Virus record (IMG/VR): IMGVR_UViG_3300000727_000007 | Span: 1 to 64,000 of that record | Length of the DNA: 64,000 nucleotides | Strand: one strand, 5' to 3' | Source of the DNA: a virus | Taxonomy: Duplodnaviria; Caudoviricetes | Shown here: positions 1-64,000 of the stretch, in pieces | Numbering within the stretch: position 1 is the first letter of the stretch | Layout of the letters: every line of letters begins with the position of its first letter | Notes under the pieces: generated by a model | The model's input: the letters and a program-made list of their open reading frames with translations, nothing else | Told to the model about the DNA's origin: nothing | The model's database searches: none | Position numbers and translations under genes: made by a program

Positions 1-183
1 ATGCCAAGATATAAACTCGAAGTCGAAGTAGATGAGGAAGACAGATATAAAATTGCAGATATGCTTGCAGAGAGATTGTCTAAAGATTACAGAGAGGTAA
101 CTGTACAGATAGAACTTCCTAGATGGTATCATATTATACGTAGTGTATACAGAAGTAAAATTAGCAGGATTAAAAATGAGTAA
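1..183 (+). CDS. hypothetical protein
   Basis: ORF coupled to the next gene. Confidence 0.6.
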   Translation: MPRYKLEVEVDEEDRYKIADMLAERLSKDYREVTVQIELPRWYHIIRSVYRSKISRIKNE

Positions 184-346
184 AAAACGCTTAATAGCCA
201 CTTCATCTATTAGTTTAGATATTAAAGTTGCAGAACATGTAGCTGAAGGGTGGGATGTATGTGAGGGAACACGTAAGGTTTCTTTACGTTATAATACAGA
301 TTCTTATGTACCAAAAAGAGTGTATACAGTTGTGGTGATTAAATGA
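176..346 (+). CDS. hypothetical protein
   Basis: ATG at 176 overlaps the end of the previous ORF; stop coupled to the next ORF (ATGA). Confidence 0.55.
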   Translation: MSKKRLIATSSISLDIKVAEHVAEGWDVCEGTRKVSLRYNTDSYVPKRVYTVVVIK

Positions 347-720
347 ACAGCAATTTAAAACTAAATTTGGAAAAATTACAGAAAAAAATTGAAAATGAGA
401 TAATTGATGAAGACCTATACATACCCCTTTATAACAACAATGGGCATTATGAGTATTTCATAGAAGTTAGTAAAACACATATTTTTCGTGGAAAACCTAA
501 AGTACGTTTTCATATAGATAATCCTTATACGCCAAAATGGTTAAAATTTTCACAATTAGACGGGAGACCGCTAAAATGGCTTTGTGATAATATTAATGAA
601 ATTTATCCTGGCATTTTAAGTAGGGCAAAAGAGAAAGCTAAAGCTTTAAAAGACGAAGAGAGGAAAAGAGCTAGAAAACTCGATAAATGTGCAACTAAAA
701 TCGAAGAGGTTTTAAAATGA
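343..720 (+). CDS. hypothetical protein
   Basis: GGTGA RBS, ATGA overlaps. Confidence 0.7.
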   Translation: MNSNLKLNLEKLQKKIENEIIDEDLYIPLYNNNGHYEYFIEVSKTHIFRGKPKVRFHIDNPYTPKWLKFSQLDGRPLKWLCDNINEIYPGILSRAKEKAKALKDEERKRARKLDKCATKIEEVLK

Positions 721-1136
721 GTTACGAATATCATAAATGGCATGAATTAAACAGACAAATCTCAGAATTGCAAATTCAAAGAGATAACATAATGCGTCAA
801 ATGAAAGTTTCTCTTAAAGAACGTTATGAGAAGCATATAGGCGGTAATATCAAAGTTAATGTTGGTATGTCTCAATGGCAAAAAGGGGATTTTGAGCTTG
901 AATTGTGGGATATCCATACTGGGTATAATGCTTTTAGAGACAGGGTTATTACAAATGAGACACCCCATGAAATTACCTATAATGATTTAGGCGCAATAAA
1001 AGAGACATATAACGCTGTGGACGTTTCTGTGCCATGTGACAGTAGAAAAAATAAAGTTACGATTTATGGATCGCAGTTTTTACTGAAAAAGCCAAATTTG
1101 GGCGCACTTAGTGATTTAGAGGTATTCGTTGAATAA
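717..1136 (+). CDS. hypothetical protein
   Basis: GAGG RBS, ATGA overlap. Confidence 0.7.
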   Translation: MSYEYHKWHELNRQISELQIQRDNIMRQMKVSLKERYEKHIGGNIKVNVGMSQWQKGDFELELWDIHTGYNAFRDRVITNETPHEITYNDLGAIKETYNAVDVSVPCDSRKNKVTIYGSQFLLKKPNLGALSDLEVFVE

Positions 1137-1137
1137 G

Positions 1138-1151
1138 CGATACCTTTATAT
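1138..1151 (+). promoter_or_regulatory. archaeal BRE+TATA promoter
   Basis: CGATACC-TTTATAT in an intergenic gap. Confidence 0.5.
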
Positions 1152-1230
1152 TCTCTATAATCCAATACTGAAATGCAGATAGATAACGTTTTATCATGCG
1201 GAAAAGTTCGAAAGTTTTTGGAGTCTAAAA

Positions 1231-1518
1231 ATGTTAAAAATCAGAATGAGAATAGATTCGCTTTCGGAAGAGTTTGCTTTTCAAACTCAAGCTGTAATCG
1301 ACCAGTACTTTTGCAGTTATGATCAATTGGTAAAAGCGACAAACAATAGTATAGATGAGTTAAAAATAGATTTCTACGATAAACTGCTAAAAGCAGGATG
1401 CACCGATGATCAGGTCTCCCTTCTATGGGATGACCTTTTAGAAAAGCTTTGTTATGATATCTGGGGATACATATCCCCAAGTGATCTAGAAGAAACTTAT
1501 TGCTGTTGTCCTTTCTGA
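1231..1518 (+). CDS. hypothetical protein
   Basis: GGAG RBS, acidic 95-aa ORF. Confidence 0.6.
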   Translation: MLKIRMRIDSLSEEFAFQTQAVIDQYFCSYDQLVKATNNSIDELKIDFYDKLLKAGCTDDQVSLLWDDLLEKLCYDIWGYISPSDLEETYCCCPF

Positions 1519-2189
1519 GAACGTAATACATAGTCGTTTAATGTGAGGATGTGGGTTTGTTTGGTTCCGTGTTCCATTTCGTGGTATTTTAATATCATAT
1601 TCATAAGAGCATCTGCTGCCGCGTTTACAGACATCCACACTCCTTTTGCTTTATATTCTAAAGCGAAACCACGCCTTACACGCATTGCTTGCATAGCAAT
1701 TAAATCTTCCATCATTTTTTTGGCATCAAAATTTTCAAGATAATTAGTAATAACACTTCGGTATTCTTCTTCTGTTATATGTTCTTCCATACCTTCAACA
1801 AGAAAACCTGGCTGTGCTACAGAGCCATCGTTTGTAGGTATAGATAAGTAATGTCCCTCTTTACTTACCATTAGTTGATTTTGTGTGAAACTTTCATCTT
1901 TATAAATTTCCAGCTTGCTCGCTAAGTTTTTAACTTGTCGGATAGTTAACTGGAATATATCAGCTACAGCTTTATCTGGTAGCATCTTATATGCAGTTTC
2001 AAACTGTTCTAATTCTTTAGTATCAAATTCATCGGGGTCACGTTTCCCTTCATTCTCAACTTTATGTTCCTTTTGCACCTCTTCCATAACAAAGGATAGG
2101 TCAATCTTTTCCCTGACTGCCTCTACCTTTTCTGGAGGTCTGTTCGTAGTTTTTTCTTCTGGTTGAGGTACTTCTTCGTTTTCTTCCAT
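1497..2189 (-). CDS. HTH-containing protein, possible terminase small subunit
   Basis: HTH-like segment (DKAVADIFQLTIRQVKNLA), KEGHY motif, helical C-terminus; probable start ATG 2189. Confidence 0.4.
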   Translation of the reverse strand: MEENEEVPQPEEKTTNRPPEKVEAVREKIDLSFVMEEVQKEHKVENEGKRDPDEFDTKELEQFETAYKMLPDKAVADIFQLTIRQVKNLASKLEIYKDESFTQNQLMVSKEGHYLSIPTNDGSVAQPGFLVEGMEEHITEEEYRSVITNYLENFDAKKMMEDLIAMQAMRVRRGFALEYKAKGVWMSVNAAADALMNMILKYHEMEHGTKQTHILTLNDYVLRSQKGQQQ

Positions 2190-2276
2190 GTTTAATACGC
2201 TGTACTGCGGTCTAATAAAGGTTTTTATAAGAAGTTTTAAATACTTCCTAAGTATATAATATGACAAGGTGATTTA

Positions 2277-2528
2277 ATGAGCGTATTAAATAACATGGAA
2301 GGAATTGATGAACAAGAATTAAATCAAGCAATAAAAGAGCAACAAAGACTTATCCTAGAAGTATTAGAGAAAAATAAAGTGATAGATGTAGTAAACATAA
2401 TGGCTTTACAAAATATCATAATTGCTTTCGCTATGGAAATGGAAGGAATTGATACGTCCCAAGCTGCCGAGTTGTTTGAATACCTAAGAGACTATTCTCT
2501 GATTATATTGGAAAATGCAGAGGTTTAA
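2277..2528 (+). CDS. hypothetical protein
   Basis: AGGTGA RBS. Confidence 0.65.
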   Translation: MSVLNNMEGIDEQELNQAIKEQQRLILEVLEKNKVIDVVNIMALQNIIIAFAMEMEGIDTSQAAELFEYLRDYSLIILENAEV

Positions 2529-2563
2529 ATAGTAGAAATTATAAATACATTTTTGGTGAAATT

Positions 2564-3598
2564 ATGACCGTAGAGGAAACACAGAAAGAGATAGAAAGAC
2601 TAGCTAAATTAGCAGATATGCCCTCAGAAAAAGTAAAAGAAAATTTCGAAAAGAATCTACAGTTTTATTTAGGTAAAGGCTTACCTGAAAAAGAAGCTGT
2701 AAGACGTGCACTTGTCAGAACACAAAACGCACTTAGAAAAAGGATTAAAATGCTATCTAAGAACGAAAAAGTTCCATACCTGATGCTTGCAAAAGGAAAA
2801 CCTATGAATATGGTTAAAAAATTAAGAGAAAGAGCAACAGAATATGTACGTGTTAATGGAGACGAAAAAGCTTTAGCTGATGGTTGGGTTAATGCTAAAG
2901 GTGAGTTTTTATATACTGATTTCAGTTGGAGAAGAGGTAAGCCTATCCCAGAAGAAGAATGGGAAGCTATTGGTTTAGCCTGGATAGAAAGAAAACGAAA
3001 GAAACAATTAGCACTTGTAAGATTCAAAGAAGATGCAGCACTAGCTGACATAAAACCATTTACTAAAGGAACAATGAGAGTTTATGTAAAAGAAGACATA
3101 AATGGCTACTTTGATGTGAACTGTACACCAGAACCTGAAATAGAAAGTGATGACATTGTAAACTTTGCAGAATATGAAAGCGAAATAAGCGAAAACTCAG
3201 GTGGATTATACCATGAGAACCTAGCTGTGCTTCCAGAGTTCCACGCAGCACTTGAAAATAATAAGAATTTAAAATTCAAAACTATATCAGTGCTTAAAGC
3301 AGACATAATTGACATAAAACCAACAGAAAAAGGTAAAATCGTTATAGGTATAGCTGATGATTCTTTAGAAGATGGAGAAACAATAGCTGCTTTCTTTGAT
3401 AAAGATTATCCTATTGATTTTGAAGAAGGAACACCAGATGTAACACTTACAGGACAAACTTTCTTAAACAAAAAAGGAGAAGTTTGTTTCTCAGTTATGA
3501 GCCATTGGTTAGATGACTTAGAACGTGTTGAAACTGGTGCAGAAGTACCAGTATCAAACATACAACAACCTTGGGGCTATGGGAGAGAAGAAGAATGA
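2564..3598 (+). CDS. replication-module protein, possible OB-fold ssDNA-binding protein
   Basis: Beta-rich C-terminal half with acidic tail; immediately upstream of a P-loop ATPase. Confidence 0.45.
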   Translation: MTVEETQKEIERLAKLADMPSEKVKENFEKNLQFYLGKGLPEKEAVRRALVRTQNALRKRIKMLSKNEKVPYLMLAKGKPMNMVKKLRERATEYVRVNGDEKALADGWVNAKGEFLYTDFSWRRGKPIPEEEWEAIGLAWIERKRKKQLALVRFKEDAALADIKPFTKGTMRVYVKEDINGYFDVNCTPEPEIESDDIVNFAEYESEISENSGGLYHENLAVLPEFHAALENNKNLKFKTISVLKADIIDIKPTEKGKIVIGIADDSLEDGETIAAFFDKDYPIDFEEGTPDVTLTGQTFLNKKGEVCFSVMSHWLDDLERVETGAEVPVSNIQQPWGYGREEE

Positions 3599-3801
3599 AA
3601 TATCGAGTACGTATATATCAAATAGAAATGATGACAGAGACAACTGTCGAAGCAGATAGCCCTGAAGAAATGGCTGAAAAAGTTAAAGAAGTAAAACCAA
3701 ATCTTGTATGGACTAAAGATATTGAAGATGAAATGCCAGATAGACATCTTCTAGTGTGGTGGGCTGGAGATGAGAAGAAAGGACAAGCAGGTGAGGACTA
3801 A
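3595..3801 (+). CDS. small protein, DpnD/PcfM-like
   Basis: MKYRVRI...VEADSPEE pattern; resembles 20169..20378. Confidence 0.5.
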   Translation: MKYRVRIYQIEMMTETTVEADSPEEMAEKVKEVKPNLVWTKDIEDEMPDRHLLVWWAGDEKKGQAGED

Positions 3802-4703
3802 TGGCATTTGTAGAAAAGAACGATAGAGTAACTCCTGATGTTAAAAAATCAGAGTATAATAAAATTAAACAAAAGTTAATGAAAAAGCCAGAAGAAATGG
3901 AGGAAACCTATATCAAAGCATTGTTTATAGGACGTGCTTCTACTGGTAAATCAGCTGTCGCTATGGACTTACTTAAGTTTATGAACCTAGAAGACAGAGA
4001 AAAGCTCTTTGTTATAGATATTGAAGATGGTGACCAGCCAAATACAATTACCTACCACCAAGATGAATATATGAACCAGAATTTAATCAGATATAATCCA
4101 TTGGAAAAAGATAGAAAACCTCTTCCAGAAGGTGGATACTTAGAAACAACAAACTATACTAAGACTGTTGAAAATATTCTGATAGCTGGTCAAGTTATAA
4201 AAGATCATCTTGACGCATGGAAGGTTAAAGGTATTGTAATTGATGGTCTTGCAACCTTACTTAAATTAGCTGAATGGAAGAACCCTGCGGAGAATTATCT
4301 TGGTGCAGACAATAAAATCAATGGAAAATATTGGACAGACAGAGCACAGTCCTTCTTTGAGATAATGCAATTCTACAAAGGTATTGAATGCGATACTATA
4401 TTTGTAGGTAATATTGATTTTGAAACAAGTGCATTAGATAAAGGACAGTCCAAAGTTTACACAGAAGCAACAGATACTGTATACCAGAAGGTTGTATTTA
4501 GTACCGAAGAACTCCAAGATTCATACAAAAGGTACTATGGTAAAATAGAGAAAAGTAAACAGAATATTAAAAGTTCTGGTAGAAGAATCAAATTCTCAGA
4601 AGTTGACTTAGAACATTCAGAAGCAGATTACTGGTTCGATGCAACAGAACTTTTAAATGCGTTGAGGCCTGACCCAAATGCACGTAACTCAGCAGATAGA
4701 TGA
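3801..4703 (+). CDS. P-loop ATPase (Sak4/AAA_24-like recombination ATPase)
   Basis: Walker A GRASTGKS, Walker B GIVIDG. Confidence 0.7.
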   Translation: MAFVEKNDRVTPDVKKSEYNKIKQKLMKKPEEMEETYIKALFIGRASTGKSAVAMDLLKFMNLEDREKLFVIDIEDGDQPNTITYHQDEYMNQNLIRYNPLEKDRKPLPEGGYLETTNYTKTVENILIAGQVIKDHLDAWKVKGIVIDGLATLLKLAEWKNPAENYLGADNKINGKYWTDRAQSFFEIMQFYKGIECDTIFVGNIDFETSALDKGQSKVYTEATDTVYQKVVFSTEELQDSYKRYYGKIEKSKQNIKSSGRRIKFSEVDLEHSEADYWFDATELLNALRPDPNARNSADR

Positions 4704-5151
4704 TACATATCTTAAAATGTGTTATCAAGCCAAAGAGCTAAAGGATTATTGGTCCCCAGAATTTGGGGACAGATTCTACCTTTGTTATGACCTTTATCAA
4801 AAACATACTGGTGGACGTTTAACAACAATTAAATATCTACATGGTGCAATAATGAAATATCATAGAGGCCTGTATATATTTGACCCAAATGATAATAATA
4901 AAGGGTTTTTAAAATTTGCTTTTCCAATACCATACCAAGAACAAATACAGGAAAAACTTTTAAAAAGAGTTCCTGTGATTACTTTACTTACTAATTTTAT
5001 GAACTTTGCAGTAAGACAAGGTAGTAAGTATTCAATAGAAGCATTATGGTTAATGTACTACTATGATGTTACCCACAACAAAGAGTGGGTAGACGGAGAT
5101 TGGACAAATATTAAGGAGGCTAAGCATGAGAGGTTCTTATATCGTTATTGA
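4678..5151 (+). CDS. hypothetical phage protein
   Basis: Coupled ORF. Confidence 0.65.
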   Translation: MHVTQQIDDTYLKMCYQAKELKDYWSPEFGDRFYLCYDLYQKHTGGRLTTIKYLHGAIMKYHRGLYIFDPNDNNKGFLKFAFPIPYQEQIQEKLLKRVPVITLLTNFMNFAVRQGSKYSIEALWLMYYYDVTHNKEWVDGDWTNIKEAKHERFLYRY

Positions 5152-5725
5152 AGGTATAGATGGATCTGGCAAGTCAACACTTGCTGCGAATTTAGAGAAG
5201 ATTTTAAATGAGAAGGAGGTTCCTATAGTTAGAGTATGGGAGCCTTACAGTGAAGAAATTAAAGAAATAATAGAACAAGTTAAACAAGATGAGCCCAGAG
5301 AAGAAGAAATAATACTTGCGAACCTGTTTGCAACTGATAGGCTTTTGTTACAAGATATAATAACTGATTATCTTACCGCAGGAATAAATGTCATCTCCGA
5401 CAGGTCTAAACTTTCAAGCTTTGCTTACCAAACAGCAGACCCAATGTACAATCAGACAATTAACAGTAAAATGATTGACCCTGATGTAATATTTTATTTA
5501 GATTCTGACCCAGAAGAAGCTGCAAAAAGATATGAAGGCTCTGATAAATTTGAGAATGTAGATTTCTTGAAGAAAGTTAGAGTATGGTATAAGAGATATT
5601 TACCTGTTATATCAGAAGAAGGACAAATTCCATTTGCAAGATTAAATGTAGACCCATTTACGGAGGAACAAGTTGCTGAATATTTCACTGGTGCTCTTAG
5701 AGAACTAAATATTATAGGTGAATAA
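5126..5725 (+). CDS. tmk: thymidylate kinase
   Basis: IEGIDGSGKST P-loop, WEP, LFATDR, ISDR..SSFAYQ. Confidence 0.93.
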   Translation: MRGSYIVIEGIDGSGKSTLAANLEKILNEKEVPIVRVWEPYSEEIKEIIEQVKQDEPREEEIILANLFATDRLLLQDIITDYLTAGINVISDRSKLSSFAYQTADPMYNQTINSKMIDPDVIFYLDSDPEEAAKRYEGSDKFENVDFLKKVRVWYKRYLPVISEEGQIPFARLNVDPFTEEQVAEYFTGALRELNIIGE

Positions 5726-5727
5726 CT

Positions 5728-6132
5728 ATGACAGCAGCAGAAGATATATACATTGAACAATTTATTGATACACCAGAGGCATTAAGGGTTGTAAGATTCT
5801 GGGACAAAGACGACGGTGGAGCAATGATTTACTGTTCCTTAGACCGTATAACCCCAGAATATTTAAAGCTCCCAATGATGCACCCGATAGGTATGCAAGA
5901 TGATAATAACAAAATGATATACATCGGGGACTTACTTAAAGTTATAATAGAAACTGAAAAGTATGGTAAAATAGAAAGAATTGGTGTAGTAAGGAGACAA
6001 GGGTTGTACGCATGTGGAATAGATTATATAGACAAAAACGGCAAAGTTACACAAGACGGAGATTTTATAGACGAATTTTATATTGTTGAAAAATATATCG
6101 TAGGGGATATATTTAATGGGGTGGATTTATGA
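5728..6132 (+). CDS. YopX-like protein
   Basis: RFWDK...GMQDDNNKMIYIGDLL...VGDIF pattern. Confidence 0.7.
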   Translation: MTAAEDIYIEQFIDTPEALRVVRFWDKDDGGAMIYCSLDRITPEYLKLPMMHPIGMQDDNNKMIYIGDLLKVIIETEKYGKIERIGVVRRQGLYACGIDYIDKNGKVTQDGDFIDEFYIVEKYIVGDIFNGVDL

Positions 6133-6722
6133 TACTTCCAGATTGGACGTTGAAATCTCTTATGTATTCAGGTGCAATCGATGTCGCCCCAATCGAAGAT
6201 ATACAAATACAATCAGCTTCAATTGATTTGAGGCTAGATGATTCTTTTTTAGAAATAGAAGGCAACACTTCTGAAAAAATTAGAGGTGGTTTTACTTTTA
6301 TGGATGTTCCTGTTATAGATTTAGACGAAGAAGTTAAATACAAGGAACACACATTACCATATATAGGACCGAATCAATTCCTCTTAGGGACAACCGTAGA
6401 AACGGTTAAACTACCAGCAGATATTGGAGCTATAGTTTGTGGCCGTAGTTCTATAGGACGTGCCGGTTTATGTGTAGAAAATGCAGGATGGATTGACCCT
6501 GGTTTTGAAGGTAAAATAACTTTAGAACTTCAAAACATTGCTCCTCATGCAATCAAAAAACCAATAGGTAAAAGAGTTTGCCAGATAATATTCATTGGTC
6601 TTTCTGGTAAATGTGAAAAGCCTTATGGTTGTGAGGAAATAGGAAGCAAATATCAAGGGCAAGACAATGTAACAGGTAGTAAAATACATATGGACGGTGA
6701 ATTAAATGACAAGCAGGACTGA
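6129..6722 (+). CDS. dcd: dCTP deaminase
   Basis: IQSASIDLRL, GRSSIGRAGL, AGWIDPGFEGKITLEL, KYQGQ. Confidence 0.93.
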   Translation: MILPDWTLKSLMYSGAIDVAPIEDIQIQSASIDLRLDDSFLEIEGNTSEKIRGGFTFMDVPVIDLDEEVKYKEHTLPYIGPNQFLLGTTVETVKLPADIGAIVCGRSSIGRAGLCVENAGWIDPGFEGKITLELQNIAPHAIKKPIGKRVCQIIFIGLSGKCEKPYGCEEIGSKYQGQDNVTGSKIHMDGELNDKQD

Positions 6723-6957
6723 AAAGATAATTAGAAGTGCAGGATATGATAAATTAAAGGTATATTCTCCTGAAGAAGGGGATATGCATGTGTTGGAAGT
6801 TTACAGCAAAGTAAGAGATTCAACAGACGTGCATATCTATTTCGTAGATAATAATGGTAAAAGATGGGCTTTAGCCCCTGCACTTTCAGAGATGGTATTT
6901 ATTGAATGTGCAGAAGGTGCCGAACTTCCAGTTAACTTTAGGAGGATAGGACAATGA
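6706..6957 (+). CDS. hypothetical protein
   Basis: Coupled ORF with RBS. Confidence 0.6.
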   Translation: MTSRTEKIIRSAGYDKLKVYSPEEGDMHVLEVYSKVRDSTDVHIYFVDNNGKRWALAPALSEMVFIECAEGAELPVNFRRIGQ

Positions 6958-7178
6958 CTATGAAAGGCTTTTATGATAGAGAAGAAGTTGCTAAAGAATT
7001 AGCCGGATATATTGCAATGATGGGTAAATATTTAGCACCAGAAGGGTTAGCTAAAGACCTTTTAGATATTATGGAGATAAAATACAAACTACCATTAACA
7101 AATAAACCAAATTATCTTGCTCTTTGGAGAGAAGATTGGCTGGAGATTTCAAATGAAGGAATTAGCGAATCAAAATGA
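6954..7178 (+). CDS. hypothetical protein
   Basis: Coupled ORF, GGAGG RBS. Confidence 0.6.
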   Translation: MTMKGFYDREEVAKELAGYIAMMGKYLAPEGLAKDLLDIMEIKYKLPLTNKPNYLALWREDWLEISNEGISESK

Positions 7179-7320
7179 GGCATGCCGTTCTTTACGAATG
7201 AAAAAAATTACAAAAATAGTTCGAGTGTGTGAGTTTTGTTTTAACTCACGCTTTGATTATATCGGTGACGGTAAACGTCGATGTAAAAAATGTGGTCAAA
7301 TATATTATGACAGGGTGTAA
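7153..7320 (+). CDS. small zinc-ribbon protein
   Basis: CEFC...CKKC. Confidence 0.55.
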   Translation: MKELANQNEACRSLRMKKITKIVRVCEFCFNSRFDYIGDGKRRCKKCGQIYYDRV

Positions 7321-7322
7321 AA

Positions 7323-7472
7323 ATGTATGAAGATTTAATTGAGAAGATTAAAGCTAAAATTATAGCAACACAAAACGAAGACGAATCATTTGATGGACAT
7401 TTTGATTCAGCACAAAGGCATGGAAAGGTACTTGCATATAAGAGTGTTTTAAAAATGATTGAGGAATTATAA
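7323..7472 (+). CDS. small hypothetical protein (not in ORF track)
   Basis: 49-aa ORF MYEDLIEKIK..., GGGTG RBS, TAATG coupling. Confidence 0.55.
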   Translation: MYEDLIEKIKAKIIATQNEDESFDGHFDSAQRHGKVLAYKSVLKMIEEL

Positions 7473-7660
7473 TGTGGCCTTTTAAAAAAAGAGATACTAT
7501 TGGACAAGTTATGTTGTTAACTCGTGAAATCGGATTTCTTGAATGTAAACTTCAATTAAGAGAGAAAGAGATAGAAGAGTTAAAAGAAAAATTAAAGCGC
7601 AAAGATAAAGGATTTAGATCATTACAAAGAAAATATGAAAAGGTGAGAACAAATGTTTGA
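7472..7660 (+). CDS. coiled-coil hypothetical protein
   Basis: Coupled ORF. Confidence 0.55.
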   Translation: MWPFKKRDTIGQVMLLTREIGFLECKLQLREKEIEELKEKLKRKDKGFRSLQRKYEKVRTNV

Positions 7661-7955
7661 ATTAGGCATGCAAGCAATGGAAATAGGATTTTTTGGAGTA
7701 ATAGGAGTAGCAATAGCTGTAGCATTAGCATGGCTATCAACATATGTTGTAAGTAAAATCTTATCTATATTATGGCCAGCACCTATTCCTACAATAGAAG
7801 AAGCCATAGAACAAGCTAATCAGGAATATGGAGACACTCCACAAATAAGAGATGAATTTTCAGCTCAACTAAACGAAAATATTGAACTGTATGGTGAAGA
7901 ACCAAATACAAAACCAAGCAGACCATTACCTAAAGTCGTAAGAAGAAAAAGGTGA
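7653..7955 (+). CDS. membrane-anchored hypothetical protein
   Basis: N-terminal hydrophobic helix; AGGTGA RBS. Confidence 0.65.
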   Translation: MFELGMQAMEIGFFGVIGVAIAVALAWLSTYVVSKILSILWPAPIPTIEEAIEQANQEYGDTPQIRDEFSAQLNENIELYGEEPNTKPSRPLPKVVRRKR

Positions 7956-7959
7956 GGCA

Positions 7960-9537
7960 ATGAATTTAATAGAGGACATTATTAATTGTAAAAGATGTGA
8001 ATTACATGCGACTGCAACCCACAAAGTGCTTGGAAGAGGATCTCAAACCCCAAAAGTTTTATTTATCGGCGAAGCTCCTGGAGAACAAGAAGACAAAACT
8101 GGATCTCCTTTTTGCGGTCCATCTGGACAAATGCTCACACGATGGATTGAGGCTCTCGGTTTCAGAGATGAGGACTATGCTGTCATTAATATGCTCAAGT
8201 GCCGTCCCCCTCAAAATACTGATCCAACCAGAGAACAAATTGTTGCATGTAAAGAATGGCTTGAACGACAAATTGAGACACTTAACCCAGACATTATATT
8301 CTTAATTGGAAGATTCGCAGCAAAAGAAGTTGGCGGTTTTACCACAGGTATTACAACTCTAGCCGGGGATATATACGAACAACAAGATAAAATTGTTATC
8401 CCCTTCCCACATCCATCATATTATCTCAGAAGAGGAGGTATAGGTTGGGAAGAACCACTAGAAAGTGTAAGAAATAAACTTGAATTGATAGAGCAACGAG
8501 AAACTGTTAACGAAGAACTATTACAAGGTACTGAAAATGCAGTACAATTCGAGCAAGAAATGGAAGCTGTGACAGAAAGGGTTAATTTCATACAACCTCT
8601 AACAATCGTTGAGACTGGAGGGGTAGCTGCCACATCTGAAAATTTTGATAATTTATCTCAAGTTGGTATGAGAACAACAGGTAAGCAAAATTATGTGCCG
8701 ATTCATATGCATACAACTTATTCAATACAAGATTGTGCTTTACGTATAGATGAGCTAGCTAAATGGGCTAAAGAAAAAGGTTTTGAAGCTTTAGGAATAA
8801 CAGATCACGGAACTATTGGTGGTTGGGTAGAGTTCCAGAATGCCTGTGAAGAAAATGATGTAAAACCATTACTTGGTGTAGAGTTGTATATCGTAGACAG
8901 TTATGAAAGAAAAGATAGGTACAGAGAACACATAGTTGCAATAGCAAAGAACTGGAATGGTATACAAAGTATCTTTAAAATGGTCGACCGTGCACACAGA
9001 GTAGGTTATCACTATGAAGGTAGGATAAGCTATGATGATTTCATGGAACTTGCTGAAGATGTAGTAGTACTATCAGCATGTGTCGCAGGTATAATTTCTC
9101 AATGTATTATACGAGAAGAATATGATAAAGCTGAGGAGTGGGCTGTAGCATTTAAAGAACGCTTCGGAGACGATTTCTATATAGAAATACAACCACATAA
9201 CTTTGACCAACAAAATAAAACTAACCCATATCTGATAAAATTAGCTAAAAAATTAGATATTCCTATAGTTGTTACTACTGATGTCCACTATTTAACCCCA
9301 GAATATAAAGAATCGAATGATAAACTTCACGAGATATTTCATAGGAATGCTAACTCCGTAGAAACAAACTACACACCAGAAGATAATATGCTAGAGCCTT
9401 TATTTAATGAAGTGGGTGTAGATTTTGAAACAGTTAATAATGCTATGTATAACACTTTAAAGATAGCAGAAAAATGTAATGCAAAACTTAAACGTTATGA
9501 TAATGCTTTACCGCAGGTGAAATATGATGACGATTAG
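7960..9537 (+). CDS. family-4 uracil-DNA glycosylase fused to the PHP domain of DNA polymerase III alpha (N-terminal part of a split DnaE)
   Basis: UDG: CKRC, GEAPG, KCRPP, HPS. PHP: IHMHTTYS, ITDHG, GVE, LSAC, TTDVHY. Confidence 0.9.
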   Translation: MNLIEDIINCKRCELHATATHKVLGRGSQTPKVLFIGEAPGEQEDKTGSPFCGPSGQMLTRWIEALGFRDEDYAVINMLKCRPPQNTDPTREQIVACKEWLERQIETLNPDIIFLIGRFAAKEVGGFTTGITTLAGDIYEQQDKIVIPFPHPSYYLRRGGIGWEEPLESVRNKLELIEQRETVNEELLQGTENAVQFEQEMEAVTERVNFIQPLTIVETGGVAATSENFDNLSQVGMRTTGKQNYVPIHMHTTYSIQDCALRIDELAKWAKEKGFEALGITDHGTIGGWVEFQNACEENDVKPLLGVELYIVDSYERKDRYREHIVAIAKNWNGIQSIFKMVDRAHRVGYHYEGRISYDDFMELAEDVVVLSACVAGIISQCIIREEYDKAEEWAVAFKERFGDDFYIEIQPHNFDQQNKTNPYLIKLAKKLDIPIVVTTDVHYLTPEYKESNDKLHEIFHRNANSVETNYTPEDNMLEPLFNEVGVDFETVNNAMYNTLKIAEKCNAKLKRYDNALPQVKYDDD

Positions 9538-9829
9538 AGGAAACGCTAGGGGATATGACTATGAAAGATATCAACAAGAAAACTTCGAAAGATTACATAT
9601 AGGTACATACTTAGGAGTAAGTATCTCTGTTGGATTAAAAGAAGGTTTCAATATGCCATGTGCAAGATGTGGTAAATTACCTGATTCAAATGGACATGAT
9701 GCATGCTTAGGAGAATTGCCGGGCGTGATAGCTGCATGTTGTGGTCATGGTAGTAAGAAGAATTATAACAGTTATATTGTTTTTGAAAATGGTATAACTA
9801 TAAGAGGGATTTTTAAGGTGGATAAATGA
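9524..9829 (+). CDS. Cys/His-rich hypothetical phage protein
   Basis: CARC...GHDACLGELPGVIAACCGHG. Confidence 0.65.
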   Translation: MMTIRGNARGYDYERYQQENFERLHIGTYLGVSISVGLKEGFNMPCARCGKLPDSNGHDACLGELPGVIAACCGHGSKKNYNSYIVFENGITIRGIFKVDK

Positions 9830-10170
9830 AAAGAATTTTTATTAGTGGGGCGTTAAACTCCAACTCTGTAGGATTTCTTAAGAATGTAAGAAAGATGAAC
9901 CAAGTGACTGGTGCTGTAAGAAAATTGGGTGTAAGATATTACAATCCAATAGATGATTTATTAACATCCTTGATTTGTGGATGTGAAGAACATCAATCCT
10001 TTTTAGAATGGGATTTAATGGAACTGGAATATTGTGATGCATTACTTTTAGTACCAGGTTATGAGAATAGTCCTGGTGTTAAAGGAGAAAGGGAGAAAGC
10101 TAAATCACTTGGCCTGCCTGAATTTAAATGTATATGTGAATTAAAGAAATGGTTGGAGTTAAATGACTAA
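9826..10170 (+). CDS. nucleoside deoxyribosyltransferase-like (DUF4406-type) protein
   Basis: IFISG...YNP...D..L..CDA..L.PG.ENS.G...E. Confidence 0.7.
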   Translation: MKRIFISGALNSNSVGFLKNVRKMNQVTGAVRKLGVRYYNPIDDLLTSLICGCEEHQSFLEWDLMELEYCDALLLVPGYENSPGVKGEREKAKSLGLPEFKCICELKKWLELND

Positions 10171-10564
10171 GAAAATAACAGGTATAGCTCTTGCCCCAGG
10201 CATGTTTAATAAAGTAATTGAAATACCAAAGGAAGAGCTTGAATCCGTAGTTGAAAAGGACATGAAAAGTTTGGGTAAAATAGTTATTAAGCATGAAAGC
10301 AACCCAGTAGGGTTAGCAGAATTACATCTTGACGAAAGTATAGAAACATCATTTGTAAGATTTGATGGTCAGTTTTTAGATGATGTAGAAATGGATGGTG
10401 AATTTAAACCAGAAATATCATATAAAGGTATTTGTTCTAAATGTGGACAGCCTTTTGTTCGATGTAATCATTGGTTTGATGACCCTGAAGTTTATATTAT
10501 TGCAAAAGATGTTGAATTAATATCAATAGGCTACTATCCGAGGAATAAAAATGAAAAAGATTAA
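10163..10564 (+). CDS. hypothetical protein, possible prohead-protease-like fold with Zn insert
   Basis: KHES.PVG, EISY, CSKCG...CNH. Confidence 0.4.
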   Translation: MTKKITGIALAPGMFNKVIEIPKEELESVVEKDMKSLGKIVIKHESNPVGLAELHLDESIETSFVRFDGQFLDDVEMDGEFKPEISYKGICSKCGQPFVRCNHWFDDPEVYIIAKDVELISIGYYPRNKNEKD

Positions 10565-11102
10565 AGGAATACCAGATACAAATAAAACCTTATGTATTAA
10601 TCTGTTTGGTGGACCCGGTACAGGTAAAAGTACAACTGCTGCTGGTGTATTTAACAAATTAAAAACATATGAAATCAACTGTGAATTAATTACTGAATAT
10701 ACCAAAAGTAAAGTGTGGGAAGAATCATTTAAGACTCTTGAAAACCAGCTTTATCTTTTAGGTAAGCAGTCCCATCGACAATTTGTTTGTAGGGATAATG
10801 TAGAGTGTATGGTTACAGATGCACCACTTCTTATGATGAACTATTACGGAAAAGATTTAAGTGATGCATACCATACAGTAGTTGAAGAAACATTTGATGA
10901 GTACAACAATCTTAATTTCTTCTTAGTAAGAGGGGACAGGGCTTATAATCCTGCAGGAAGAACTCAAACTGAGGAAGAAGCAAGAGCAATTGATGATGAA
11001 ATATTTAAATTGCTTTCAGATAGGTTTGTACATGTCTGTAGAACCAATGATATTGGTTTTATTGTTACTAAAGTAGTGGAGGCTTTGAGTTATTATGAAT
11101 AA
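10551..11102 (+). CDS. P-loop nucleotide kinase (NadR/Ttd14 AAA_28-like)
   Basis: INLFGGPGTGKST, VTDAPL, YNPAGRTQTEEEA. Confidence 0.8.
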   Translation: MKKIKGIPDTNKTLCINLFGGPGTGKSTTAAGVFNKLKTYEINCELITEYTKSKVWEESFKTLENQLYLLGKQSHRQFVCRDNVECMVTDAPLLMMNYYGKDLSDAYHTVVEETFDEYNNLNFFLVRGDRAYNPAGRTQTEEEARAIDDEIFKLLSDRFVHVCRTNDIGFIVTKVVEALSYYE

Positions 11103-13542
11103 GAGGGATTACATAGCAGTACTTTGTTTTGAAAAAGCAAAGAAGCTAGGTATATGGAATGAAGACTGTGATAGGAGGTTAGCTTATGAGCTTGAAATTA
11201 TATCAGAAAAAGGTTTCGAAGACTATTTCCTTATTTACAAGGAGATTATCGAGTATGCTCGCTCTACCGGCATTCTTGTTGGGCCTGGTCGTGGGAGTGC
11301 CGCTGGGTCTCTTGTCTCGTATCTACTCGGAATTACTAAGATTAACCCATTAAAATATGATTTATACTTTGAAAGGTTTTTAAATCCTTCAAGACCTGAC
11401 TTTCCAGATATAGATTCTGATTTCCAATCAACACGAAGACAAGAAATATTTGATCATATCGTAGAGAAATATGGAGAGGAGTATACTTGTCGTATTTCTA
11501 CGTATTCTCGTTTCCATATTAAGCAGACATTAAAAGACCTTTGTAGAGTATTTAAAATATCTATTAAAGATGCAAATAAACTGGCAAAATTTATCCCAAA
11601 TGATGTAAAGACATTAGAAGAAGCAGAGAAGATTCCAGAAGTTGACAGGTTCTTTAATGAACATCCACAAATTTATCAACTTGCAGATGAAATTCAAGGG
11701 GCTATAAGGCAGAAATCTATACATGCAGCCGGTATTGTTATAACTCCTAAGCCAGTTTTCTTTTATCTTGCAACAGAAAGAATAGGTGGGGCTAAAGGTT
11801 CACTCTGTTCTTGTTTTGATATGTTTGCTATTGACCAACTAGGTCTACTTAAATTAGATATTCTAAGTCTAAGAACATTGGATGTTATAGCAAAGGCTTT
11901 AGAGTTAGCTAACCTAACAGAAGATGATTTGCCTTCAACATTTGAAGACCCTAGAGTATATGAAAGATTCCAAAGGAGAGAGACACTTGGTATATTCCAG
12001 TTTGAAAGTAACCTTCTTACAGGTTATGCAGATGCTTTACAAATCCCTGATTTCCCTACTCTGTACGCTTGTACTACTATTGCTAGACCTGGACCATTAC
12101 ATTCAGGGGAAGCCGAAAAATATAAACACAGACATCAAGGTAAGGAAGAAGTATCTTACTTACATCCTATGATGGAACCAATCACAGCAGAGACTTATGG
12201 TCTTATGTTATACCAAGAACAGATGATGAAAACATCGGTTGCTTTAGCAGGGTTTACTCAGGTTGAATCAGAACTGTTAAGAAAAGTTATTGGTAAATCA
12301 AAAGGTAAAGAAGCCATAGATAAATATATGCAGAAATTTATTGAAGGGTGTGTAAATAATGGAATTGATAAGAATATTGCAGAGCAAATATGGGGAATCA
12401 TCAGGGAGTCAAGTGAGTACGGGTTCAATAAAGCCCATGCTGTGTCTTATTCAGCCATCTCTTACTGGTGTGCTTGGCTCAAAACATATTATCTCAAAGA
12501 ATTTTTAGTGGCGTTGATGGTATATGAAACAGACGAAATGCAAGAAAAAGCAGTGCGAGAACTCAGAGAACACGGGCACTCGGTTAATAAGCCCGACATT
12601 AACTTATCTAATGCTAATGTGTCGATCGGAGCTGATGGGGCCATCTACATGGGATTCTCAGATATTGAAGGGGTCGGAGCGAAAGCGACCGAAGAGATTC
12701 TTCTGCACCAACCCTATGGGTCGTTCGATGACTTTTTATCAAAAATACAAAGGAAGAAATGCAATATTAAAGTCATCAGAAATCTCATACAATCTGGAGC
12801 ATTCGACTCTTTTGGACAAAGAGATGAGCTTTATTACTCTGTCACAGAAGAGCCTTTTGCTAGATGGGATACTCAAGAAATGATGAAACGTCAAGGAATG
12901 GTCTTAGATATGCCATCGGAGACACCTCTGATAGATTACTATGAGAACAATTTTGAACAGCATATTGATATAACCCCAATGAGAGATATTGACCCCGCGA
13001 ATGACTATACTGAATTATGGGTACGAGGAATTGTATCTAATTTTAACGTAAGAGACAGTACCTCACAGATGCTTGTTCCAAACGGGAAACAAATGGCATT
13101 TTTTAACTTAGATGATGGAACAAATAAGTTTGAATGCTTTATCGCCCCAGAACAATTCACTTTATTTGGAGATTTAGTTGGAGATACTGAAGCGGTTGTT
13201 ATAAAAGCTCATACTTTTAATGGAAGGGATAAGTTATATGTTGATGGAGTTCTTAGCTTAACAAAACCAGAAGAAAACAAGGATACATTTTTAAAATATG
13301 TATACGGACGTAGAGATGAATTGTTAGAAGCAAGAAGAACTTTCCCAATGAATTGTAACATTGTAAAATCAGCTAACTATCAGGTTGCAAAATCAGGAAA
13401 ACCATATATAAGAGTTGTCACTGATGAAGATGAAGAATGGTTACAGTTTAGATTCTACGAAGAAGCGATCTGCCCTGGAGAAATCATAGTATGGGACTCT
13501 AATAAAGACCCATTCATGGAAATAGAACAGAGGTTAAAATAA
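11095..13542 (+). CDS. dnaE: DNA polymerase III alpha catalytic part (C-family; palm, HhH, OB)
   Basis: GPGRGSAAGSLV, FERFLNPSR, PDIDSDF, HAAG, KLDIL, RPGP, YQEQ, YGFNKAHA. Confidence 0.95.
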   Translation: MNKRDYIAVLCFEKAKKLGIWNEDCDRRLAYELEIISEKGFEDYFLIYKEIIEYARSTGILVGPGRGSAAGSLVSYLLGITKINPLKYDLYFERFLNPSRPDFPDIDSDFQSTRRQEIFDHIVEKYGEEYTCRISTYSRFHIKQTLKDLCRVFKISIKDANKLAKFIPNDVKTLEEAEKIPEVDRFFNEHPQIYQLADEIQGAIRQKSIHAAGIVITPKPVFFYLATERIGGAKGSLCSCFDMFAIDQLGLLKLDILSLRTLDVIAKALELANLTEDDLPSTFEDPRVYERFQRRETLGIFQFESNLLTGYADALQIPDFPTLYACTTIARPGPLHSGEAEKYKHRHQGKEEVSYLHPMMEPITAETYGLMLYQEQMMKTSVALAGFTQVESELLRKVIGKSKGKEAIDKYMQKFIEGCVNNGIDKNIAEQIWGIIRESSEYGFNKAHAVSYSAISYWCAWLKTYYLKEFLVALMVYETDEMQEKAVRELREHGHSVNKPDINLSNANVSIGADGAIYMGFSDIEGVGAKATEEILLHQPYGSFDDFLSKIQRKKCNIKVIRNLIQSGAFDSFGQRDELYYSVTEEPFARWDTQEMMKRQGMVLDMPSETPLIDYYENNFEQHIDITPMRDIDPANDYTELWVRGIVSNFNVRDSTSQMLVPNGKQMAFFNLDDGTNKFECFIAPEQFTLFGDLVGDTEAVVIKAHTFNGRDKLYVDGVLSLTKPEENKDTFLKYVYGRRDELLEARRTFPMNCNIVKSANYQVAKSGKPYIRVVTDEDEEWLQFRFYEEAICPGEIIVWDSNKDPFMEIEQRLK

Positions 13543-13835
13543 TGAAAATGTTTATCGAAGTCAGAGACGGAATCGAACCGAAGTTAGAGATGGAAGACGG
13601 AGTATTAAAAGGTATATCCTTTGATGCTCCTTTTATTTTAATAGAGAAGAAAAAAGATAAGGGTCGTAATGAAGATAGATTTGTTCTTGTTCGTGTTGGT
13701 GAAACTAGACCTTGTAGTCAATGTGGAGAAGAAAGATACCCAGAACAGTATTACATATCATCAGAAACTTCAACAGGATATCAGAATACATGTATAGTAT
13801 GCTATAAAAGGAGGGCTAAAAATGCGGATGAGTAA
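13542..13835 (+). CDS. zinc-finger hypothetical protein
   Basis: CSQC...CIVC. Confidence 0.6.
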   Translation: MKMFIEVRDGIEPKLEMEDGVLKGISFDAPFILIEKKKDKGRNEDRFVLVRVGETRPCSQCGEERYPEQYYISSETSTGYQNTCIVCYKRRAKNADE

Positions 13836-14661
13836 AAGTAGTTTTTTAACATACGTAGATTGCCCTTACAATTTATTTTTAGATAAAGTTAAAGGTCGTA
13901 GAGACCTGCGTCCAACACCAAAGGAGGGTTCTCCTTTAAAGAAAGGGACTGATTTGCATAAGATTTTTGAAGATTTTTATACTGTATGTGAAGAGGAAGA
14001 TATAAATACCAAACAAGATATACTAGATATATTACTCCAACATCCTTTATCCTCAAAAGCCCATCTAGAAAAAGAAGATCCAACCCACGAAAACCTTTAT
14101 TTAAATAAATATAGGAATTACCACGCGTTGGAAGGAGAAATTCATAGACATCTAGATAATTTTGCAGACTTTAATATGGCTACAATTGAGAGAAGAGGTT
14201 TAGATAATTTCATACCAGAGTACAGAGAAATGGAAATATATAATGAAGAAAAAGATTTTCTGGGTTATATAGATAGAGCAGAGAAATTAAACGACGGTAC
14301 ATATAGAATACTTGATTATAAAACAGGTAAAGTTAAAACTTTAAGAAATTATCTAGCAGAACTTTCCTTATATAAATGGCTATTTGAAACAGAAACGGGC
14401 AAAACAGTTACAAGAGTAGGTATTTATTTTTCTGATAATGGCTGGCTAAGGACAATGGAATTAGAACAGAGTGATATTTTTGAATCTTTGTACCTCCTTG
14501 ATACTGTCTCAGAAATGGTTAGAGAAAGAATCTTCCCAAGATTTAGGAACGAATACATGTGTAAAAAGTTCTGTGAAAATTGGGGCATTTGTCATTTACC
14601 TTTATATGAAGACGAAATAGTATCTGAGGTTCCAGCAAAATATGCAAATATATTATGGTGA
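13822..14661 (+). CDS. Cas4/RecB-like PD-(D/E)XK exonuclease
   Basis: N-terminal CP, GTDLH, GYIDR, ILDYKTG, C-terminal C..C..C. Confidence 0.85.
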   Translation: MRMSKSSFLTYVDCPYNLFLDKVKGRRDLRPTPKEGSPLKKGTDLHKIFEDFYTVCEEEDINTKQDILDILLQHPLSSKAHLEKEDPTHENLYLNKYRNYHALEGEIHRHLDNFADFNMATIERRGLDNFIPEYREMEIYNEEKDFLGYIDRAEKLNDGTYRILDYKTGKVKTLRNYLAELSLYKWLFETETGKTVTRVGIYFSDNGWLRTMELEQSDIFESLYLLDTVSEMVRERIFPRFRNEYMCKKFCENWGICHLPLYEDEIVSEVPAKYANILW

Positions 14662-15641
14662 GAGATATGTATTTTCAATTAGGTTTTCCGTCAAGATATA
14701 CGTTAGAGGATAATGAAGAAGGCAACGCAGAAGCAGCAAGATTAGTTAAACAATTTAACGGTCTTACAAAAGTGTTTAGAAGTATTTATAACTATGATGG
14801 TGTTCCATGTGCGGACACAGCAGTCATAGACAAAATATTTTTTGACTTTGATTATGATGAAGACCAACCAAATAAAGCACAAAAAGATTTACAAAAACTA
14901 CATAACTTTTTAAAACAAGAAGAATATGCTCATTCTATATATTTCAGTGGAATGGGTTTTCATTTATTCCTAGAGACAGAAGTAAAGAAAGCTAGAGAAT
15001 TTATGAGTCCAGCTCTTGTTGTAAGAGGTGTTCACAAACACATATGTGCTACTGTTGGTATAGAACCAGACGAAAAGACAAAAGACCTTATGCGTTTTGC
15101 AAGGCTACCAGGCACTAAGAACTTAAAATCAAAGTTTTTCTGTATCCCACTCTCTGAAGAGATGATTCATTGGAGTAGAGAAGAGATAATGAATAGAGCC
15201 AAAGAACAACACTTTGAAGATTTTAGGATAAATGGTAAGCCATACTGTCTTGATGATTTTGATGTGGAAAAAACAACAGTAAAATATGCAGAGCCTGTTG
15301 GAAATATAGAGGACATACAAGACGAGATTTTAGAAGACATGCCATATTGTGTTAGAAATCTTTTACTTGGAGATTACTGTGGTTGGACAGGTAGACGTGT
15401 TGTGATAACCGCCATGAAAGAAAAGGCTTACACGAGAGAAGAAACAGTAAGTGTTTTAGAGAAATACCTATCCAGTAATCGCCATAAATTAGATGGTAAT
15501 GAATATGAACATTGTATGAAAGAAAATCAAGTAGATTATTTATTTGATAATCCAGACATGATGTTTCCAGCTTGTTTTACAAATAGGGAGGACGGTTTTT
15601 GTGTTGAAGGATGTGAAGGACCAAAAATTTACTTAGAGTGA
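14655..15641 (+). CDS. archaeo-eukaryotic primase with a C-terminal PriL-like Cys domain
   Basis: FFDFD, SGMGFH, RFARLPGT; C-terminal PYC...C...C...C. Confidence 0.85.
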   Translation: MVRDMYFQLGFPSRYTLEDNEEGNAEAARLVKQFNGLTKVFRSIYNYDGVPCADTAVIDKIFFDFDYDEDQPNKAQKDLQKLHNFLKQEEYAHSIYFSGMGFHLFLETEVKKAREFMSPALVVRGVHKHICATVGIEPDEKTKDLMRFARLPGTKNLKSKFFCIPLSEEMIHWSREEIMNRAKEQHFEDFRINGKPYCLDDFDVEKTTVKYAEPVGNIEDIQDEILEDMPYCVRNLLLGDYCGWTGRRVVITAMKEKAYTREETVSVLEKYLSSNRHKLDGNEYEHCMKENQVDYLFDNPDMMFPACFTNREDGFCVEGCEGPKIYLE

Positions 15642-15645
15642 TGCT

Positions 15646-16269
15646 ATGATTTACATGGATGCAAGAGAATCAAAGAAAAGACAAAAACTAGCTAAAGAGA
15701 TTTTAACAGAGGTTGAGGTTACATTCCTCGCCACTGCTGATTTTATTTTTAATGATGTTGGAGTAGAATGGAAAGAATGGGAAGACTTTGTTAAAAGTGA
15801 AAACGAAGGTCGCCTGTTGAATCAAGTTAAACATATGTTAGCCAACTTCAATCAATGTTATATAATAGTAGTGGCTCCAGATAGGAAAGTCTATAACAAT
15901 CCAAGAACAAAAAGTATGCCTGGTTCACGATTCAGAAGTTTGATAATTCAATACGGTAACATGGGATGCACTCTTGTTCCTGTTGCGTCAGACCCAGAAG
16001 GTATGCGTGCAATGAAATCTATTTGTAAGTATGCAGGTACAGAACGTGTAATAGATAATGGGTTAAAACGTATAGCTCCTAGAACTGATGACAAATATGT
16101 AGATATGCTTTGTGTCTGTGATGGTGTAGGACCAGAGATAGCAAGGAGAATATTAAAGGTTTTCAAAGCATGGGAGCTTTGGGAAGTATCCGAAAAAGAT
16201 TTGAGGCACAGCGTTGATGGTGTGGGGCCAACAATAGCGAAAGAAATCAAGAAGGTGTTCCATAAATGA
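15646..16269 (+). CDS. ERCC4/XPF-type nuclease with HhH (resolvase)
   Basis: DARE, ADF, VEWK..DF..S...GRL..Q, two GVGP HhH motifs. Confidence 0.85.
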   Translation: MIYMDARESKKRQKLAKEILTEVEVTFLATADFIFNDVGVEWKEWEDFVKSENEGRLLNQVKHMLANFNQCYIIVVAPDRKVYNNPRTKSMPGSRFRSLIIQYGNMGCTLVPVASDPEGMRAMKSICKYAGTERVIDNGLKRIAPRTDDKYVDMLCVCDGVGPEIARRILKVFKAWELWEVSEKDLRHSVDGVGPTIAKEIKKVFHK

Positions 16270-16484
16270 CAGTGAAAAGAAAACCCAGTTGCCTTGAGTT
16301 AGACGCATATCTTAGGGCTGGTAAAAGTTTAACAGACATACACAATATAACAGGATATTCTGTGCCTTATCTTTCTAAATTATGTAAAGGTTGCGGTTTA
16401 GAAGTGCCTAAAGTAGGTAGAAAGAAGGGGTATATAATGGACGAAGATACCAAAAGAAAGATAGGGGAGGCGAACCGTAAATGA
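16266..16484 (+). CDS. small HTH DNA-binding protein
   Basis: SLTDIHNITGYSVPYLSK; NUMOD3-like tail. Confidence 0.6.
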   Translation: MTVKRKPSCLELDAYLRAGKSLTDIHNITGYSVPYLSKLCKGCGLEVPKVGRKKGYIMDEDTKRKIGEANRK

Positions 16485-16849
16485 GAAAAGAAGTAATAGA
16501 GAATTTCACACGTTCCTTTTTTGTTGGTGTAGTTGAAATTAGTTATTTTGAAATGCGTGGTAAAAGGAACATTAAAATTAGTTTTAATTCTTTAGATGAT
16601 ATGAAAATGTCATTTAAAAGAGCTAGAGAAGCCAGAGCTAATGAATTATTTTTAATTGATGAAGACCAACTTACTTTTATGGCAGACAGAGATGATTATG
16701 AAACCGCCATATACATGACAGCAGTTAAAGGCGCAACAGAAGCCTGGACTATGAGATTCCAAGAAGAAGCAAAAGAAAGAAGAGAGGCGTTGAGCAATGA
16801 AAGCGATGAGGATAGCGACGATTCAACAGGGATGGCCAATAATAGTTAG
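16481..16849 (+). CDS. hypothetical protein
   Basis: GGAGG RBS, coupled ORF. Confidence 0.6.
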   Translation: MRKEVIENFTRSFFVGVVEISYFEMRGKRNIKISFNSLDDMKMSFKRAREARANELFLIDEDQLTFMADRDDYETAIYMTAVKGATEAWTMRFQEEAKERREALSNESDEDSDDSTGMANNS

Positions 16850-17408
16850 ACACATAATGGAAAATGGCGATATGGTTCAAGACGAACGTGGTTCTAATAC
16901 CATGGAAATCTTGAACCTTTTTGTTGAATATACAGACCCAGAAAATGCAAAAGAACCAGAAGGTAATCCATTTGGTGGAAGAAAACTTGAAGCATATGAA
17001 GATGAATTTACTAGTGATGATAAAGGTGACTTTGTATATACCTATGGTAACAGATATCGAGCACACTTTGGCTTTGACCAGATAGCTGCGGTAATTGGTA
17101 GGCTAACTAATTGTGCAGAATCAAGAAGGTCGATAGCGATAACTTGGGACCCAGTAGAAGATAGTAAATCAGAGGAAGTCCCTTGCAATATTTATGCTGA
17201 TTTTAAAATAAGAAAGGGTATGTTATTTACCACTGCTATGTGGCGTTCACATGATATATTTACAGCATACGTACCCAATTTCTTTGCATTGTTAAGATTA
17301 TCCCAGTTAGTTGCAAAATGGTTAAACATAGAAATCGGTGTAACAACTATTCATTCCATCAGCGCCCATATATATGAAGGTTATTGGGATGAAGCAAAAA
17401 AAATTTAA
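16797..17408 (+). CDS. thyA: thymidylate synthase (archaeal ThyA type)
   Basis: YTYG.R, SRR, VPC, RSHD, N at the specificity position, SAHIY. Confidence 0.9.
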   Translation: MKAMRIATIQQGWPIIVRHIMENGDMVQDERGSNTMEILNLFVEYTDPENAKEPEGNPFGGRKLEAYEDEFTSDDKGDFVYTYGNRYRAHFGFDQIAAVIGRLTNCAESRRSIAITWDPVEDSKSEEVPCNIYADFKIRKGMLFTTAMWRSHDIFTAYVPNFFALLRLSQLVAKWLNIEIGVTTIHSISAHIYEGYWDEAKKI

Positions 17409-17421
17409 GGAGAGTAAGACT

Positions 17422-17709
17422 ATGAATGGCAGAGTAAAGTTTAAAAGTTTAGAAGAAGGAATGTTTGTTGAAGTAACCACAGAGACCGGAGAAAAAATAT
17501 GGGCTGAGGATTTACAAATAGGTTGGGACCCGCAACGAGGATTATATGCAACCATAGTAGTACCATTACCTGAAATAGATTTAGAAATACGAAGAGAAAA
17601 TATCAGCGTAATTAATGATGTTGAATTTATAAGAGAAGAAAGAGAGAAAAGAGCTCAAGAAATTAAAAAATTATTAGCAGAAAAAATGGCGGAAAGGGAC
17701 CAGGAATGA
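17422..17709 (+). CDS. hypothetical protein
   Basis: AGGAG RBS before ATG 17422. Confidence 0.6.
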   Translation: MNGRVKFKSLEEGMFVEVTTETGEKIWAEDLQIGWDPQRGLYATIVVPLPEIDLEIRRENISVINDVEFIREEREKRAQEIKKLLAEKMAERDQE

Positions 17710-19838
17710 TTACAGTACAGACAAACCATGATGAATGTGAACCATTCGATAAAAATCGAATAGAAAATTATTGTATTAATCAAATAGGATTGGAAGAGAA
17801 GGAATCAAAATTAATAGCGTTGTCTGTATGGAGAAAATATAAGGATTTACATGATGATACTACTGTAACAACCGCCATGCTTAGAGAAGATGTAAATGTT
17901 CAACTAAGGAAAAGGGGTTATATGGATGAGTCAAGAAAACACGAAAGAGTTGGAATTCCTTTTGCAGAGATTAGAGAGTATATCAGAGGTCACAATTGCG
18001 ATAACGCAAACCTACAAAGAAATCCTGAAACATTCCATAAAAATGTGGCAGATTATGCATTAAAACAATACGCACTAGAGTGTCTCCCTAAAGACATAGC
18101 GGAAGCACACAACAAAGGAGAAATGCATATACATGATTTAGAGTATTTCCCGGGAAGACCAATCAATTGTCTCCAGCATGACCTAAGATGGATTATTCAA
18201 AATATATTTAAACCAGATGGTATAGGAGAGCATACATCTACCGCACATCCTGCTAAACACTTCCCTACATTAATGAATCATGCAGGTGAAATGTTACTAG
18301 CTGGGCAACAAAATTGTTCAGGAGGACAAGGTTTCAGCTTATTCAATGTCTTTGCATCCCCATTTGTTAGAGGTCTAACCTTCAAACAGATAAAGCAGGG
18401 CATCCAGATGTTCATATATAATTTGAACATGGCTTATTCAAATAGAGGTGGCCAGGTACCATTTACATCCGTTAATTTAGAATTCACAGTCCCAGACTTC
18501 CTTAAAGACGAAATAGCTTGGGGACCAGGTGGAGAACCATGTGGTGTTTATGGGGGTTTTGAAGAAGAAACAAGGTTAATCAACAGAGCGTTTATTGAAG
18601 TCCTTATGGAAGGAGACGCTATGGGTAAACCTCACTTATTCCCAAATACAATATGGGTATTAAGGGAAGAAATGATGACGGAGGAATTTGATGAAGACTT
18701 TAAACGCGTTTGCGAACTCTCCTCGAAGTATAGTACTCCTTATTTCGCTAATTGTATTCCTGAATGGACAGGTAAGCATTCTAATGTCATGGGATGCAGG
18801 ACTCGACTCAATACGAATTGGACTGGCGATTGGGACGTTGATACTCTTCGTACTGGGAATCTTGCGTATATTACAATTAACTTCCCGAGGATAGCTTATA
18901 AATCAAATGGAAAAGCACGTGAGTTCTATAAAGAATTAGATAGAGTTCTTGAAATTGCAACACGTACTCTATTAATCAGAAGAAGACATGCAGAAAAACT
19001 CTTAAACGAATATAATATGCTTCCGTTCTTAGCTCAGAAAAACAAAGATGGAGAAACATATTATAGAATAGAAAATTCCACATTATCATTTGGTGTTATC
19101 GGTATGGATGAAATGTTAAGGGCTTTCTGGAATGATAAGAAAGATGGTGGAATGTATAATGAGAAAAACAGAGAGTTTGTCTACCATATATTGGACTATT
19201 TAAACCAGTATGCTAAAAAACTCACAGAAGAAACTGGTTACAGATGGACAATCTTCCAAACACCAGGAGAGACAACTGCAAATAGATTTGCAACCTTAGA
19301 CAAAAAGCACTTCCCTGATAAAGCTATATATAAAGGTGGAGTAAGAGAACACAAACTCTTAGATGAAAAAAATGAACCTAATATATGGGTAGAAGGAGAA
19401 GAAGGCTCAGAATATTATACAAACTCTACACACATACCTGTAGATGAAACAAGACTGTTATTAACACAGAAGATGCAAATAGAAGCAGAGTTCCACCCAT
19501 TAACCAGTGGTGGGCACATATTCCATGCTTGGATAGGGGAAGCTTATACAGACCCTGTAGCAATTATGAAGTTAACCAAAGCTATAGCAACAAAAACTGA
19601 CTTAGGTTTTTGGGCTTATACATCAGCGTTTAGTTACTGTTTTAATTGTTGCACATTCTTAAACGGTATGCAATATAAATGTCCTGAATGTGGTTCGTCA
19701 GATGACATTGAGCATTATTCCAGAATTACAGGCTATGTCCAGCAAGTAGGAGCTAAGAAAGATTCTATTGGTGGATGGAATAAAGGTAAACGTGCAGAAC
19801 TAAGAGATAGATACGAACATGGTGATTTAAGTGGCTAA
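17706..19838 (+). CDS. nrdD: anaerobic (class III) ribonucleoside-triphosphate reductase
   Basis: ATP-cone-like N-terminus, HIHDL, NC, SGGQ, MGCR, YYTNS, CxxC/CPEC, SRITGY glycyl-radical motif. Confidence 0.95.
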   Translation: MITVQTNHDECEPFDKNRIENYCINQIGLEEKESKLIALSVWRKYKDLHDDTTVTTAMLREDVNVQLRKRGYMDESRKHERVGIPFAEIREYIRGHNCDNANLQRNPETFHKNVADYALKQYALECLPKDIAEAHNKGEMHIHDLEYFPGRPINCLQHDLRWIIQNIFKPDGIGEHTSTAHPAKHFPTLMNHAGEMLLAGQQNCSGGQGFSLFNVFASPFVRGLTFKQIKQGIQMFIYNLNMAYSNRGGQVPFTSVNLEFTVPDFLKDEIAWGPGGEPCGVYGGFEEETRLINRAFIEVLMEGDAMGKPHLFPNTIWVLREEMMTEEFDEDFKRVCELSSKYSTPYFANCIPEWTGKHSNVMGCRTRLNTNWTGDWDVDTLRTGNLAYITINFPRIAYKSNGKAREFYKELDRVLEIATRTLLIRRRHAEKLLNEYNMLPFLAQKNKDGETYYRIENSTLSFGVIGMDEMLRAFWNDKKDGGMYNEKNREFVYHILDYLNQYAKKLTEETGYRWTIFQTPGETTANRFATLDKKHFPDKAIYKGGVREHKLLDEKNEPNIWVEGEEGSEYYTNSTHIPVDETRLLLTQKMQIEAEFHPLTSGGHIFHAWIGEAYTDPVAIMKLTKAIATKTDLGFWAYTSAFSYCFNCCTFLNGMQYKCPECGSSDDIEHYSRITGYVQQVGAKKDSIGGWNKGKRAELRDRYEHGDLSG

Positions 19839-20121
19839 TTCGTTCGGTAAATGGGAGAAGGTTACAGATGATGAACATCTGGACCAACCTTTATCTCCTT
19901 ATTTAGATGATTATCCTCCAGAAGCATGGGAAAAATATGATTCTTATGATGATATAGATAAAGAAAGATTCCTTAGAGGACTTCTCCCACGTAATTATGA
20001 GAATATGATACGTAAAGCTTTGGCTTATGGTTGTTATATGGTAGGAACAGGCATAGATAAGAAAACTAGGAAAATGTATACGATAGATTATATTTTTGGT
20101 AAAACATATAGAAGACCATAG
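19831..20121 (+). CDS. hypothetical protein
   Basis: GGTGA RBS, coupled ORF. Confidence 0.6.
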   Translation: MANSFGKWEKVTDDEHLDQPLSPYLDDYPPEAWEKYDSYDDIDKERFLRGLLPRNYENMIRKALAYGCYMVGTGIDKKTRKMYTIDYIFGKTYRRP

Positions 20122-20168
20122 ATAAGTTTATAAGTTAAAAGATTAAAAGGATATATTATGGTGAAATA

Positions 20169-20378
20169 ATGAAGTTCCGAGTGAAAATAAACAAAGTAGT
20201 CATTGAAGAAGTAGTAGAAGTTGAAGCAGATGACATAGACGAAGCGAAATGGAAAGCTATTAAAGATTATACACCAGTATCTGTTGAAGATGAATTTGGT
20301 AAATACGTAATAGAAGCTTTCCCGTGGGTTGATGAATCGGAATGTTTATTAAACCCTGAAGAAGGAAATGATTCATGA
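20169..20378 (+). CDS. small protein, DpnD/PcfM-like
   Basis: MKFRVKI...VEVEADDIDEA. Confidence 0.55.
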   Translation: MKFRVKINKVVIEEVVEVEADDIDEAKWKAIKDYTPVSVEDEFGKYVIEAFPWVDESECLLNPEEGNDS

Positions 20379-20400
20379 GCGGTTAGCTCATTATATTTTT

Positions 20401-20474
20401 GTCTCGGTGGCTCAATCAGGTACAGCGACGGACTGTTAATCCGTTATCTCCCGGTTCGAATCCGGGCTGAGACG
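20401..20474 (+). tRNA. tRNA-Asn(GTT)
   Basis: Cloverleaf; acgga-ctGTTaa-tccgt. Confidence 0.95.
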
Positions 20475-20502
20475 TTTCATAGTAACAAAATGGAGGTTTA
20501 TT

Positions 20503-20820
20503 ATGGAAGCAACAACAATAATTTACGCTGGAGCTATTTTTGGATATTTATTCCATATATTCCAAGAAGACGGCTATAGTCTAGCTCCGTATTGGCAGAA
20601 CGGTAAATTACAATTGAACATGGTAGTGTCTTTGATTATAGGTATTGTATCTATCATAGCCACAATACAGTCAGGAGCTTTCGCTGCTGTCGGTGCAACA
20701 CCATTAGAATTGTTCTTGAGCGCTGCCGCATTAGCAGGTGGTATACCATTTGCAATAAATACTGTGGTAACTAAAAGTACTTTAGGAAATACCACAACCG
20801 ATGAAGAAGGAGTAGCATAA
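20503..20820 (+). CDS. holin-like membrane protein
   Basis: About 3 hydrophobic helices, directly upstream of the endolysin. Confidence 0.65.
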   Translation: MEATTIIYAGAIFGYLFHIFQEDGYSLAPYWQNGKLQLNMVVSLIIGIVSIIATIQSGAFAAVGATPLELFLSAAALAGGIPFAINTVVTKSTLGNTTTDEEGVA

Positions 20821-20850
20821 ACCCTTCTCCCTCTTTTTAGGAGGCATTAA

Positions 20851-21603
20851 ATGACACAAGCAACATTTTTACAATATCAAGACGCAATGGAAAGAGTGTT
20901 GAGATATGACATTATTCACAATGGATTACCTAATTACGTAGAAGTCAATGGAGAAAAAATATCCAAAGCGGATTACATTGATGCAGTCAAGAGAGTACAA
21001 GCTTTCTTAGTTAAAGAGAAAGTAGACCCTAGATATGTTAATATGGGTGGTACAACATCGCCTGGTACAATAGTTCCAACTCCTATCCCTGTAACTAAAG
21101 GAGTCTATATTTGTCAAAGATATAGGCATAATATGGATCAGGGAACAGGTTATTGGTGCGCTCCTTTTACAGAAGCACAAATAATATATGAACTGTATGG
21201 GTTAGATGTAGCTCAAAGTTATTTAGCACAAGTTTCAGGAACCACAACTGATGGTACTGGACACCCAGGTATAATAAAAGGTTTAGAAACATGGGATGAT
21301 AAAGCAGGGCATGATGTTTCTGTGGATTTCCAGAACTTTAGTAGTACTGGATGGCAAAAATGCGCAGAAATGGTTGCAGACCCAAATATCGGTCTAGGAT
21401 TCCATGTTTTGTATAGAAACCACACAGGCTGGGGGCACTACATGTTTCCAGTGATTATAGACATGAACAAGAAACAAATAACTCTTATGGATAGTTTAAA
21501 TTCAACAGACATGATAACAGTGAGTTTTGCTGAATTTGAAAAATGGATTGCAAACACTCCATATAATCAACCATCATGTTTAATAGTCAAAAAAATAAAA
21601 TAA
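20851..21603 (+). CDS. pseudomurein endopeptidase (pseudomurein-binding repeats + C39-like cysteine peptidase; PeiR-like endolysin)
   Basis: Two PMBR-like repeats (YQDAMERV...LPNYV; YIDAVKRV...PRYV); DQGTGYWCAP, GHY, DSL catalytic motifs. Confidence 0.8.
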   Translation: MTQATFLQYQDAMERVLRYDIIHNGLPNYVEVNGEKISKADYIDAVKRVQAFLVKEKVDPRYVNMGGTTSPGTIVPTPIPVTKGVYICQRYRHNMDQGTGYWCAPFTEAQIIYELYGLDVAQSYLAQVSGTTTDGTGHPGIIKGLETWDDKAGHDVSVDFQNFSSTGWQKCAEMVADPNIGLGFHVLYRNHTGWGHYMFPVIIDMNKKQITLMDSLNSTDMITVSFAEFEKWIANTPYNQPSCLIVKKIK

Positions 21604-21615
21604 GGAGAGATTTAG

Positions 21616-21852
21616 ATGGAAGACGCAGATGTTAAATTAAAAGTATTCGATTTATTAATGGAACAACCAACTCTTAGTATGGCGGACGACCAACATTTTG
21701 TAGACTTGATATTCCACAAATTCGGAAGGATAGCTACAACCACACAGGTTGCAACAGCAAGAGAAGACATTAAGAAAATAGACTCTAAAGCTGATATTGA
21801 AGCTATACCAAGACCTGAAGCATGGGAACTTGGTAAAGACCCAAGAGAATAG
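21616..21852 (+). CDS. hypothetical protein
   Basis: AGGAG RBS. Confidence 0.6.
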   Translation: MEDADVKLKVFDLLMEQPTLSMADDQHFVDLIFHKFGRIATTTQVATAREDIKKIDSKADIEAIPRPEAWELGKDPRE

Positions 21853-21891
21853 TTGTGCAATGCACAACATTATTTTATTTTTTGAGTGGTG

Positions 21892-21908
21892 ACCGAAACC
21901 TTTATATA
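21892..21908 (+). promoter_or_regulatory. archaeal BRE+TATA promoter of the tRNA array
   Basis: ACCGAAACC-TTTATATA about 40 nt upstream of the first array tRNA. Confidence 0.75.
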
Positions 21909-21948
21909 ATCATAAAGAACATAGTATTAGTTCGCTGCTCATTTTATT

Positions 21949-22032
21949 AGGAAGGTGGCTGAGCCAGGCTAAAGGCGGAGGACTTAAGATCCTTTGTACG
22001 TAGGTGCGCGGGTTCGAATCCCGTCCTTCCTA
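21949..22032 (+). tRNA. tRNA-Leu(TAA)
   Basis: Cloverleaf with long variable arm. Confidence 0.93.
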
Positions 22033-22040
22033 TTCATTAA

Positions 22041-22125
22041 AGCAAGGTGGCTGAATCAGGTTCAGGCAGCGGGTTTAGGACCCGTGTTCTTAGTGACAAT
22101 GCGAGTTCAAATCTCGTCCTTGCTA
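22041..22125 (+). tRNA. tRNA-Leu(TAG)
   Basis: Cloverleaf with long variable arm. Confidence 0.93.
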
Positions 22126-22139
22126 TTTTTGGTGATAGA

Positions 22140-22302
22140 ATGCGAGTAGAACCAAGATATAGAAAATTGTATGCAGTTATTAATAATTTATTGTTTTGAT
22201 TATCCAACAATAAATGAACTCGAAATAGCAAACGTAACTGGATATGATATTAATATTATAAGAATTATGTTAAGGCGTTATTTTAAAGGCCGTATCGTCT
22301 AA
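22140..22302 (+). pseudogene. HTH gene interrupted by a +1 frameshift at TTT-TGA
   Basis: GGTGA RBS; 19 codons then TGA; the +1 frame continues DYPTINELEIANVTGYDINIIRIMLRRYF. Confidence 0.5.
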
Positions 22303-22359
22303 CGGTAAGATGCCACCCTTACAAGGTGGAGAGCGTGGGTTCGATTCCCCGTACGGCTA
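22288..22359 (+). tRNA. tRNA-Val(TAC)
   Basis: ccacc-ctTACaa-ggtgg. Confidence 0.93.
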
Positions 22360-22363
22360 TTAT

Positions 22364-22435
22364 GGGGTTATGGCATAGGTGGTGGTGCGGTCGCCTGCAG
22401 AGCGACTTACAGCGGTTCAACTCCGCTTAATCCCT
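22364..22435 (+). tRNA. tRNA-Cys(GCA)
   Basis: gtcgc-ctGCAga-gcgac, U73. Confidence 0.92.
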
Positions 22436-22436
22436 T

Positions 22437-22512
22437 GGCTGCATAGCAATAGTCTGGTTAATGCGCTTCATTGGTAATGAAGAGATCATGGGTTCGAATC
22501 CCATTGTAGCCT
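22437..22512 (+). tRNA. tRNA-Thr(GGT)
   Basis: cttca-ttGGTaa-tgaag. Confidence 0.93.
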
Positions 22513-22539
22513 TTGTTCTTTAAAAAGAACCAAATCAAA

Positions 22540-22636
22540 TGGACGGTTTCGTTGAAATAACACGAAGGACTAAAAGCTGTGAGGGTGCACTAGTAGCAGT
22601 TAGTAGGAATGGGAGCGCGCAAATTCCGCCGTCCAC
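22540..22636 (+). ncRNA. non-canonical cloverleaf (tRNA-like) RNA
   Basis: tggacgg/ccgtcca closing stem and three arms, without canonical D-loop GG or TTCRA motifs. Confidence 0.55.
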
Positions 22637-22639
22637 CGA

Positions 22640-22714
22640 GGACATATAGCTTAGTCTGGTTAAAGCAGTCGGCTCATAACCGAAAGATCGTAGGTTCAAA
22701 TCCTGCTATGTCCA
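22640..22714 (+). tRNA. tRNA-Ile2/Met(CAT)
   Basis: ctCATaa loop; body resembles archaeal Ile2. Confidence 0.88.
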
Positions 22715-22716
22715 TT

Positions 22717-22804
22717 GCATGGGTGGCAGAGTGGTTATTGCGCCGGACTGCTAATCCGGTGGTCCCGCAAAGGGGCCTCGCAAGTTCGAATCTTGTCCCA
22801 TGCG
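22717..22804 (+). tRNA. tRNA-Ser(GCT)
   Basis: Long variable arm, G73. Confidence 0.95.
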
Positions 22805-22806
22805 TA

Positions 22807-22879
22807 GCACGCATACGTTAGTCTGGTAGACTACAAGCCTTCCAAGCTTGGAACGGGGGTTCGAATCCCTCTGCGTGCA
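22807..22879 (+). tRNA. tRNA-Gly(TCC)
   Basis: caagc-ctTCCaa-gcttg. Confidence 0.92.
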
Positions 22880-22882
22880 TTA

Positions 22883-22957
22883 GGACGTGTGGCCTAGTCT
22901 GGTTAGGGCTCCGGTCTGATACACCGGCGATCGTAGGTTCAAATCCTACTGCGTCCA
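22883..22957 (+). tRNA. tRNA-Ile(GAT)
   Basis: ccggt-ctGATac-accgg. Confidence 0.93.
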
Positions 22958-23016
22958 TTTGTCTTACAAAAGTAGGACACATTTATTAGACCATAAATGG
23001 AGAAACATTCTTAAAT

Positions 23017-23103
23017 GCATGGGTGGCGGAGCGGTTAACGTGCCGGGCTGGAAACCCGGTGGTGCCTTCGGGTGCCACGCAGGTTCAAATCCTGTCCCAT
23101 GCG
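23017..23103 (+). tRNA. tRNA-Ser(GGA)
   Basis: Long variable arm, G73. Confidence 0.95.
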
Positions 23104-23128
23104 TTTTATTTAAAAGGAGATGGTACAT

Positions 23129-23293
23129 ATGCCAGATATAAATGTTTGTCCCAATTGTGGTTCAAAAGAAATTCAATATAAGAAATTAGAACAGAGAGAT
23201 AATTCTATTCCTTGCAGACCTGAAGTGTCTGAACAATTCTGCAGATGTTTTTCATGCCAATTCGTTTGGAATGGTAAAGTTTGTAATGACTAA
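23129..23293 (+). CDS. TFIIS/TFS-like zinc-ribbon protein (54 aa, not in ORF track)
   Basis: AGGAGATGG RBS; CPNCG...Y..L.QR......F.RC..C...W. Confidence 0.65.
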   Translation: MPDINVCPNCGSKEIQYKKLEQRDNSIPCRPEVSEQFCRCFSCQFVWNGKVCND

Positions 23294-23308
23294 TTTTCTT
23301 TTATTTTT

Positions 23309-23393
23309 GCCCAGGTGGCAGAGTGGTCTATTGTGACCGGCTTGAAACCGGTTGTCCAATCGGGCATCGCATGTTCAAATCATGTCCTGGGCG
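23309..23393 (+). tRNA. tRNA-Ser(TGA)
   Basis: accgg-ctTGAaa-ccggt, long variable arm. Confidence 0.93.
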
Positions 23394-23435
23394 TTACTTT
23401 TATATACTATAAGGAACAATGTCTTATAGTCGATA

Positions 23436-23510
23436 GGTGCCATAGTGTAGTCCGGTCTAGCATGGAGCTCTGTCACGGCTTCGACTCGGGTTCAAATCCC
23501 GATGGTACCG
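23436..23510 (+). tRNA. tRNA-Asp(GTC)
   Basis: ctGTCac loop, G73. Confidence 0.93.
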
Positions 23511-23514
23511 TTTT

Positions 23515-23588
23515 GGGTCTATAGTATAGTCTGACTAGTACGGGGGGCTTTTTACCCCTTGACCGGGGTTCAAATCCCCGTAGACTCA
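23515..23588 (+). tRNA. tRNA-Lys(TTT), atypical U37
   Basis: ggggg-ctTTTta-cccct. Confidence 0.85.
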
Positions 23589-23594
23589 CTTTTT

Positions 23595-23666
23595 GCTGAC
23601 GTAGTCTAGTGGTAAGGACGCTGGGTTTTCGACCCGGTAACCGGGGTTCAAATCCCCGCGCCAGCA
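23595..23666 (+). tRNA. tRNA-Glu(TTC)
   Basis: ctggg-ttTTCga-cccgg. Confidence 0.92.
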
Positions 23667-23668
23667 TT

Positions 23669-23740
23669 AGTTCCTTGGTGTAGTGGTAATCATGACGGAC
23701 TTTGGATCCGTTGACCTCGGTTCGACTCCGGGAGGAACTA
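23669..23740 (+). tRNA. tRNA-Gln(TTG)
   Basis: acgga-ctTTGga-tccgt; archaeal A1:U72. Confidence 0.93.
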
Positions 23741-23742
23741 TC

Positions 23743-23817
23743 AGCGACGTAGAACAGTATGGAGTGTTCGTTGGGCTCATGACCCAAAGGTCGCCAGTTC
23801 AAATCTGGTCGTCGCTA
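23743..23817 (+). tRNA. initiator tRNA-Met(CAT)
   Basis: A1:U72; GGG/CCC in the anticodon stem. Confidence 0.92.
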
Positions 23818-23980
23818 TTGGTTTAGAGACCAAACCCCGACTGACGAAAATAAATAAGTCTCTATCCCTTCGTCAGTTGTAAGCTGTACGTCCCCGGGCG
23901 GTGGCAGCGAAAAATGGGGGAGTTGGGAGTAAGTGATGGTACCAGAAGCTTACTCCCGGCAACGGGGAGATAATTCGTTT
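23818..23980 (+). ncRNA. unknown structured RNA with two potential pseudoknots
   Basis: GC-rich spacer with 10-12 bp hairpins and two loop-to-flank complementarities. Confidence 0.6.
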
Positions 23981-23981
23981 A

Positions 23982-24054
23982 GGGCGATTAGCTCAGTTGG
24001 GAGAGCACCCCGCTTGCAACGGGGAGGCCGTGGGTTCAAGTCCCACATTGTCCA
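23982..24054 (+). tRNA. tRNA-Ala(TGC)
   Basis: G3:U70; ccccg-ctTGCaa-cgggg. Confidence 0.94.
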
Positions 24055-24060
24055 TCATAT

Positions 24061-24135
24061 GGGCGCGTAGCTCAATTAGGCAGAGCGACCGACTCCAGAT
24101 CGGTAGGTTGCGGGTTCAATTCCCGCCGAGGCCCA
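24061..24135 (+). tRNA. tRNA-Trp(CCA), imperfect acceptor stem
   Basis: accga-ctCCAga-tcggt; one extra nucleotide in the 3' acceptor strand. Confidence 0.85.
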
Positions 24136-24142
24136 TTCATAT

Positions 24143-24217
24143 GGCATATATAGTGTTAACGGTTAGCACCCAACCCTGTGGAGGTTGAAGAGAGGGGTTC
24201 AATTCCCCCTATATGCC
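24143..24217 (+). tRNA. tRNA-His(GTG)
   Basis: Encoded G-1:C73; ctGTGga loop. Confidence 0.92.
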
Positions 24218-24222
24218 CTCAA

Positions 24223-24297
24223 GGGACTGTAGCTCAGTTGCGGGAGAGCGATCGGCTGAAGACCGATGTGCCATGGGTTCGACCCCCATCAGTCCCA
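24223..24297 (+). tRNA. tRNA-Phe(GAA)
   Basis: atcgg-ctGAAga-ccgat. Confidence 0.93.
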
Positions 24298-24305
24298 CTA
24301 TTTAG

Positions 24306-25088
24306 GTGATGAAAATGGATATGAAAGAAACAATAGTATTTGTAGGTAGATTAAAACAAGAAATACATGACAAAGAAGGGACTTTATTTAACGCCTATTT
24401 ATCAGGCTCTAAACTCTATGGATGGGATAGTTATAACTCCGATACAGATGTAAGAGGTATGTTTTCTCTGAATCCAAGGCGTTACTTAGGTTTAACTGTA
24501 CCAAAAGAAACCATACAACTACATCAAATAGGAGAAGAATATGACGTAGTTATGCATGAGTTAAGAAAGACAATAAACCTTGCATTAAAAGGGAACTGTA
24601 ACATACTTGAAGGTTTTAGCGCACCACAGATTTATAAAGACGCAAAATTCAAAGGGTTACAAAAACTTGTCCTCAATAGTTTTGGTAAAGATGGTTTATA
24701 CAACTCTTATAGAGGTATGGCTTGGCAGAATTATAAGAAATTTATCTTACAAGGAAGGAACACTGTTAAAAAATATCTGTACGTTTACAGAGGACTACTT
24801 GCAGGAAGGTATGTCTTAACCACTGGTAAGATAGAACCTAACATGGAAGTCCTCGCTAAGTATTTCCGCTGTGATAATGCGAAACATCTACTTAAAATAA
24901 AACGTGCAGGTTCTGAAAATGAACCTCTTAGCGAGTTAAAACAAGGAGATTTAGACTTAGAGATAAAAGAATTATTCGATAAAATCGATGATGCCTATGT
25001 TCTATCTGAATTACCAAGAAAACCAGAAGATGACGACGTAAAAGAAGTAGAAAACTATTTAATCAATTTAAGGTTAGAGGGCTTATAG
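24306..25088 (+). CDS. DNA-pol-beta-family nucleotidyltransferase (RlaP/YcgL-like, RNA-repair associated)
   Basis: SGSKLYG...SDTDVRG, HEL.K...LKGN.NILE, KKYLYVYR. Confidence 0.85.
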   Translation: MMKMDMKETIVFVGRLKQEIHDKEGTLFNAYLSGSKLYGWDSYNSDTDVRGMFSLNPRRYLGLTVPKETIQLHQIGEEYDVVMHELRKTINLALKGNCNILEGFSAPQIYKDAKFKGLQKLVLNSFGKDGLYNSYRGMAWQNYKKFILQGRNTVKKYLYVYRGLLAGRYVLTTGKIEPNMEVLAKYFRCDNAKHLLKIKRAGSENEPLSELKQGDLDLEIKELFDKIDDAYVLSELPRKPEDDDVKEVENYLINLRLEGL

Positions 25089-25152
25089 TATAATAGGATA
25101 GTGCTCCAGCCTTCGAAGCTGGCAAATGGGGGTTCGAGTCCCTCTAAGTCCT
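25079..25152 (+). tRNA. tRNA-Arg(TCG)
   Basis: ccagc-ctTCGaa-gctgg; overlaps the last codons of the upstream CDS. Confidence 0.9.
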
Positions 25153-25173
25153 TATTTTTTAATTTAATCGTAT

Positions 25174-25255
25174 GGCCTCGTAGCATAGCTTGGATGTGCA
25201 CCGGACTTCTAATCCGGGACTTCGGTCAGCGCGGGTTCAAATCCCGTCGAGGTCA
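25174..25255 (+). tRNA. tRNA-Arg(TCT) with an atypical long variable arm
   Basis: ccgga-ctTCTaa-tccgg followed by gac-TTCG-gtc; A20 present. Confidence 0.85.
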
Positions 25256-25305
25256 CTTCATTCTTACAGTGTAAGAATAACTGGAGGTGGTTAACATGTC
25301 TCTCA

Positions 25306-25388
25306 GTTGGCGACCAGAGCCCAGAAACTCTGGAGTGGCTATTGTGGCGCTACTAATCAATTCGCAATGCGTTGATTAGCGAACCAAC
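25306..25388 (+). promoter_or_regulatory. putative structured leader RNA
   Basis: gttgg/ccaac closing stem enclosing ccagag/ctctgg and ctaatcaa/ttgattag hairpins. Confidence 0.4.
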
Positions 25389-25406
25389 AATAAAGGGCGT
25401 GATTTT

Positions 25407-25955
25407 ATTAAGCGATTATATTTGTTTGCGATCGTTTTAGTCGCATTACTGATTAGTCTGCCTTTATCTTCAGCTACTTCGGTAGGGGCGTATGACGTTA
25501 AAGTAACAAGTAGTTATGTATCCTCAATTGCAAAGTGCAGTTGTGGAATGGGAACGTACAGTTATCATAAAGCTACGTTCAAAAATTATTGTCCAAATTG
25601 CCATCGTTATGGCACTTTACATTATGAAGTGGGTCCAGCCTCATGGACTTCACCAGAAGGAATGTGGTATTGTTCCTGCTGTGACATGGATTTCTGTGCT
25701 CAGTGTGGAAAAAGCCACGACGGTAGAGGAGTATGGCTCGTAAGAACGACAATCCCTAAGCCATTACCAAAAGTTGTAGTAAACAACACCAATCAAACAA
25801 ACGTAACAAACGCAACAGCGAATACAACAGCTGTAAACAATTCAACTCCTCACGGAATAACTCATCCGTTTTTATCTCAAATGACACACGAGCAATTGGA
25901 TGCTTTGGGTGTGTTAGTTAAAAAATCTTGGATGGGCGAAAGATTTATATATTAG
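25407..25955 (+). CDS. secreted Cys-rich protein (probable ATT start at 25407)
   Basis: Signal peptide (KRLYLFAIVLVALLISLPLSSA), NYCPNC...EG.WYC..CD.DFC..CG domain, Asn/Thr linker. Confidence 0.75.
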   Translation: MKRLYLFAIVLVALLISLPLSSATSVGAYDVKVTSSYVSSIAKCSCGMGTYSYHKATFKNYCPNCHRYGTLHYEVGPASWTSPEGMWYCSCCDMDFCAQCGKSHDGRGVWLVRTTIPKPLPKVVVNNTNQTNVTNATANTTAVNNSTPHGITHPFLSQMTHEQLDALGVLVKKSWMGERFIY

Positions 25956-25958
25956 ATC

Positions 25959-26110
25959 AGACACATTAGGATACAGAAGCATAAAGGGCAACAAAGAGAC
26001 AAGAAATTATGTCCACAAGCAGGGTGAAATGCCTGGGTAACGAACGAAGGGCATAATAAATTGGCTCTGTCCTTATCTTCAAATCTTCACATAAATTCAA
26101 TAATGTGCCT
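25959..26110 (+). ncRNA. unknown rod-like structured RNA
   Basis: Nested stems acatta/taatgt, gaag/cttc, ataaagggc/gtccttat, attatgtcc/gggcataat; apical cagg-gtgaaatg-cctg. Confidence 0.5.
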
Positions 26111-26114
26111 CTAG

Positions 26115-26188
26115 ATAAGGCTGCGATAGAGAAGAGATACTTCGACGCTTAACCGAAAACCCAAACTCTTCTCAATTGTTCTCCTTAT
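26115..26188 (+). ncRNA. candidate Y RNA 1 (minimal)
   Basis: ataagg/ccttat and gagaagag/ctcttctc stems; conserved GGCTGCGATAG...TACTTCG; upstream of Ro60. Confidence 0.7.
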
Positions 26189-26196
26189 AACACTCA

Positions 26197-26372
26197 TGGG
26201 CGGTGGCTGAATGGAAAAGCGCCAGAAGAAACAGTCTTATTGATTGTTCTTCTCGTTATCTATTTCACTCATATTATTGCCTCTTTGGTAACGAGACTGT
26301 GTAGATAAGACATACTTCGTTCAAGGAGCTGGTCGTCAAGAGACGTGTGGTGGTTCGAATCCACCCCGCCCA
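26197..26372 (+). ncRNA. tRNA-Leu-like scaffold with a permuted Y-RNA stem in place of the anticodon loop
   Basis: tgggcgg/ccgccca acceptor, D arm, cgtc/gacg variable arm, ggtgg-TTCGAAT-ccacc; about 100-nt insert carrying both halves of the repeat in swapped order. Confidence 0.75.
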
Positions 26373-26405
26373 ATTGACCGTTCAAGTTTCGGTCGGTTCA
26401 CATGG

Positions 26406-35315: not shown

Positions 35316-35645
35316 ATGGTATCAGATAAAACAAAGGCTTTATATTTAAAAGCAAGAAGAAGTGAAGAATCCCGTGGTGCCCTTCATAAAGCCACAGAGG
35401 AAGCTCAGCTTCAATTAAGAAAAGAATTAAGAAAATTAGGTTATGGCCGATGTTATGGCACTGCTGTCAATGTATATTGGAGACCATCATTTGGAATAAC
35501 AATTCATTTCACTGAAGATGAGTTACACAATGATGAACTACAAACCATACTTGACTTCTTTGGTGTAGAAACATATAAGCTGTACGGTAAGGGCAACGGT
35601 AATATAAGTATTCAATTAAAAGTTGATTTAAATGTTATATGCTGA
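35316..35645 (+). CDS. hypothetical protein
   Basis: AGGTGA RBS. Confidence 0.6.
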   Translation: MVSDKTKALYLKARRSEESRGALHKATEEAQLQLRKELRKLGYGRCYGTAVNVYWRPSFGITIHFTEDELHNDELQTILDFFGVETYKLYGKGNGNISIQLKVDLNVIC

Positions 35646-35841
35646 AATAACAGATATAACAACAGAACGTATAGATACTGTTGTTATACACTTTAGGAAT
35701 CCAGATGGAACCACAGATACAGCCAGGATGAGTTATAAAACTTTCATAGATGATGTTCTAAAGAACATTAAAATGAAAGTTGCTATAACAAAAATAGCTG
35801 ACTTGGGCTGGTTATACTGTGGTCTGTATCCTAAAGAATGA
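35632..35841 (+). CDS. hypothetical protein
   Basis: Coupled ORF. Confidence 0.55.
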   Translation: MLYAEITDITTERIDTVVIHFRNPDGTTDTARMSYKTFIDDVLKNIKMKVAITKIADLGWLYCGLYPKE

Positions 35842-35986
35842 GAGCCAGAGCTAACATGGTAAACATAAAAGCCACCCATGTCCAAACTCCATAATCTGGC
35901 TCTAATTTAACTATTTTTTTAAGTGCTATAATCCATAGCAGAATAATAAAAATGAGCGTTAATAATTTATATTCTATGTTTTTCAT
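35831..35986 (-). CDS. small two-TM membrane protein (not in ORF track)
   Basis: MKNIEYKLLTLIFIILLWIIAL...WVAFMFTMLALALIL. Confidence 0.6.
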   Translation of the reverse strand: MKNIEYKLLTLIFIILLWIIALKKIVKLEPDYGVWTWVAFMFTMLALALIL

Positions 35987-36185
35987 TCCTTTCACGCCCA
36001 ATACTATCCATTACAATACTACCTAGAAGATATCCTCCAATCCAAACTAAAGCTACGATTAGAGAACCTAAGTAATCCACTATGTTCATTTGACAATAGA
36101 GGTAGTAATAAGTATAGAGCGCTATTACACATGCCGGAAATGTTATTAATCCAACAAGGAATTTTGCTTGTTCGTATTTGTTTAT
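35967..36185 (-). CDS. small two-TM membrane protein, probable ATA start (not in ORF track)
   Basis: GGGGGAG RBS; ATA overlaps the upstream stop; 72 codons open. Confidence 0.5.
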   Translation of the reverse strand: MNKYEQAKFLVGLITFPACVIALYTYYYLYCQMNIVDYLGSLIVALVWIGGYLLGSIVMDSIGRERNEKHRI

Positions 36186-36541
36186 GATGCTCCCCCCTGT
36201 AAAATTACTCCTGCGAGGAAAATTATAACCATGAGAGAGCCTGTTATAAAAGCTATTATCATTTTCCAGATGTTACTATTAATAGTATTTACATCTTCTT
36301 TAGTAGCTTTTTTCTGCATGTCTTCTTCTAAGCATTCTATACGTTTTATAACATCGTCTTGTTCCCTACAATCATATTCATCTTTCTTATCTCTGAGCTT
36401 GTCTGCTTCTTCTAAGTTACGCACTCTTTTTTCTATTTTGTCTTGTTTCTCCAGAAACTTAGTATCCTTTTCATCTCTTTCTCTAAAAAGGTCAATAAGA
36501 ATATCTAATTTGTCCTCTGCAGTTAACTCCTTTTTAGTCAT
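36182..36541 (-). CDS. coiled-coil + C-terminal TM protein (XhlA-like lysis accessory)
   Basis: Heptad repeats then one TM helix, at the end of the tail operon. Confidence 0.6.
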   Translation of the reverse strand: MTKKELTAEDKLDILIDLFRERDEKDTKFLEKQDKIEKRVRNLEEADKLRDKKDEYDCREQDDVIKRIECLEEDMQKKATKEDVNTINSNIWKMIIAFITGSLMVIIFLAGVILQGGAS

Positions 36542-36569
36542 TCCCCCTTCCTCCTTGGTAGTTTCAAAA

Positions 36570-36860
36570 CTACAATATTGTTTTTTCTATTTTTTCTTTA
36601 ATTTTTGTGGATGTGAAATGTCCATCGGGGAATGTTATATCTAATTCAATTTCTGCCTTTCCTGAATACTCAAGGAAATCAGATTGGGTAATATATCTGA
36701 CTTCCCCAGCTTCAGCGTTTTCAATTACACAATCGAAAGTCTTTACATCATTTGCAAGTTTGAGTACTAGCTTTACAATTGCGTTGGTTAAGTTTACGGG
36801 CATACCCATTTCATCAGTTATTGTAAATTTTAATTTTGTTCCGTAATCTCCTTTTCTCAT
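36570..36860 (-). CDS. BppU N-terminal-like baseplate accessory protein
   Basis: GD.G..L...ITDE.G.PVNLT.A. Confidence 0.65.
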   Translation of the reverse strand: MRKGDYGTKLKFTITDEMGMPVNLTNAIVKLVLKLANDVKTFDCVIENAEAGEVRYITQSDFLEYSGKAEIELDITFPDGHFTSTKIKEKIEKTIL

Positions 36861-36871
36861 TGCAATTCCTC

Positions 36872-39800
36872 CTATCTTGGAAGTAATATGGAAGTGTCAA
36901 ATAATTTTTGGATTGAGGCTTTGTATTCTTGGTTCTTTAATATTCGAACAGTATATTCAATTATTAAGAATATAATACCAATGTCATCAATACCGCTTAC
37001 TTCTTCCGTAATAGTAAACCAATTATGTATGGTAGCTAGTTCTTCTATTTGAACAGATTCGTCTAACTCTATTTTTGCAAATAAATTAAATAAGTCCTGT
37101 ATCTCTTCAATCTTATCATAGATTCTGTGAATCTCTATGTGCTTAATCTGTTCATCATGTTGTCCTATGTCTTCTATATTTAGTTCAATTTCTTCCCTGA
37201 TTGAATCTAAAATAGACCCTAATTCCCCAATTACTGCGGTTACATTAAGCTTAACATTATCGGAAAATGTGTTACCATCCTGTATTTTTGTGTAATTATA
37301 TAGTGTAATTAAGGTTTCGATTAGCTCATTTTTGTCAGGTACTGTAAGAACATTACGCGCTTGTATATCTAAGTCCATATTTTCATTGTTTGGTATACAT
37401 GTATTGACAGAAACTTGCAGGTTTTGTTCAATAAATTCAGCTATTGTTTGTGCAAAAACTTTATTCAAGATATTTACATCACTGGAACCCATCGCTAAAT
37501 CAGGTGATGTTTTACTTGTTGACATAGTAGTTGTATCAGATGCGCCTGGATAAACCCAATCTGTAAGAGTTGTTCCTTCTTCTACTTGAACATCATCACA
37601 CCATAGAATGTCTCCAACAACTAATGAATCGAATCTAACGCTGACACAAATAGCGTTTGCAGTTGCAGGTGTTGTTATCTGAACAGATAGTCGTGTCCAT
37701 TCATTTGAAGTGTCAAATTTTGAACTTTGAGTTTGTGATAGCCAAATACCATTATTATAAGCTTCGGCATTTATATACATTTTAGTCTGGGTCGTTAATT
37801 GTGATTTAACCCATAAAGAACATGTATATACTGTACTTGGTTTTATATATTGAGGGAAACCATTAGATGGCATTGTATTATTTGGCTGTAAACCTTTAAA
37901 GGTACAATTTGTATTTACATCACCTCTAAAACAACCAGTGCCACTGTGTCGTTCTAAAACAGTATATGACCCTATTATACCTGTATGTGAATACATACCT
38001 GTGGTATTCCCTAATTCATCACCACATGTGGCAACGTTTGGATGTATTTTGTTTTTAACATTTTCGATGTCATAGACTGTTAATTTGTTTTTCATGTTAC
38101 CTGTGTCATTAGAGGCTCCTAATGATGGATATATCCATGCTGTTGCAGTAGAACCTAATTCTAATTGACATTTTTTAAAAGTAAATGAATCTCCATCAGC
38201 TACATTTAATATCATTATTTCATTATCGCACCCGTTTGCTCCAGCTGGTGCTGTTCCTGTTACAGTCAATAAACTATACGTAGAATTGATTGGTGTTATT
38301 GCCCCATAAGTTCTACTTAAAAATGGGTATGTTCCACCACTACCAGAAGAGTACCACACTATCGTTGCTCTTGCATTATAAGAACCGTTTGTTTTAATTA
38401 AAGTTTGAAATGTATAAGTCTGACCTGGAATTATTTGAGTTATCCCTTTGTATGTGTGTATATCAGATTTTGTAGTTCCAGATGTGTTAGTTACTGTTGC
38501 TATTGGGTCTGGGTCGTTTGAATAACTTATTATACCACCACCAGAAACTCCCCATTGTGTAGGGTCAGCCCTATATGGCTGCAATATATTTCCTTGTATT
38601 TCTGCAACTGGTACTTTAGCATTCATTGTAGCTGAATCTTCTTTATATTCTACAAGCCACCCTTCATCATACCATACTGATTCTCCTTGTCCTAGTGAAC
38701 CACTTATTAAAGGAGTGACACTGGTTGTACCTGCTGGTACAGTAAATACAAGAGATACATAAACCCAATCATCTGTAAGAGTTGTAAAAGACCCTGTGGC
38801 ACTACTAACAACTGAACCCCCAACCCAAAATTGAGCACTAGCTCTGAATTGTCTGTTATTTCCTGTGCTTTTTGTATATGCTTTCCAATAATATGTTTTA
38901 CCTGGTGTTAGTGACTGTGCGCTGGCAGATATAGTACAGCTTTGAACACCAACATAAGAACTTGTAAGTTTTACAGAAGCTGAACCTTTATAATACTCAG
39001 TTGTGTCTCTAACAAAAGTTCCGGTTCCAGTATTCGCTACCCAACTAGCTAATCCCATAGGGTCTGCTTCACAAGTTTGTGTGTTATAAGGTAAAACATT
39101 ATTTCCAACTGGTATTGATTGATCTGCAACTGATGTTTTAACTTTAGGATATGGATTATCAGTTAAACCAACAACAGATGGATAAGTCCATGCTGTGGCA
39201 GAAGTTCCTTCTTCTAATTGTAAATCGTCAATTAAGAATGTTGTTGCAATTGTACCGCTTGTTCTTACCACTACTCCAACCCAAGCTGCATTAGATTGAG
39301 ATACTCCTGTTACAGTCGCATATTGCCATGTTCCATTAAAAGTTATATTTGAGGAAGTCCCAAATGTACCAATATATATATTCTGAGAAGCATTAGCAAC
39401 GAGAGCTAGATTTGCAATTACTCCTGGTGTACCTTTAACCCAACAACTAAACGTATAGGAAGTATTTGGTTTCCCAGCGTACATAGTGATGTTTGCGCCT
39501 TCAAAACTATTAGCTGTGTCAGTAACTATTTGAATACATCCAGTTCCGCTATGGTAATCTGAGGTTATTCTTGTTATTGTTTCTGTTCCTTTCCATTTAC
39601 CAATTCCACTAGCAGAATTTAATACGTCTCCGCCTGTTGCAGCGTTTGGATTTAAAAGGTTCTTTTGAATTTCTGGTATTGTTGTTTTGGTTTGTATATA
39701 TAATGGGTCGTAACTTGGAATTTCCCAAACAGTAGCTGTTGCATTTTCTTCAAATTGCCAATCATCTGTCCAAAAAGTAACTGAATAATTTTCAGAAGAA

Positions 39801-42310
39801 CATACATTTAATTGAGTATTATATCCGTTTGCACCAAATGTACGTGTTCCAGTAAGTCTTTGCCACTCTCCAGTCATTACAATAGCGGTTGTAGTTGTAG
39901 CGTCTATAAAAATACCGTTTGAATTTCTTTCATATATTTGAAGATTCATTCTATCTCCGGCAGTACCTTTTACCCATGCACTAAATGTATAGGTATGCCC
40001 TGGTAATACTGTATGATCCCACCAATTTAGAGTCCTCAATCCTTGCTGAGGGAAGTTTGCAATTGTTGTGACTTTAGCACATCCTGCCCCTGAATGAGAA
40101 ACTGTTGTATCATATGATACAGTTTCAACACCTTGATATCGTGATAGTTTAGTACTAGGTCCTGTAACACTTTGTTCCATATCTCCACAAGTAGCTTGAT
40201 TTGGATATAATTGGTTTTTGCTTAAGGTTTTATCATAGATTGTTAATTTGTTTTTAGATTGAACACTGTTATCATTTTCTACGGACATACTTGGGTATTG
40301 CCATGTTGTAGATGTTCCTTCAATTAATTGGAAAGCGTCTCCCCACCAAGTAATAGCTTGCGCACCTCCAATGGTATAAACTTGGCCTAAATATGTAGTT
40401 TTCCCACTAACGGTAGTGATTTGAACAGATACTTGTTGCCATGAACCTGTTCCTGTTACATTAATATAAATTGTAGAGGTAACTCCATTTGTAAGATTAA
40501 AACGTACAGTCGCATTTACAGGTAACAATAACCATCCAGAGAAAGTATAAGTTGTATTAGGTTTTAGGTTAAACCATCCCGTGTTATATCCTTCACCATA
40601 TGAAACTATTCCAGGTGTTGTACATTTAAAACTTCTTGTTCCTTGATAAGACTGAGATGTATCAGATGAAAGTATTTCGCCACCTGTTTGCCATCCAAAA
40701 TAAGATGTATTTCCAAGTGCATCTGTTCCACTAGCGACATTTGGATGTAATAAATTCCCTTGTGTCTCTGTAAGAGGCACTTGTGCTTTTACTTGATAGC
40801 TATCGCTAGGGTATTCCATAAACCATACATCATCTACATATACTGCATCACCAACATGTAATGTATTAGTTCCATTTACTGTCATACTCAAATTGTATGT
40901 ACCTGATACTGTTGGAGTTATGGTTCCTATTAATGTATCCCATCCACCTGTGAATGTTTTTGCACTAAAGAAATGATTAGAGCTTGCATAATTCACATTA
41001 AAGTAACAATAAGTTTCTTGATTGTGATTATTTTTAAAATATTTAACCTTCATCATTGCTAAATATGTTTTTCCTGCTACCATTGGAATACTTAAGAAAT
41101 TTGTAGTGAAATAATCGTCTTGTGGATTATTTATATCCGTTATTGTTATTTTAGCGCTTGCAGAACCATTATATTTTTCTGTTGTATCACGAGATAATGA
41201 AACTGATAATCCAGTTACACCGTTTGCCCCAATTCCTGTTAAGTCTGTTTCAATAGCCTGTTGATTATAGCTAAGCATATTGCCTGGCTGCCATTCAGAA
41301 ACTGTATTACCTAGTTCTACTTGTATTTGTCCTACCCAGAAAGTTGCAACGTGTGCTGCTCCGGAATTAACAAAAGCAACCCCGTTGGTTGTTGCAGTAC
41401 AAACCCAAGTATAAGATACGGATTGCCAATCACCATTACCAATAACAGGGGATTGTCCAATACCTGTAACAGTACAATAAATAGCTTCTCCAACAGTAGT
41501 TTTTATTTTAGCGGAAACAGTATAAGTTTGTCCCACAACTAATCCACGTGGCTTTATAAATACTCCTTGGTATTGTCCACCTGTATCAGTAACTACTTTT
41601 AAACTTCTATTACCACGATAATAAACAGTAGAATCACTTGTAAATGTTCCACCGTTATTTTGATAAAATCCTGTTGTATCTCCGGTTGTATTTGTACAAT
41701 TAGCTGCGTTTGCGTCAACTATATTTCTTGGTGTAAATTGGTCTGAAACAGAAGCTATTTTATTATTAAAACTTAATTTTTCGCCTTGGAAATTTTGTTT
41801 AATACTAGGGTAAGTCCATGCTGTTGCACTAGACCCTTTTTCCATTTGTAATTCATCAACAAGAAAAGTTATAGCTTGTGGGGTTGAATTTGTCCTTATA
41901 TATATTGACATTGAATACCCTGTTATTGATGGGGTAAATGAATATGTGATATATTGCCAATCTCCAGTACCAGTAAAAGCAGCATCTCCACTTCCACCAC
42001 CAGCAGAATAAATTCTAAGAAGCATACCAGCACCTGCTGGTGCTTTTACCCTTGCAGAAATAGTATAAGTAGTTGCTTCATCAACATAAGGGTAAGATTG
42101 CGAATACATATTTTCATATGCAACAGTTCCAGAAGTAACTGCTTGTATACAACCTGTTCCACTATATTTATCACTTGTTATTCTACTTACAGTTACAGTA
42201 GAACTAGAACTAAAAAGTGCTGCACTATTTGAGACATCTCCACCGGTTGCAACATCGGGATGTAATAAATTCTTTGCTGTTTCATTTACTGTTACTATTT
42301 TGTCTACCAT
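36872..42310 (-). CDS. large tail adhesin with about 9 tandem CBM4/9-like carbohydrate-binding modules
   Basis: Repeated NLL.P..ATGGD...YTFS.WVK...WQ...D..Q.E.G..AT.W modules. Confidence 0.8.
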   Translation of the reverse strand: MVDKIVTVNETAKNLLHPDVATGGDVSNSAALFSSSSTVTVSRITSDKYSGTGCIQAVTSGTVAYENMYSQSYPYVDEATTYTISARVKAPAGAGMLLRIYSAGGGSGDAAFTGTGDWQYITYSFTPSITGYSMSIYIRTNSTPQAITFLVDELQMEKGSSATAWTYPSIKQNFQGEKLSFNNKIASVSDQFTPRNIVDANAANCTNTTGDTTGFYQNNGGTFTSDSTVYYRGNRSLKVVTDTGGQYQGVFIKPRGLVVGQTYTVSAKIKTTVGEAIYCTVTGIGQSPVIGNGDWQSVSYTWVCTATTNGVAFVNSGAAHVATFWVGQIQVELGNTVSEWQPGNMLSYNQQAIETDLTGIGANGVTGLSVSLSRDTTEKYNGSASAKITITDINNPQDDYFTTNFLSIPMVAGKTYLAMMKVKYFKNNHNQETYCYFNVNYASSNHFFSAKTFTGGWDTLIGTITPTVSGTYNLSMTVNGTNTLHVGDAVYVDDVWFMEYPSDSYQVKAQVPLTETQGNLLHPNVASGTDALGNTSYFGWQTGGEILSSDTSQSYQGTRSFKCTTPGIVSYGEGYNTGWFNLKPNTTYTFSGWLLLPVNATVRFNLTNGVTSTIYINVTGTGSWQQVSVQITTVSGKTTYLGQVYTIGGAQAITWWGDAFQLIEGTSTTWQYPSMSVENDNSVQSKNKLTIYDKTLSKNQLYPNQATCGDMEQSVTGPSTKLSRYQGVETVSYDTTVSHSGAGCAKVTTIANFPQQGLRTLNWWDHTVLPGHTYTFSAWVKGTAGDRMNLQIYERNSNGIFIDATTTTAIVMTGEWQRLTGTRTFGANGYNTQLNVCSSENYSVTFWTDDWQFEENATATVWEIPSYDPLYIQTKTTIPEIQKNLLNPNAATGGDVLNSASGIGKWKGTETITRITSDYHSGTGCIQIVTDTANSFEGANITMYAGKPNTSYTFSCWVKGTPGVIANLALVANASQNIYIGTFGTSSNITFNGTWQYATVTGVSQSNAAWVGVVVRTSGTIATTFLIDDLQLEEGTSATAWTYPSVVGLTDNPYPKVKTSVADQSIPVGNNVLPYNTQTCEADPMGLASWVANTGTGTFVRDTTEYYKGSASVKLTSSYVGVQSCTISASAQSLTPGKTYYWKAYTKSTGNNRQFRASAQFWVGGSVVSSATGSFTTLTDDWVYVSLVFTVPAGTTSVTPLISGSLGQGESVWYDEGWLVEYKEDSATMNAKVPVAEIQGNILQPYRADPTQWGVSGGGIISYSNDPDPIATVTNTSGTTKSDIHTYKGITQIIPGQTYTFQTLIKTNGSYNARATIVWYSSGSGGTYPFLSRTYGAITPINSTYSLLTVTGTAPAGANGCDNEIMILNVADGDSFTFKKCQLELGSTATAWIYPSLGASNDTGNMKNKLTVYDIENVKNKIHPNVATCGDELGNTTGMYSHTGIIGSYTVLERHSGTGCFRGDVNTNCTFKGLQPNNTMPSNGFPQYIKPSTVYTCSLWVKSQLTTQTKMYINAEAYNNGIWLSQTQSSKFDTSNEWTRLSVQITTPATANAICVSVRFDSLVVGDILWCDDVQVEEGTTLTDWVYPGASDTTTMSTSKTSPDLAMGSSDVNILNKVFAQTIAEFIEQNLQVSVNTCIPNNENMDLDIQARNVLTVPDKNELIETLITLYNYTKIQDGNTFSDNVKLNVTAVIGELGSILDSIREEIELNIEDIGQHDEQIKHIEIHRIYDKIEEIQDLFNLFAKIELDESVQIEELATIHNWFTITEEVSGIDDIGIIFLIIEYTVRILKNQEYKASIQKLFDTSILLPR

Positions 42311-42351
42311 TGTTCATCCTCCTAAAAAAGAAGAGAAGTTAGAGAATGAAC

Positions 42352-42924
42352 CTAACTGAATGTAACGGTCTGGATTCCAGTCCAAATCTGCCCAGCGAGC
42401 TTGGTTCCTTGAGGTGAGACTTTTCTGTTCAGTAAAGTTGTTCCTCCACTTCCATTAGCTATTCCAAATTCATTCCAACCAAAATTAGCTTCTGCTGATT
42501 GGAAAGTACTCTGGAAGGTAGCTGTTTGTGCTGAAACCTGTGGATAAGTTGAATCCATTACTTTGAATAATTTATTAGTTGCAGCCTGTAATGTGGTTTG
42601 TGTTGCAACTTCTGCTACACTACTGTCTCCTACACCGAAGTAGGCACCTGCGTTATCCCATTTTGTTCCTGTAGATTGGGTCATTAAGTTAAGCATGTTG
42701 GTTATTCCACCATTCAAAAGTAAGTTCCCATTAATTACAGTAAATTGAGGGGCACCAAAAAGTTCCATAGCTTCGTCTAATTCGTATGTTGCTTTATCTT
42801 TCCAATCTCTTCTGGATTCATATCTTTCAATATACCATGTGGTTGTTCTTTTTATTCCTTCAGCGACTTTTTGAGCAGACATTGTGAGAACGTCTCTGTC
42901 GCTTGCATTTACAAAGTCTCTCAT
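42352..42924 (-). CDS. virion structural (tail-associated) protein
   Basis: NLLLNGG...GVG....E.ATQT.L...ANFGWNEFG...LNRKV. Confidence 0.65.
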   Translation of the reverse strand: MRDFVNASDRDVLTMSAQKVAEGIKRTTTWYIERYESRRDWKDKATYELDEAMELFGAPQFTVINGNLLLNGGITNMLNLMTQSTGTKWDNAGAYFGVGDSSVAEVATQTTLQAATNKLFKVMDSTYPQVSAQTATFQSTFQSAEANFGWNEFGIANGSGGTTLLNRKVSPQGTKLAGQIWTGIQTVTFS

Positions 42925-43178
42925 TAGATCCCCTCCGCTTCTCTTTCTGCGTTTAATTGTGATTCTACCATAGCTACAGCATCTGCTTCTTCCATACCTA
43001 AAGATATGAGAGCATCAACTCTAGGCCTTAAAGCTACGGCTAATTTTTCATTTATTACATCATCAGTATCTTGATTTGCTTTTAATATTTTTATAAACTT
43101 GACAGCCTCTAATTCGTAAGTACTATCGTTTTGTGGGTCATAGTACTGTACGCTTAAGACTCCTCCTTGAATTGCCAT
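42924..43178 (-). CDS. hypothetical protein
   Basis: Coupled ORF in the tail operon. Confidence 0.6.
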   Translation of the reverse strand: MAIQGGVLSVQYYDPQNDSTYELEAVKFIKILKANQDTDDVINEKLAVALRPRVDALISLGMEEADAVAMVESQLNAEREAEGI

Positions 43179-43232
43179 GTTAATTTCCTCCTGAAATTAA
43201 TATTGTCTATTAATTTTCTAAACTTCTGTGCT

Positions 43233-46200
43233 TTAATAAAGATATGGGTTAATGAAAGGATTGATTCTTGGTTTTATCGGCCTATACTTTACGGGAAGTA
43301 TAGCAGAATATACAGCACTGGCTGTATCCAATGTAACATTACAACCATTAGAATTAGTTCCTCCTGCTTTCACTTTCCTTGCTTTTGAAGTAGCTCGTGC
43401 AGTTTTTAATTTAACAAGAGCATCTGTTTTAACAGTAATCAAGTTAGCTGAAAGTGTATTCTCAGCAGATTCTAAATAAACCCTATTAGTTAGTTTTCCT
43501 AGTGGATTCGCATAAGCTCTAAGCATAGCTGTAAATAATCTTACTACTTTTGGGGCTGGAGCTCCTACATCTACTGTGGCAGGTAAAGCTGAAAACTCAG
43601 CAGATGGTAATTTAAGCATTTTAGATGGTACCATAATAGATTCAACATACATATAATCAATATTTGCTGGATATCTAGTACTATAATATCTAAGTGCCAT
43701 ACCTTCTGTTTCTGTAACCTTAATAACATTGGATATACTTGTTATTAATACGTCGTTTAAATAAACCTTGTAAACATCTGTTATATCTCCAGGCTCTAAT
43801 ACAACTTTTAATTCATTTATATCTGTATTAGGAGTCCAACCATCAGAATAACCCCAATAATTACCATCTGGGACATCTTGCATGTATAATTCTCCACCAT
43901 CATCAATAACCACAACAAGGGATTGTTGATACCAACTACCTGTTACAATACCGTTTATTTTAAATTCGAGTAATTGTTGGTGGTGTTGAAGGGTAGGAAA
44001 TTGAAATTTAAGTCTCCATTCTTTGTAAAGAGTTGCATCAGGTATATGAAGTACTGAATAAACGTTTGAACTTACAAATTTCACCATATTATTTTCTACT
44101 TCTATTGAACCATCATCAATTGTAAAATCATTTAAAGTTCCATCTGTAGCGTCATATGACCTATAATTTGCCATATCTTTTACAGCTATTACTTGTAAAG
44201 GCATTGCTGTAGCTTCAGCTACAGCGGTATCCATAAATGGATAATTAAACCAGCCAAGTTCTGCAACTGTTATATATGGTATTGTACAGTAGTTTGCGCT
44301 TTCAGCTCCAGAATCCAAATGAATCCATATTTTTGAAGATGTAGTATATGTATTATCTATTATTTTTCCAAGAACAATATCGTCTAAAAATAGAGTAAAT
44401 CCGCCAGCTAAACTTCTTTCCACTTTTATTAAATGGTCTGTTTCAGTTAGTCCTGTCCAGGTTTTTTCAATTAAAACAGTTCCAGGATTTTTAATTAATT
44501 TAATTTTACTATCTGATTGTGTTACAACCACAGAATATCCAGTTGTTCCAATAGTATTTCCACCAATAAAGTTCCAAGTTAAAGTAGATGGGTTATTATA
44601 GAGCCAATTAAATGGTAACTCCCAAGTTCCATAAGCTACATCCGAAATCATATAATTAGTTGAATAATCGTTTGGGAAAGCATACAATGATTCAGTTGCT
44701 GAATTAGGTATAAATGGCCAATTATAATTTTCTCCATTTTCTTGGGTTATGGGACAAACCATCCTATTCCATTGAGTTGTAGGTGTTGCTTCAAAATGCA
44801 TATGAGCGGATGGTAAATCAACAACTGCAGATCCATAAGGTGTGGATTCATAATCCTCTACAACAAAATTAGTTATAGTTCCACCAGTGTCTTGCCCTAA
44901 TTGTTTAGCTGTAATCATATAATATCTGCACCCATCTAATGGGTCTTTAGGATTTCGTGCTGGAAATCCAGGTAAAGTATCATATGATTCACCTGCTTTG
45001 TAAACTACAACTCCATCAATTCTTAATCCTGTAATATTTGCGTATGCTGGAGATTCTGGTACAACATTATCGAATCCAGATGTATCTCTGATTATTTCTA
45101 TATGATGGCTATTACCATAAAATGGAACAGGAAATGAAACATATGGAATGATTGCTTGGTCTTCATACATATGGTCTGCATCGTGATCTGCATAAGTCGC
45201 ACTAGCAAGTCCCATTTTATATCCTTTTAATTCTGTATCATAATAGAAAGTTACTCCTGTCGCATTATATATAGTATAAAAAGGACAGGTTTCACAATCT
45301 TGTCCAGTGCTTGTATCTCCTAAATTACCGACAAAAATCTGTGTTTTTCCTTCCCAACTTACATCAAAAGATACTTTCCCAAATCGAGCAGCATATTGAT
45401 TTATTGCCAATCCAAAAGAATCTCCATAAAGAGCATCTGGGTGAAGCCAAACACCATCCGTTACTGGATGTATTTTATCAATATCTTCTCCTACAGCATC
45501 GGCATATCCACCTATAATTGTTAATACGTTTCCTCCAAAAGAACTTCTTTTAGCATCCTCTAATTTATAAATTGAGGCATGCGCATCAAATGGTTCTGCT
45601 TCACAATTCATTTCTGGAGTAGGTAAATCAACAATACATGGAGTATGTATGTCACCCACATATCCTATGGTTTTGATAACTAAATCATCAAATTTAGTTG
45701 GAGAATCTCCTTCATTTTGAAAGGCAACTTTAGAAGCGGTAAAGTCAATCCAATTAGATGTTGTATATACTACATTTTCATTGTATAAAACAGTCCACAC
45801 TGCGCCGTCTTTTATTAAACCTATGGTTATATCTGTACCTAAAGTGTAATCATTTGTAATCCATTGCGTTGTGTTTTCACCTGTTTTAATTATTTGGATA
45901 ACAGTAATAGGTCCTCCATCAACATTTATCCAAAGTGAATTATATTGAGATTCATCTGCATTATAAAATCTAATTCTTCTTGTACCATAACTAGATGCAT
46001 TTAGTTTAAATGAACATATAAAAGCATTTGAATCTGGTATTGTTGCTTTCGCTTCTCCAGCGACACTAGTACTTAAACATCCATCGGCAATACTCCATCC
46101 ACTTGGTATATCAGACCATTTACTTAAATCTCCACTAAAATTTTCACTAAAAAGAATAGCTGGAGTTGGATAAATTCTAACTAGTTTCTTTTTAGTTACT

Positions 46201-47000
46201 GTATTTGTTCCATTTGTATTAGTTGTAGTAAGAGACACATTATAATAACCTTCCGCAGTATACGCATGGGTTGGATTTTGATTTGTTGATGTATTCCCAT
46301 CACCAAAATCCCATAGCCAAGAATCAACCGATTCAGAAGCTGTTCCTGTAAAATTTAATTCAACAGTTGGATATGAAGTATTGTTATTTACTGCGATTGA
46401 AGGTACTGGTCCTACTATTGGCTCATATGTTAAATTTACATTCTTTATTTCAGTTTCAGAAGGATTAGGACCTCCGGCACCACCTATAAATACAATACCG
46501 TTTTGAAGAACTCCATCAAATACATCATCGTATAATGTCTGGTCATTATATGTTATTTTTAATGTAGTAGTGGTAATAATAACAATTACATGACCGTCAA
46601 GAGTTCCTATTCCTGAAGCTATGGTTGTATCGTTTTCTTGGCCATCTATTTCTTTAGAATAATATAGAGTTCCAGCAACATACTTAAAGTTGTTATAAGT
46701 CCCGTTACCACCAGCTAATGTTACCCAAATTGCTTCCCATCCATCTGCTGCACATTTAACATCAAATTCAAGAGTGTATCCACTAGATAAGTCAAATCCA
46801 GATAATGTTGCTGTTCCAACACCCCATTGGTCACCTGCTGGCATTAATACAATTCTACTGTTTGTAGAGTCATATACAGCTTGGCTTCCTACATCGCCTC
46901 CATTACTCCACCAACCTGGATTGTAAAAATAACTATTACCAGTATTTAATGTCCAATGTTCATCAAGGCTTTCCCCTGAAAAATCAGCAGTATATGTCAT
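43233..47000 (-). CDS. tail-associated adhesin with PKD and lectin-like beta domains
   Basis: WLWDFGDG...QNPTHAY...G.Y.VSLT PKD motif; beta-rich. Confidence 0.75.
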   Translation of the reverse strand: MTYTADFSGESLDEHWTLNTGNSYFYNPGWWSNGGDVGSQAVYDSTNSRIVLMPAGDQWGVGTATLSGFDLSSGYTLEFDVKCAADGWEAIWVTLAGGNGTYNNFKYVAGTLYYSKEIDGQENDTTIASGIGTLDGHVIVIITTTTLKITYNDQTLYDDVFDGVLQNGIVFIGGAGGPNPSETEIKNVNLTYEPIVGPVPSIAVNNNTSYPTVELNFTGTASESVDSWLWDFGDGNTSTNQNPTHAYTAEGYYNVSLTTTNTNGTNTVTKKKLVRIYPTPAILFSENFSGDLSKWSDIPSGWSIADGCLSTSVAGEAKATIPDSNAFICSFKLNASSYGTRRIRFYNADESQYNSLWINVDGGPITVIQIIKTGENTTQWITNDYTLGTDITIGLIKDGAVWTVLYNENVVYTTSNWIDFTASKVAFQNEGDSPTKFDDLVIKTIGYVGDIHTPCIVDLPTPEMNCEAEPFDAHASIYKLEDAKRSSFGGNVLTIIGGYADAVGEDIDKIHPVTDGVWLHPDALYGDSFGLAINQYAARFGKVSFDVSWEGKTQIFVGNLGDTSTGQDCETCPFYTIYNATGVTFYYDTELKGYKMGLASATYADHDADHMYEDQAIIPYVSFPVPFYGNSHHIEIIRDTSGFDNVVPESPAYANITGLRIDGVVVYKAGESYDTLPGFPARNPKDPLDGCRYYMITAKQLGQDTGGTITNFVVEDYESTPYGSAVVDLPSAHMHFEATPTTQWNRMVCPITQENGENYNWPFIPNSATESLYAFPNDYSTNYMISDVAYGTWELPFNWLYNNPSTLTWNFIGGNTIGTTGYSVVVTQSDSKIKLIKNPGTVLIEKTWTGLTETDHLIKVERSLAGGFTLFLDDIVLGKIIDNTYTTSSKIWIHLDSGAESANYCTIPYITVAELGWFNYPFMDTAVAEATAMPLQVIAVKDMANYRSYDATDGTLNDFTIDDGSIEVENNMVKFVSSNVYSVLHIPDATLYKEWRLKFQFPTLQHHQQLLEFKINGIVTGSWYQQSLVVVIDDGGELYMQDVPDGNYWGYSDGWTPNTDINELKVVLEPGDITDVYKVYLNDVLITSISNVIKVTETEGMALRYYSTRYPANIDYMYVESIMVPSKMLKLPSAEFSALPATVDVGAPAPKVVRLFTAMLRAYANPLGKLTNRVYLESAENTLSANLITVKTDALVKLKTARATSKARKVKAGGTNSNGCNVTLDTASAVYSAILPVKYRPIKPRINPFINPYLY

Positions 47001-47008
47001 TTAATCAC

Positions 47009-47461
47009 CTAGTTTATTGTTGGTCCACTTATTGTTATTCTTAAAATACCATTTGCGTTAAATCTTAATTGGAAATCAGCCGCAGATGAGTTTTGGTTTG
47101 CTCCAAAATCATAATATGCAAGTAATGGGCTAGTTGTATTATCTCCTGTATAGTAATAAATAATAGCATATCGTGCTTCTATTGTTGATGTAGTCCAAAT
47201 AACATCGTCGCAATCAAATATAGCGATGTTATTTGTGTCATAAGTTATGTTTGGACTTGTTATAACTTTTCCACCTGCGGTATAACCTGTACCTGTACTG
47301 CTAACTTCATTTGTTATATCACTAAAGAATGTATGTGCATCTTGGTCAGGTGCATAATCTGCGGTACAAAGAGCTACTTTAACATTTCCGTCTGTAAATT
47401 TAATATTTCCTAAAAACGCTTGTACAACTGAATGTCCATAAAAATAAGCTGTAGATGTCAT
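47009..47461 (-). CDS. tail-associated structural protein (paralog A)
   Basis: KVALCT..Y.PDQD.H...NEV..GTGYTAGG. Confidence 0.7.
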   Translation of the reverse strand: MTSTAYFYGHSVVQAFLGNIKFTDGNVKVALCTADYAPDQDAHTFFSDITNEVSSTGTGYTAGGKVITSPNITYDTNNIAIFDCDDVIWTTSTIEARYAIIYYYTGDNTTSPLLAYYDFGANQNSSAADFQLRFNANGILRITISGPTIN

Positions 47462-47472
47462 ATTTTACCTCC

Positions 47473-47913
47473 TTATGTTGCTATTGATTTAAGCATACCA
47501 TCTACGTTCCATTGGAGTTTAAATTCTCCTCCTGTTGAAACTTCGTCTTCTCCAAAATCATAATAAGCTAACACTGGGCTGGTTTCTGGACTTCCAGAAT
47601 CATAGTATACAATTGCAAAACGTGCAGTAATAACAGCGTTTGGCCAAGATACATCATCTCCATCAAACTTAACCATGTTTGTAGAAGCGTCATAACTTAA
47701 AGCACAATTAGATACAGCTTTACCACCGGCTGTATATCCAGTTCCACTTACTTCATTTGCTACTACTTGATTTAAGAACTCGTGAGTGTCCTGATTTGGT
47801 GTGTAAGTAGAGGTACAAAGTAATACTTTGATTTTGTTAATTTCTTCAAAATTGATTAATTTTTTAAAAGCATTTTTCAATGCGTTTCCATACCAATAAG
47901 CTCCTGATGCCAT
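47473..47913 (-). CDS. tail-associated structural protein (paralog B)
   Basis: Tandem paralog of 47009..47461. Confidence 0.7.
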   Translation of the reverse strand: MASGAYWYGNALKNAFKKLINFEEINKIKVLLCTSTYTPNQDTHEFLNQVVANEVSGTGYTAGGKAVSNCALSYDASTNMVKFDGDDVSWPNAVITARFAIVYYDSGSPETSPVLAYYDFGEDEVSTGGEFKLQWNVDGMLKSIAT

Positions 47914-47926
47914 CGATAATTCCTCC

Positions 47927-48841
47927 CTAATATTTCTCCCTAATTGTTATTTTTAAATTAAAAGCGTTTGTTGCATTTCCTTCAAGTAAAGCGCCTATAG
48001 CTAATCCATTTGCTAAAAATGCTCCTTCTACTTGGAAAGTTTTTGCACTTACCGCATTTACTCCGCCTGGGCTAGACGCGTCTGGGCTTTTAGGTACAGT
48101 GAAGGCTTCTCCATGTCTGCACCAATAATTTGTTGAATCTGTAAAAGATTCAGTTAAATATAATTGCACGTTTACATCTGATTCTGTAGATAAATTCGCT
48201 ATACTAATTAAATAAATATCTTTTAATTCAGTTGGCGGGGTAATTGTAAGTGTTTCTACTGTTCCAGCATTTGAAGAAGCTGAAAATACAATTGCTTGTT
48301 GTGTTACTATTGTATTAGATACAGTATGTTTTTCCAAGAGTTTTGCAACACTTTCTTCAGTTGCACAGTCTTTCCATTGTGAATCTTTATAAACCCTTGG
48401 TGTAACTCCTAAAACTCCGTTAGGGAATGTTAGTTGTCCAGTCTGTGTCTGAATTGATTCAAGAGCTGTTTTGTTTTCTCCTAGTAATGTTTGGATAGAT
48501 TCCATTACTGTATTAAATGTATCTGTTGTTAAAAGCTCATTTGATCTAATAGTTAGAGCTGGATGGCTAGCACCATCTAAAAGAATTTCTGCTCTTTGCT
48601 CAGAGGTGCTGTCTTTCAGCTCAACGGCACCTATCTCAAGGTCACCCGCATCAATAACTGCTTTAACACTTAAAGCACTTGTCGTCTCATCAAAATCTAA
48701 CTTATTCAATTGAGCTAGTATTTGGCTTATTGCCCCTGACTCTACAGCAGGGGTTATAGGATTACCATTTATGTCTGTTAATTTTAATCCATTAGTAAAC
48801 GCTTCTAACAAAGCGTTAAGTATATCGGAACATTCTCCCAT
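47927..48841 (-). CDS. structural/hypothetical protein
   Basis: In the tail operon. Confidence 0.6.
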   Translation of the reverse strand: MGECSDILNALLEAFTNGLKLTDINGNPITPAVESGAISQILAQLNKLDFDETTSALSVKAVIDAGDLEIGAVELKDSTSEQRAEILLDGASHPALTIRSNELLTTDTFNTVMESIQTLLGENKTALESIQTQTGQLTFPNGVLGVTPRVYKDSQWKDCATEESVAKLLEKHTVSNTIVTQQAIVFSASSNAGTVETLTITPPTELKDIYLISIANLSTESDVNVQLYLTESFTDSTNYWCRHGEAFTVPKSPDASSPGGVNAVSAKTFQVEGAFLANGLAIGALLEGNATNAFNLKITIREKY

Positions 48842-49030
48842 CTATTTTCCCCCTACTTGTTGTTTTAATCTTTTAATTTCTTTCATCATTACAGCCATCT
48901 GTTCTTCCATTTCTTGCTGTTTTTGTAATTGCAAAGTTTTTGCTTTACGTTCCTTCATCTGTTCGTATTTTTCATGGGTTTGAACTTCTATTTTTACAAA
49001 CCCATTACCTTTTGGTCTTATTTCTGGCAT
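48842..49030 (-). CDS. small coiled-coil protein
   Basis: AGGTGA RBS. Confidence 0.6.
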   Translation of the reverse strand: MPEIRPKGNGFVKIEVQTHEKYEQMKERKAKTLQLQKQQEMEEQMAVMMKEIKRLKQQVGGK

Positions 49031-49038
49031 ATTATCAC

Positions 49039-52000
49039 CTAATCTATTATAGGAATTAATCTGATTTCTCTAACAGAAGGAGAACTATCTTTTATATTTT
49101 CTCTTGTCATACAAATTCTTGCACGGATATATTTTCCATAAAATGGATAAGATTCTGTTCCGATACCTTCTATTCTTCCAATTTTTACAGTTTGAACTCC
49201 TGTGTTACCTTTTGTAGTTTTTATTAAGAAATAAGGTACACTGGTTAGTAAGATAGGGTTTCTAAGTTTGAAAATAACTTGAACATATCCTTCAGTTCCT
49301 TTTAAAGCAGGGAAATTATAAGCATCTATTTTTCCGCTTTCATCTGATGTTGTTGAAAGTATCAGTTGTAACTCTCCTTGACTTAGGATACCATTTGTCT
49401 TTATTAAACAACTTAGGTAGTTATAATTGGATAAATCAAGATTCTCTTGTTTGTACATAAGAACTCCAGTATCTGTGTTACTCATAACTAACTGGTTTAC
49501 TTGTATTGAACTAGCATTTAATGCAGAATCTGAAACTGTATCAACTAAAGAAGACACAACAACCTGAGTATCCTGACTTGAAGTACCAGTACTTGACATT
49601 GAATCTAATAATACTGTTTTACCCATTACATCTTCATCAACATCTAAATAGAAGTTATATTCATCATCTTCGTATGCTGCTTCATAGTTACTGTAATCTA
49701 CAGACCCATGATACATATCAGACAATCTTAAATCACTTATAATCTTTTTAAATACTGGTCTTCCATTTGAATCTACAGTACTTGCGTTTTCTAAGTTTAC
49801 CCTAAGTGTTTTACCCATGTCTATTTCATCTTGTTCGGTTATTGGACTGTTAGCATATACAGTTAGCCATTCCCAATGACTGAAATCATTTGTATCGCTT
49901 CTTAATGCGCTTTGAATTACTTGGTTTCCATCAAATGATGTGGTAACTAGACAACCAGAGTTATTATCTCCTGATGTAGCTAAGGTTGCTGAAATAGCGT
50001 ACCCCTTAGAGCTTGAATATTTTATTTGAGGACTACTATTATTAGAGCCTGGATTCATTGTTATTCTCCAAACAAATTTATCACCATTGTCTGGGAATTG
50101 GAAATTGCTTCCATACATTCTATAAAAGTTATTTCCACCATCGTTGGATACTTCTAATTTATAACTAGAACCTTTTGGTAAAGAAATATTAACATCCATA
50201 GTTACAGAATTAATTATAAATTCTGTTTCAGTGATATTTGATTGAATAACTCCTGAACTAATTTGTACACCATCTTTTTCTGTTAATAGAGTTAAAGTTG
50301 CAGGCGCACCATTCTGGCTTTCTTCTATAGAATACATACCAGAATTTCCATTGATTTTAATACTCTTATTTGGAGGATATAATCCACTAACTAATAAATC
50401 ATACGACCTATCTTTATATGGGTGTGCTCCCTCAGCTATTGTTGGAACCACTATATTTCTATCTTTTCTATAAGGTTTAAATATATATTCAGTAGTGTTA
50501 CCATTTTTACCAGATATTGGGTGGAATATAACTAATAACAAGTACCAGCCAGGGTCTAACCATGTTGTTCCACTAAATTCACATGTCATAACTTGTGAAG
50601 TGTTTTTATTAGGCATTGTATGTGGACTTAAAGCTCTCTTGTCAGAAATTTCCATTAAGTTTAAATTACTACCTGATTGTTCAAAAACAGCTATTTGGAC
50701 ATGAGAAGCGTTTTTATACCAGAAATGTCCTACTTGTGTTTGCATTAACAAACCGCCTTTTTTATTGTAGACAAAAGTTCCAATATAATGAGAACGTTTT
50801 CCTATAGTAATTTCATGATAAAAAGAACCAATTTCAGTAACTGGTCTATAATCACTCATATCTTGAGGGAAATGCTGTTGACTTTTGATTTTTGTTGATG
50901 TTGTTGTTTTCTTTAATTTTGCAACACCATTTGTAAGATCTGTATGGTCTAAGGTTGTTTTAGTTAAATCTATACCTGTATTATCTTTTAGTGTCCAAGT
51001 TTGTTTTTTACTTACTGTATCGGATATTGTATATCCACCTACTGTCTCATCATAGGTGTCGGCAATTCCAATAGACGCAGAAGTGTCTTTAAAAGTATCT
51101 CCAATTAAATTATACTTTATTCTTTTTGGAGCATTATATACCATCATCCAATTTGCTTCTTTTTCTAATCTTCTAATCCTTTCATCGTGGCTTCTTAATC
51201 TGTAAGCTCCTAAACTATCATCTTGTGTTACATTCATTAATAAAGCACTGTTTACATTTTTAGGAACATATACTTTTGCTAATCGTAAATAACTACTTGG
51301 GATCTCGCTCTCTGGAATTTCTGGAACATTAGCTACATCACCACTGATTGCTTCATAAAATCCTTCTGGGGTTAGACAAACAATATCTATCCTATTACCA
51401 TAATTTGAACCCGGGTCTAATGTAATATGGGTATCTAAAGGTTGTATTTTCTCTCCTAACATCATCGCAAGAGATTTGTTGATATTAAATGTAGTTGCAC
51501 TACCATATCCAACTTTAAACCATAAATCTGCTCCAATTTCATTATATACTGAATCGTTATCTGATTCAGCTAAGGAACTATTATATCCTCCAGTTGAATC
51601 ATATAAGACACTGATACCTGCAATATTTGTTCTTTCTATAGTTAGGAATAAAGGAATAGCTGGCAGGTGGTCTATATTAATTGGTAAAGAATATTCGTTT
51701 GTTCCTGGTGTTACAGGGATACTTACAGTTTTTAGAAAAGGTATAGTACTCAACTGTGTTATTCCATTTGATAGTTTTACAGTGACGTTACAACTTGTAT
51801 TTGTTTCATTTTTAAATTGTAATGTGATGTTTGTAATAGAAGATTTTTGAGTATCAATTTGTTGTATTAAATATAGTTGCTCTAAAGACTTCCATGAATC
51901 TCCATTTGTATTCTTTTGGTCTATTATAGCATCGTTTGCGTTTGCTACTGGAGATAAAAGAAAAGCGTTTTCCTCTGGACTCAATACAAACTTTTTACCA

Positions 52001-52122
52001 AATCCATCTATGATTAATTGGTCTAGGGATTGCCCTATATTATCCTGCATAGCATTCATATCTCTAGCACTTGCTGTCCAGCCAGGGATAAAACTTGAAA
52101 TCATTGTGTAATAATTAACCAT
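49039..52122 (-). CDS. large baseplate/tail-fibre protein
   Basis: RIDIV...G...P.IP...LAKVYVP and HDERIRRLEKE segments typical of myovirus baseplate-fibre proteins. Confidence 0.65.
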   Translation of the reverse strand: MVNYYTMISSFIPGWTASARDMNAMQDNIGQSLDQLIIDGFGKKFVLSPEENAFLLSPVANANDAIIDQKNTNGDSWKSLEQLYLIQQIDTQKSSITNITLQFKNETNTSCNVTVKLSNGITQLSTIPFLKTVSIPVTPGTNEYSLPINIDHLPAIPLFLTIERTNIAGISVLYDSTGGYNSSLAESDNDSVYNEIGADLWFKVGYGSATTFNINKSLAMMLGEKIQPLDTHITLDPGSNYGNRIDIVCLTPEGFYEAISGDVANVPEIPESEIPSSYLRLAKVYVPKNVNSALLMNVTQDDSLGAYRLRSHDERIRRLEKEANWMMVYNAPKRIKYNLIGDTFKDTSASIGIADTYDETVGGYTISDTVSKKQTWTLKDNTGIDLTKTTLDHTDLTNGVAKLKKTTTSTKIKSQQHFPQDMSDYRPVTEIGSFYHEITIGKRSHYIGTFVYNKKGGLLMQTQVGHFWYKNASHVQIAVFEQSGSNLNLMEISDKRALSPHTMPNKNTSQVMTCEFSGTTWLDPGWYLLLVIFHPISGKNGNTTEYIFKPYRKDRNIVVPTIAEGAHPYKDRSYDLLVSGLYPPNKSIKINGNSGMYSIEESQNGAPATLTLLTEKDGVQISSGVIQSNITETEFIINSVTMDVNISLPKGSSYKLEVSNDGGNNFYRMYGSNFQFPDNGDKFVWRITMNPGSNNSSPQIKYSSSKGYAISATLATSGDNNSGCLVTTSFDGNQVIQSALRSDTNDFSHWEWLTVYANSPITEQDEIDMGKTLRVNLENASTVDSNGRPVFKKIISDLRLSDMYHGSVDYSNYEAAYEDDEYNFYLDVDEDVMGKTVLLDSMSSTGTSSQDTQVVVSSLVDTVSDSALNASSIQVNQLVMSNTDTGVLMYKQENLDLSNYNYLSCLIKTNGILSQGELQLILSTTSDESGKIDAYNFPALKGTEGYVQVIFKLRNPILLTSVPYFLIKTTKGNTGVQTVKIGRIEGIGTESYPFYGKYIRARICMTRENIKDSSPSVREIRLIPIID

Positions 52123-52131
52123 TTAATCACC

Positions 52132-52545
52132 TTATTCTGATGTTAATGAGATTATAATATCTATTTTTAATTGTACACTACTGTTTTTAGTGAATGGAGC
52201 AATCTGACAGATTGCGAGAGGGATACCTTCCCCTAAAATATCTGTTGTAAATATAGCAACTTCTTTTATTACAGCACTATTTGTAATGTTTGTTTGACTA
52301 AATATTGCTTCTAATACAACCCTTTCGTTTTCTTCATCATAAGTCGCTGTGATTGGAACTCTACTATATGTTCCATGTGTACTTGGGTCACATTCTAATC
52401 CTAATCTTGTACTATCTACAGTTGGAACTGTATCTGAGATTCCGCATCCTGCATACCCAAATTGAATTGGGTTTGCGTCATTAGGAAAACTATTTTTAAG
52501 AATTTGCATTCTTCCTTCAGTAGTTATTACTTCTATAAGAGTCAT
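52132..52545 (-). CDS. tail-collar-fibre-like protein
   Basis: ITTEG...G....P....T.L..E...IKEVAIF...FTK. Confidence 0.55.
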   Translation of the reverse strand: MTLIEVITTEGRMQILKNSFPNDANPIQFGYAGCGISDTVPTVDSTRLGLECDPSTHGTYSRVPITATYDEENERVVLEAIFSQTNITNSAVIKEVAIFTTDILGEGIPLAICQIAPFTKNSSVQLKIDIIISLTSE

Positions 52546-52640
52546 CTTTTTCCTCCTTTTGTTCCTGTGTTTCAGGGACTATTTCATTTCCATTCGTATC
52601 TAACGCATGGACTATAGTTTTTAAATTAAAATTCAAATTT

Positions 52641-55600
52641 TTAATCATTATAAAAAGCCTCCCTAAATACTCTAAATCTACTAATTTTTGGGCTGTAATA
52701 AAGATTACTTGTACTTAAATATCCTCTTATTTTTATGTCAGAATATTCTAAGCCATGTAAATCATCTGGAGAACTTAAATTGCTTTTAATCACATATGGA
52801 GTATATATTTTATGCATCAAAGCAAAATTATTTTCTTTTTTCCAAAATACATACCCATTTACCATTACAATTGTTTTTTCTGGATTCTGAGCGGTGCTAA
52901 TTTTATAATAATTTGAATTATCTAATTTTCCTGTACGTTCAACTAAAATTCCATAAGAATGATTTGTGTTTAACCCACGTACATCTAAATTAATTTCTTT
53001 AGCCCCTGTGCTCCAATCATATACAATAAAACTATCTAATATTTCGTTTGGACTTAAATCAGGATTTAATGTGCATAATGAAATACGTACATCGTCTGTA
53101 GGGTTTCCTACGACTCCTGAACTATATAAAGTAACTCCACTGATAGATGAAATGCCTGGTTTTGTAATTTGGAATATACTTTTGCTATCAGCTACCCCAA
53201 ATGATGTATAAGAATTTGAAGTTGTTTGTTGAAAGACAATTCTTTCTTTTATAATTTCATAATTGAGTTTACAAGATTTGGGAACATTTTCAGCTAAACT
53301 ATGTTGGAATTTTGTCCATCTACTGTTTGAACCATCTTTTATAGCTTTAATTCGGTTAGTTTGTATTGAAGCTGTTTTTTGTCTGAAAAAGACATTCACT
53401 TTACACCATGCAACCGCAACTTCTTTATCTCTTCTTACGTGCCATTCTGGATTAGTCATTCCATGTCCCATAAACATTAAGACCTTTAATTTACCTAAAG
53501 TATCTTTAGTCAGCTTTTTACCCCATGTATCATCCGGCCCACCAAAACTAACTATTCTAGCTTCATCAGAGGCATTAGCTTTTCTTTTGTAAATGTAAGA
53601 ACCATTTGCAGCGTACATGTTATCATAGTCAGAATTATAAGCTCCGCCTGTATTTATGTTTAAATTAATTACAGGACCAGAAGCAGGTCTTTCACCACAA
53701 TTACAAGTTCCTCCGGTTCCACAAGTAAATGTTGACCCACCATATTTTTGTAAATTTGACCTTTCAGTTTTAATATACAAATCAACTTGAAGTCCTGTGA
53801 TAATACAATCATCTGGGATATCGTTTGTTATATTAAAATTGTCCATAACTAAAAGCTCTGTTTCTGCATAAGAAGTAGCGTCTGATACAATTGTTTTTAC
53901 TGCTCCTGCACCGTTAATTGCCCCAAAATTTTTCCATTTTATTTCATCATCATGCCCGTGAATATAACAAGAGTTTATATGTCTTCCTCCGTCACGATTT
54001 GAAGAATAAGCACGATTAGCAATATTAGAAATAGATTTAACGCCTGTATCAATTTTTAATATATTTTTGCTTCCAATACTATCTGTTTTAATATTGTTAA
54101 AAGCAAAATTGCTAAAGTGATCTTTTGTATAAGCATCTAATGCAGTTACATAACTAGAAACAGATATATTTTGTTTTAAATTAAGTTTCATTTCTGGCAG
54201 GCTCATATCAGCTTCCATATAAGAAACAGAAGCCCCCATTTGTAATTTACAAATTCCTTCCTCACCCGCTGAAGCTTTCATTTTAAGATCAAATTCTTTC
54301 TCGTAAACCCCTGTTGGGTCATCTGCATTCACTGAAAGATTTCCTAAATATAAATCTCCTGATTTAATAGCGTAAGAAGAAATCCCTTCTGTACCTAATT
54401 TTTTACATTTTTTTAATATGGTATTGATTTCATCGTTTGTTAAAACACAAAAATTAGCTGGTAAAGGCCATGGGATATCTGCTCTGAAAACTCCTGGTAC
54501 ATATAAATCTCCTGACCAGTACTTAGAATCCCAATCTTCTCTATCTAAAAATACAATATATTCCCACATGTTTTTTATTTGTGGAATTCTTCCTAGATAT
54601 CCGTATAATTCTGATTTTATTAAACCAAACCTTTTGTATGTACCTTCTGTTAATAGGTACTGTACTTCGTAACATAATCCATTTTCTGGGTTATTTAAAT
54701 ATGTTGCAGTTACAAGTTTTGATTCTCTGTTTATTTTTCGGATAAATTTTCGTATTTCATCAAAGTAATATACTTCACTTATATATTCTTTCTCCAATGT
54801 TGTTTCTTCTAAAGCTAAAATATCTTGAGTTCCATCTGTATATGTTGAAATTGTAATGTTATGAAGTCCTGGTTTATCTGAATCTAATTTAATAATCCTA
54901 TTTCCGTTTGAATCTTTTATGTATACAGTATTTACAAAAACGTTATTATCTATAATAGCGTTACTTGGTTCTATTTCATCCTTTGGTATATCTTCTTCAT
55001 AATCAAGAGCATCTTCTAAAATAACTGAATTGTTTGTTCCGACTTCACTTTCGTTTGAAGCTTCTATTCTTGTTGTATATTCTTCTGATAAACGTTTTTC
55101 TAACCAATAGTCTTGTTCATATTCAAATGGGTAGCCCACAGGAAAAGTATAAGCATATTTATAATACGGAACTACTGTACAGTATTTTTGCCTAAACATA
55201 CTGAAATCTTTTGCATGTACATCAAGAGCTTTATTTGGTTTATATTTGACATCTGTTTCGGCGTAACTAACAGGAAATCCAACTTTTTTAACAGCGTCAA
55301 AGAAATGCCATTCTACTTCAACATAGAATTTTTGAGGTAATGAATGAAAATCAATATCTACTGCTGGTATATCCATACGATAGCACACATACTTCTTTTC
55401 TTTTATGAACTTCATCCCTTTTATTAAAGACCCATCATCCTTGTATAATCTGAACGCTTTTAGTGGATATAGTTTATCTGCAAGTGCCTTTGCGTGTAAT
55501 TGGTCAAGACTAACCTTATCAAATTCATAAGTTAGCATAACTGTATTAGGTATAGCTATTTCTTCCGCATAATCACTATCATCAGGGTCAATACATGGAA

Positions 55601-56576
55601 CGCACGTCTCTTTTTCTACAATGTTTTGGAATCCAATTGAAATACTTGAAGCTTCCGGTGATAAAACAGGGTAGTCCCCAAAAGTTCTTGGAATATAAGT
55701 CTTAAAGTATACATCAAACGATTGTTTTACCCACACTTCTTCATCTTTTTCATTAAATTGAAGAGCGTATAAATCACCTGCAGAAAAATTTTTAGTTGCA
55801 GAGCATTGCATTGTGAAGTAATTGTCATTATTATAAATTTCACTCATTCTAAACAAAATAACATATTGTTTATTTGCTTCTAGGGTATTGGATAATGGTA
55901 TCATTGTTTTGAAAGGTTCATATTGATACTGGTCTAATGCAGTATTTGAGATAGTAAATGTTTCAAGATAATTTTCATTGTCTCCATTTACCTCACGGAA
56001 CTCACAAAGTATATCGGAAGAAGGATATCCCATTGGAGAACCTACCATAATTTCAATTAAATTTGTATCATAATTTGGAGTAAAATATTGTTTTAGTTCT
56101 TTATTACCGCTTGTTTTCCCAAAAGATACAGAATTACTATTATCTTCTTGAGACAATTTTGGGTTTAAACTGATATCAATTCCATCTAATAATATTTTTT
56201 CTGGTGTTATTTCTAATTTACTACCTGCAGGTAAGTTTGTATCTATTATTAATCTTTTATCACCTGATGTTATTGTAATGGGACCTGTTATAGCATTTGG
56301 CGGAGTACAAAAGGTTGTATCCTCAAATGTAAAGCTAGGCATTATAGGGTAACATTTATCAATTTCAATGTTAAAAGTTGTTCCATTATTTAATAAATCA
56401 TTAGTCCCTACTATTTTTTCTGTTTTATGACTAGCCCATATTTTTACAGGTTGTTCAACATATCTTCTAAGTAGATTATTAAAACTAATAAGTTTTCTTT
56501 TGTCTTCTTCTATATGAAAAACATTTAATATTCCATCTTCCCTGTTCCAATCAGGCATTCGTTGTTTAAGTCCCAT
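52641..56576 (-). CDS. large baseplate wedge protein
   Basis: Directly downstream of baseplate J. Confidence 0.55.
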   Translation of the reverse strand: MGLKQRMPDWNREDGILNVFHIEEDKRKLISFNNLLRRYVEQPVKIWASHKTEKIVGTNDLLNNGTTFNIEIDKCYPIMPSFTFEDTTFCTPPNAITGPITITSGDKRLIIDTNLPAGSKLEITPEKILLDGIDISLNPKLSQEDNSNSVSFGKTSGNKELKQYFTPNYDTNLIEIMVGSPMGYPSSDILCEFREVNGDNENYLETFTISNTALDQYQYEPFKTMIPLSNTLEANKQYVILFRMSEIYNNDNYFTMQCSATKNFSAGDLYALQFNEKDEEVWVKQSFDVYFKTYIPRTFGDYPVLSPEASSISIGFQNIVEKETCVPCIDPDDSDYAEEIAIPNTVMLTYEFDKVSLDQLHAKALADKLYPLKAFRLYKDDGSLIKGMKFIKEKKYVCYRMDIPAVDIDFHSLPQKFYVEVEWHFFDAVKKVGFPVSYAETDVKYKPNKALDVHAKDFSMFRQKYCTVVPYYKYAYTFPVGYPFEYEQDYWLEKRLSEEYTTRIEASNESEVGTNNSVILEDALDYEEDIPKDEIEPSNAIIDNNVFVNTVYIKDSNGNRIIKLDSDKPGLHNITISTYTDGTQDILALEETTLEKEYISEVYYFDEIRKFIRKINRESKLVTATYLNNPENGLCYEVQYLLTEGTYKRFGLIKSELYGYLGRIPQIKNMWEYIVFLDREDWDSKYWSGDLYVPGVFRADIPWPLPANFCVLTNDEINTILKKCKKLGTEGISSYAIKSGDLYLGNLSVNADDPTGVYEKEFDLKMKASAGEEGICKLQMGASVSYMEADMSLPEMKLNLKQNISVSSYVTALDAYTKDHFSNFAFNNIKTDSIGSKNILKIDTGVKSISNIANRAYSSNRDGGRHINSCYIHGHDDEIKWKNFGAINGAGAVKTIVSDATSYAETELLVMDNFNITNDIPDDCIITGLQVDLYIKTERSNLQKYGGSTFTCGTGGTCNCGERPASGPVINLNINTGGAYNSDYDNMYAANGSYIYKRKANASDEARIVSFGGPDDTWGKKLTKDTLGKLKVLMFMGHGMTNPEWHVRRDKEVAVAWCKVNVFFRQKTASIQTNRIKAIKDGSNSRWTKFQHSLAENVPKSCKLNYEIIKERIVFQQTTSNSYTSFGVADSKSIFQITKPGISSISGVTLYSSGVVGNPTDDVRISLCTLNPDLSPNEILDSFIVYDWSTGAKEINLDVRGLNTNHSYGILVERTGKLDNSNYYKISTAQNPEKTIVMVNGYVFWKKENNFALMHKIYTPYVIKSNLSSPDDLHGLEYSDIKIRGYLSTSNLYYSPKISRFRVFREAFYND

Positions 56577-56586
56577 CTATATACAC

Positions 56587-57705
56587 CTAACCTATATCTA
56601 CATCTATCTCTAAGTTTATTTTTGTAACTTCTAAAACCTCATAAGGTTGTAAATCTACATTCCCTTCTATATCTTGAATTGCATCTGTTGCAATTGTAAT
56701 AGTCGAATCATATAAATCTCTGTCTTTAAATTGTTGTAATAAATAATAGGATAATTTACTTAAGTATAATTTATTCCCTACACCGTTTTGTTCTATATAT
56801 TCAAGAACGGCTGCTTCAACATCACTTTTTAGAGCATTGTACTCTTTTGGAGTTAATTGAGTGCTATTAATTACTTTTATAATAATAGTAATTTCTCCTC
56901 CAACATGTACTGCCTGCCCACATTCTGTATAAATTCCTGCGGCTCTACTATCAGCAATTAAATCTTCTATTTCTCTCATTTGTTCATCGGACGCTGTATC
57001 TATAAATACAGCAAAACTTCCATAACCAAAAGCATGTTCAAGAACACAAAATTCTGGGGTCGTTAAACCAGAATTAATAAGAGTAAGTCTAATATGGTCA
57101 GTTGTACCTTTTTCCTGTGTATATCTAGCACTCATTGCATTTGTTCGAACACTTTCAAGTGCTTCTGCGTCTTTACCTCCCCAAGATGGTTGTGGGTTAT
57201 AACAAGTTACTCCTGTTATATCAGATTCTATTTGGTCTAAGGAATATGCAGCGACTTTAGTTTGAGCTCCTGTTTCTAATGATCTTGCTCTTACAGTAAC
57301 CAATTCTGCTGTTTTGTAAAGTATAACTCTTTCTACTGTTGAATATTGTATTGGAGGTGTATCTACTGTTTGAATTATTGTTCCAAATGGTATTACCGCA
57401 TCATCGGTTCTATCGGCATTTTGCTCCCATACAAACCTCATAATAACATCAGAAGCACGAGCTAAACTTCTAGCATAAAATGGAGCCGCTAATTTTACTA
57501 TATTATCAGCAAGTGTTGCAGTCTCTAAAAATCCTTCATTTTTATAATTATCTAATACTTTCTCCCAACCTTCCCAGTCTGCTGCGATAACTGAGAATAA
57601 TAAACCTATTCTTAATTGAGGCATTCTAGTTGGGACGAGTTCTGTGGTTATTGCATTATTCCACAGAGAATCTAAAATCAAATCTCCTGATCTTGCCATT
57701 AACAT
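56587..57705 (-). CDS. baseplate J-like wedge protein
   Basis: FLETAT, IPFGT, G...KV, GG.DAE..E..R, KGT, RAAGI. Confidence 0.85.
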   Translation of the reverse strand: MLMARSGDLILDSLWNNAITTELVPTRMPQLRIGLLFSVIAADWEGWEKVLDNYKNEGFLETATLADNIVKLAAPFYARSLARASDVIMRFVWEQNADRTDDAVIPFGTIIQTVDTPPIQYSTVERVILYKTAELVTVRARSLETGAQTKVAAYSLDQIESDITGVTCYNPQPSWGGKDAEALESVRTNAMSARYTQEKGTTDHIRLTLINSGLTTPEFCVLEHAFGYGSFAVFIDTASDEQMREIEDLIADSRAAGIYTECGQAVHVGGEITIIIKVINSTQLTPKEYNALKSDVEAAVLEYIEQNGVGNKLYLSKLSYYLLQQFKDRDLYDSTITIATDAIQDIEGNVDLQPYEVLEVTKINLEIDVDIG

Positions 57706-58094
57706 CCCCTCACAAAGTCTAAAGTTTCTAATACGACTCCATAAATTGTTTCTAATTGAATTTCTATATGTACAATCCCTTCACTTTCATCTAAGGTGGT
57801 ACTAACAAAAGAGTTCCATATTTCAGGATATTCTTGTGCTTTCTGTTGTATACAATCTGATACTTCTAATTCTAAATCTGTAGTCATAGGGTCTCCGATA
57901 ATTCTTTTTAAATCGGAACCATAATTTTCTTGACCAATACCATGACATTCACCTTTATTTGTTTTTAGTTCACCTATAAAGGCTTGTATTACAGCGTCTT
58001 GCTGTTCGCAAGTAACAACTTCACATCCACGAATCATTGAATATTCGAAATACCCCTCCGGAGCTCTTGTTTTGATATCTATTATTTTTGCCAT
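57699..58094 (-). CDS. gp25/GpW-like baseplate wedge protein
   Basis: Q....L.T.KGE....YGS.L..IIG; start ATG 58094. Confidence 0.7.
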   Translation of the reverse strand: MAKIIDIKTRAPEGYFEYSMIRGCEVVTCEQQDAVIQAFIGELKTNKGECHGIGQENYGSDLKRIIGDPMTTDLELEVSDCIQQKAQEYPEIWNSFVSTTLDESEGIVHIEIQLETIYGVVLETLDFVRGC

Positions 58095-58102
58095 TTTATC
58101 AC

Positions 58103-58276
58103 CTATGATACAGGTCCACTTTCCTCTACGCAATACATTCCAAATGCGACAGGGTTACTTTTAGGTAATTCAATTTCTTTTATTGGAGTATTTAAATCGT
58201 TCTGGTCAAAAATAAGGATTTTCGTATCTGTTAAAATACATAAATATTCACTATTATAATTAATTGGGTCTGCCAT
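58103..58276 (-). CDS. small hypothetical protein (not in ORF track)
   Basis: 57-aa ORF MADPINYNSEYLCIL..., coupled on both sides. Confidence 0.55.
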   Translation of the reverse strand: MADPINYNSEYLCILTDTKILIFDQNDLNTPIKEIELPKSNPVAFGMYCVEESGPVS

Positions 58277-59605
58277 TTAACCACCTGTGTTACTTCTACA
58301 ACTTCTTCTAAATAAATCTACAAAATTCCCTATATTATCTTTTACAGATACAAAACCTTCTTCTGGGGTATATCCATAAAGATTTCCATCTGTACCTAAA
58401 TGGTATCCATCATAAGATTGAACCAATGATTTTTCTACGGTTTTAATCTCTTTTAGTCCTTCGACTATATTACGATCGACATCATATTTTAGTGAATATT
58501 CATGAGCCCCATTAATTGTAAATACAGTAACGGTTACTTCAGCGGACACATCAGGAATTGCTTCTATATATCCTGCGCCTGGGCCTCTAATAGGTGTTTC
58601 AGGAATATCTATTGTTGAAAAATTCCCATTATCAAGATTAAAAACGAGTGTTCCTCCTTTATCATTTTTATATACATTGGCTACTTGAACACCTAAATTA
58701 GCATAAACAACACATTTACAAGTATCTACAAATGTCCCATACTCTGCGCTATCTTTAGATGAATTAATAAAACCACCATATATCTTATCTCCCATTATAT
58801 AATCTCCCCAAGAGAAAAACTCTGTTACTGTGTTACCAGGGAAAGCATCTCTTATAGCCAATCCTCCTGAACCCATATCTACTTGATAAGCGCATCCGTC
58901 TGTTGCAAAGTATTGAGGGTCAGTAGGATTAATGGCTTTTATTCCAGATAATGGTATTGTATCAACCCATTCATCCGTTGCTAGATCGTAAACCTTTGCA
59001 TTGTTTTCATATGAAACAATAAAGTATCCTTTCATTGGCTGTATCCAAAAGTTACTACTTCCTCCGCCACAATTACCACCTTCAACACAAATTTTCTTAC
59101 CATTAAGATAAGCCCAATCTCCTTTGACTTCTATCTTTGTATCTCCCTTTGTAACCGTAACTTGGTCATTGTGGGTTACAATCTTTGAGTCTCCTCTTTC
59201 GATAACTGTAGCACCTGGGGTTATATTTAGGTCATTATCAAATCCAACTATTTCCCATTTGAGAGTATCTTTAATAGCTTTACAAGAAACTTTTGTTGTT
59301 TCAGATATTTTGTAAACTCCATTTTTCCAACTCCCATTTGGAGTTGTGATTACACTAAGTGTTCCTGACATTTTAGCATAAGCATTACTGTTTGTTTCAG
59401 GGAAATAAACTTTATAGTTAAAACCATCTATTTTTGTTGGGTCAATTTCTTTTAATTCTCCATGTCGGATACCAACAGGTGTATCACTTTTTCTATCTGG
59501 TTGATTTTCAATATCTTTCCCTACACCTGTACTATTATTTTTTTGATCCCCTAATATGTTTTTGAGGTCATTTGCTGCTTCTTGGGGTGTTCTAAAGTTA
59601 CTCAT
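58277..59605 (-). CDS. baseplate spike (gpV-like) protein
   Basis: OB-like N-terminus, short beta-helix repeats (GDSKIVT..QVTVTKGDTKIEV), position after the hub. Confidence 0.6.
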   Translation of the reverse strand: MSNFRTPQEAANDLKNILGDQKNNSTGVGKDIENQPDRKSDTPVGIRHGELKEIDPTKIDGFNYKVYFPETNSNAYAKMSGTLSVITTPNGSWKNGVYKISETTKVSCKAIKDTLKWEIVGFDNDLNITPGATVIERGDSKIVTHNDQVTVTKGDTKIEVKGDWAYLNGKKICVEGGNCGGGSSNFWIQPMKGYFIVSYENNAKVYDLATDEWVDTIPLSGIKAINPTDPQYFATDGCAYQVDMGSGGLAIRDAFPGNTVTEFFSWGDYIMGDKIYGGFINSSKDSAEYGTFVDTCKCVVYANLGVQVANVYKNDKGGTLVFNLDNGNFSTIDIPETPIRGPGAGYIEAIPDVSAEVTVTVFTINGAHEYSLKYDVDRNIVEGLKEIKTVEKSLVQSYDGYHLGTDGNLYGYTPEEGFVSVKDNIGNFVDLFRRSCRSNTGG

Positions 59606-61248
59606 CTTTGCACTACCTTTACATTTGTTTTTGCGGCTGGTGGCCAGTATCTTGTATCAAATTCAAACTTTTCATATTCAAAATCATTCCAAGTACTACC
59701 GTTTTGTAACTGTATATAACGAGCTTTTTTGGATACTAAGCTAGGGTAATCATATTCAATAATTCTTACAATATAGCCTTTTCCAGTGAGTTTATCATAT
59801 AAATAATCACTCATTGCAAAGGTATCTCCCATTTTCTTCTGGAACATACAAGCACCATCATGACAAACAAAATTAAAATCAAATTTAGAAGCTGTTTTTG
59901 CTATTTGTTCATATGTTTCTTCGCCTGGCAGTGTGCTGTTGTATAGGTCGTTTTGACTTAAAATAGCTGGGTACATTTTTAAACGTACGCTTGTTGTTGA
60001 AACACCAGGTATTATCTTATGCTTTGTTGTTGCTATGTTTAATGGAACTTCTTTTGAAAAATAAGGTACTCTTATCCATTTTCCTGGCATATAAACTGGG
60101 TCTATGGGTAAATCGATATTTATATCTGACCTTAAATTTTTAAGTTGTTGTACTAACATGTTATTGGCTAATATTTGAGCAGAAGCCTTATCTAGTTCTT
60201 TTCTTAAGACTTTTATTCTTTGTTTTGTTGAGTCATCAGTGATTCCATTTAAGTCAGCACTAAGAGTTCCACTATTGTAAGTTACATCTACACCTTGTAT
60301 TTTTGTAGCCAGTGTTTGTAACGTATTTAAAGTGTCTTCTTTTACGTAATAGTTTGGAATTTGAATATCGGGATACGGGAACCCATTAAATTCTCTGATT
60401 ATACAATCACCAACTGGGGTAATATAAAGGTATAGATTATTTGCTTCACAAATCTGCTTTAATTCACTTTCACATGTTGTTCCTGAAGCTGAGAATTTTG
60501 GTTTTGTTCCTGTTTTATCTCCTGGTATTGGGCCATAGGTTAATGTAAGCTGATAAAATGGATTTGAAACTTTTTCATATCCATCAATTCCACAATAATG
60601 AGCACTACATCCTCCTTTATCTGGATCACAGTAATATTCCCCATCTATATATGATATTACGTATGGTTGTTTACATTTAGGACAATAATTTTTTACACTT
60701 GAAATATATGACATATCTGCATATAAATTCAAACATTTTATACAAGAAGGGTGAAAAGCTCCAGTTACGGTTGTTGATGTATCTCCGATTATTACATCCG
60801 TATCTGGAGTTTCAAGAGCCCCATACTCTATAACGCTACTTCTATTTATCCGTTTTTCCAGAGTATAAACCGATACTTTGTCAAATATTGGATTATGCCC
60901 TGAATTTTTAACTAATTCTGTTACTACATCCTGTAATTCCTTTTCATTATATGTCCCAGCGAACGGAGTTTTAAATAATCTTCCGTTGTCTACAATATCA
61001 ACACTTATTTCAGTGTTATCTCTAACTACATGTTTACAGATACCATTAAAAAGTGCATTCTCTGTTAATGTACCAGCACTAATTCTAACGGGTGCATTAT
61101 CTTGAATTAAATCAGAATAACTTGAACTAAAAGGCATTTTTAAAGTACCTAATCCAGCTAAATTATTCGAATCTTGCATATAAATAACTTGCCCTACCAA
61201 AAGCTCTGTTTGCCCGCTAATTCCTATGTGAAAAGTTAATTGTGTCAT
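59602..61248 (-). CDS. baseplate hub protein with a Cys-rich insert and a transglutaminase-like C-terminal domain
   Basis: Hub position; KNYCPKC...YC...C..YCGIDG.EK insert; GDTFAMSDYL...RIIEY...W.DF.Y. Confidence 0.65.
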   Translation of the reverse strand: MTQLTFHIGISGQTELLVGQVIYMQDSNNLAGLGTLKMPFSSSYSDLIQDNAPVRISAGTLTENALFNGICKHVVRDNTEISVDIVDNGRLFKTPFAGTYNEKELQDVVTELVKNSGHNPIFDKVSVYTLEKRINRSSVIEYGALETPDTDVIIGDTSTTVTGAFHPSCIKCLNLYADMSYISSVKNYCPKCKQPYVISYIDGEYYCDPDKGGCSAHYCGIDGYEKVSNPFYQLTLTYGPIPGDKTGTKPKFSASGTTCESELKQICEANNLYLYITPVGDCIIREFNGFPYPDIQIPNYYVKEDTLNTLQTLATKIQGVDVTYNSGTLSADLNGITDDSTKQRIKVLRKELDKASAQILANNMLVQQLKNLRSDINIDLPIDPVYMPGKWIRVPYFSKEVPLNIATTKHKIIPGVSTTSVRLKMYPAILSQNDLYNSTLPGEETYEQIAKTASKFDFNFVCHDGACMFQKKMGDTFAMSDYLYDKLTGKGYIVRIIEYDYPSLVSKKARYIQLQNGSTWNDFEYEKFEFDTRYWPPAAKTNVKVVQR

Positions 61249-61249
61249 T

Positions 61250-61960
61250 CTACCATCCTGCGCCTGGTTCTAAACTAAATGAATGTGCTGTATCTGTTCC
61301 TGGTGATGTCAGTGTTGACATTTCCTTTACTCCAATCTGAAAAGTAGCTTCAGTTTGTCCTCCTTGCATTTTCATTTTTGAATTTGTTGTGTATCCCTGT
61401 AATGGTTTAAACATTGTTGAGGAACATATTACCTCAACATCATCTAAATCTCTTAAAAAATCCGCTCTTTTTTGATAATAGGCTTTTAATTCAGCAACAC
61501 CTGCTAAACTGTCGATTCCATATTGAACTGTTTGCCCAATAATATCAAATAAGTTTCCTCCACGCCTTAAAGCGTCAACCGGTCCAATTGGTAAATCAGC
61601 ATCCCTTTGAGAAATTGTAGTGTTGAAAGTAATTTCCCTGTATGGTTCTGAATTTGTTTGAACCTGGCTGTTACCTCCAACACCATTGTATCCATCGGTT
61701 CCTTTACCGTGGTATGTCAACTCAAGGTCATCTGCATAAAGAAGATAACCACCTCTTAGATAAGTAGCCATCTTTTGCCAATCTGACTCTCTTTCACGCG
61801 TATCATAATCTCCTCTTTTACCAGCTATCCAATCAGTAATCTGTGAAGCTATAGGAGCCATTTCAGATAAAAAATCGTTTAAGTTTATAAGGTCTGCTGT
61901 CAGACCTTTACTGTCGTCACTTGCTGCTACTATTTTTATTAAACCTCTCATTGTTGGCAT
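61250..61960 (-). CDS. tail tube initiator-like protein
   Basis: Position between the tape measure and the hub. Confidence 0.5.
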   Translation of the reverse strand: MPTMRGLIKIVAASDDSKGLTADLINLNDFLSEMAPIASQITDWIAGKRGDYDTRERESDWQKMATYLRGGYLLYADDLELTYHGKGTDGYNGVGGNSQVQTNSEPYREITFNTTISQRDADLPIGPVDALRRGGNLFDIIGQTVQYGIDSLAGVAELKAYYQKRADFLRDLDDVEVICSSTMFKPLQGYTTNSKMKMQGGQTEATFQIGVKEMSTLTSPGTDTAHSFSLEPGAGW

Positions 61961-61962
61961 AT

Positions 61963-64000
61963 TTAATCCTCCAGTTTTCTTGCTAATTTTTCAAGTGCAC
62001 TATATACAAACTGTTCAACGTCTTCTCCTGTCATTGCATAAATTGTAATAGCTCCATCCTCTATTATTAATTGTTTTCCACTACCGCCGTTTGCTGAAGC
62101 CATTGCAGCCCCAGTTTCTACAGCTCGTTTTTTAAACAGGTCTGGGTCTAATTGAGGGAATTCGATTTTACCATTATCTGGGAAGTCTCCTGAGAAACCT
62201 TTGTAGATTTTTAATGGTGATTGGAATTTACCTTTACCTTGACGGAATTTCATTTCTCTAGCTTGTGCAACTTGTCCCCATGGGGTCATGTTCCACATCC
62301 AGCCTAATAGACCTTTATCTTGTTTTTTGTTTTCTTCGTGCTGTTTTCTGATTTCGTCGGTTTGTGATTTTTGCCCAAAGACAAGTTCTCTTAATGGTCC
62401 CGCTAGCATTAATCCGATCGCACCGATTCCGATTGCAGCCCAACCTATTGGTCCAATTGCTGCAGCACCTGCAGCTAAAGCTCCTCCGGCTCCGGATAAT
62501 AATCCTCCAGCCGCACCACCGATTCCAGCTAACGCTGTTCCTTCTGCGGCTCCTGCAAGAGCTCCTCCTGCACGTCCTAGGAATCCACCGGCAGCACCGA
62601 CACCACTTTGGATTAATCCACCAAATCCTTCTATACCTCTCATAGCTCCACTGCCGATATCAGCCATGAAGTCTACTGCTTTTGGTCCGTATTTTTGGTA
62701 ATATTTGTTCCCGACTATTTTATCTCCTATTTTACCTAGGATTTTACTGTCGCCTTCACCGAATAAATCACTGATAACATCACCAAATTTTCCACCGCCT
62801 TCTTTTAATTTATCGCCGATTTTAAGTTTTTTGTTGATATTTTTACCAATATTTTTAAGACCTGTATATAAATCCATATCTTCTGGAACCATTGAATCCC
62901 AGACATCTTTAAGGACAGGGGATACTTTATCTTTAGCTTTTTTATAGATATTTGGTAAAATGTCTCCTTCTTTGATAAAGTCTTTAGCTTTTTGTACCAT
63001 TTTCTTAATACTTTCTTTAGCATTAGGGAATCCTAGCATTTCACCAAATTTATCAAATTGTCTTAATCCCCAATCTTTTACTGTATCAAGTCCTAGCATT
63101 TTAGCTATTTTACCTGCATTTTCGCTGTTAAAGATTCCTTTAGCTTTATCCCATAATTTTTCTGGGTCCATAAGTGTTTCCCAAGCTTTTTGCATGTCAT
63201 TTTTAACTTTATCTAGACCTAATTTTTTACCTGCTTTACCTAAATCAGCTAAAATTTCCTTTTGTATTGTGCTTAAACCTAGGGTCTTATTAATTTTCTC
63301 AGCAAGTTCACTTCCTTTGAAGTTTGCTATTTTTTCTGATATGAAATCTTGTGCTTTAAAGATAGCTCCTTTTTCTGCTGGTTCTAAGTGGTGTCCCATT
63401 CTTGTAGGTTTTCCACCGAATAACCAATCTTTTGCCATTCCACCAGCTTTATTTATTCCACCAAGTATTCCATTTTCTTTAAAGAACCCTAAGAAATCTC
63501 CTGCGTCTGCTGCCATAGCTTTCCCCATATCTTTGAATGGGAAATTCTTTAGTGATTGACCAGATGTATTTCTTAATATAAACTCTGCGCCAATTATTCC
63601 TGCTGCAATTGGAATAACAGTTTTTATAAGAGTTCGTATAAAGCTATCATTTGATTTAGCTTCATTTATTTTATCTTGCAGAGTTTTTTCTTCTGAAGGC
63701 ATAGTTATTTTATTGTGTATATCTTCAACAGTTCCTTGTATTTTAGTCATTACTTGGTGTAATAAATCAGGACCTTTTTCTTTTTGGAATTTGCCTGTTC
63801 CTGCTGTTCTTCTTGGTGCTGGTGTAGCTCCGGCTGCTAATTCTTCATCAGTAGCTCCAGTATCAGTATCAACCATTGCAGATGTAGCTCCTTGGCTTCC
63901 TGCTCCTTTCATAGCGTTCATTGCACCACTAACAACAGGCATTCCTCCTGTCATCATATCTCCCTGCATAGCAGCTTGATCCATCATACCGCCTAATGAA
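61963..64000 (-). CDS. tape measure protein (5' part beyond the window)
   Basis: Gly/Ala-rich amphipathic helical repeats, GPIGWAA, upstream of baseplate genes. Confidence 0.8.
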   Translation of the reverse strand, partial: SLGGMMDQAAMQGDMMTGGMPVVSGAMNAMKGAGSQGATSAMVDTDTGATDEELAAGATPAPRRTAGTGKFQKEKGPDLLHQVMTKIQGTVEDIHNKITMPSEEKTLQDKINEAKSNDSFIRTLIKTVIPIAAGIIGAEFILRNTSGQSLKNFPFKDMGKAMAADAGDFLGFFKENGILGGINKAGGMAKDWLFGGKPTRMGHHLEPAEKGAIFKAQDFISEKIANFKGSELAEKINKTLGLSTIQKEILADLGKAGKKLGLDKVKNDMQKAWETLMDPEKLWDKAKGIFNSENAGKIAKMLGLDTVKDWGLRQFDKFGEMLGFPNAKESIKKMVQKAKDFIKEGDILPNIYKKAKDKVSPVLKDVWDSMVPEDMDLYTGLKNIGKNINKKLKIGDKLKEGGGKFGDVISDLFGEGDSKILGKIGDKIVGNKYYQKYGPKAVDFMADIGSGAMRGIEGFGGLIQSGVGAAGGFLGRAGGALAGAAEGTALAGIGGAAGGLLSGAGGALAAGAAAIGPIGWAAIGIGAIGLMLAGPLRELVFGQKSQTDEIRKQHEENKKQDKGLLGWMWNMTPWGQVAQAREMKFRQGKGKFQSPLKIYKGFSGDFPDNGKIEFPQLDPDLFKKRAVETGAAMASANGGSGKQLIIEDGAITIYAMTGEDVEQFVYSALEKLARKLED

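What the first reader, a model, noticed from the sequence alone, without database searches (positions are those of the whole stretch)
7960..13542. Split bacterial-type DnaE in an archaeal virus, with the proofreading PHP half fused to uracil-DNA glycosylase
Seen: UDG(family 4)-PHP (525 aa) and the catalytic part (815 aa) are separate genes with four small ORFs between them. No intein termini are visible. The PHP metal ligands, UDG Fe-S cysteines and motifs, and PDIDSD are intact. Established: archaea replicate with B/D-family polymerases, and C-family enzymes are typically bacterial or phage-encoded. Inference: a two-subunit replicase that couples uracil excision and proofreading to synthesis, consistent with the nearby dcd, thyA, tmk and MazG-like genes.
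Basis: partly seen in the sequence, partly recalled or inferred. Interest (0 to 1): 0.7.

Follow-up and report, generated by a model that had tools for sequence, protein, structure and literature searches.

The report
Split UDG-DnaE replicase, methanogen virus
A large tailed virus of methane-producing archaea carries a bacterial-type DNA polymerase as two separate genes, one half fused to a uracil-removing enzyme; the layout is real and conserved, but one cultured methanogen virus already shows it in its public record.

Summary
Gene 7960-9537 encodes a family-4 uracil-DNA glycosylase joined by a floppy linker to a DnaE-type PHP domain with all nine metal ligands. Gene 11095-13542 encodes the rest of DnaE (palm, fingers, HhH, OB). 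Four small genes lie between them and there is no intein.

The host is an archaeon, very probably of the Methanobacteriales. Evidence: an archaeal-type tRNA-Tyr with a BHB intron, an A1:U72 initiator tRNA, methanogen-type thyA, Pth2, a pseudomurein-binding repeat, and best matches to Methanobacterium virus PhiF1.

The split is not peculiar to this virus. About 20 relatives break at the same PHP/palm border, with 0, 2 or 4 genes in between. Two full-length fused forms nest inside the same clade, so fission and fusion recurred. That argues, indirectly, that the halves rebuild one enzyme.

The internal beta-clamp motif is deleted, and no clamp, second polymerase or DnaQ was found in the 92-kb record.

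Precedents: the PhiF1 GenBank record shows the same two-gene layout, phages carry DnaE with a C-terminal UDG (reported in 2014), and this scan earlier noted fused UDG-DnaE in Methanothrix viruses and a PHP/core split in another archaeal virus.

Verdict: a new member of a known but uncharacterised kind.

The parts
7960..9537 (+). UDG-PHP subunit gene (525 aa), with its own Shine-Dalgarno sequence (GGTGAGG) and ATG
   Evidence: Pfam UDG and PHP. TIGR00758 UDG_fam4 scores 158.7 bits, above its 125.3 cut-off. PDB matches: T. maritima, S. tokodaii and T. thermophilus family-4 UDG at E 1e-33 to 1e-35, and Taq Pol III alpha PHP at E 2e-32. Start context.
7960..8439 (+). Family-4 uracil-DNA glycosylase domain (residues 1-160): GEAPG, F51, N77, HPS, and four Fe-S cysteines
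   Evidence: Translation. G37, P40, G41, E44, F51, N77, H151 and P152 are invariant; C10, C13, C81 and C97 are conserved in at least 90% of 27 relatives. Model pLDDT above 90.
8440..8679 (+). Variable acidic linker (about residues 161-240) between UDG and PHP
   Evidence: Length and sequence vary across the family. Residues 190-239 have pLDDT 32-58 and whole-chain pTM is 0.57, as expected for two domains on a tether.
8680..9537 (+). DnaE-type PHP domain (residues 241-525) with all nine metal ligands. It ends at the ALP(K/Q)(F/V) motif, which marks the PHP/palm border.
   Evidence: Invariant H249, H251, D258, H283, E308, H324, C374, D441 and H443. Aligns to E. coli alpha residues 5-281. All stand-alone relatives stop at this same motif.
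9524..9829 (+). Spacer ORF 1 (101 aa), no family match
9826..10170 (+). Spacer ORF 2 (114 aa), nucleoside 2-deoxyribosyltransferase-like (DUF4406)
   Evidence: Pfam DUF4406 E 5e-6; phrog_355 E 5e-8
10163..10564 (+). Spacer ORF 3 (133 aa), no family match
10551..11102 (+). Spacer ORF 4 (183 aa), P-loop nucleotide kinase-like (AAA_28)
   Evidence: Pfam AAA_28 E 3e-10; phrog_2107 E 3e-15. An AAA_28 gene sits at the same place in relative L092.
11095..13542 (+). PHP-less DnaE polymerase subunit gene (815 aa), with its own GGAGG and ATG. Domains: palm/thumb 21-257, fingers 262-423, (HhH)2 496-576, OB about 620-727, and a beta-rich C-terminal domain 730-815.
   Evidence: Pfam. TIGR00594 scores 538 bits, above its 434 cut-off. 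Aligns to Taq alpha 385-976 (E 3e-112) and E. coli alpha 319-894. Catalytic D105, D107 and D255 are invariant. The OB domain matches the M. tuberculosis DnaE1 OB (7pu7, Z 12.0, rmsd 3.0, 107 aligned). Start context.
13542..16269 (+). Conserved downstream partners of the module: a 97-aa Zn-ribbon/HNH-like ORF, a PD-(D/E)XK nuclease (13822-14661), a 328-aa AEP-primase-like protein (14655-15641) and an ERCC4 nuclease (15646-16269)
   Evidence: Pfam, PHROGs, Atlas structure TM 0.60-0.65 to viral AEP primase clusters. The same order is seen in PhiF1 and five metagenomic relatives.
5126..6722 (+). Upstream dNTP genes: tmk (5126-5725) and dcd (6129-6722)
   Evidence: Pfam. TIGR02274 dCTP deaminase scores 152.8 bits, above its 92.8 cut-off.
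16797..19838 (+). Methanogen-type thymidylate synthase (16797-17408) and anaerobic ribonucleotide reductase NrdD (17706-19838)
   Evidence: TIGR03283 thy_syn_methano scores 214 bits, above its 174.6 cut-off. Pfam NRDD E 1e-157.

Best explanation
These are the two cistrons of the replicative DNA polymerase of a roughly 130-kb tailed virus of Methanobacteriales methanogens.

An ancestral single-chain UDG-PHP-DnaE enzyme was cut at the linker between the PHP domain and the palm.
- The 815-aa product carries the polymerase active site, fingers, (HhH)2 and OB domains.
- The 525-aa product supplies the PHP domain, which has a full metal site and is therefore the likely 3'-5' proofreading exonuclease and structural partner of the palm.
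- On a flexible tether of about 60 residues, the 525-aa product also carries an Fe-S family-4 uracil-DNA glycosylase.

The two products are inferred to reassemble non-covalently into one enzyme. That enzyme would synthesise, proofread and remove or detect uracil at the fork, alongside viral dcd, thyA, tmk and nrdD.

The enzyme has lost the internal beta-clamp-binding motif of bacterial DnaE. It therefore cannot work as bacterial Pol III does, and its source of processivity is unknown.

Shown: the gene structure, domains, motifs, conservation, clade, archaeal host and loss of the clamp motif.
Inferred: heterodimer formation, exonuclease and glycosylase activity, and the replicase role.
For: Domains and motifs.

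Independent translation: each half has its own SD and ATG. In relatives the junction is TAA-ATG or a short gap preceded by an SD.

Conserved break point: about 25 to 36 stand-alone UDG-PHP proteins all end at the ALPKF motif. About 20 PHP-less polymerase halves are 41-62% identical to this one, with a wide score gap to the nearest other DnaEs (mostly cellular bacterial; 1137-646 bits versus 452 or less).

Co-occurrence: the halves sit next to each other or within about 1.6 kb in 9 of 9 loci examined.

Phylogeny: the careful tree gives a clade of 21 split and 2 fused forms with support 100/98. It includes PhiF1 and a contig from a Methanobacteriales MAG. The fused forms nest in two subclades, and the AU test rejects monophyly of the split forms (p 0.0002). 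Split and fused states are therefore interchangeable.

Only polymerase and proofreader found: no PolB, PolA or DnaQ Pfam match in the 92-kb record.

Clamp motif: the QxSLF segment present in bacterial DnaE is a gap in this clade. Alignments to solved alpha subunits stop at residues 576-603.

Host:
- tRNA-Tyr with C1-G72, a short variable loop and a canonical BHB intron.
- Initiator tRNA with A1:U72.
- Pth2.
- Methanogen-type thyA.
- PMBR repeat.
- PhiF1 is the best hit for both halves.
- The only full-length match among 185,579 species genomes lies in a Methanobacteriaceae MAG.
- 8 of 301 Methanobacteriales genomes carry a homologue.

Structure: the model shows two confident domains joined by a disordered linker.
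Against: No direct evidence shows that the halves bind.

The record is only 69% complete, so a clamp, another polymerase or an exonuclease could lie in the unseen part.

About half of the family replaces GEAPG with GLNPG, so the glycosylase chemistry may differ among members.

The PMBR hit is marginal (25.4 bits against a 24.9 cut-off).

The deeper origin of the clade is unresolved (support 60).

The group tested by AU was named after the tree had been seen.
Confidence: 0.7

Rival explanations
1. The UDG domain serves mainly as a DNA tether, processivity factor or clamp adaptor, not primarily as a repair enzyme. It would replace the beta-clamp contact this polymerase has lost, as proposed for the UDG domains of SPO1 and T5 PolA and shown for vaccinia D4-A20. 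This can coexist with the best explanation.
For: The internal clamp motif is deleted. No DnaN or PCNA match was found in the record. No conserved PIP box was found. UDG is joined to DnaE in at least 90 representative clusters, at either end of the chain. The processivity hypothesis is in print (PMC3201878; PMC4889955). A long flexible tether is present.
Against: The uracil-pocket and catalytic-motif residues and the Fe-S cysteines are strictly conserved, which a mere DNA clamp would not need. There are no binding data. The record is incomplete, so a clamp gene may lie outside it.
Confidence: 0.25
2. The 525-aa protein is a free-standing base-excision enzyme, acting independently of the 815-aa polymerase, which works alone. 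The glycosylase would remove uracil and the PHP domain would act as an AP-endonuclease or 3'-phosphoesterase, as in PolX PHP domains or EndoQ.
For: The two are separate cistrons with up to four genes between them. A PHP-only version (301 aa) next to a polymerase half also exists. PHP domains of other families do process AP sites and 3' ends (established knowledge of PolX and EndoQ; PMC5961232 was listed but not read).
Against: The PHP domain is specifically of DnaE type (E 2e-32 to Taq alpha). It is colinear with fused enzymes nested in the same clade. It never occurred without the polymerase half in the loci examined. In bacterial DnaE the PHP domain packs against the palm and contributes to stability (established knowledge, not tested here).
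Confidence: 0.1
3. The split is damage: a polymerase gene disrupted by inserted genes and decaying, or an assembly or annotation artefact.
For: Four unrelated small ORFs lie inside what is one gene in bacteria.
Against: The same break point occurs in about 20 lineages at 41-62% identity. All catalytic and metal residues are invariant. Each half has its own SD and start codon. An independent ENA assembly has identical gene structure. Nothing is missing relative to fused forms.
Confidence: 0.02
4. The host is a bacterium, so a DnaE polymerase would be unremarkable.
For: C-family polymerases are otherwise known from bacteria and phages (PMC4889955). The nearest non-viral PHP matches are from Clostridium and CPR bacteria.
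Against: Archaeal-type tRNA-Tyr with a BHB intron, an A1:U72 initiator tRNA, Pth2, methanogen-type thyA, a PMBR repeat, kinship with PhiF1, and Methanobacteriales MAG contigs.
Confidence: 0.03

Closest known systems
Methanobacterium virus PhiF1 ORF58 / ORF57 (GenBank MK994522; host Methanothermobacter)
   Same: It has the same two-gene layout. ORF58 is a family-4 UDG plus PHP and is annotated as such; ORF57 is the DnaE core. The downstream order is also shared (PD-(D/E)XK, 312-aa protein, ERCC4, thyA, nrdD). It falls in the same clade and is the best hit for both halves at 36-37% identity.
   Different: In PhiF1 the halves abut or overlap with no genes between them. Its core carries an intein-like insert (weak Hint match, 1176 aa). 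It comes from a thermophile and has a 74-kb genome. No paper describing these genes was found in the searchable library.
Fused UDG-PHP-DnaE polymerases of uncultured viruses (such as P0123, 1271 aa, and P0126, 1258 aa), and the fused forms this scan noted earlier in Methanothrix viruses
   Same: Same domains in the same order. P0123 and P0126 nest inside the window's clade, and P0123 lies in a syntenic thyA...PD-(D/E)XK context.
   Different: They are one polypeptide, whereas here there are two cistrons separated by 1.56 kb.
'DnaEX' / phage DnaE with a C-terminal UDG (Timinskas et al. 2014, PMC3919608; Rhizobium and Pseudomonas phages)
   Same: A C-family polymerase joined to a PF03167 UDG domain. 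The usual clamp-binding and CTD region is altered.
   Different: [quoted passage not shown] These are single chains with bacterial hosts, and they fall outside the window's clade.
Bacterial DnaE1 with an active PHP proofreader (M. tuberculosis DnaE1, T. aquaticus Pol III alpha)
   Same: A full nine-ligand PHP metal site, palm aspartates, fingers, (HhH)2 and OB. The OB domain matches 7pu7 at Z 12.
   Different: They are single chains without UDG that use the beta clamp through an internal QxSLF-type motif, which is deleted here.
Cyanobacterial split-intein DnaE
   Same: dnaE encoded as two separate genes.
   Different: The cyanobacterial halves carry intein fragments and are spliced into one chain, and the break lies elsewhere in the protein (recalled knowledge; Caspi et al. 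2003, cited in PMC3919608). Here there are no intein residues and the break is at the PHP/palm border.
Vaccinia D4 (UDG)-A20-E9 holoenzyme, and the UDG domains of SPO1 and T5 PolA
   Same: A uracil-DNA glycosylase physically coupled to a viral replicative polymerase (PMC3201878).
   Different: Different polymerase families (B and A) and different UDG families. This is a functional analogy only.

Membership tests
C-family DNA polymerase, DnaE type (Pol III alpha) | Pol-beta-like palm with three catalytic aspartates (E. coli D401, D403, D555) | tested here: met
   PDIDSD (D105, D107) and D255 are invariant in 16 relatives. PF07733 E 5e-76. Aligned to E. coli and Taq alpha.
C-family DNA polymerase, DnaE type (Pol III alpha) | Fingers and (HhH)2 domains after the palm | tested here: met
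   PF17657 E 2e-38 and PF14579 E 5e-19. TIGR00594 scores above its cut-off.
C-family DNA polymerase, DnaE type (Pol III alpha) | N-terminal PHP domain in the same polypeptide | tested here: not met
   The PHP domain is encoded by a separate gene 1.56 kb upstream. It is of DnaE type and colinear with fused forms.
C-family DNA polymerase, DnaE type (Pol III alpha) | C-terminal OB domain | tested here: met
   The model of residues 601-815 (pLDDT 87.6) matches the M. tuberculosis DnaE1 OB domain at Z 12.0, rmsd 3.0, 107 aligned. Pfam OB hit is weak.
C-family DNA polymerase, DnaE type (Pol III alpha) | Internal beta-clamp-binding motif (E. coli 920-QADMF-924) | tested here: not met
   The segment holding QxSLF in six bacterial DnaEs is a gap in the whole clade. 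Alignments to solved alpha subunits end at 576-603.
PHP proofreading exonuclease (as in M. tuberculosis DnaE1 and Taq alpha) | Nine metal-binding residues intact | tested here: met
   H249, H251, D258, H283, E308, H324, C374, D441 and H443 are invariant in 27 sequences.
PHP proofreading exonuclease (as in M. tuberculosis DnaE1 and Taq alpha) | 3'-5' exonuclease activity | not testable with these tools
   Needs an enzyme assay.
Family 4 uracil-DNA glycosylase (UDGa) | Motif A GE(A/G)PG and motif B HPS | tested here: met
   G37-E-A-P-G41 and H151-P-S. TIGR00758 scores 158.7 bits, above its 125.3 cut-off. PDB family-4 UDGs match at E 1e-33 to 1e-35.
Family 4 uracil-DNA glycosylase (UDGa) | Four cysteines for a [4Fe-4S] cluster | tested here: met
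   C10, C13, C81 and C97 are conserved in at least 90% of relatives.
Family 4 uracil-DNA glycosylase (UDGa) | Uracil excision activity | not testable with these tools
   Needs an enzyme assay.
Split-intein DnaE (cyanobacterial type) | Intein N- and C-fragments at the ends of the two halves | tested here: not met
   There are no extra residues. The halves are colinear with the fused P0123. The upstream half ends at ALPQVKYDDD and the downstream half starts at MNKRDY. No Hint or intein Pfam hit.
PhiF1-like replication module of methanogen viruses | A UDG-PHP gene and a DnaE-core gene followed by PD-(D/E)XK, an approximately 320-aa protein and ERCC4, with the polymerase in the same clade | tested here: met
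   Synteny. Clade support 100/98.
Two-subunit (heterodimeric) replicase | Physical association of the two products | not tested
Only indirect evolutionary evidence is available.

The most novel reading that the evidence does not exclude
Methanogen viruses run a clamp-independent or otherwise re-wired C-family replicase. The tethered Fe-S UDG would give a bacterial-type polymerase the uracil sensing that archaeal B and D polymerases have built in, or would itself act as the processivity or clamp-adaptor module. The PHP/palm cut would let the UDG-PHP module work as an exchangeable subunit.
Probability: 0.18. Interest if true: 0.75.

Novelty: new member of a known kind. Interest (0 to 1): 0.45.

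Why it matters
Published surveys state that C-family polymerases among viruses are confined to bacteriophages (PMC4889955, PMC3201878, PMC3919608). This clade, anchored by the cultured virus PhiF1, shows that viruses of methanogenic archaea use them too, in a cell that has PCNA and no beta clamp.

The clade offers a natural experiment on three questions:
- How does a DnaE enzyme work without its clamp motif?
- What does a UDG tethered to a replicase do?
- Can the PHP domain function as a separate subunit?

The repeated fission and fusion at one border suggests that it can. The proteins are small and soluble-looking, so these questions can be tested with ordinary biochemistry.

Tried and rejected
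- The search for related loci with the single polymerase half found only one viral locus. Relatives were reached through protein searches instead.
- The PMSF mixture-model tree of 80 rows did not finish, and MAFFT --auto timed out once. I used LG+G4, plus a careful 29-row tree.
- Clamp search: no Pfam DnaN or PCNA match in the 92-kb record. The 344-aa upstream ORF, considered as a clamp candidate, looks OB-fold-like in a low-confidence model. The 328-aa ORF looks like an AEP primase, not a clamp.
- A PIP-box regex found no conserved site. A QxxLF-like string at residue 687 lies in the OB helix and is not conserved, so I rejected it as a clamp motif.
- MazG, PolB, PolA, DnaB, MCM and DnaQ Pfam families: no match in the record. 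The record is 69% complete, so absence from the virus is not shown.
- Literature: no paper in the library combines methanogen viruses with DnaE, names MK994522, or describes an N-terminal UDG-DnaE. The methanogen-virus compendium (Medvedeva et al. 2023) is not held and may mention it.
- The fold search of the C-terminal model tested only the OB part. Residues 730-815 remain unassigned.

Full report
**What is there**

The window is the first 64 kb of a 91,920-bp IMG/VR record labelled 'provirus', 69% complete. An independent ENA contig of 134,817 bp carries the same genes.

ORF 7960-9537 (+, 525 aa) has Pfam UDG at residues 25-158 and PHP at 248-413. ORF 11095-13542 (+, 815 aa) has DNA_pol3_alpha, finger and HHH_6 domains and a weak OB hit.

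Four tightly packed co-directional ORFs of 101, 114, 133 and 183 aa lie between them. The 114-aa product is nucleoside 2-deoxyribosyltransferase-like (DUF4406, phrog_355). The 183-aa product is a P-loop kinase (AAA_28, phrog_2107). The other two have no match.

Each half has its own ribosome-binding site and ATG.

**Motifs**

- UDG domain: GEAPG, the F51 and N77 pocket residues, HPS, and four cysteines (C10, C13, C81, C97). It passes NCBI's family-4 model cut-off. It matches solved family-4 UDGs of Thermotoga, Sulfolobus and Thermus at E 1e-33 to 1e-35.
- PHP domain: all nine metal ligands are present and invariant in 27 relatives. This is the state of DnaE enzymes that proofread with their PHP domain.
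- Polymerase half: PDIDSD and the third aspartate (D255) are invariant in 16 relatives. It aligns to Taq alpha 385-976 and E. coli alpha 319-894.
- Break point: the upstream protein aligns to E. coli alpha up to about residue 281. The cut therefore lies in the PHP/palm linker.
- Intein: there is no intein material. The halves are colinear with a fused homologue and nothing is left over.

**Models**

A model of the 525-aa protein shows two confident domains (pLDDT above 90). They are joined by a disordered linker of about 50 residues, and overall pTM is 0.57.

A model of the last 215 residues of the polymerase half (pLDDT 87.6) contains an OB fold. Its best match is the OB domain of M. tuberculosis DnaE1 (Z 12.0). 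A second beta-rich domain follows and was left unassigned.

**The host is an archaeon**

- The record encodes a tRNA-Tyr that ARAGORN missed. It has C1-G72 and a short variable loop, the archaeal/eukaryal type.
- That tRNA also has a 102-nt insert. It folds into two 3-nt bulges on opposite strands separated by a 4-bp helix, a canonical BHB splice motif.
- One tRNA-Met has A1:U72 and three G-C pairs closing the anticodon stem, the archaeal initiator pattern.
- The thymidylate synthase passes the methanogen-specific model TIGR03283.
- A Pth2 peptidyl-tRNA hydrolase and a marginal pseudomurein-binding repeat are present.
- Both polymerase halves hit Methanobacterium virus PhiF1 best among 50,697 phage records.
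- The only full-length match to the UDG-PHP protein among 185,579 species genomes is in a Methanobacteriaceae MAG.
- 8 of 301 Methanobacteriales genomes searched hold a homologue of the polymerase half. One holds the whole syntenic module on a single contig.

**The split is a family trait**

Protein searches found about 25 to 36 stand-alone UDG-PHP proteins of 443-538 aa. All end at the same ALPKF-type motif.

They also found about 20 PHP-less polymerase halves of 797-829 aa, or 1089-1196 aa with inteins, at 41-62% identity. A large score gap separates them from the nearest other DnaEs, which are mostly cellular bacterial enzymes.

The spacer between the halves varies across the nine loci examined:
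- 0 genes in PhiF1, L008, L009 and L103;
- 2 genes in L007, L091 and L092;
- about 1 kb of unexamined sequence in L011;
- 4 genes here.

In L008 the junction reads TAA-ATG, with an SD inside the end of the upstream gene.

The module downstream is conserved: a small Zn-ribbon ORF, a PD-(D/E)XK nuclease, an approximately 320-aa protein that looks like an AEP primase, then ERCC4, thyA and nrdD.

**Fused forms and phylogeny**

The exhaustive search also found many single-chain UDG+PHP+polymerase proteins, 90 representative clusters among those retrieved. UDG sits at the N-terminus in some and at the C-terminus in others.

The C-terminal form is common in cultured phages. In 316 records it is annotated only as Pol III alpha. 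It was reported in 2014 as a 'DnaEX' variant (PMC3919608).

In trees of the polymerase part, the window falls in a clade of 21 split and 2 fused N-terminal-UDG forms, with support 100/98. The clade holds PhiF1 and the MAG contig. The two fused forms nest in different subclades.

An AU test rejects monophyly of the split forms (p 0.0002), with the caveat that the group was named after the tree had been seen.

So the PHP/palm border has been cut or re-joined at least three times. This is the best available, though indirect, argument that the two products rebuild the same enzyme.

The deeper sister group is unresolved. Cultured phage and cellular DnaEs fall on the other side of a weak branch.

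**How it likely works**

The 815-aa subunit polymerises. The 525-aa subunit docks its PHP domain on the palm, as in single-chain DnaE, and proofreads. No DnaQ-like exonuclease and no other polymerase was found in the record.

The tethered UDG removes or senses uracil near the fork, alongside viral dcd, thyA, tmk and nrdD.

The segment that carries the internal beta-clamp motif (QxSLF) in bacterial DnaE is deleted in the whole clade. No DnaN or PCNA gene and no conserved PIP box was found. Processivity is therefore an open point.

A published hypothesis for SPO1 and T5 PolA, and the vaccinia D4-A20 precedent, suggest the UDG could serve as a processivity module (PMC3201878). Against a purely structural role, the uracil pocket, catalytic motifs and Fe-S cysteines are strictly conserved.

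Physical binding of the halves could not be tested because the complex predictor was closed.

**Novelty**

Reviews state that viral C-family polymerases are confined to bacteriophages (PMC4889955; PMC3201878). This clade is an exception.

It is not the first record, however. PhiF1's GenBank entry annotates ORF58 as a DnaE-superfamily protein with an N-terminal family-4 UDG, next to ORF57, the core. No paper on it was found.

This scan has also noted fused UDG-DnaE in Methanothrix viruses and a PHP/core split in another archaeal virus. I therefore class the finding as a new member of a known but uncharacterised kind. Its particular feature is the longest spacer seen so far.

Noticed in passing
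L102:9293-12604 (G161:C33) and L101:9310-12621 (G012:C10): Two related Methanobacteriales genomes carry a different split DnaE: a PHP-only gene (301 aa, no UDG) abutting an 800-aa polymerase gene. The neighbours are cellular genes (ArgJ, ABC transporter, symporter, aldo-keto reductase). The ArgJ is 85-94% identical to that of other Methanobacteriales, so the contig is archaeal chromosome. The polymerase sits on a long branch outside the window's clade.
   Followed up: partly
window 29338-29511: An archaeal-type tRNA-Tyr (GTA; C1-G72, short variable loop) with a 102-nt insert that folds as a canonical bulge-helix-bulge intron. ARAGORN and Rfam both missed it.
   Followed up: yes
window 23743-23817: A tRNA-Met with A1:U72 and three G-C pairs at the base of the anticodon stem: an archaeal-type initiator carried by the virus, within a 25-gene tRNA island.
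   Followed up: partly
window 14655-15641: The conserved 328-aa protein beside the PD-(D/E)XK nuclease has no Pfam, PHROG or NCBIfam match. Its Atlas model resembles viral archaeo-eukaryotic primases (TM 0.60-0.65). If so, a bacterial-type polymerase is paired with an AEP primase.
   Followed up: partly
alignment A1 (relatives of window 7960-9537), motif A column: Roughly half of the stand-alone UDG-PHP proteins have GLNPG instead of GEAPG in motif A. This pattern recalls the GINPG of MUG/TDG and the GLAPG of family 5, so substrate range or chemistry may differ within the family.
   Followed up: no
window 13500-13539 (C-terminus of the polymerase half): The extreme C-terminus carries a conserved K-x-P-F-I-N-I-x-x-R-I-type peptide in 16 relatives. 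It is a candidate partner-binding tail of unknown target.
   Followed up: no
L001:7648-11178 (PhiF1 ORF57); L009:9574-12843; P0277, P0278: Several polymerase halves of the clade are interrupted by inteins (Hint, Intein_splicing, LAGLIDADG or HNH hits). The window's copy has none.
   Followed up: partly
whole record G000 versus ENA contig ERZ27254770:k141_205666: The IMG/VR record is labelled a 92-kb provirus, 69% complete, but no host genes were seen at its far end. A 134.8-kb contig holds the same genes with a different end point. The virus may be a free genome of about 130 kb, not an integrated one.
   Followed up: partly
phage records such as MT778838 81075-84443 and MG018927 53996-57388: 316 cultured-phage records (Rhizobium, Pseudomonas and others) encode DnaE with a C-terminal UDG domain but annotate it only as 'DNA polymerase III alpha'.
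   Followed up: partly
L004:1433-2167 (-) and L009:15692-16753: Mobile-element genes lie near the replication and tRNA modules: a free-standing LAGLIDADG endonuclease ORF in this record, and an IS605 OrfB/TnpB gene between ERCC4 and thyA in a relative.
   Followed up: no

Follow-up and report, generated by a model that had tools for sequence, protein, structure and literature searches.

A strongly folding spacer between tRNA-Met and tRNA-Ala in the tRNA array of a virus with a probable archaeal host

The spacer and its place in the tRNA array

What kind of sequence separates the genes for tRNA-Met(CAT) and tRNA-Ala(TGC) in this viral tRNA array, and does it give rise to an RNA with a function of its own? 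The stretch of DNA analyzed here, referred to as the window (64,000 nucleotides), comes from an IMG/VR record of 91.9 kb, which is classified as a provirus, and makes up its first 64 kb. A first-pass annotation had singled out ~160 nt between an initiator tRNA-Met and tRNA-Ala as an unannotated RNA with two potential pseudoknots, possibly a new motif or ribozyme. We found this spacer to be present and 164 nt long (23818-23981, + strand, the strand of the tRNAs), and a direct check of the sequence located every string that had been quoted from it. The 5′ neighbor, tRNA-Met(CAT) (23743..23817, + strand, no encoded CCA), is of the initiator type as had been claimed, with an A1:U72 pair and GGG/CCC next to the anticodon loop that fit an archaeal-type initiator, and the 3′ neighbor is tRNA-Ala(TGC) (23982..24054, + strand). 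The spacer had also been described as GC-rich in an AT-rich genome and devoid of a credible ORF, and both descriptions hold: its GC content is 0.494, compared with 0.354 (35.4%) for the window, 0.24-0.30 in the unstructured spacers of the array and 54% in the tRNAs, and its only ORFs, of 29-47 aa, overlap tRNAs or are antisense. We conclude that the spacer is a non-coding, GC-enriched and strongly folding sequence on the tRNA strand and that its structure is real.

ARAGORN and Rfam together identified 25 tRNA genes between 20400 and 30041, all on the + strand and none (0/25) with an encoded CCA. A further gene, tRNA-Tyr(GTA) (29338-29511, + strand; Rfam 37.8 bits), carries a 102-nt A/T-rich intron at the canonical position 37/38; it was missed by the standard ARAGORN run, was detected when introns were allowed, and is the sole Tyr tRNA of the array, which brings the total to 26 tRNAs. 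Inside the array lies a co-oriented gene for an RlaP-type nucleotidyltransferase (24306-25088, + strand; PF10127, E 4e-37), which starts 325 nt downstream of the spacer. The Ro60/TROVE ORF (26700-28289, + strand), likewise located within the tRNA array, is 2.7 kb downstream of the spacer, and directly upstream of Ro60 is an array of Y RNAs (26113-26703), 2.2-2.9 kb downstream of the spacer. A pseudomurein-binding repeat (PMBR) protein and an anaerobic ribonucleotide reductase are encoded upstream of the tRNA array. Because of the intron-bearing tRNA-Tyr, the A1:U72 initiator-type tRNA-Met and the pseudomurein-binding repeat, we infer that the host is archaeal, and it is probably a methanogen with pseudomurein.

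TATA-like boxes occur at 21901, 23399 (37 nt upstream of tRNA-Asp), 24630, 25944 and 26653, and a strict scan of 23595-24630 found none in or just upstream of the spacer. Between 23595 and 25155 there is also no run of at least five T. With neither signal present, tRNA-Ala, tRNA-Trp, tRNA-His and tRNA-Phe would be reached only by read-through of the spacer. During pre-tRNA processing, tRNase Z cuts after the discriminator base and RNase P cuts at position +1. Lacking its own promoter and terminator, the spacer is very probably transcribed with the tRNAs, within a polycistronic tRNA precursor; tRNase Z, cutting after A23817, would then define the 5′ end and RNase P, cutting before G23982, the 3′ end of a 164-nt RNA (23818-23981). 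Release of the spacer by these two enzymes appears reasonable.

Predicted fold and comparison with known RNA families

The whole spacer has an MFE of −57.8 kcal/mol, which corresponds to a z score of −2.9 relative to dinucleotide shuffles. For the − strand the value is −46.7 kcal/mol; the advantage of 11 kcal/mol for the + strand arises because several of the pairs are G-U. The fold signal sits in two hairpins, hp1 and hp3, with z scores far beyond those of shuffles. Hp1 (23839..23878, + strand) has a 10-bp stem, made of nine Watson-Crick pairs and a basal G-U, and a 20-nt A/U-rich loop; the pairing proposed for it, gactgacgaa (23839-48) with ttcgtcagtt (23869-78), is confirmed with z −4.4 and pair probabilities >0.9. 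The strongest element of the spacer is hp3 (23922..23960, + strand), with a 13-bp stem that includes three G-U pairs and, above it, an internal loop (GA/GAA) and a short tip (UGG/CCA). It corresponds to a 12-bp hairpin, gttgggagtaag/cttactcccggc (23922-33/23950-61), that had been noted earlier and is borne out (z −5.8, probabilities 0.98-1.0). At the 5′ end, the small hairpin hpA (23818..23833, + strand) pairs UUGGUU with GACCAA around a UAGA loop, with probabilities of 0.84-1.0 for the inner five pairs and 0.72 for the terminal pair, and the MFE fold also shows a weak 3′ hairpin.

Two further helices proposed by the first-pass annotation stood only in part. Hp2 (23883..23908, + strand) combines GCUGU/GCAGC with an inner CGUC/GGCG and contains UCCCCG; its gctgt and gcagc strings are in place (23883-87/23904-08), but they fold no better than shuffles (z −0.95). 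The strings of the cccc/gggg closing helix are likewise there, but the helix itself is ambiguous: CCCC at 23835-38 pairs with GGGG at 23916-19 with a probability of 0.45, which gives a three-way junction, and with GGGG at 23964-67 with a probability of 0.29, which gives a four-way junction 1.6 kcal/mol above the MFE.

The two pseudoknots gained no support. The complementary arms exist, GUCUCUA in the hp1 loop (gtctcta, 23858-64) facing tagagac (23824-30) and tccccg within hp2 (23891-96) facing cgggga (23963-68), and the two pairings have duplex energies of −7.9 and −10.1 kcal/mol. However, once hp1 and hp3 are masked, such complements are at chance level. The remaining 118 nt contain one 7-mer and one further 6-mer complement, and when these 118 nt are shuffled, 22% of the shuffles have one 7-mer or more and 31% have two 6-mers or more. 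The first pairing would also compete with the well-predicted hpA (23818-33). Because of this competition with the 5′ hairpin and the chance-level complements, the predicted pseudoknots are possible but would carry no evidential weight.

The first-pass annotation had also suggested that the spacer may be a new motif or ribozyme. The spacer is compact, GC-rich and multi-helical, offers two possible loop-to-distal pairings, and contains CUGACGA and GAAA strings. Its likeness to small self-cleaving ribozymes (hammerhead, twister, HDV-like) is limited to size and multi-helix appearance, and it lacks a conserved core. The Rfam cmscan that had been recommended was run and gave no family match in the spacer: Rfam 15 at the gathering score over the window had no match there, a scan of 3.6 kb around the spacer at E≤10 returned tRNAs and noise outside it, a scan of the array likewise gave nothing but tRNAs and noise, and the spacer alone at E≤10 returned only a chance miRNA hairpin on the minus strand. 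None of the hammerhead, twister, twister-sister, HDV-like, pistol, hatchet and hairpin ribozyme models matched, either at the gathering score or at E≤10, in agreement with the earlier view that the spacer does not cleanly fit the hammerhead, twister or HDV consensus. The hammerhead-like CUGACGA...GAAA strings were rejected as such, with the required stem II absent and no model match. Self-cleavage would not be needed, because the tRNA-processing enzymes already supply the ends. Together with the lack of homologs and the absence of the spacer from the orthologous junction of its relatives (described below), these results leave a new ribozyme or catalytic motif built on a double pseudoknot barely credible.

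We also considered whether the spacer holds a tRNA that had escaped detection. ARAGORN found no tRNA cloverleaf (T arm, 7-nt anticodon loop, acceptor stem) in 23818-23981, either in the standard run or in a run over 23700-24100 with introns allowed and a relaxed threshold; an array-wide run with introns allowed did recover the intron-bearing tRNA-Tyr. RF00005 had no match in the spacer in the E≤10 scans. An intron-containing or split tRNA was rejected, there being no T arm anywhere in the spacer. A K-turn or C/D box at the hp3 tip (GUGAUGG...CAGA) was rejected on inspection: in neither orientation is there a 3-nt bulge with tandem G-A pairs, and no D box follows downstream.

Relatives of the locus, the direct repeat and the likeness to tRNA-Ala

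The best reachable relatives of this locus are two contigs, L002 from a JGI metagenome and L003 from Logan, in which RlaP is 59% identical. Both keep the gene order (PMBR protein, tRNA array, RlaP, two tRNA-Arg, Y RNA array, Ro60) and, within it, the tRNA order Asp-Lys-Glu-Gln-Met-Ala-Trp-His-Phe followed by RlaP-Arg-Arg-Ro60. In both, the gap between tRNA-Met and tRNA-Ala is 3 nt (TTA) and the 164-nt element is absent; it therefore does not belong to the conserved island. Polarity is not proven by two lineages, and the difference may reflect gain here or loss in L002/L003.

A covariance model, R1, was built from the spacer and its MFE structure and applied to about 775 kb of related or pattern-matched DNA in total. 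In the window and seven related loci (171 kb) it recovered only the spacer, it found nothing new in 81 loci around RlaP homologs (409 kb) or in the exact-pattern loci (111 and 74 kb) and nothing in four whole viral records, and on its own 91.9-kb record it matched the spacer itself with no second copy. Exact-pattern scans of IMG/VR with the hp3 stem, the hp1 stem with a variable loop, the hp3 tip and the hp2 region gave either zero or isolated chance matches that did not extend. Searches of a phage collection with megablast and blastn matched only the tRNA-Ala part and not the spacer. Among protein searches, RlaP and NrdD had no relatives in IMG/VR, Ro60 had six loci in IMG/VR at ≤53% identity, none with the element, and bacterial matches only in GTDB genomes (≤38%), and an RlaP alignment search in metagenomes yielded about 80 loci, with the element in none. 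These homolog searches covered relatives beyond the closest kin, six contigs encoding an identical RlaP that were left out. The expectation of conserved pairing in homologs thus came out negative by default, there being no homolog in the accessible relatives and collections searched, and for the same reason no covariation analysis was possible. With no covarying homologs in the relatives and collections covered, the spacer would not qualify as a new conserved structured RNA family.

What could have placed this sequence between two tRNA genes that are nearly adjacent in the relatives? A repeat search revealed a 10-nt direct repeat, 9/10 identical and with a spacing of 156, exactly at both tRNA borders. 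Copy 1, ATTGGTTTAG (23817..23826, + strand), starts with the discriminator base of tRNA-Met, and copy 2, ATTCGTTTAG (23973..23982, + strand), ends with G1 of tRNA-Ala. By our own estimate, the chance of a 9/10 match at both borders is ~6e-5 per placement. Removing one copy of the repeat together with the 146 nt between the copies (156 nt) leaves a Met-Ala spacer of 8 nt, a length comparable with the 3 nt found in L002.

A repeat placed exactly at the borders, like a target-site duplication, would be expected if the spacer were a feature of the DNA rather than of an RNA, namely a trace left by a small palindromic mobile element or by illegitimate recombination or duplication, with RNA folding incidental. 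The two strong features, hp1 and hp3, are inverted repeats, and the element occurs in one lineage only (versus L002/L003), both as this explanation predicts. However, no terminal inverted repeats adjoin the direct repeats, the element is single-copy in the 91.9-kb record and was not found in other viral contigs, and the G-U pairs and the 11 kcal/mol advantage of the + strand RNA favor folding as RNA. A variant possibly assigns the hp1 loop the role of an internal promoter-like element. This loop, AAATAAATAA (AAAATAAATAAG), is the only A/T-rich stretch of the spacer and loosely resembles an archaeal TATA box, but the strict TATA scan was negative in the spacer; an internal start signal in the loop is conceivable. 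We regard a DNA-level origin of this kind as unlikely. An insertion derived specifically from a MITE or IS was rejected: the direct repeat is present, but no terminal inverted repeats adjoin it, and the element is single-copy in its own record, with no copies in the other viral contigs and loci searched.

The sequence between the repeats provides a further indication of origin. A segment of the spacer (23921..23969, + strand) is colinear with tRNA-Ala positions 14-45 and reads AGTTGGGAG, an insert, C(T)CCCG and GCAACGGGGAG; the exact 9- and 11-mers AGTTGGGAG and GCAACGGGGAG occur once each in the spacer and in tRNA-Ala, in identical order. A gapped local alignment of spacer positions 104-152 with tRNA-Ala 14-45 has a z of 5.5, was equaled by 0/3000 dinucleotide shuffles, and runs from the D loop through the 5′ strand of the anticodon stem and the 3′ part of the anticodon loop to the 3′ strand of that stem. 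Among the 25 tRNAs, tRNA-Ala gives the best alignment to the spacer. The similarity is good, not overwhelming, because its long-gap score is also reached by about 5 of 4262 window tiles (~0.1%, p=1e-3 per comparison). As a search for a pseudo-tRNA, the comparison thus found colinear tRNA similarity beyond chance in the 3′ third of the spacer only. Missing from the tRNA-Ala-like copy are the T arm, the 3′ strand of the acceptor stem and three bases of the anticodon loop. The copy contains a palindromic insert (UAAG...CUUA) of 17-20 nt, which appears to turn the partial complementarity between the D loop and anticodon stem of tRNA-Ala into the perfect stem of hp3. The 3′ third can accordingly be read as a truncated, rearranged tRNA-Ala-like copy. 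Two other similarities, spacer 49-103 with tRNA-Arg(TCG) (z 3.3, 3/300) and spacer 78-162 with a tRNA-shaped Y RNA at 26197-26372 (z 3.3, 1/500), are not significant after multiple testing and serve only as hints of a possible tRNA origin for a larger part of the spacer.

Degenerate tRNA copies do occur in such arrays, as indicated by a 97-nt structured spacer in the tRNA-His/tRNA-Phe gap of L002 (5970-6066). ARAGORN makes no call there, and the sequence aligns colinearly with the contig's own tRNA-Leu(TAA) (z 6.7), including TAAGA of the anticodon loop and a T-loop-like stretch, TTCCAATCCCC. It shares with our spacer the character of a GC-enriched, folded part of the array that is missed by tRNA finders and colinear with a tRNA of the same array. 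The two differ in that the L002 copy retains a likeness to a whole cloverleaf, with its T-loop-like sequence, whereas our spacer represents only the D-loop-to-anticodon-arm part of tRNA-Ala, has a palindromic insert, and begins with ~100 nt upstream that have no recognizable source.

Based on these results, we favor, with moderate confidence, a lineage-specific and partly tRNA-Ala-derived insertion that is excised as a structured by-product. The insertion would have entered the very short tRNA-Met/tRNA-Ala gap of an archaeal virus or provirus with a 26-tRNA array. It would be a mosaic in which the 3′ third is a truncated, rearranged tRNA-Ala copy (D loop and anticodon arm) whose palindromic insert creates hp3, the 5′ part (hpA, hp1, hp2) has no recognizable source, and the 10-nt direct repeat brackets the whole, as expected from a duplication or insertion event. 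Once released from the tRNA precursor, the RNA may persist for a while by virtue of its two long hairpins, and the spacer itself would most likely lack any conserved function. Directly seen are the helices, the repeats, the similarity to tRNA-Ala, the absence of the element from the relatives and the lack of a family match. What counts against the insertion is that plain pseudogene decay does not yield perfect stems of 10 and 13 bp, nor a GC content of 49% where the genome has 35%; the insertion would have to be recent, or else selection maintains the structure.

Comparison with phage T4 RNAs and Y RNAs

An alternative is that the spacer encodes a small RNA that is stable and has a function in the viral tRNA operon, excised by tRNA-processing enzymes in the manner of the species 1 and 2 RNAs of phage T4. 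In T4, rnaC and rnaD are annotated as the small stable species 1 and 2 RNAs in the tRNA cluster, 139 and 119 nt long, and rnaC folds with z −4.6, has a T arm (GGUUCGAAUCC) and a closing stem, and is visibly tRNA-derived. Both RNAs are processed from a tRNA precursor, and we know of no function assigned to them. The spacer resembles them in location, size, strand and partial tRNA ancestry, lying within a tRNA cluster, in the orientation of the tRNAs, and having neither a promoter nor a terminator to itself. The T4 RNAs, in contrast, stand at the end of the cluster, rnaC keeps its T arm, and both are annotated as stable, whereas the spacer lies between two tRNAs, has no T arm, is known from sequence and is absent from its own relatives. 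R1 applied to the T4 locus gave noise only, with no similarity to rnaC or rnaD.

Other observations bear on such a function. The fold clearly exceeds chance and is more stable on the strand of the tRNAs, GC is enriched as in tRNAs, and the spacer sits in a co-oriented island of tRNA supply and RNA repair with RlaP and Ro60, where the RNA could act, for example, as a partial tRNA-Ala mimic or decoy or by pairing with Y RNA. Two of the four Y RNAs have, in their conserved 5′ motif, the sequence GAUAGAGA, to which the hp1 loop (UCUCUAUC) is complementary. This complementarity appears weak and would be a lead only, as the 8-mer GATAGAGA occurs 7 times in the window versus 2.4 expected. The main evidence against a functional RNA is that the spacer is missing from the nearest relatives despite their keeping the whole island, and that no homolog, hence no covariation, exists in the accessible DNA. 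Taken together, we consider a functional stable RNA possible but doubtful.

Could the spacer instead be a fifth, divergent Y RNA, a partner of the virus-encoded Ro60? Y RNAs (YrlA/Yrn, RF02553) are structured small RNAs that derive from tRNAs and can be transcribed together with them (Chen et al. 2014, PMC4201824). The spacer is likewise a structured stretch with partial tRNA derivation and possible tRNA co-transcription, less than 4 kb from Ro60 and on the same strand. In addition, the 5′ strand of hp1 contains GACGAA (23843-48), which fits GNCGAA of the bacterial Rsr-binding motif GNCGAAN0-1G (PMC4201824); the spacer continues with AA and not with the final G, and by our calculation the six-letter GNCGAA is expected ~0.15 times in 164 nt. 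In the window, the conserved 5′ motif of the Y RNAs (GGYTGCGWAGAKAAG..TACTTCG) has four copies and the conserved 3′ motif (..TCGC..TTCTCC..) three, all at 26113-26703; the 5′ motif has six further copies in L002 (8034-8880) and five in the IMG/VR contig L004 (5252-5960).

Profile HMMs were built for both motifs from the window, L002 and L004, the 5′ motif being represented by 15 copies and the 3′ motif by 16 instances selected by regex. At maximal sensitivity (E 1e5, filters off), neither aligned to the spacer, and their matches in the window were confined to 26113-26703 (four 5′, three 3′). A by-eye likeness of the 5′ end and hp1 loop of the spacer to the two Y RNA stem strands found no support in this profile search. 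Rfam YrlA (RF02553) had no match in the spacer and only weak matches at tRNA-tRNA junctions, which are a known artefact (PMC4201824), and it also did not detect the Y RNA array itself. The terminal stem of Y RNAs, in which the 5′ and 3′ ends pair, is absent from the MFE structure and the ensemble of the spacer, whose ends fold locally into hpA and the weak 3′ hairpin. The spacer therefore differs from Y RNAs in general and from the viral array at 26113-26703 in the conserved stem motifs, the long terminal stem, the T arm and the RF02553 match, and we find it very improbable that it is a Y RNA. By the available tests, the spacer would be neither a member of a known family nor a ribozyme, nor one of the virus's Y RNAs. 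Some Y RNAs of the window have tRNA-like T arms (GGTTCGAATCC at 26354 and GGTTCAACTCC at 26474).

A more specific proposal is that a virus-specific functional stable RNA, assembled from tRNA-Ala pieces and released by tRNA processing, acts in the island of tRNA supply, Ro60 and Y RNAs. We think this improbable. If true, the RNA could divert a host tRNA-targeting factor as a partial tRNA-Ala mimic; alternatively, the hp1 loop could pair with the Y RNA motif and modulate Ro60 loading. The spacer would matter more if its RNA were stable and functional, and an archaeal virus with 26 tRNAs, RlaP, Ro60 and a Y RNA array would be a good setting in which to study the roles of such RNAs. If instead it is an insertion derived in part from tRNA-Ala, the spacer alone is of little weight beyond the point that a strikingly folded, GC-rich gap in an array need not be a conserved RNA gene; rearranged pieces of tRNAs build up in viral tRNA arrays and escape both tRNA finders and Rfam, the tRNA-Leu-like copy of L002 being an example. 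The remarkable part of the locus is the surrounding island. Among the six viral contigs with a Ro60 relative in IMG/VR, four (L004-L007) carry tRNA arrays of 10 to 27 tRNAs at most 10 kb away, so that Ro60 next to a tRNA array is a gene combination that recurs among viruses.

Several other features of the array were observed. A second GC-enriched (45%) non-tRNA spacer occupies the tRNA-Thr(GGT)/tRNA-Met gap (22513-22639); it has no tRNA or Rfam match and no significant similarity to the tRNAs of the array or to the 164-nt spacer, and its 7-bp closing stem (tggacgg/ccgtcca) encloses three hairpins. The last codons of the RlaP gene overlap the start of tRNA-Arg(TCG) (25078-25153), and RlaP homologs at 50-59% identity come mostly from metagenome contigs, the few that carry a name being labelled Nanoarchaeota, Aenigmarchaeota, Bathyarchaeota and Dojkabacteria. 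An ORF of 177 aa (25422-25955) lies in the interval from tRNA-Arg(TCT) to the Y RNA array; it has no Pfam match, several CxxC pairs and an Asn/Thr-rich low-complexity tail. A 54-codon ORF between two tRNA-Ser genes (23129-23293) has a good ribosome-binding site (aaggag) and four CxxC-type cysteine pairs (zinc ribbon), and small ORFs are found at comparable positions in the L002 array.

Follow-up and report, generated by a model that had tools for sequence, protein, structure and literature searches.

The RNA element considered here, termed U1, is located in a densely coded window (the whole stretch of 64,000 nucleotides analysed) from a 92-kb IMG/VR provirus record, IMGVR_UViG_3300000727_000007, that is estimated to be 69% complete. 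The window carries 25 standard tRNA genes spanning 20.4-30.0 kb, or 26 when a spliced tRNA-Tyr is counted, and the same island includes genes for a Ro60 protein and an RlaP-family nucleotidyltransferase (Table 1). The Ro60 gene begins 327 nt downstream of U1 on the same strand, and the RlaP gene is found 1.1 kb upstream. In addition to the TROVE domain, the Ro60 ORF gives a vWA_Ro60 Pfam match (E = 5.5e-06) whose 26.8 bits fall slightly below the 27.7-bit cut-off. The nearest relatives of this protein are encoded by viral contigs, methanogen MAG contigs and Halogranum tailed virus 1 (HGTV-1). Because the nearest cellular Ro60s occur in Methanocella and Methanospirillum MAGs, and because ORF 20851-21603 contains a pseudomurein-binding (PMBR) repeat, the host of the virus is probably a pseudomurein-walled methanogen. 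Searches of the region for near and distant DNA similarity to a phage collection gave no match, and no RtcB was found in the 92-kb record.

The 744-nt spacer that precedes Ro60 (25956-26699) holds no ORF longer than 44 aa. It includes three direct copies of a stem motif of about 30 nt (repeat family D2), each of which pairs with a downstream partner strand to form a candidate Y RNA whose ends lie in that stem. U1 sits between the first and second of these motif copies.

Table 1. Features of the Ro60 locus and anatomy of element U1 (window positions).
Feature	Position	Strand	Basis and remarks
RlaP-family nucleotidyltransferase	24306..25088	+	Pfam RlaP E 3.8e-37; same co-oriented RNA island
Sibling candidate Y RNA Ya	26117..26190	+	Simple stem-loop, ends in Ro stem; repeat family D2; fold -19.2 kcal/mol, z -3.8
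Whole element U1: tRNA-shaped candidate Y RNA gene, unpermuted (open-acceptor) topology, 177 nt	26197..26373	+	ARAGORN with introns allowed; CM R1 88.5 bits; CM R2 51.2 bits
Acceptor stem	26197..26203 with 26366-26372	+	7/7 Watson-Crick pairs; A73 at 26373; CCA not encoded
U8, G9 (26204-26205) and D arm (26206-26220)	26204..26220	+	Register from family alignment A1
Anticodon-like stem	26221..26225 with 26329-26333	+	5 bp including one G-U; read from sequence
Insert replacing anticodon loop	26226..26328	+	103 nt; Y-RNA stem motif of the locus, circularly permuted
Ro module, circularly permuted	26234..26311	+	Motif common to the three sibling Y RNAs and to Ro60 loci elsewhere
Junction with UACUUCG (26313-26320) and small hairpin	26312..26328	+	Hairpin 26315-18 with 26325-28, 4 bp, 6-nt loop
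Long variable arm and 3-nt linker	26334..26348	+	Arm 26334-26345, 4-bp stem, 4-nt loop; formed in MFE fold
T arm	26349..26365	+	5 bp, loop UUCGAAU, perfect stem
Sibling candidate Y RNA Yb	26411..26520	+	Ends in Ro stem; internal T-arm-like hairpin; repeat family D2 and folding
Sibling candidate Y RNA Yc	26542..26699	+	3' strand adjoins Ro60 start codon; weakest of the three siblings, fold z -1.07
Ro60 gene (TROVE and vWA)	26700..28289	+	Pfam TROVE E 3.6e-30

U1 is built on a tRNA-like body whose acceptor stem, D arm, long variable arm, perfect T arm and discriminator base A73 were confirmed letter by letter, as the original prediction had described them. That prediction also placed the start of the element correctly at 26197, but it ended the element at 26372, whereas the discriminator A at 26373 is the last nucleotide. 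The bases that make tertiary contacts in tRNAs are present (U8, A14, G18G19, A15:U48, T54-C56 and A58), and the 5' half resembles the tRNA-Leu(tag) of the window. For the D arm, the preferred reading is a 3-bp stem (26206-08 with 26218-20) that encloses a 9-nt loop containing GG. The anticodon-like stem, previously read as the 4-bp ccag/ctgg, is present and has five base pairs (26221-25 with 26329-33). Comparable stems of 5 to 6 bp are found in the relatives L053 2345-2468, L054 1693-1817 and L055 2262-2395.

U1 has no anticodon loop. Its place is taken by an insert whose size, predicted to be about 100 nt, is 103 nt, and the halves of the locus repeat do occur there in permuted order, together with a closing stem, as had been proposed. 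The 3'-strand half (26234-26250) comes first, and the 5'-strand half, which carries the Ro motif and UACUUCG, comes second (26297-26320). The resulting Ro module consists of helix H2, in which 26234-41 pairs with 26304-11 at eight of eight positions, and a conserved internal loop in which 26242-50 faces 26297-303. It is closed by a 10-bp stem (26251-60 with 26287-96) and a 26-nt loop, and this stem-loop stands where the sibling RNAs have their open end. A small hairpin that did not figure among the originally listed features is located at 26315-26328, where it follows UACUUCG and precedes the anticodon-like stem's 3' strand. Many relatives carry a 4- to 5-bp hairpin at this position, mostly with a 7-nt loop.

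Certain features of the Ro module must be accounted for when evaluating U1 as a Y RNA candidate. The published Ro-binding motif, GNCGAAN0-1G, resides on the 5' strand of the helix in the Y RNA YrlA. The corresponding motif of U1 is CUGUGUAGA at 26297-26305, that of the siblings is UGCGAUAG, and relatives carry UGCGAAG or UGCGUAG. Being a variant rather than the CGAA-type core of the published motif, CUGUGUAGA is a point against the Y RNA reading; it recurs in L001, L053, L098 and L132. Similarly, the plain MFE fold of U1 forms neither the D arm nor H2, and the structure given here was therefore taken from comparative evidence. The homology-based fold is nonetheless near-optimal at -54.5 kcal/mol, about 5 kcal/mol above the MFE value of -59.6 kcal/mol.

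An element of this shape might be a real Leu-like tRNA gene with a long non-canonical intron, which would yield a decoding tRNA upon intron removal and perhaps a linear or circular Y RNA from the excised piece. Because the host is probably archaeal, as judged from the pseudomurein-binding repeat and from a canonical BHB intron in tRNA-Tyr, archaeal splicing had to be considered. Archaea are known to have introns at unusual positions, as well as introns that circularise. Furthermore, the genome carries no tRNA-Leu(CAA), and the letters CAA are found in the small hairpin loop of U1 (26319-26324). Shorter relatives pass the threshold of the Rfam tRNA model with a large insertion (40-51 bits), and the HGTV-1 copy is annotated as a tRNA plus intron. 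However, the same scan that recovers the canonical BHB of tRNA-Tyr 29338-29511 (outer, central and inner helices of 6, 4 and 8 bp; intron 29374-29475; spliced product called tRNA-Tyr(GTA)) finds none usable in U1, in agreement with the original prediction. No BHB or relaxed BHB that would yield a tRNA was found in U1, in its relatives or in the HGTV-1 element. Moreover, no part of the family is better conserved than the supposed intron, in which the Ro motif is located.

Attempts to derive a decoding tRNA from U1 in other ways gave equally little support for an intron. When 2,420 trial intron deletions were submitted to ARAGORN, 67 different 'anticodons' were returned with no consistent 7-nt loop with U33, although the trial is uninformative because the program accepts nearly anything that has the acceptor, D and T arms of U1. 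As read from the sequence, a U33 cannot be obtained by joining 5' and 3' loop residues of U1 in any combination. Amino-acid calls also differ by tool, with an arbitrary Val from ARAGORN (introns allowed) for U1, and with Asp in the record versus Ser from ARAGORN for the HGTV-1 element. The Rfam tRNA model (RF00005) does not report U1 at its gathering threshold, and the sole Rfam match that overlaps U1 at E values up to 10 is a 19-bit partial match to tRNA-Sec. U1 is not an ordinary intron-bearing tRNA, and a non-canonical intron is an improbable explanation for its insert.

The order of the modules distinguishes U1 from Y RNAs with the classical wiring, which proceed from the Ro 5' strand through the T arm, a loop-closed acceptor hairpin and the D arm to the Ro 3' strand. 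In the open-acceptor order, the acceptor 5' strand and the D arm are followed by the Ro 3' strand, a closing loop, the Ro 5' strand, the T arm and the acceptor 3' strand. The latter order could arise as an artefact if two tandem classical (permuted) Y RNA genes were read as one, and care must be taken on this point, because model matches of 40-68 bits that span two units do occur in the Bacteroidota arrays L154, L210, L177 and L149 and in L084. For U1, such an artefact is exceedingly improbable. The window has no T arm upstream of U1 and no D arm downstream of it, and the two Ro strands of U1 pair together and are joined by a stem-loop. Also, the acceptor strands are 162 nt apart, and neither has a complementary partner in the flanks, so the acceptor stem of U1 is not a closed hairpin of the YrlA type. 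Among the open-acceptor relatives, closing loops go down to 4 nt and often have just that length, and thus these elements are not two adjacent genes misread as one.

Wirings were sorted by script in motif-linked loci, in 80 Ro60 loci from viral contigs and in 80 from genomes. When IMG/VR was scanned blindly for the motif, 43 stretches were returned, and a Ro60 gene lies beside the motif in 9 of the 43 (L001 among them). At least 18 elements with the layout of U1 were found in 12 other Ro60 loci, comprising nine IMG/VR contigs, Methanocella and Methanospirillum MAG contigs and HGTV-1. By ARAGORN and the wiring test, one element is present in each of the viral contigs L052, L067, L083 and L089, two in each of L053, L054, L055 and L056, and two to three in L098, and the MAG contigs carry two (Methanocella, L131) and one (Methanospirillum, L132). 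The metagenome candidates L220, L224 and L236 are ambiguous or short and were left out of the counts, and the Bacteroidota array matches that span two classical units were excluded from the class.

Covariation among these elements supports the proposed architecture. In alignment A1 (11 elements), 95.8% of cells are paired, versus 39-46% when the partners are slid, and 22 of 24 pairs show compensatory changes. The values for alignment A5 (16 elements, with the window excluded) are 95.3% versus 41-48% and 21 of 24. On four of five measures, none of 500 shuffles reached the observed value in A1 and A5; for the fifth, the number of further pair types, a single shuffle of 500 did so in A5. Changes on both sides were observed for all seven acceptor pairs and all eight H2 pairs, and the covarying helices of the family are the acceptor, D, Ro-module and T helices. 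No change is seen at U8, G10, A14 and G18G19 or across much of the T loop; UACUUCG does not vary in A1, and four of its seven letters remain invariant in A5. Furthermore, a covariance model (R2) built from 16 relatives in other loci, with the window excluded, matches 26197-26373 at full length (model positions 1-126; 51.2 bits, E = 2.6e-10), whereas its best score for an ordinary tRNA of the window is 36.4 bits, about 15 below U1. The R2 alignment covers H2 and both loop strands, and it places the tertiary-contact bases at high posterior probability.

On these sequence comparisons, U1 is a member of a conserved class of candidate Ro60 partner RNAs that gene finders mistake for intron-containing tRNAs. 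The original view of the element as a chimera of tRNA and Y RNA holds for its architecture but not as a one-off graft, and the predicted relationship to YrlA, as its un-permuted counterpart with tRNA ends, is borne out by the same wiring beside Ro60 in 12 other loci, by the compensatory changes and by the permuted relatives that share the motif. U1 is an atypical member, with its 103-nt insert, extra hairpin, extra variable arm and 26-nt closing loop, and it scores below other members. Four traits set the window copy apart from its relatives: a Leu-like combination of class-II variable arm and A73, a long closing stem-loop, an additional hairpin and the retained anticodon-like stem. No relative close enough to test these extras was present in the collections searched.

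These peculiarities are what might be expected of a dead tRNA gene that was broken by insertion or duplication of the local Y-RNA repeat and that has no function. U1 is the longest and least typical copy of its class, its motif deviates from the three neighbouring copies, and its nearest relative has no open-acceptor element. This explanation is very improbable, however, given that six of six helices are intact, with seven of seven acceptor pairs and every tertiary-contact base present, and given that the architecture recurs with compensatory changes in the 12 other loci. Moreover, the permutation makes the Ro helix open exactly toward the tRNA body, which is unexpected from random insertion.

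A FastTree phylogeny of 94 Ro60 sequences, in which the 'P' label given to the Bacteroidota genomes sampled is partly an assumption, places the Ro60 of the window in a clade with L051-L056, L098 and three archaeal MAG contigs (97% local SH-like support). Open-acceptor elements are found in 9 of the 11 rows of this clade. A layout confined to the archaeal Ro60 clade was considered and rejected, because L067 and L089 fall outside the clade with 97% support; in L067, a classical-type unit and an open-acceptor unit lie side by side. The closest Ro60 relative, L001/L051 (53% identity), has five Y-like RNAs and no open-acceptor element within 11.5 kb. A metagenome scan with the Ro60 protein revealed no relative closer than 43%, and no second open-acceptor element was found in the 92-kb record.

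Among isolated viruses, the haloarchaeal virus HGTV-1 (NC_021328.1) encodes the best-matching Ro60 (TROVE protein gp129). Its record annotates positions 70440-70571, about 2.8 kb upstream of the TROVE gene, as "tRNA-Asp (gtc) + Intron". Model R2 matches this region with 58.6 bits (E = 5e-13), and the Ro motif and UACUUCG are located inside the 'intron'. Like U1, the HGTV-1 element has a 7-bp open acceptor stem, and TROVE and RlaP genes reside within 5 kb. It differs from U1 in its shorter length of 132 nt, in its 9-nt closing loop and in lacking a separate anticodon-like stem. A 2026 paper that counts the tRNAs of HGTV-1 describes one as carrying an intron (PMC13532342), and this is probably the element at 70440-70571. 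The element is published as a tRNA and not as a Y RNA.

Comparison with characterized Y RNAs shows that the Ro module of U1 is homologous to that of YrlA-type RNAs. Published accounts agree with the original summary of this literature: both termini of YrlA lie in its Ro helix, and the RNA, whose acceptor stem is closed, "lacks a free CCA end". They liken its shape to that of a circularly permuted tRNA and consider a dimeric tRNA transcript as its possible source (PMC4201824; bioRxiv 10.1101/312249). U1 shares many attributes with YrlA from S. Typhimurium, M. smegmatis and mycobacteriophages (structure PDB 6cu1). Both adjoin a Ro60 gene and have a bulged Ro-type helix, with a 5' strand core like GNCG(A/U)AG in most family members and with UG in place of CG in U1. 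The conserved UA that precedes the tRNA-like part of YrlA is read in U1 as the UA of UACUUCG, both RNAs have D and T arms with tertiary-contact bases, and the Ro helix of both occupies the anticodon-stem position. Unlike YrlA, U1 has an open 7-bp acceptor stem with A73 and a Ro helix closed by a loop. It further differs in having retained an anticodon-like stem, in its class-II variable arm and in the additional hairpin.

The Rfam YrlA model (RF02553) matches permuted relatives that carry the same motif (L154, L084, L059, L074 and L210) with 36-50 bits, which is below its gathering score, at E values of 1e-8 to 3e-4. It gave no match to the unpermuted elements searched (window, L053, L054 and L131). 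Similarly, U1 has no match to the Rfam Y_RNA or YrlA models, and RF02553 finds nothing in 25200-26750 up to E = 10.

Among the YrlA RNAs described, only that of M. smegmatis acquires tRNA-like ends, when RNase P cuts the closed loop (PMC4201824; bioRxiv 10.1101/312249). This RNA is bound by Ro60 and gains a tRNA-type 5' end and a CCA tail, as is proposed for U1, and tRNA-type ends are thus compatible with Ro60 RNPs. Cutting of the closed loop leaves an RNA in two pieces, whereas U1 would be a single piece whose open ends are encoded. D. radiodurans Yrn1 is another tRNA-like Y RNA that, like U1, is oriented unlike YrlA relative to its Ro helix (PMC4201824), which demonstrates that the topology of the Y RNA family is not fixed. 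In Yrn1, however, a full D arm is not apparent and the Ro helix stands in for the acceptor stem, whereas the acceptor stem of U1 is complete and free. There are other cases in which a structured, tRNA-related RNA family exists in two gene orders, including the one-piece and two-piece (circularly permuted) tmRNA genes and the permuted tRNA genes of Cyanidioschyzon and Thermofilum. The permuted tRNA genes of these two organisms are cited in earlier work on YrlA (bioRxiv 10.1101/312249). Those RNAs have other functions, and their permuted forms are converted back to the standard molecule by processing, of which there is no sign in U1.

Based on the parts identified in the sequence, U1 is quite probably a Y RNA that is the partner of the Ro60 protein encoded 327 nt downstream, with a wiring opposite to that of YrlA. 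It would contain the same parts, namely a Ro-binding bulged helix, a UACUUCG junction, a tRNA-like D/T elbow and an acceptor stem, opened at the acceptor and closed at the Ro helix. Hence U1 can be viewed as a probable new wiring of a known kind of RNA. A literature search found no published description of the open-acceptor layout for Y RNAs, and this wiring apparently has not been described in print.

The presumed sequence of events begins with transcription of U1 along with its plus-strand neighbours, probably together with Ya. The tRNA-like body would then fold into an L shape, host RNase P and tRNase Z would cut at 26197 and after A73, and a CCA-adding enzyme would complete the end, giving defined termini to U1 and its neighbours. 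The ring of the viral Ro60, the presumed protein partner, would bind the conserved internal loop and helix at 26234-26311. The tRNA-like half might serve as an effector module that takes Ro60 to a partner that recognises tRNAs, or it might gate Ro60. Such a role could be part of a viral island for tRNA supply and repair that comprises the 26 tRNA genes, RlaP and Ro60.

Alternatively, U1 might be mainly a processing signal that recruits RNase P and tRNase Z to cut a polycistronic Y-RNA/Ro60 transcript, with no RNA function of its own. Ya ends 6 nt before the acceptor stem, with no room for a TATA-like box between them, so that a cut at the 5' end of U1 would trim Ya as well. The elements of L053 and L054 adjoin the Ro60 gene directly, and tRNA-like processing of 3' ends is known for MALAT1/mascRNA (cited in bioRxiv 10.1101/312249). 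A pure cleavage signal would need no Ro motif, however, yet the Ro helix and internal loop are conserved and covary in the class, and there is little probability that cleavage is the main role of U1. A processing signal would be compatible with the Y RNA reading as a second role.

It is conceivable, albeit unlikely, that the open-acceptor form is ancestral, that a tRNA acquired an anticodon arm serving as a Ro60 dock, and that the permuted YrlA arose from tandem copies as in the dimeric-tRNA model. Under this proposal, the RNAs of archaeal viruses would bear CCA and be charged (Leu-like in the case of U1), and they would tether Ro60 to synthetases, EF1A or the ribosome, or act as decoys for host defences that target tRNAs. 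The original prediction likewise suggested possible leucylation of U1 and a role as an aminoacylated Ro adaptor or as an intermediate between tRNA and Y RNA. The discriminator bases and variable regions differ among class members, which makes one common aminoacylation identity unlikely; U1 itself might still be charged.

If U1 and its relatives are indeed Y RNAs, they bear on two standing questions in the field, which are the origin of tRNA-like Y RNAs and the binding partner of their tRNA-like half. An open, one-piece form would offer a simple origin, in which a tRNA carries a Ro-binding anticodon arm, and the published dimeric-tRNA model requires tandem copies of this form, such as occur in L053, L054 and L056. 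With open ends, RNase P, tRNase Z and the CCA enzyme would be the expected maturation machinery, and aminoacylation becomes testable. Candidate Y RNAs are also extended in this way to archaeal viruses, including a cultured one, where TROVE proteins of Borgs, Asgard viruses and HGTV-1 have been known without partner RNAs; those of Borgs and Asgard viruses are mentioned as such in the literature. Some viral "tRNA genes with introns" or "pseudo-tRNAs" may thus be misannotated Y RNAs, and HGTV-1, which is in culture together with its host Halogranum roseipondis, offers a system for laboratory tests of this.

RlaP is a candidate effector by inference only, and its link to Ro60 is best regarded as a lead. 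A constant partnership of RlaP with Ro60 was considered and rejected, since tblastn places RlaP near Ro60 in just 8 other loci, none of which has a counted open-acceptor element. In HGTV-1, an RlaP gene recognised by Pfam only is located two genes after Ro60.

The window carries several candidate Y RNA topologies within one Ro60 locus, as all three of the further candidates (table) share the stem motif, the approximately 30-nt Y RNA repeat of this locus, and yet their middles differ. The 3′ strand of the last candidate directly abuts the Ro60 start codon at 26700. The non-coding stretch upstream of the first candidate includes 17 nt (26009-26025) that show 88% complementarity to part of the last candidate (26599-26615).

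Features at Ro60 loci of the window and of other contigs and genomes (L-numbers)
Feature	Sequence	Position	Description
RlaP-family nucleotidyltransferase	Window	24306-25088	Accompanies Ro60
Non-coding stretch, 160 nt	Window	25956-26116	Upstream of first Y RNA candidate; without stem motif
Candidate Y RNA	Window	26117-26190	Plain loop as middle
Candidate Y RNA	Window	26411-26520	T-arm-like hairpin as middle
Candidate Y RNA	Window	26542-26699	~100 nt of other structure as middle
tRNA-Tyr(GTA)	Window	29338-29511	Canonical BHB; intron 29374-29475, 102 nt
tRNA-Tyr-like gene	L016	3696-3830	BHB-type intron; ~400 nt upstream of L016 open-acceptor element
Classical-type unit, then, 3 nt on, open-acceptor unit	L067	4041-4269	Both downstream of Ro60
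RlaP-family nucleotidyltransferase	L299 (HGTV-1)	5154-6035	Accompanies Ro60

Two wirings can also coexist at one locus, as evidenced by the classical-type and open-acceptor units lying side by side in L067, where the former lacks a D arm and has its acceptor hairpin closed by a UUCG loop. In the Bacteroidota genomes L154, L210, L177 and L149, classical YrlA-type units are arrayed in tandem downstream of Ro60. Because these tandem units are near-copies, the open-acceptor model produced false matches of 180-200 nt that span unit boundaries, and these were rejected. Many relatives of both wirings (L053, L054, L052, L083, L098, L059, L084) carry a hairpin 3′ of the UACUUCG junction motif. Its stem has 4 to 5 bp and its loop 7 nt, in most cases matching CUNNNRA. 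The hairpin thereby resembles an anticodon arm in which the "anticodon" varies, and it may correspond to either the anticodon arm or the variable arm.

In HGTV-1 (Halogranum tailed virus 1), an archaeal virus that has been cultured and published, one open-acceptor element is likely misannotated. Its "tRNA-Asp (gtc) + Intron" (L299 7-138; NC_021328.1 70440-70571) is an open-acceptor Y-RNA-like element that scores 58.6 bits with R2, the covariance model of this form built without the window. RlaP-family genes accompany Ro60 in both HGTV-1 and the window, and tblastn located RlaP near Ro60 at only eight other loci among those compared.

Certain features bear on the hosts of these viruses. A pseudomurein-binding repeat predicted in ORF 20851-21603 of the window (Pfam PMBR, E 1.4e-05) points to a host of Methanobacteriales type. 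The BHB (bulge-helix-bulge)-type intron in its tRNA-Tyr-like gene suggests that contig L016 also derives from an archaeal virus. ARAGORN gave an inconsistent call, Thr, for the spliced product of this gene. The short variable arm of the window tRNA-Tyr(GTA) is of the archaeal/eukaryal type. Two ORF predictions, 28970-29347 and 29465-29872, have ends that overlap with the intron of this gene.
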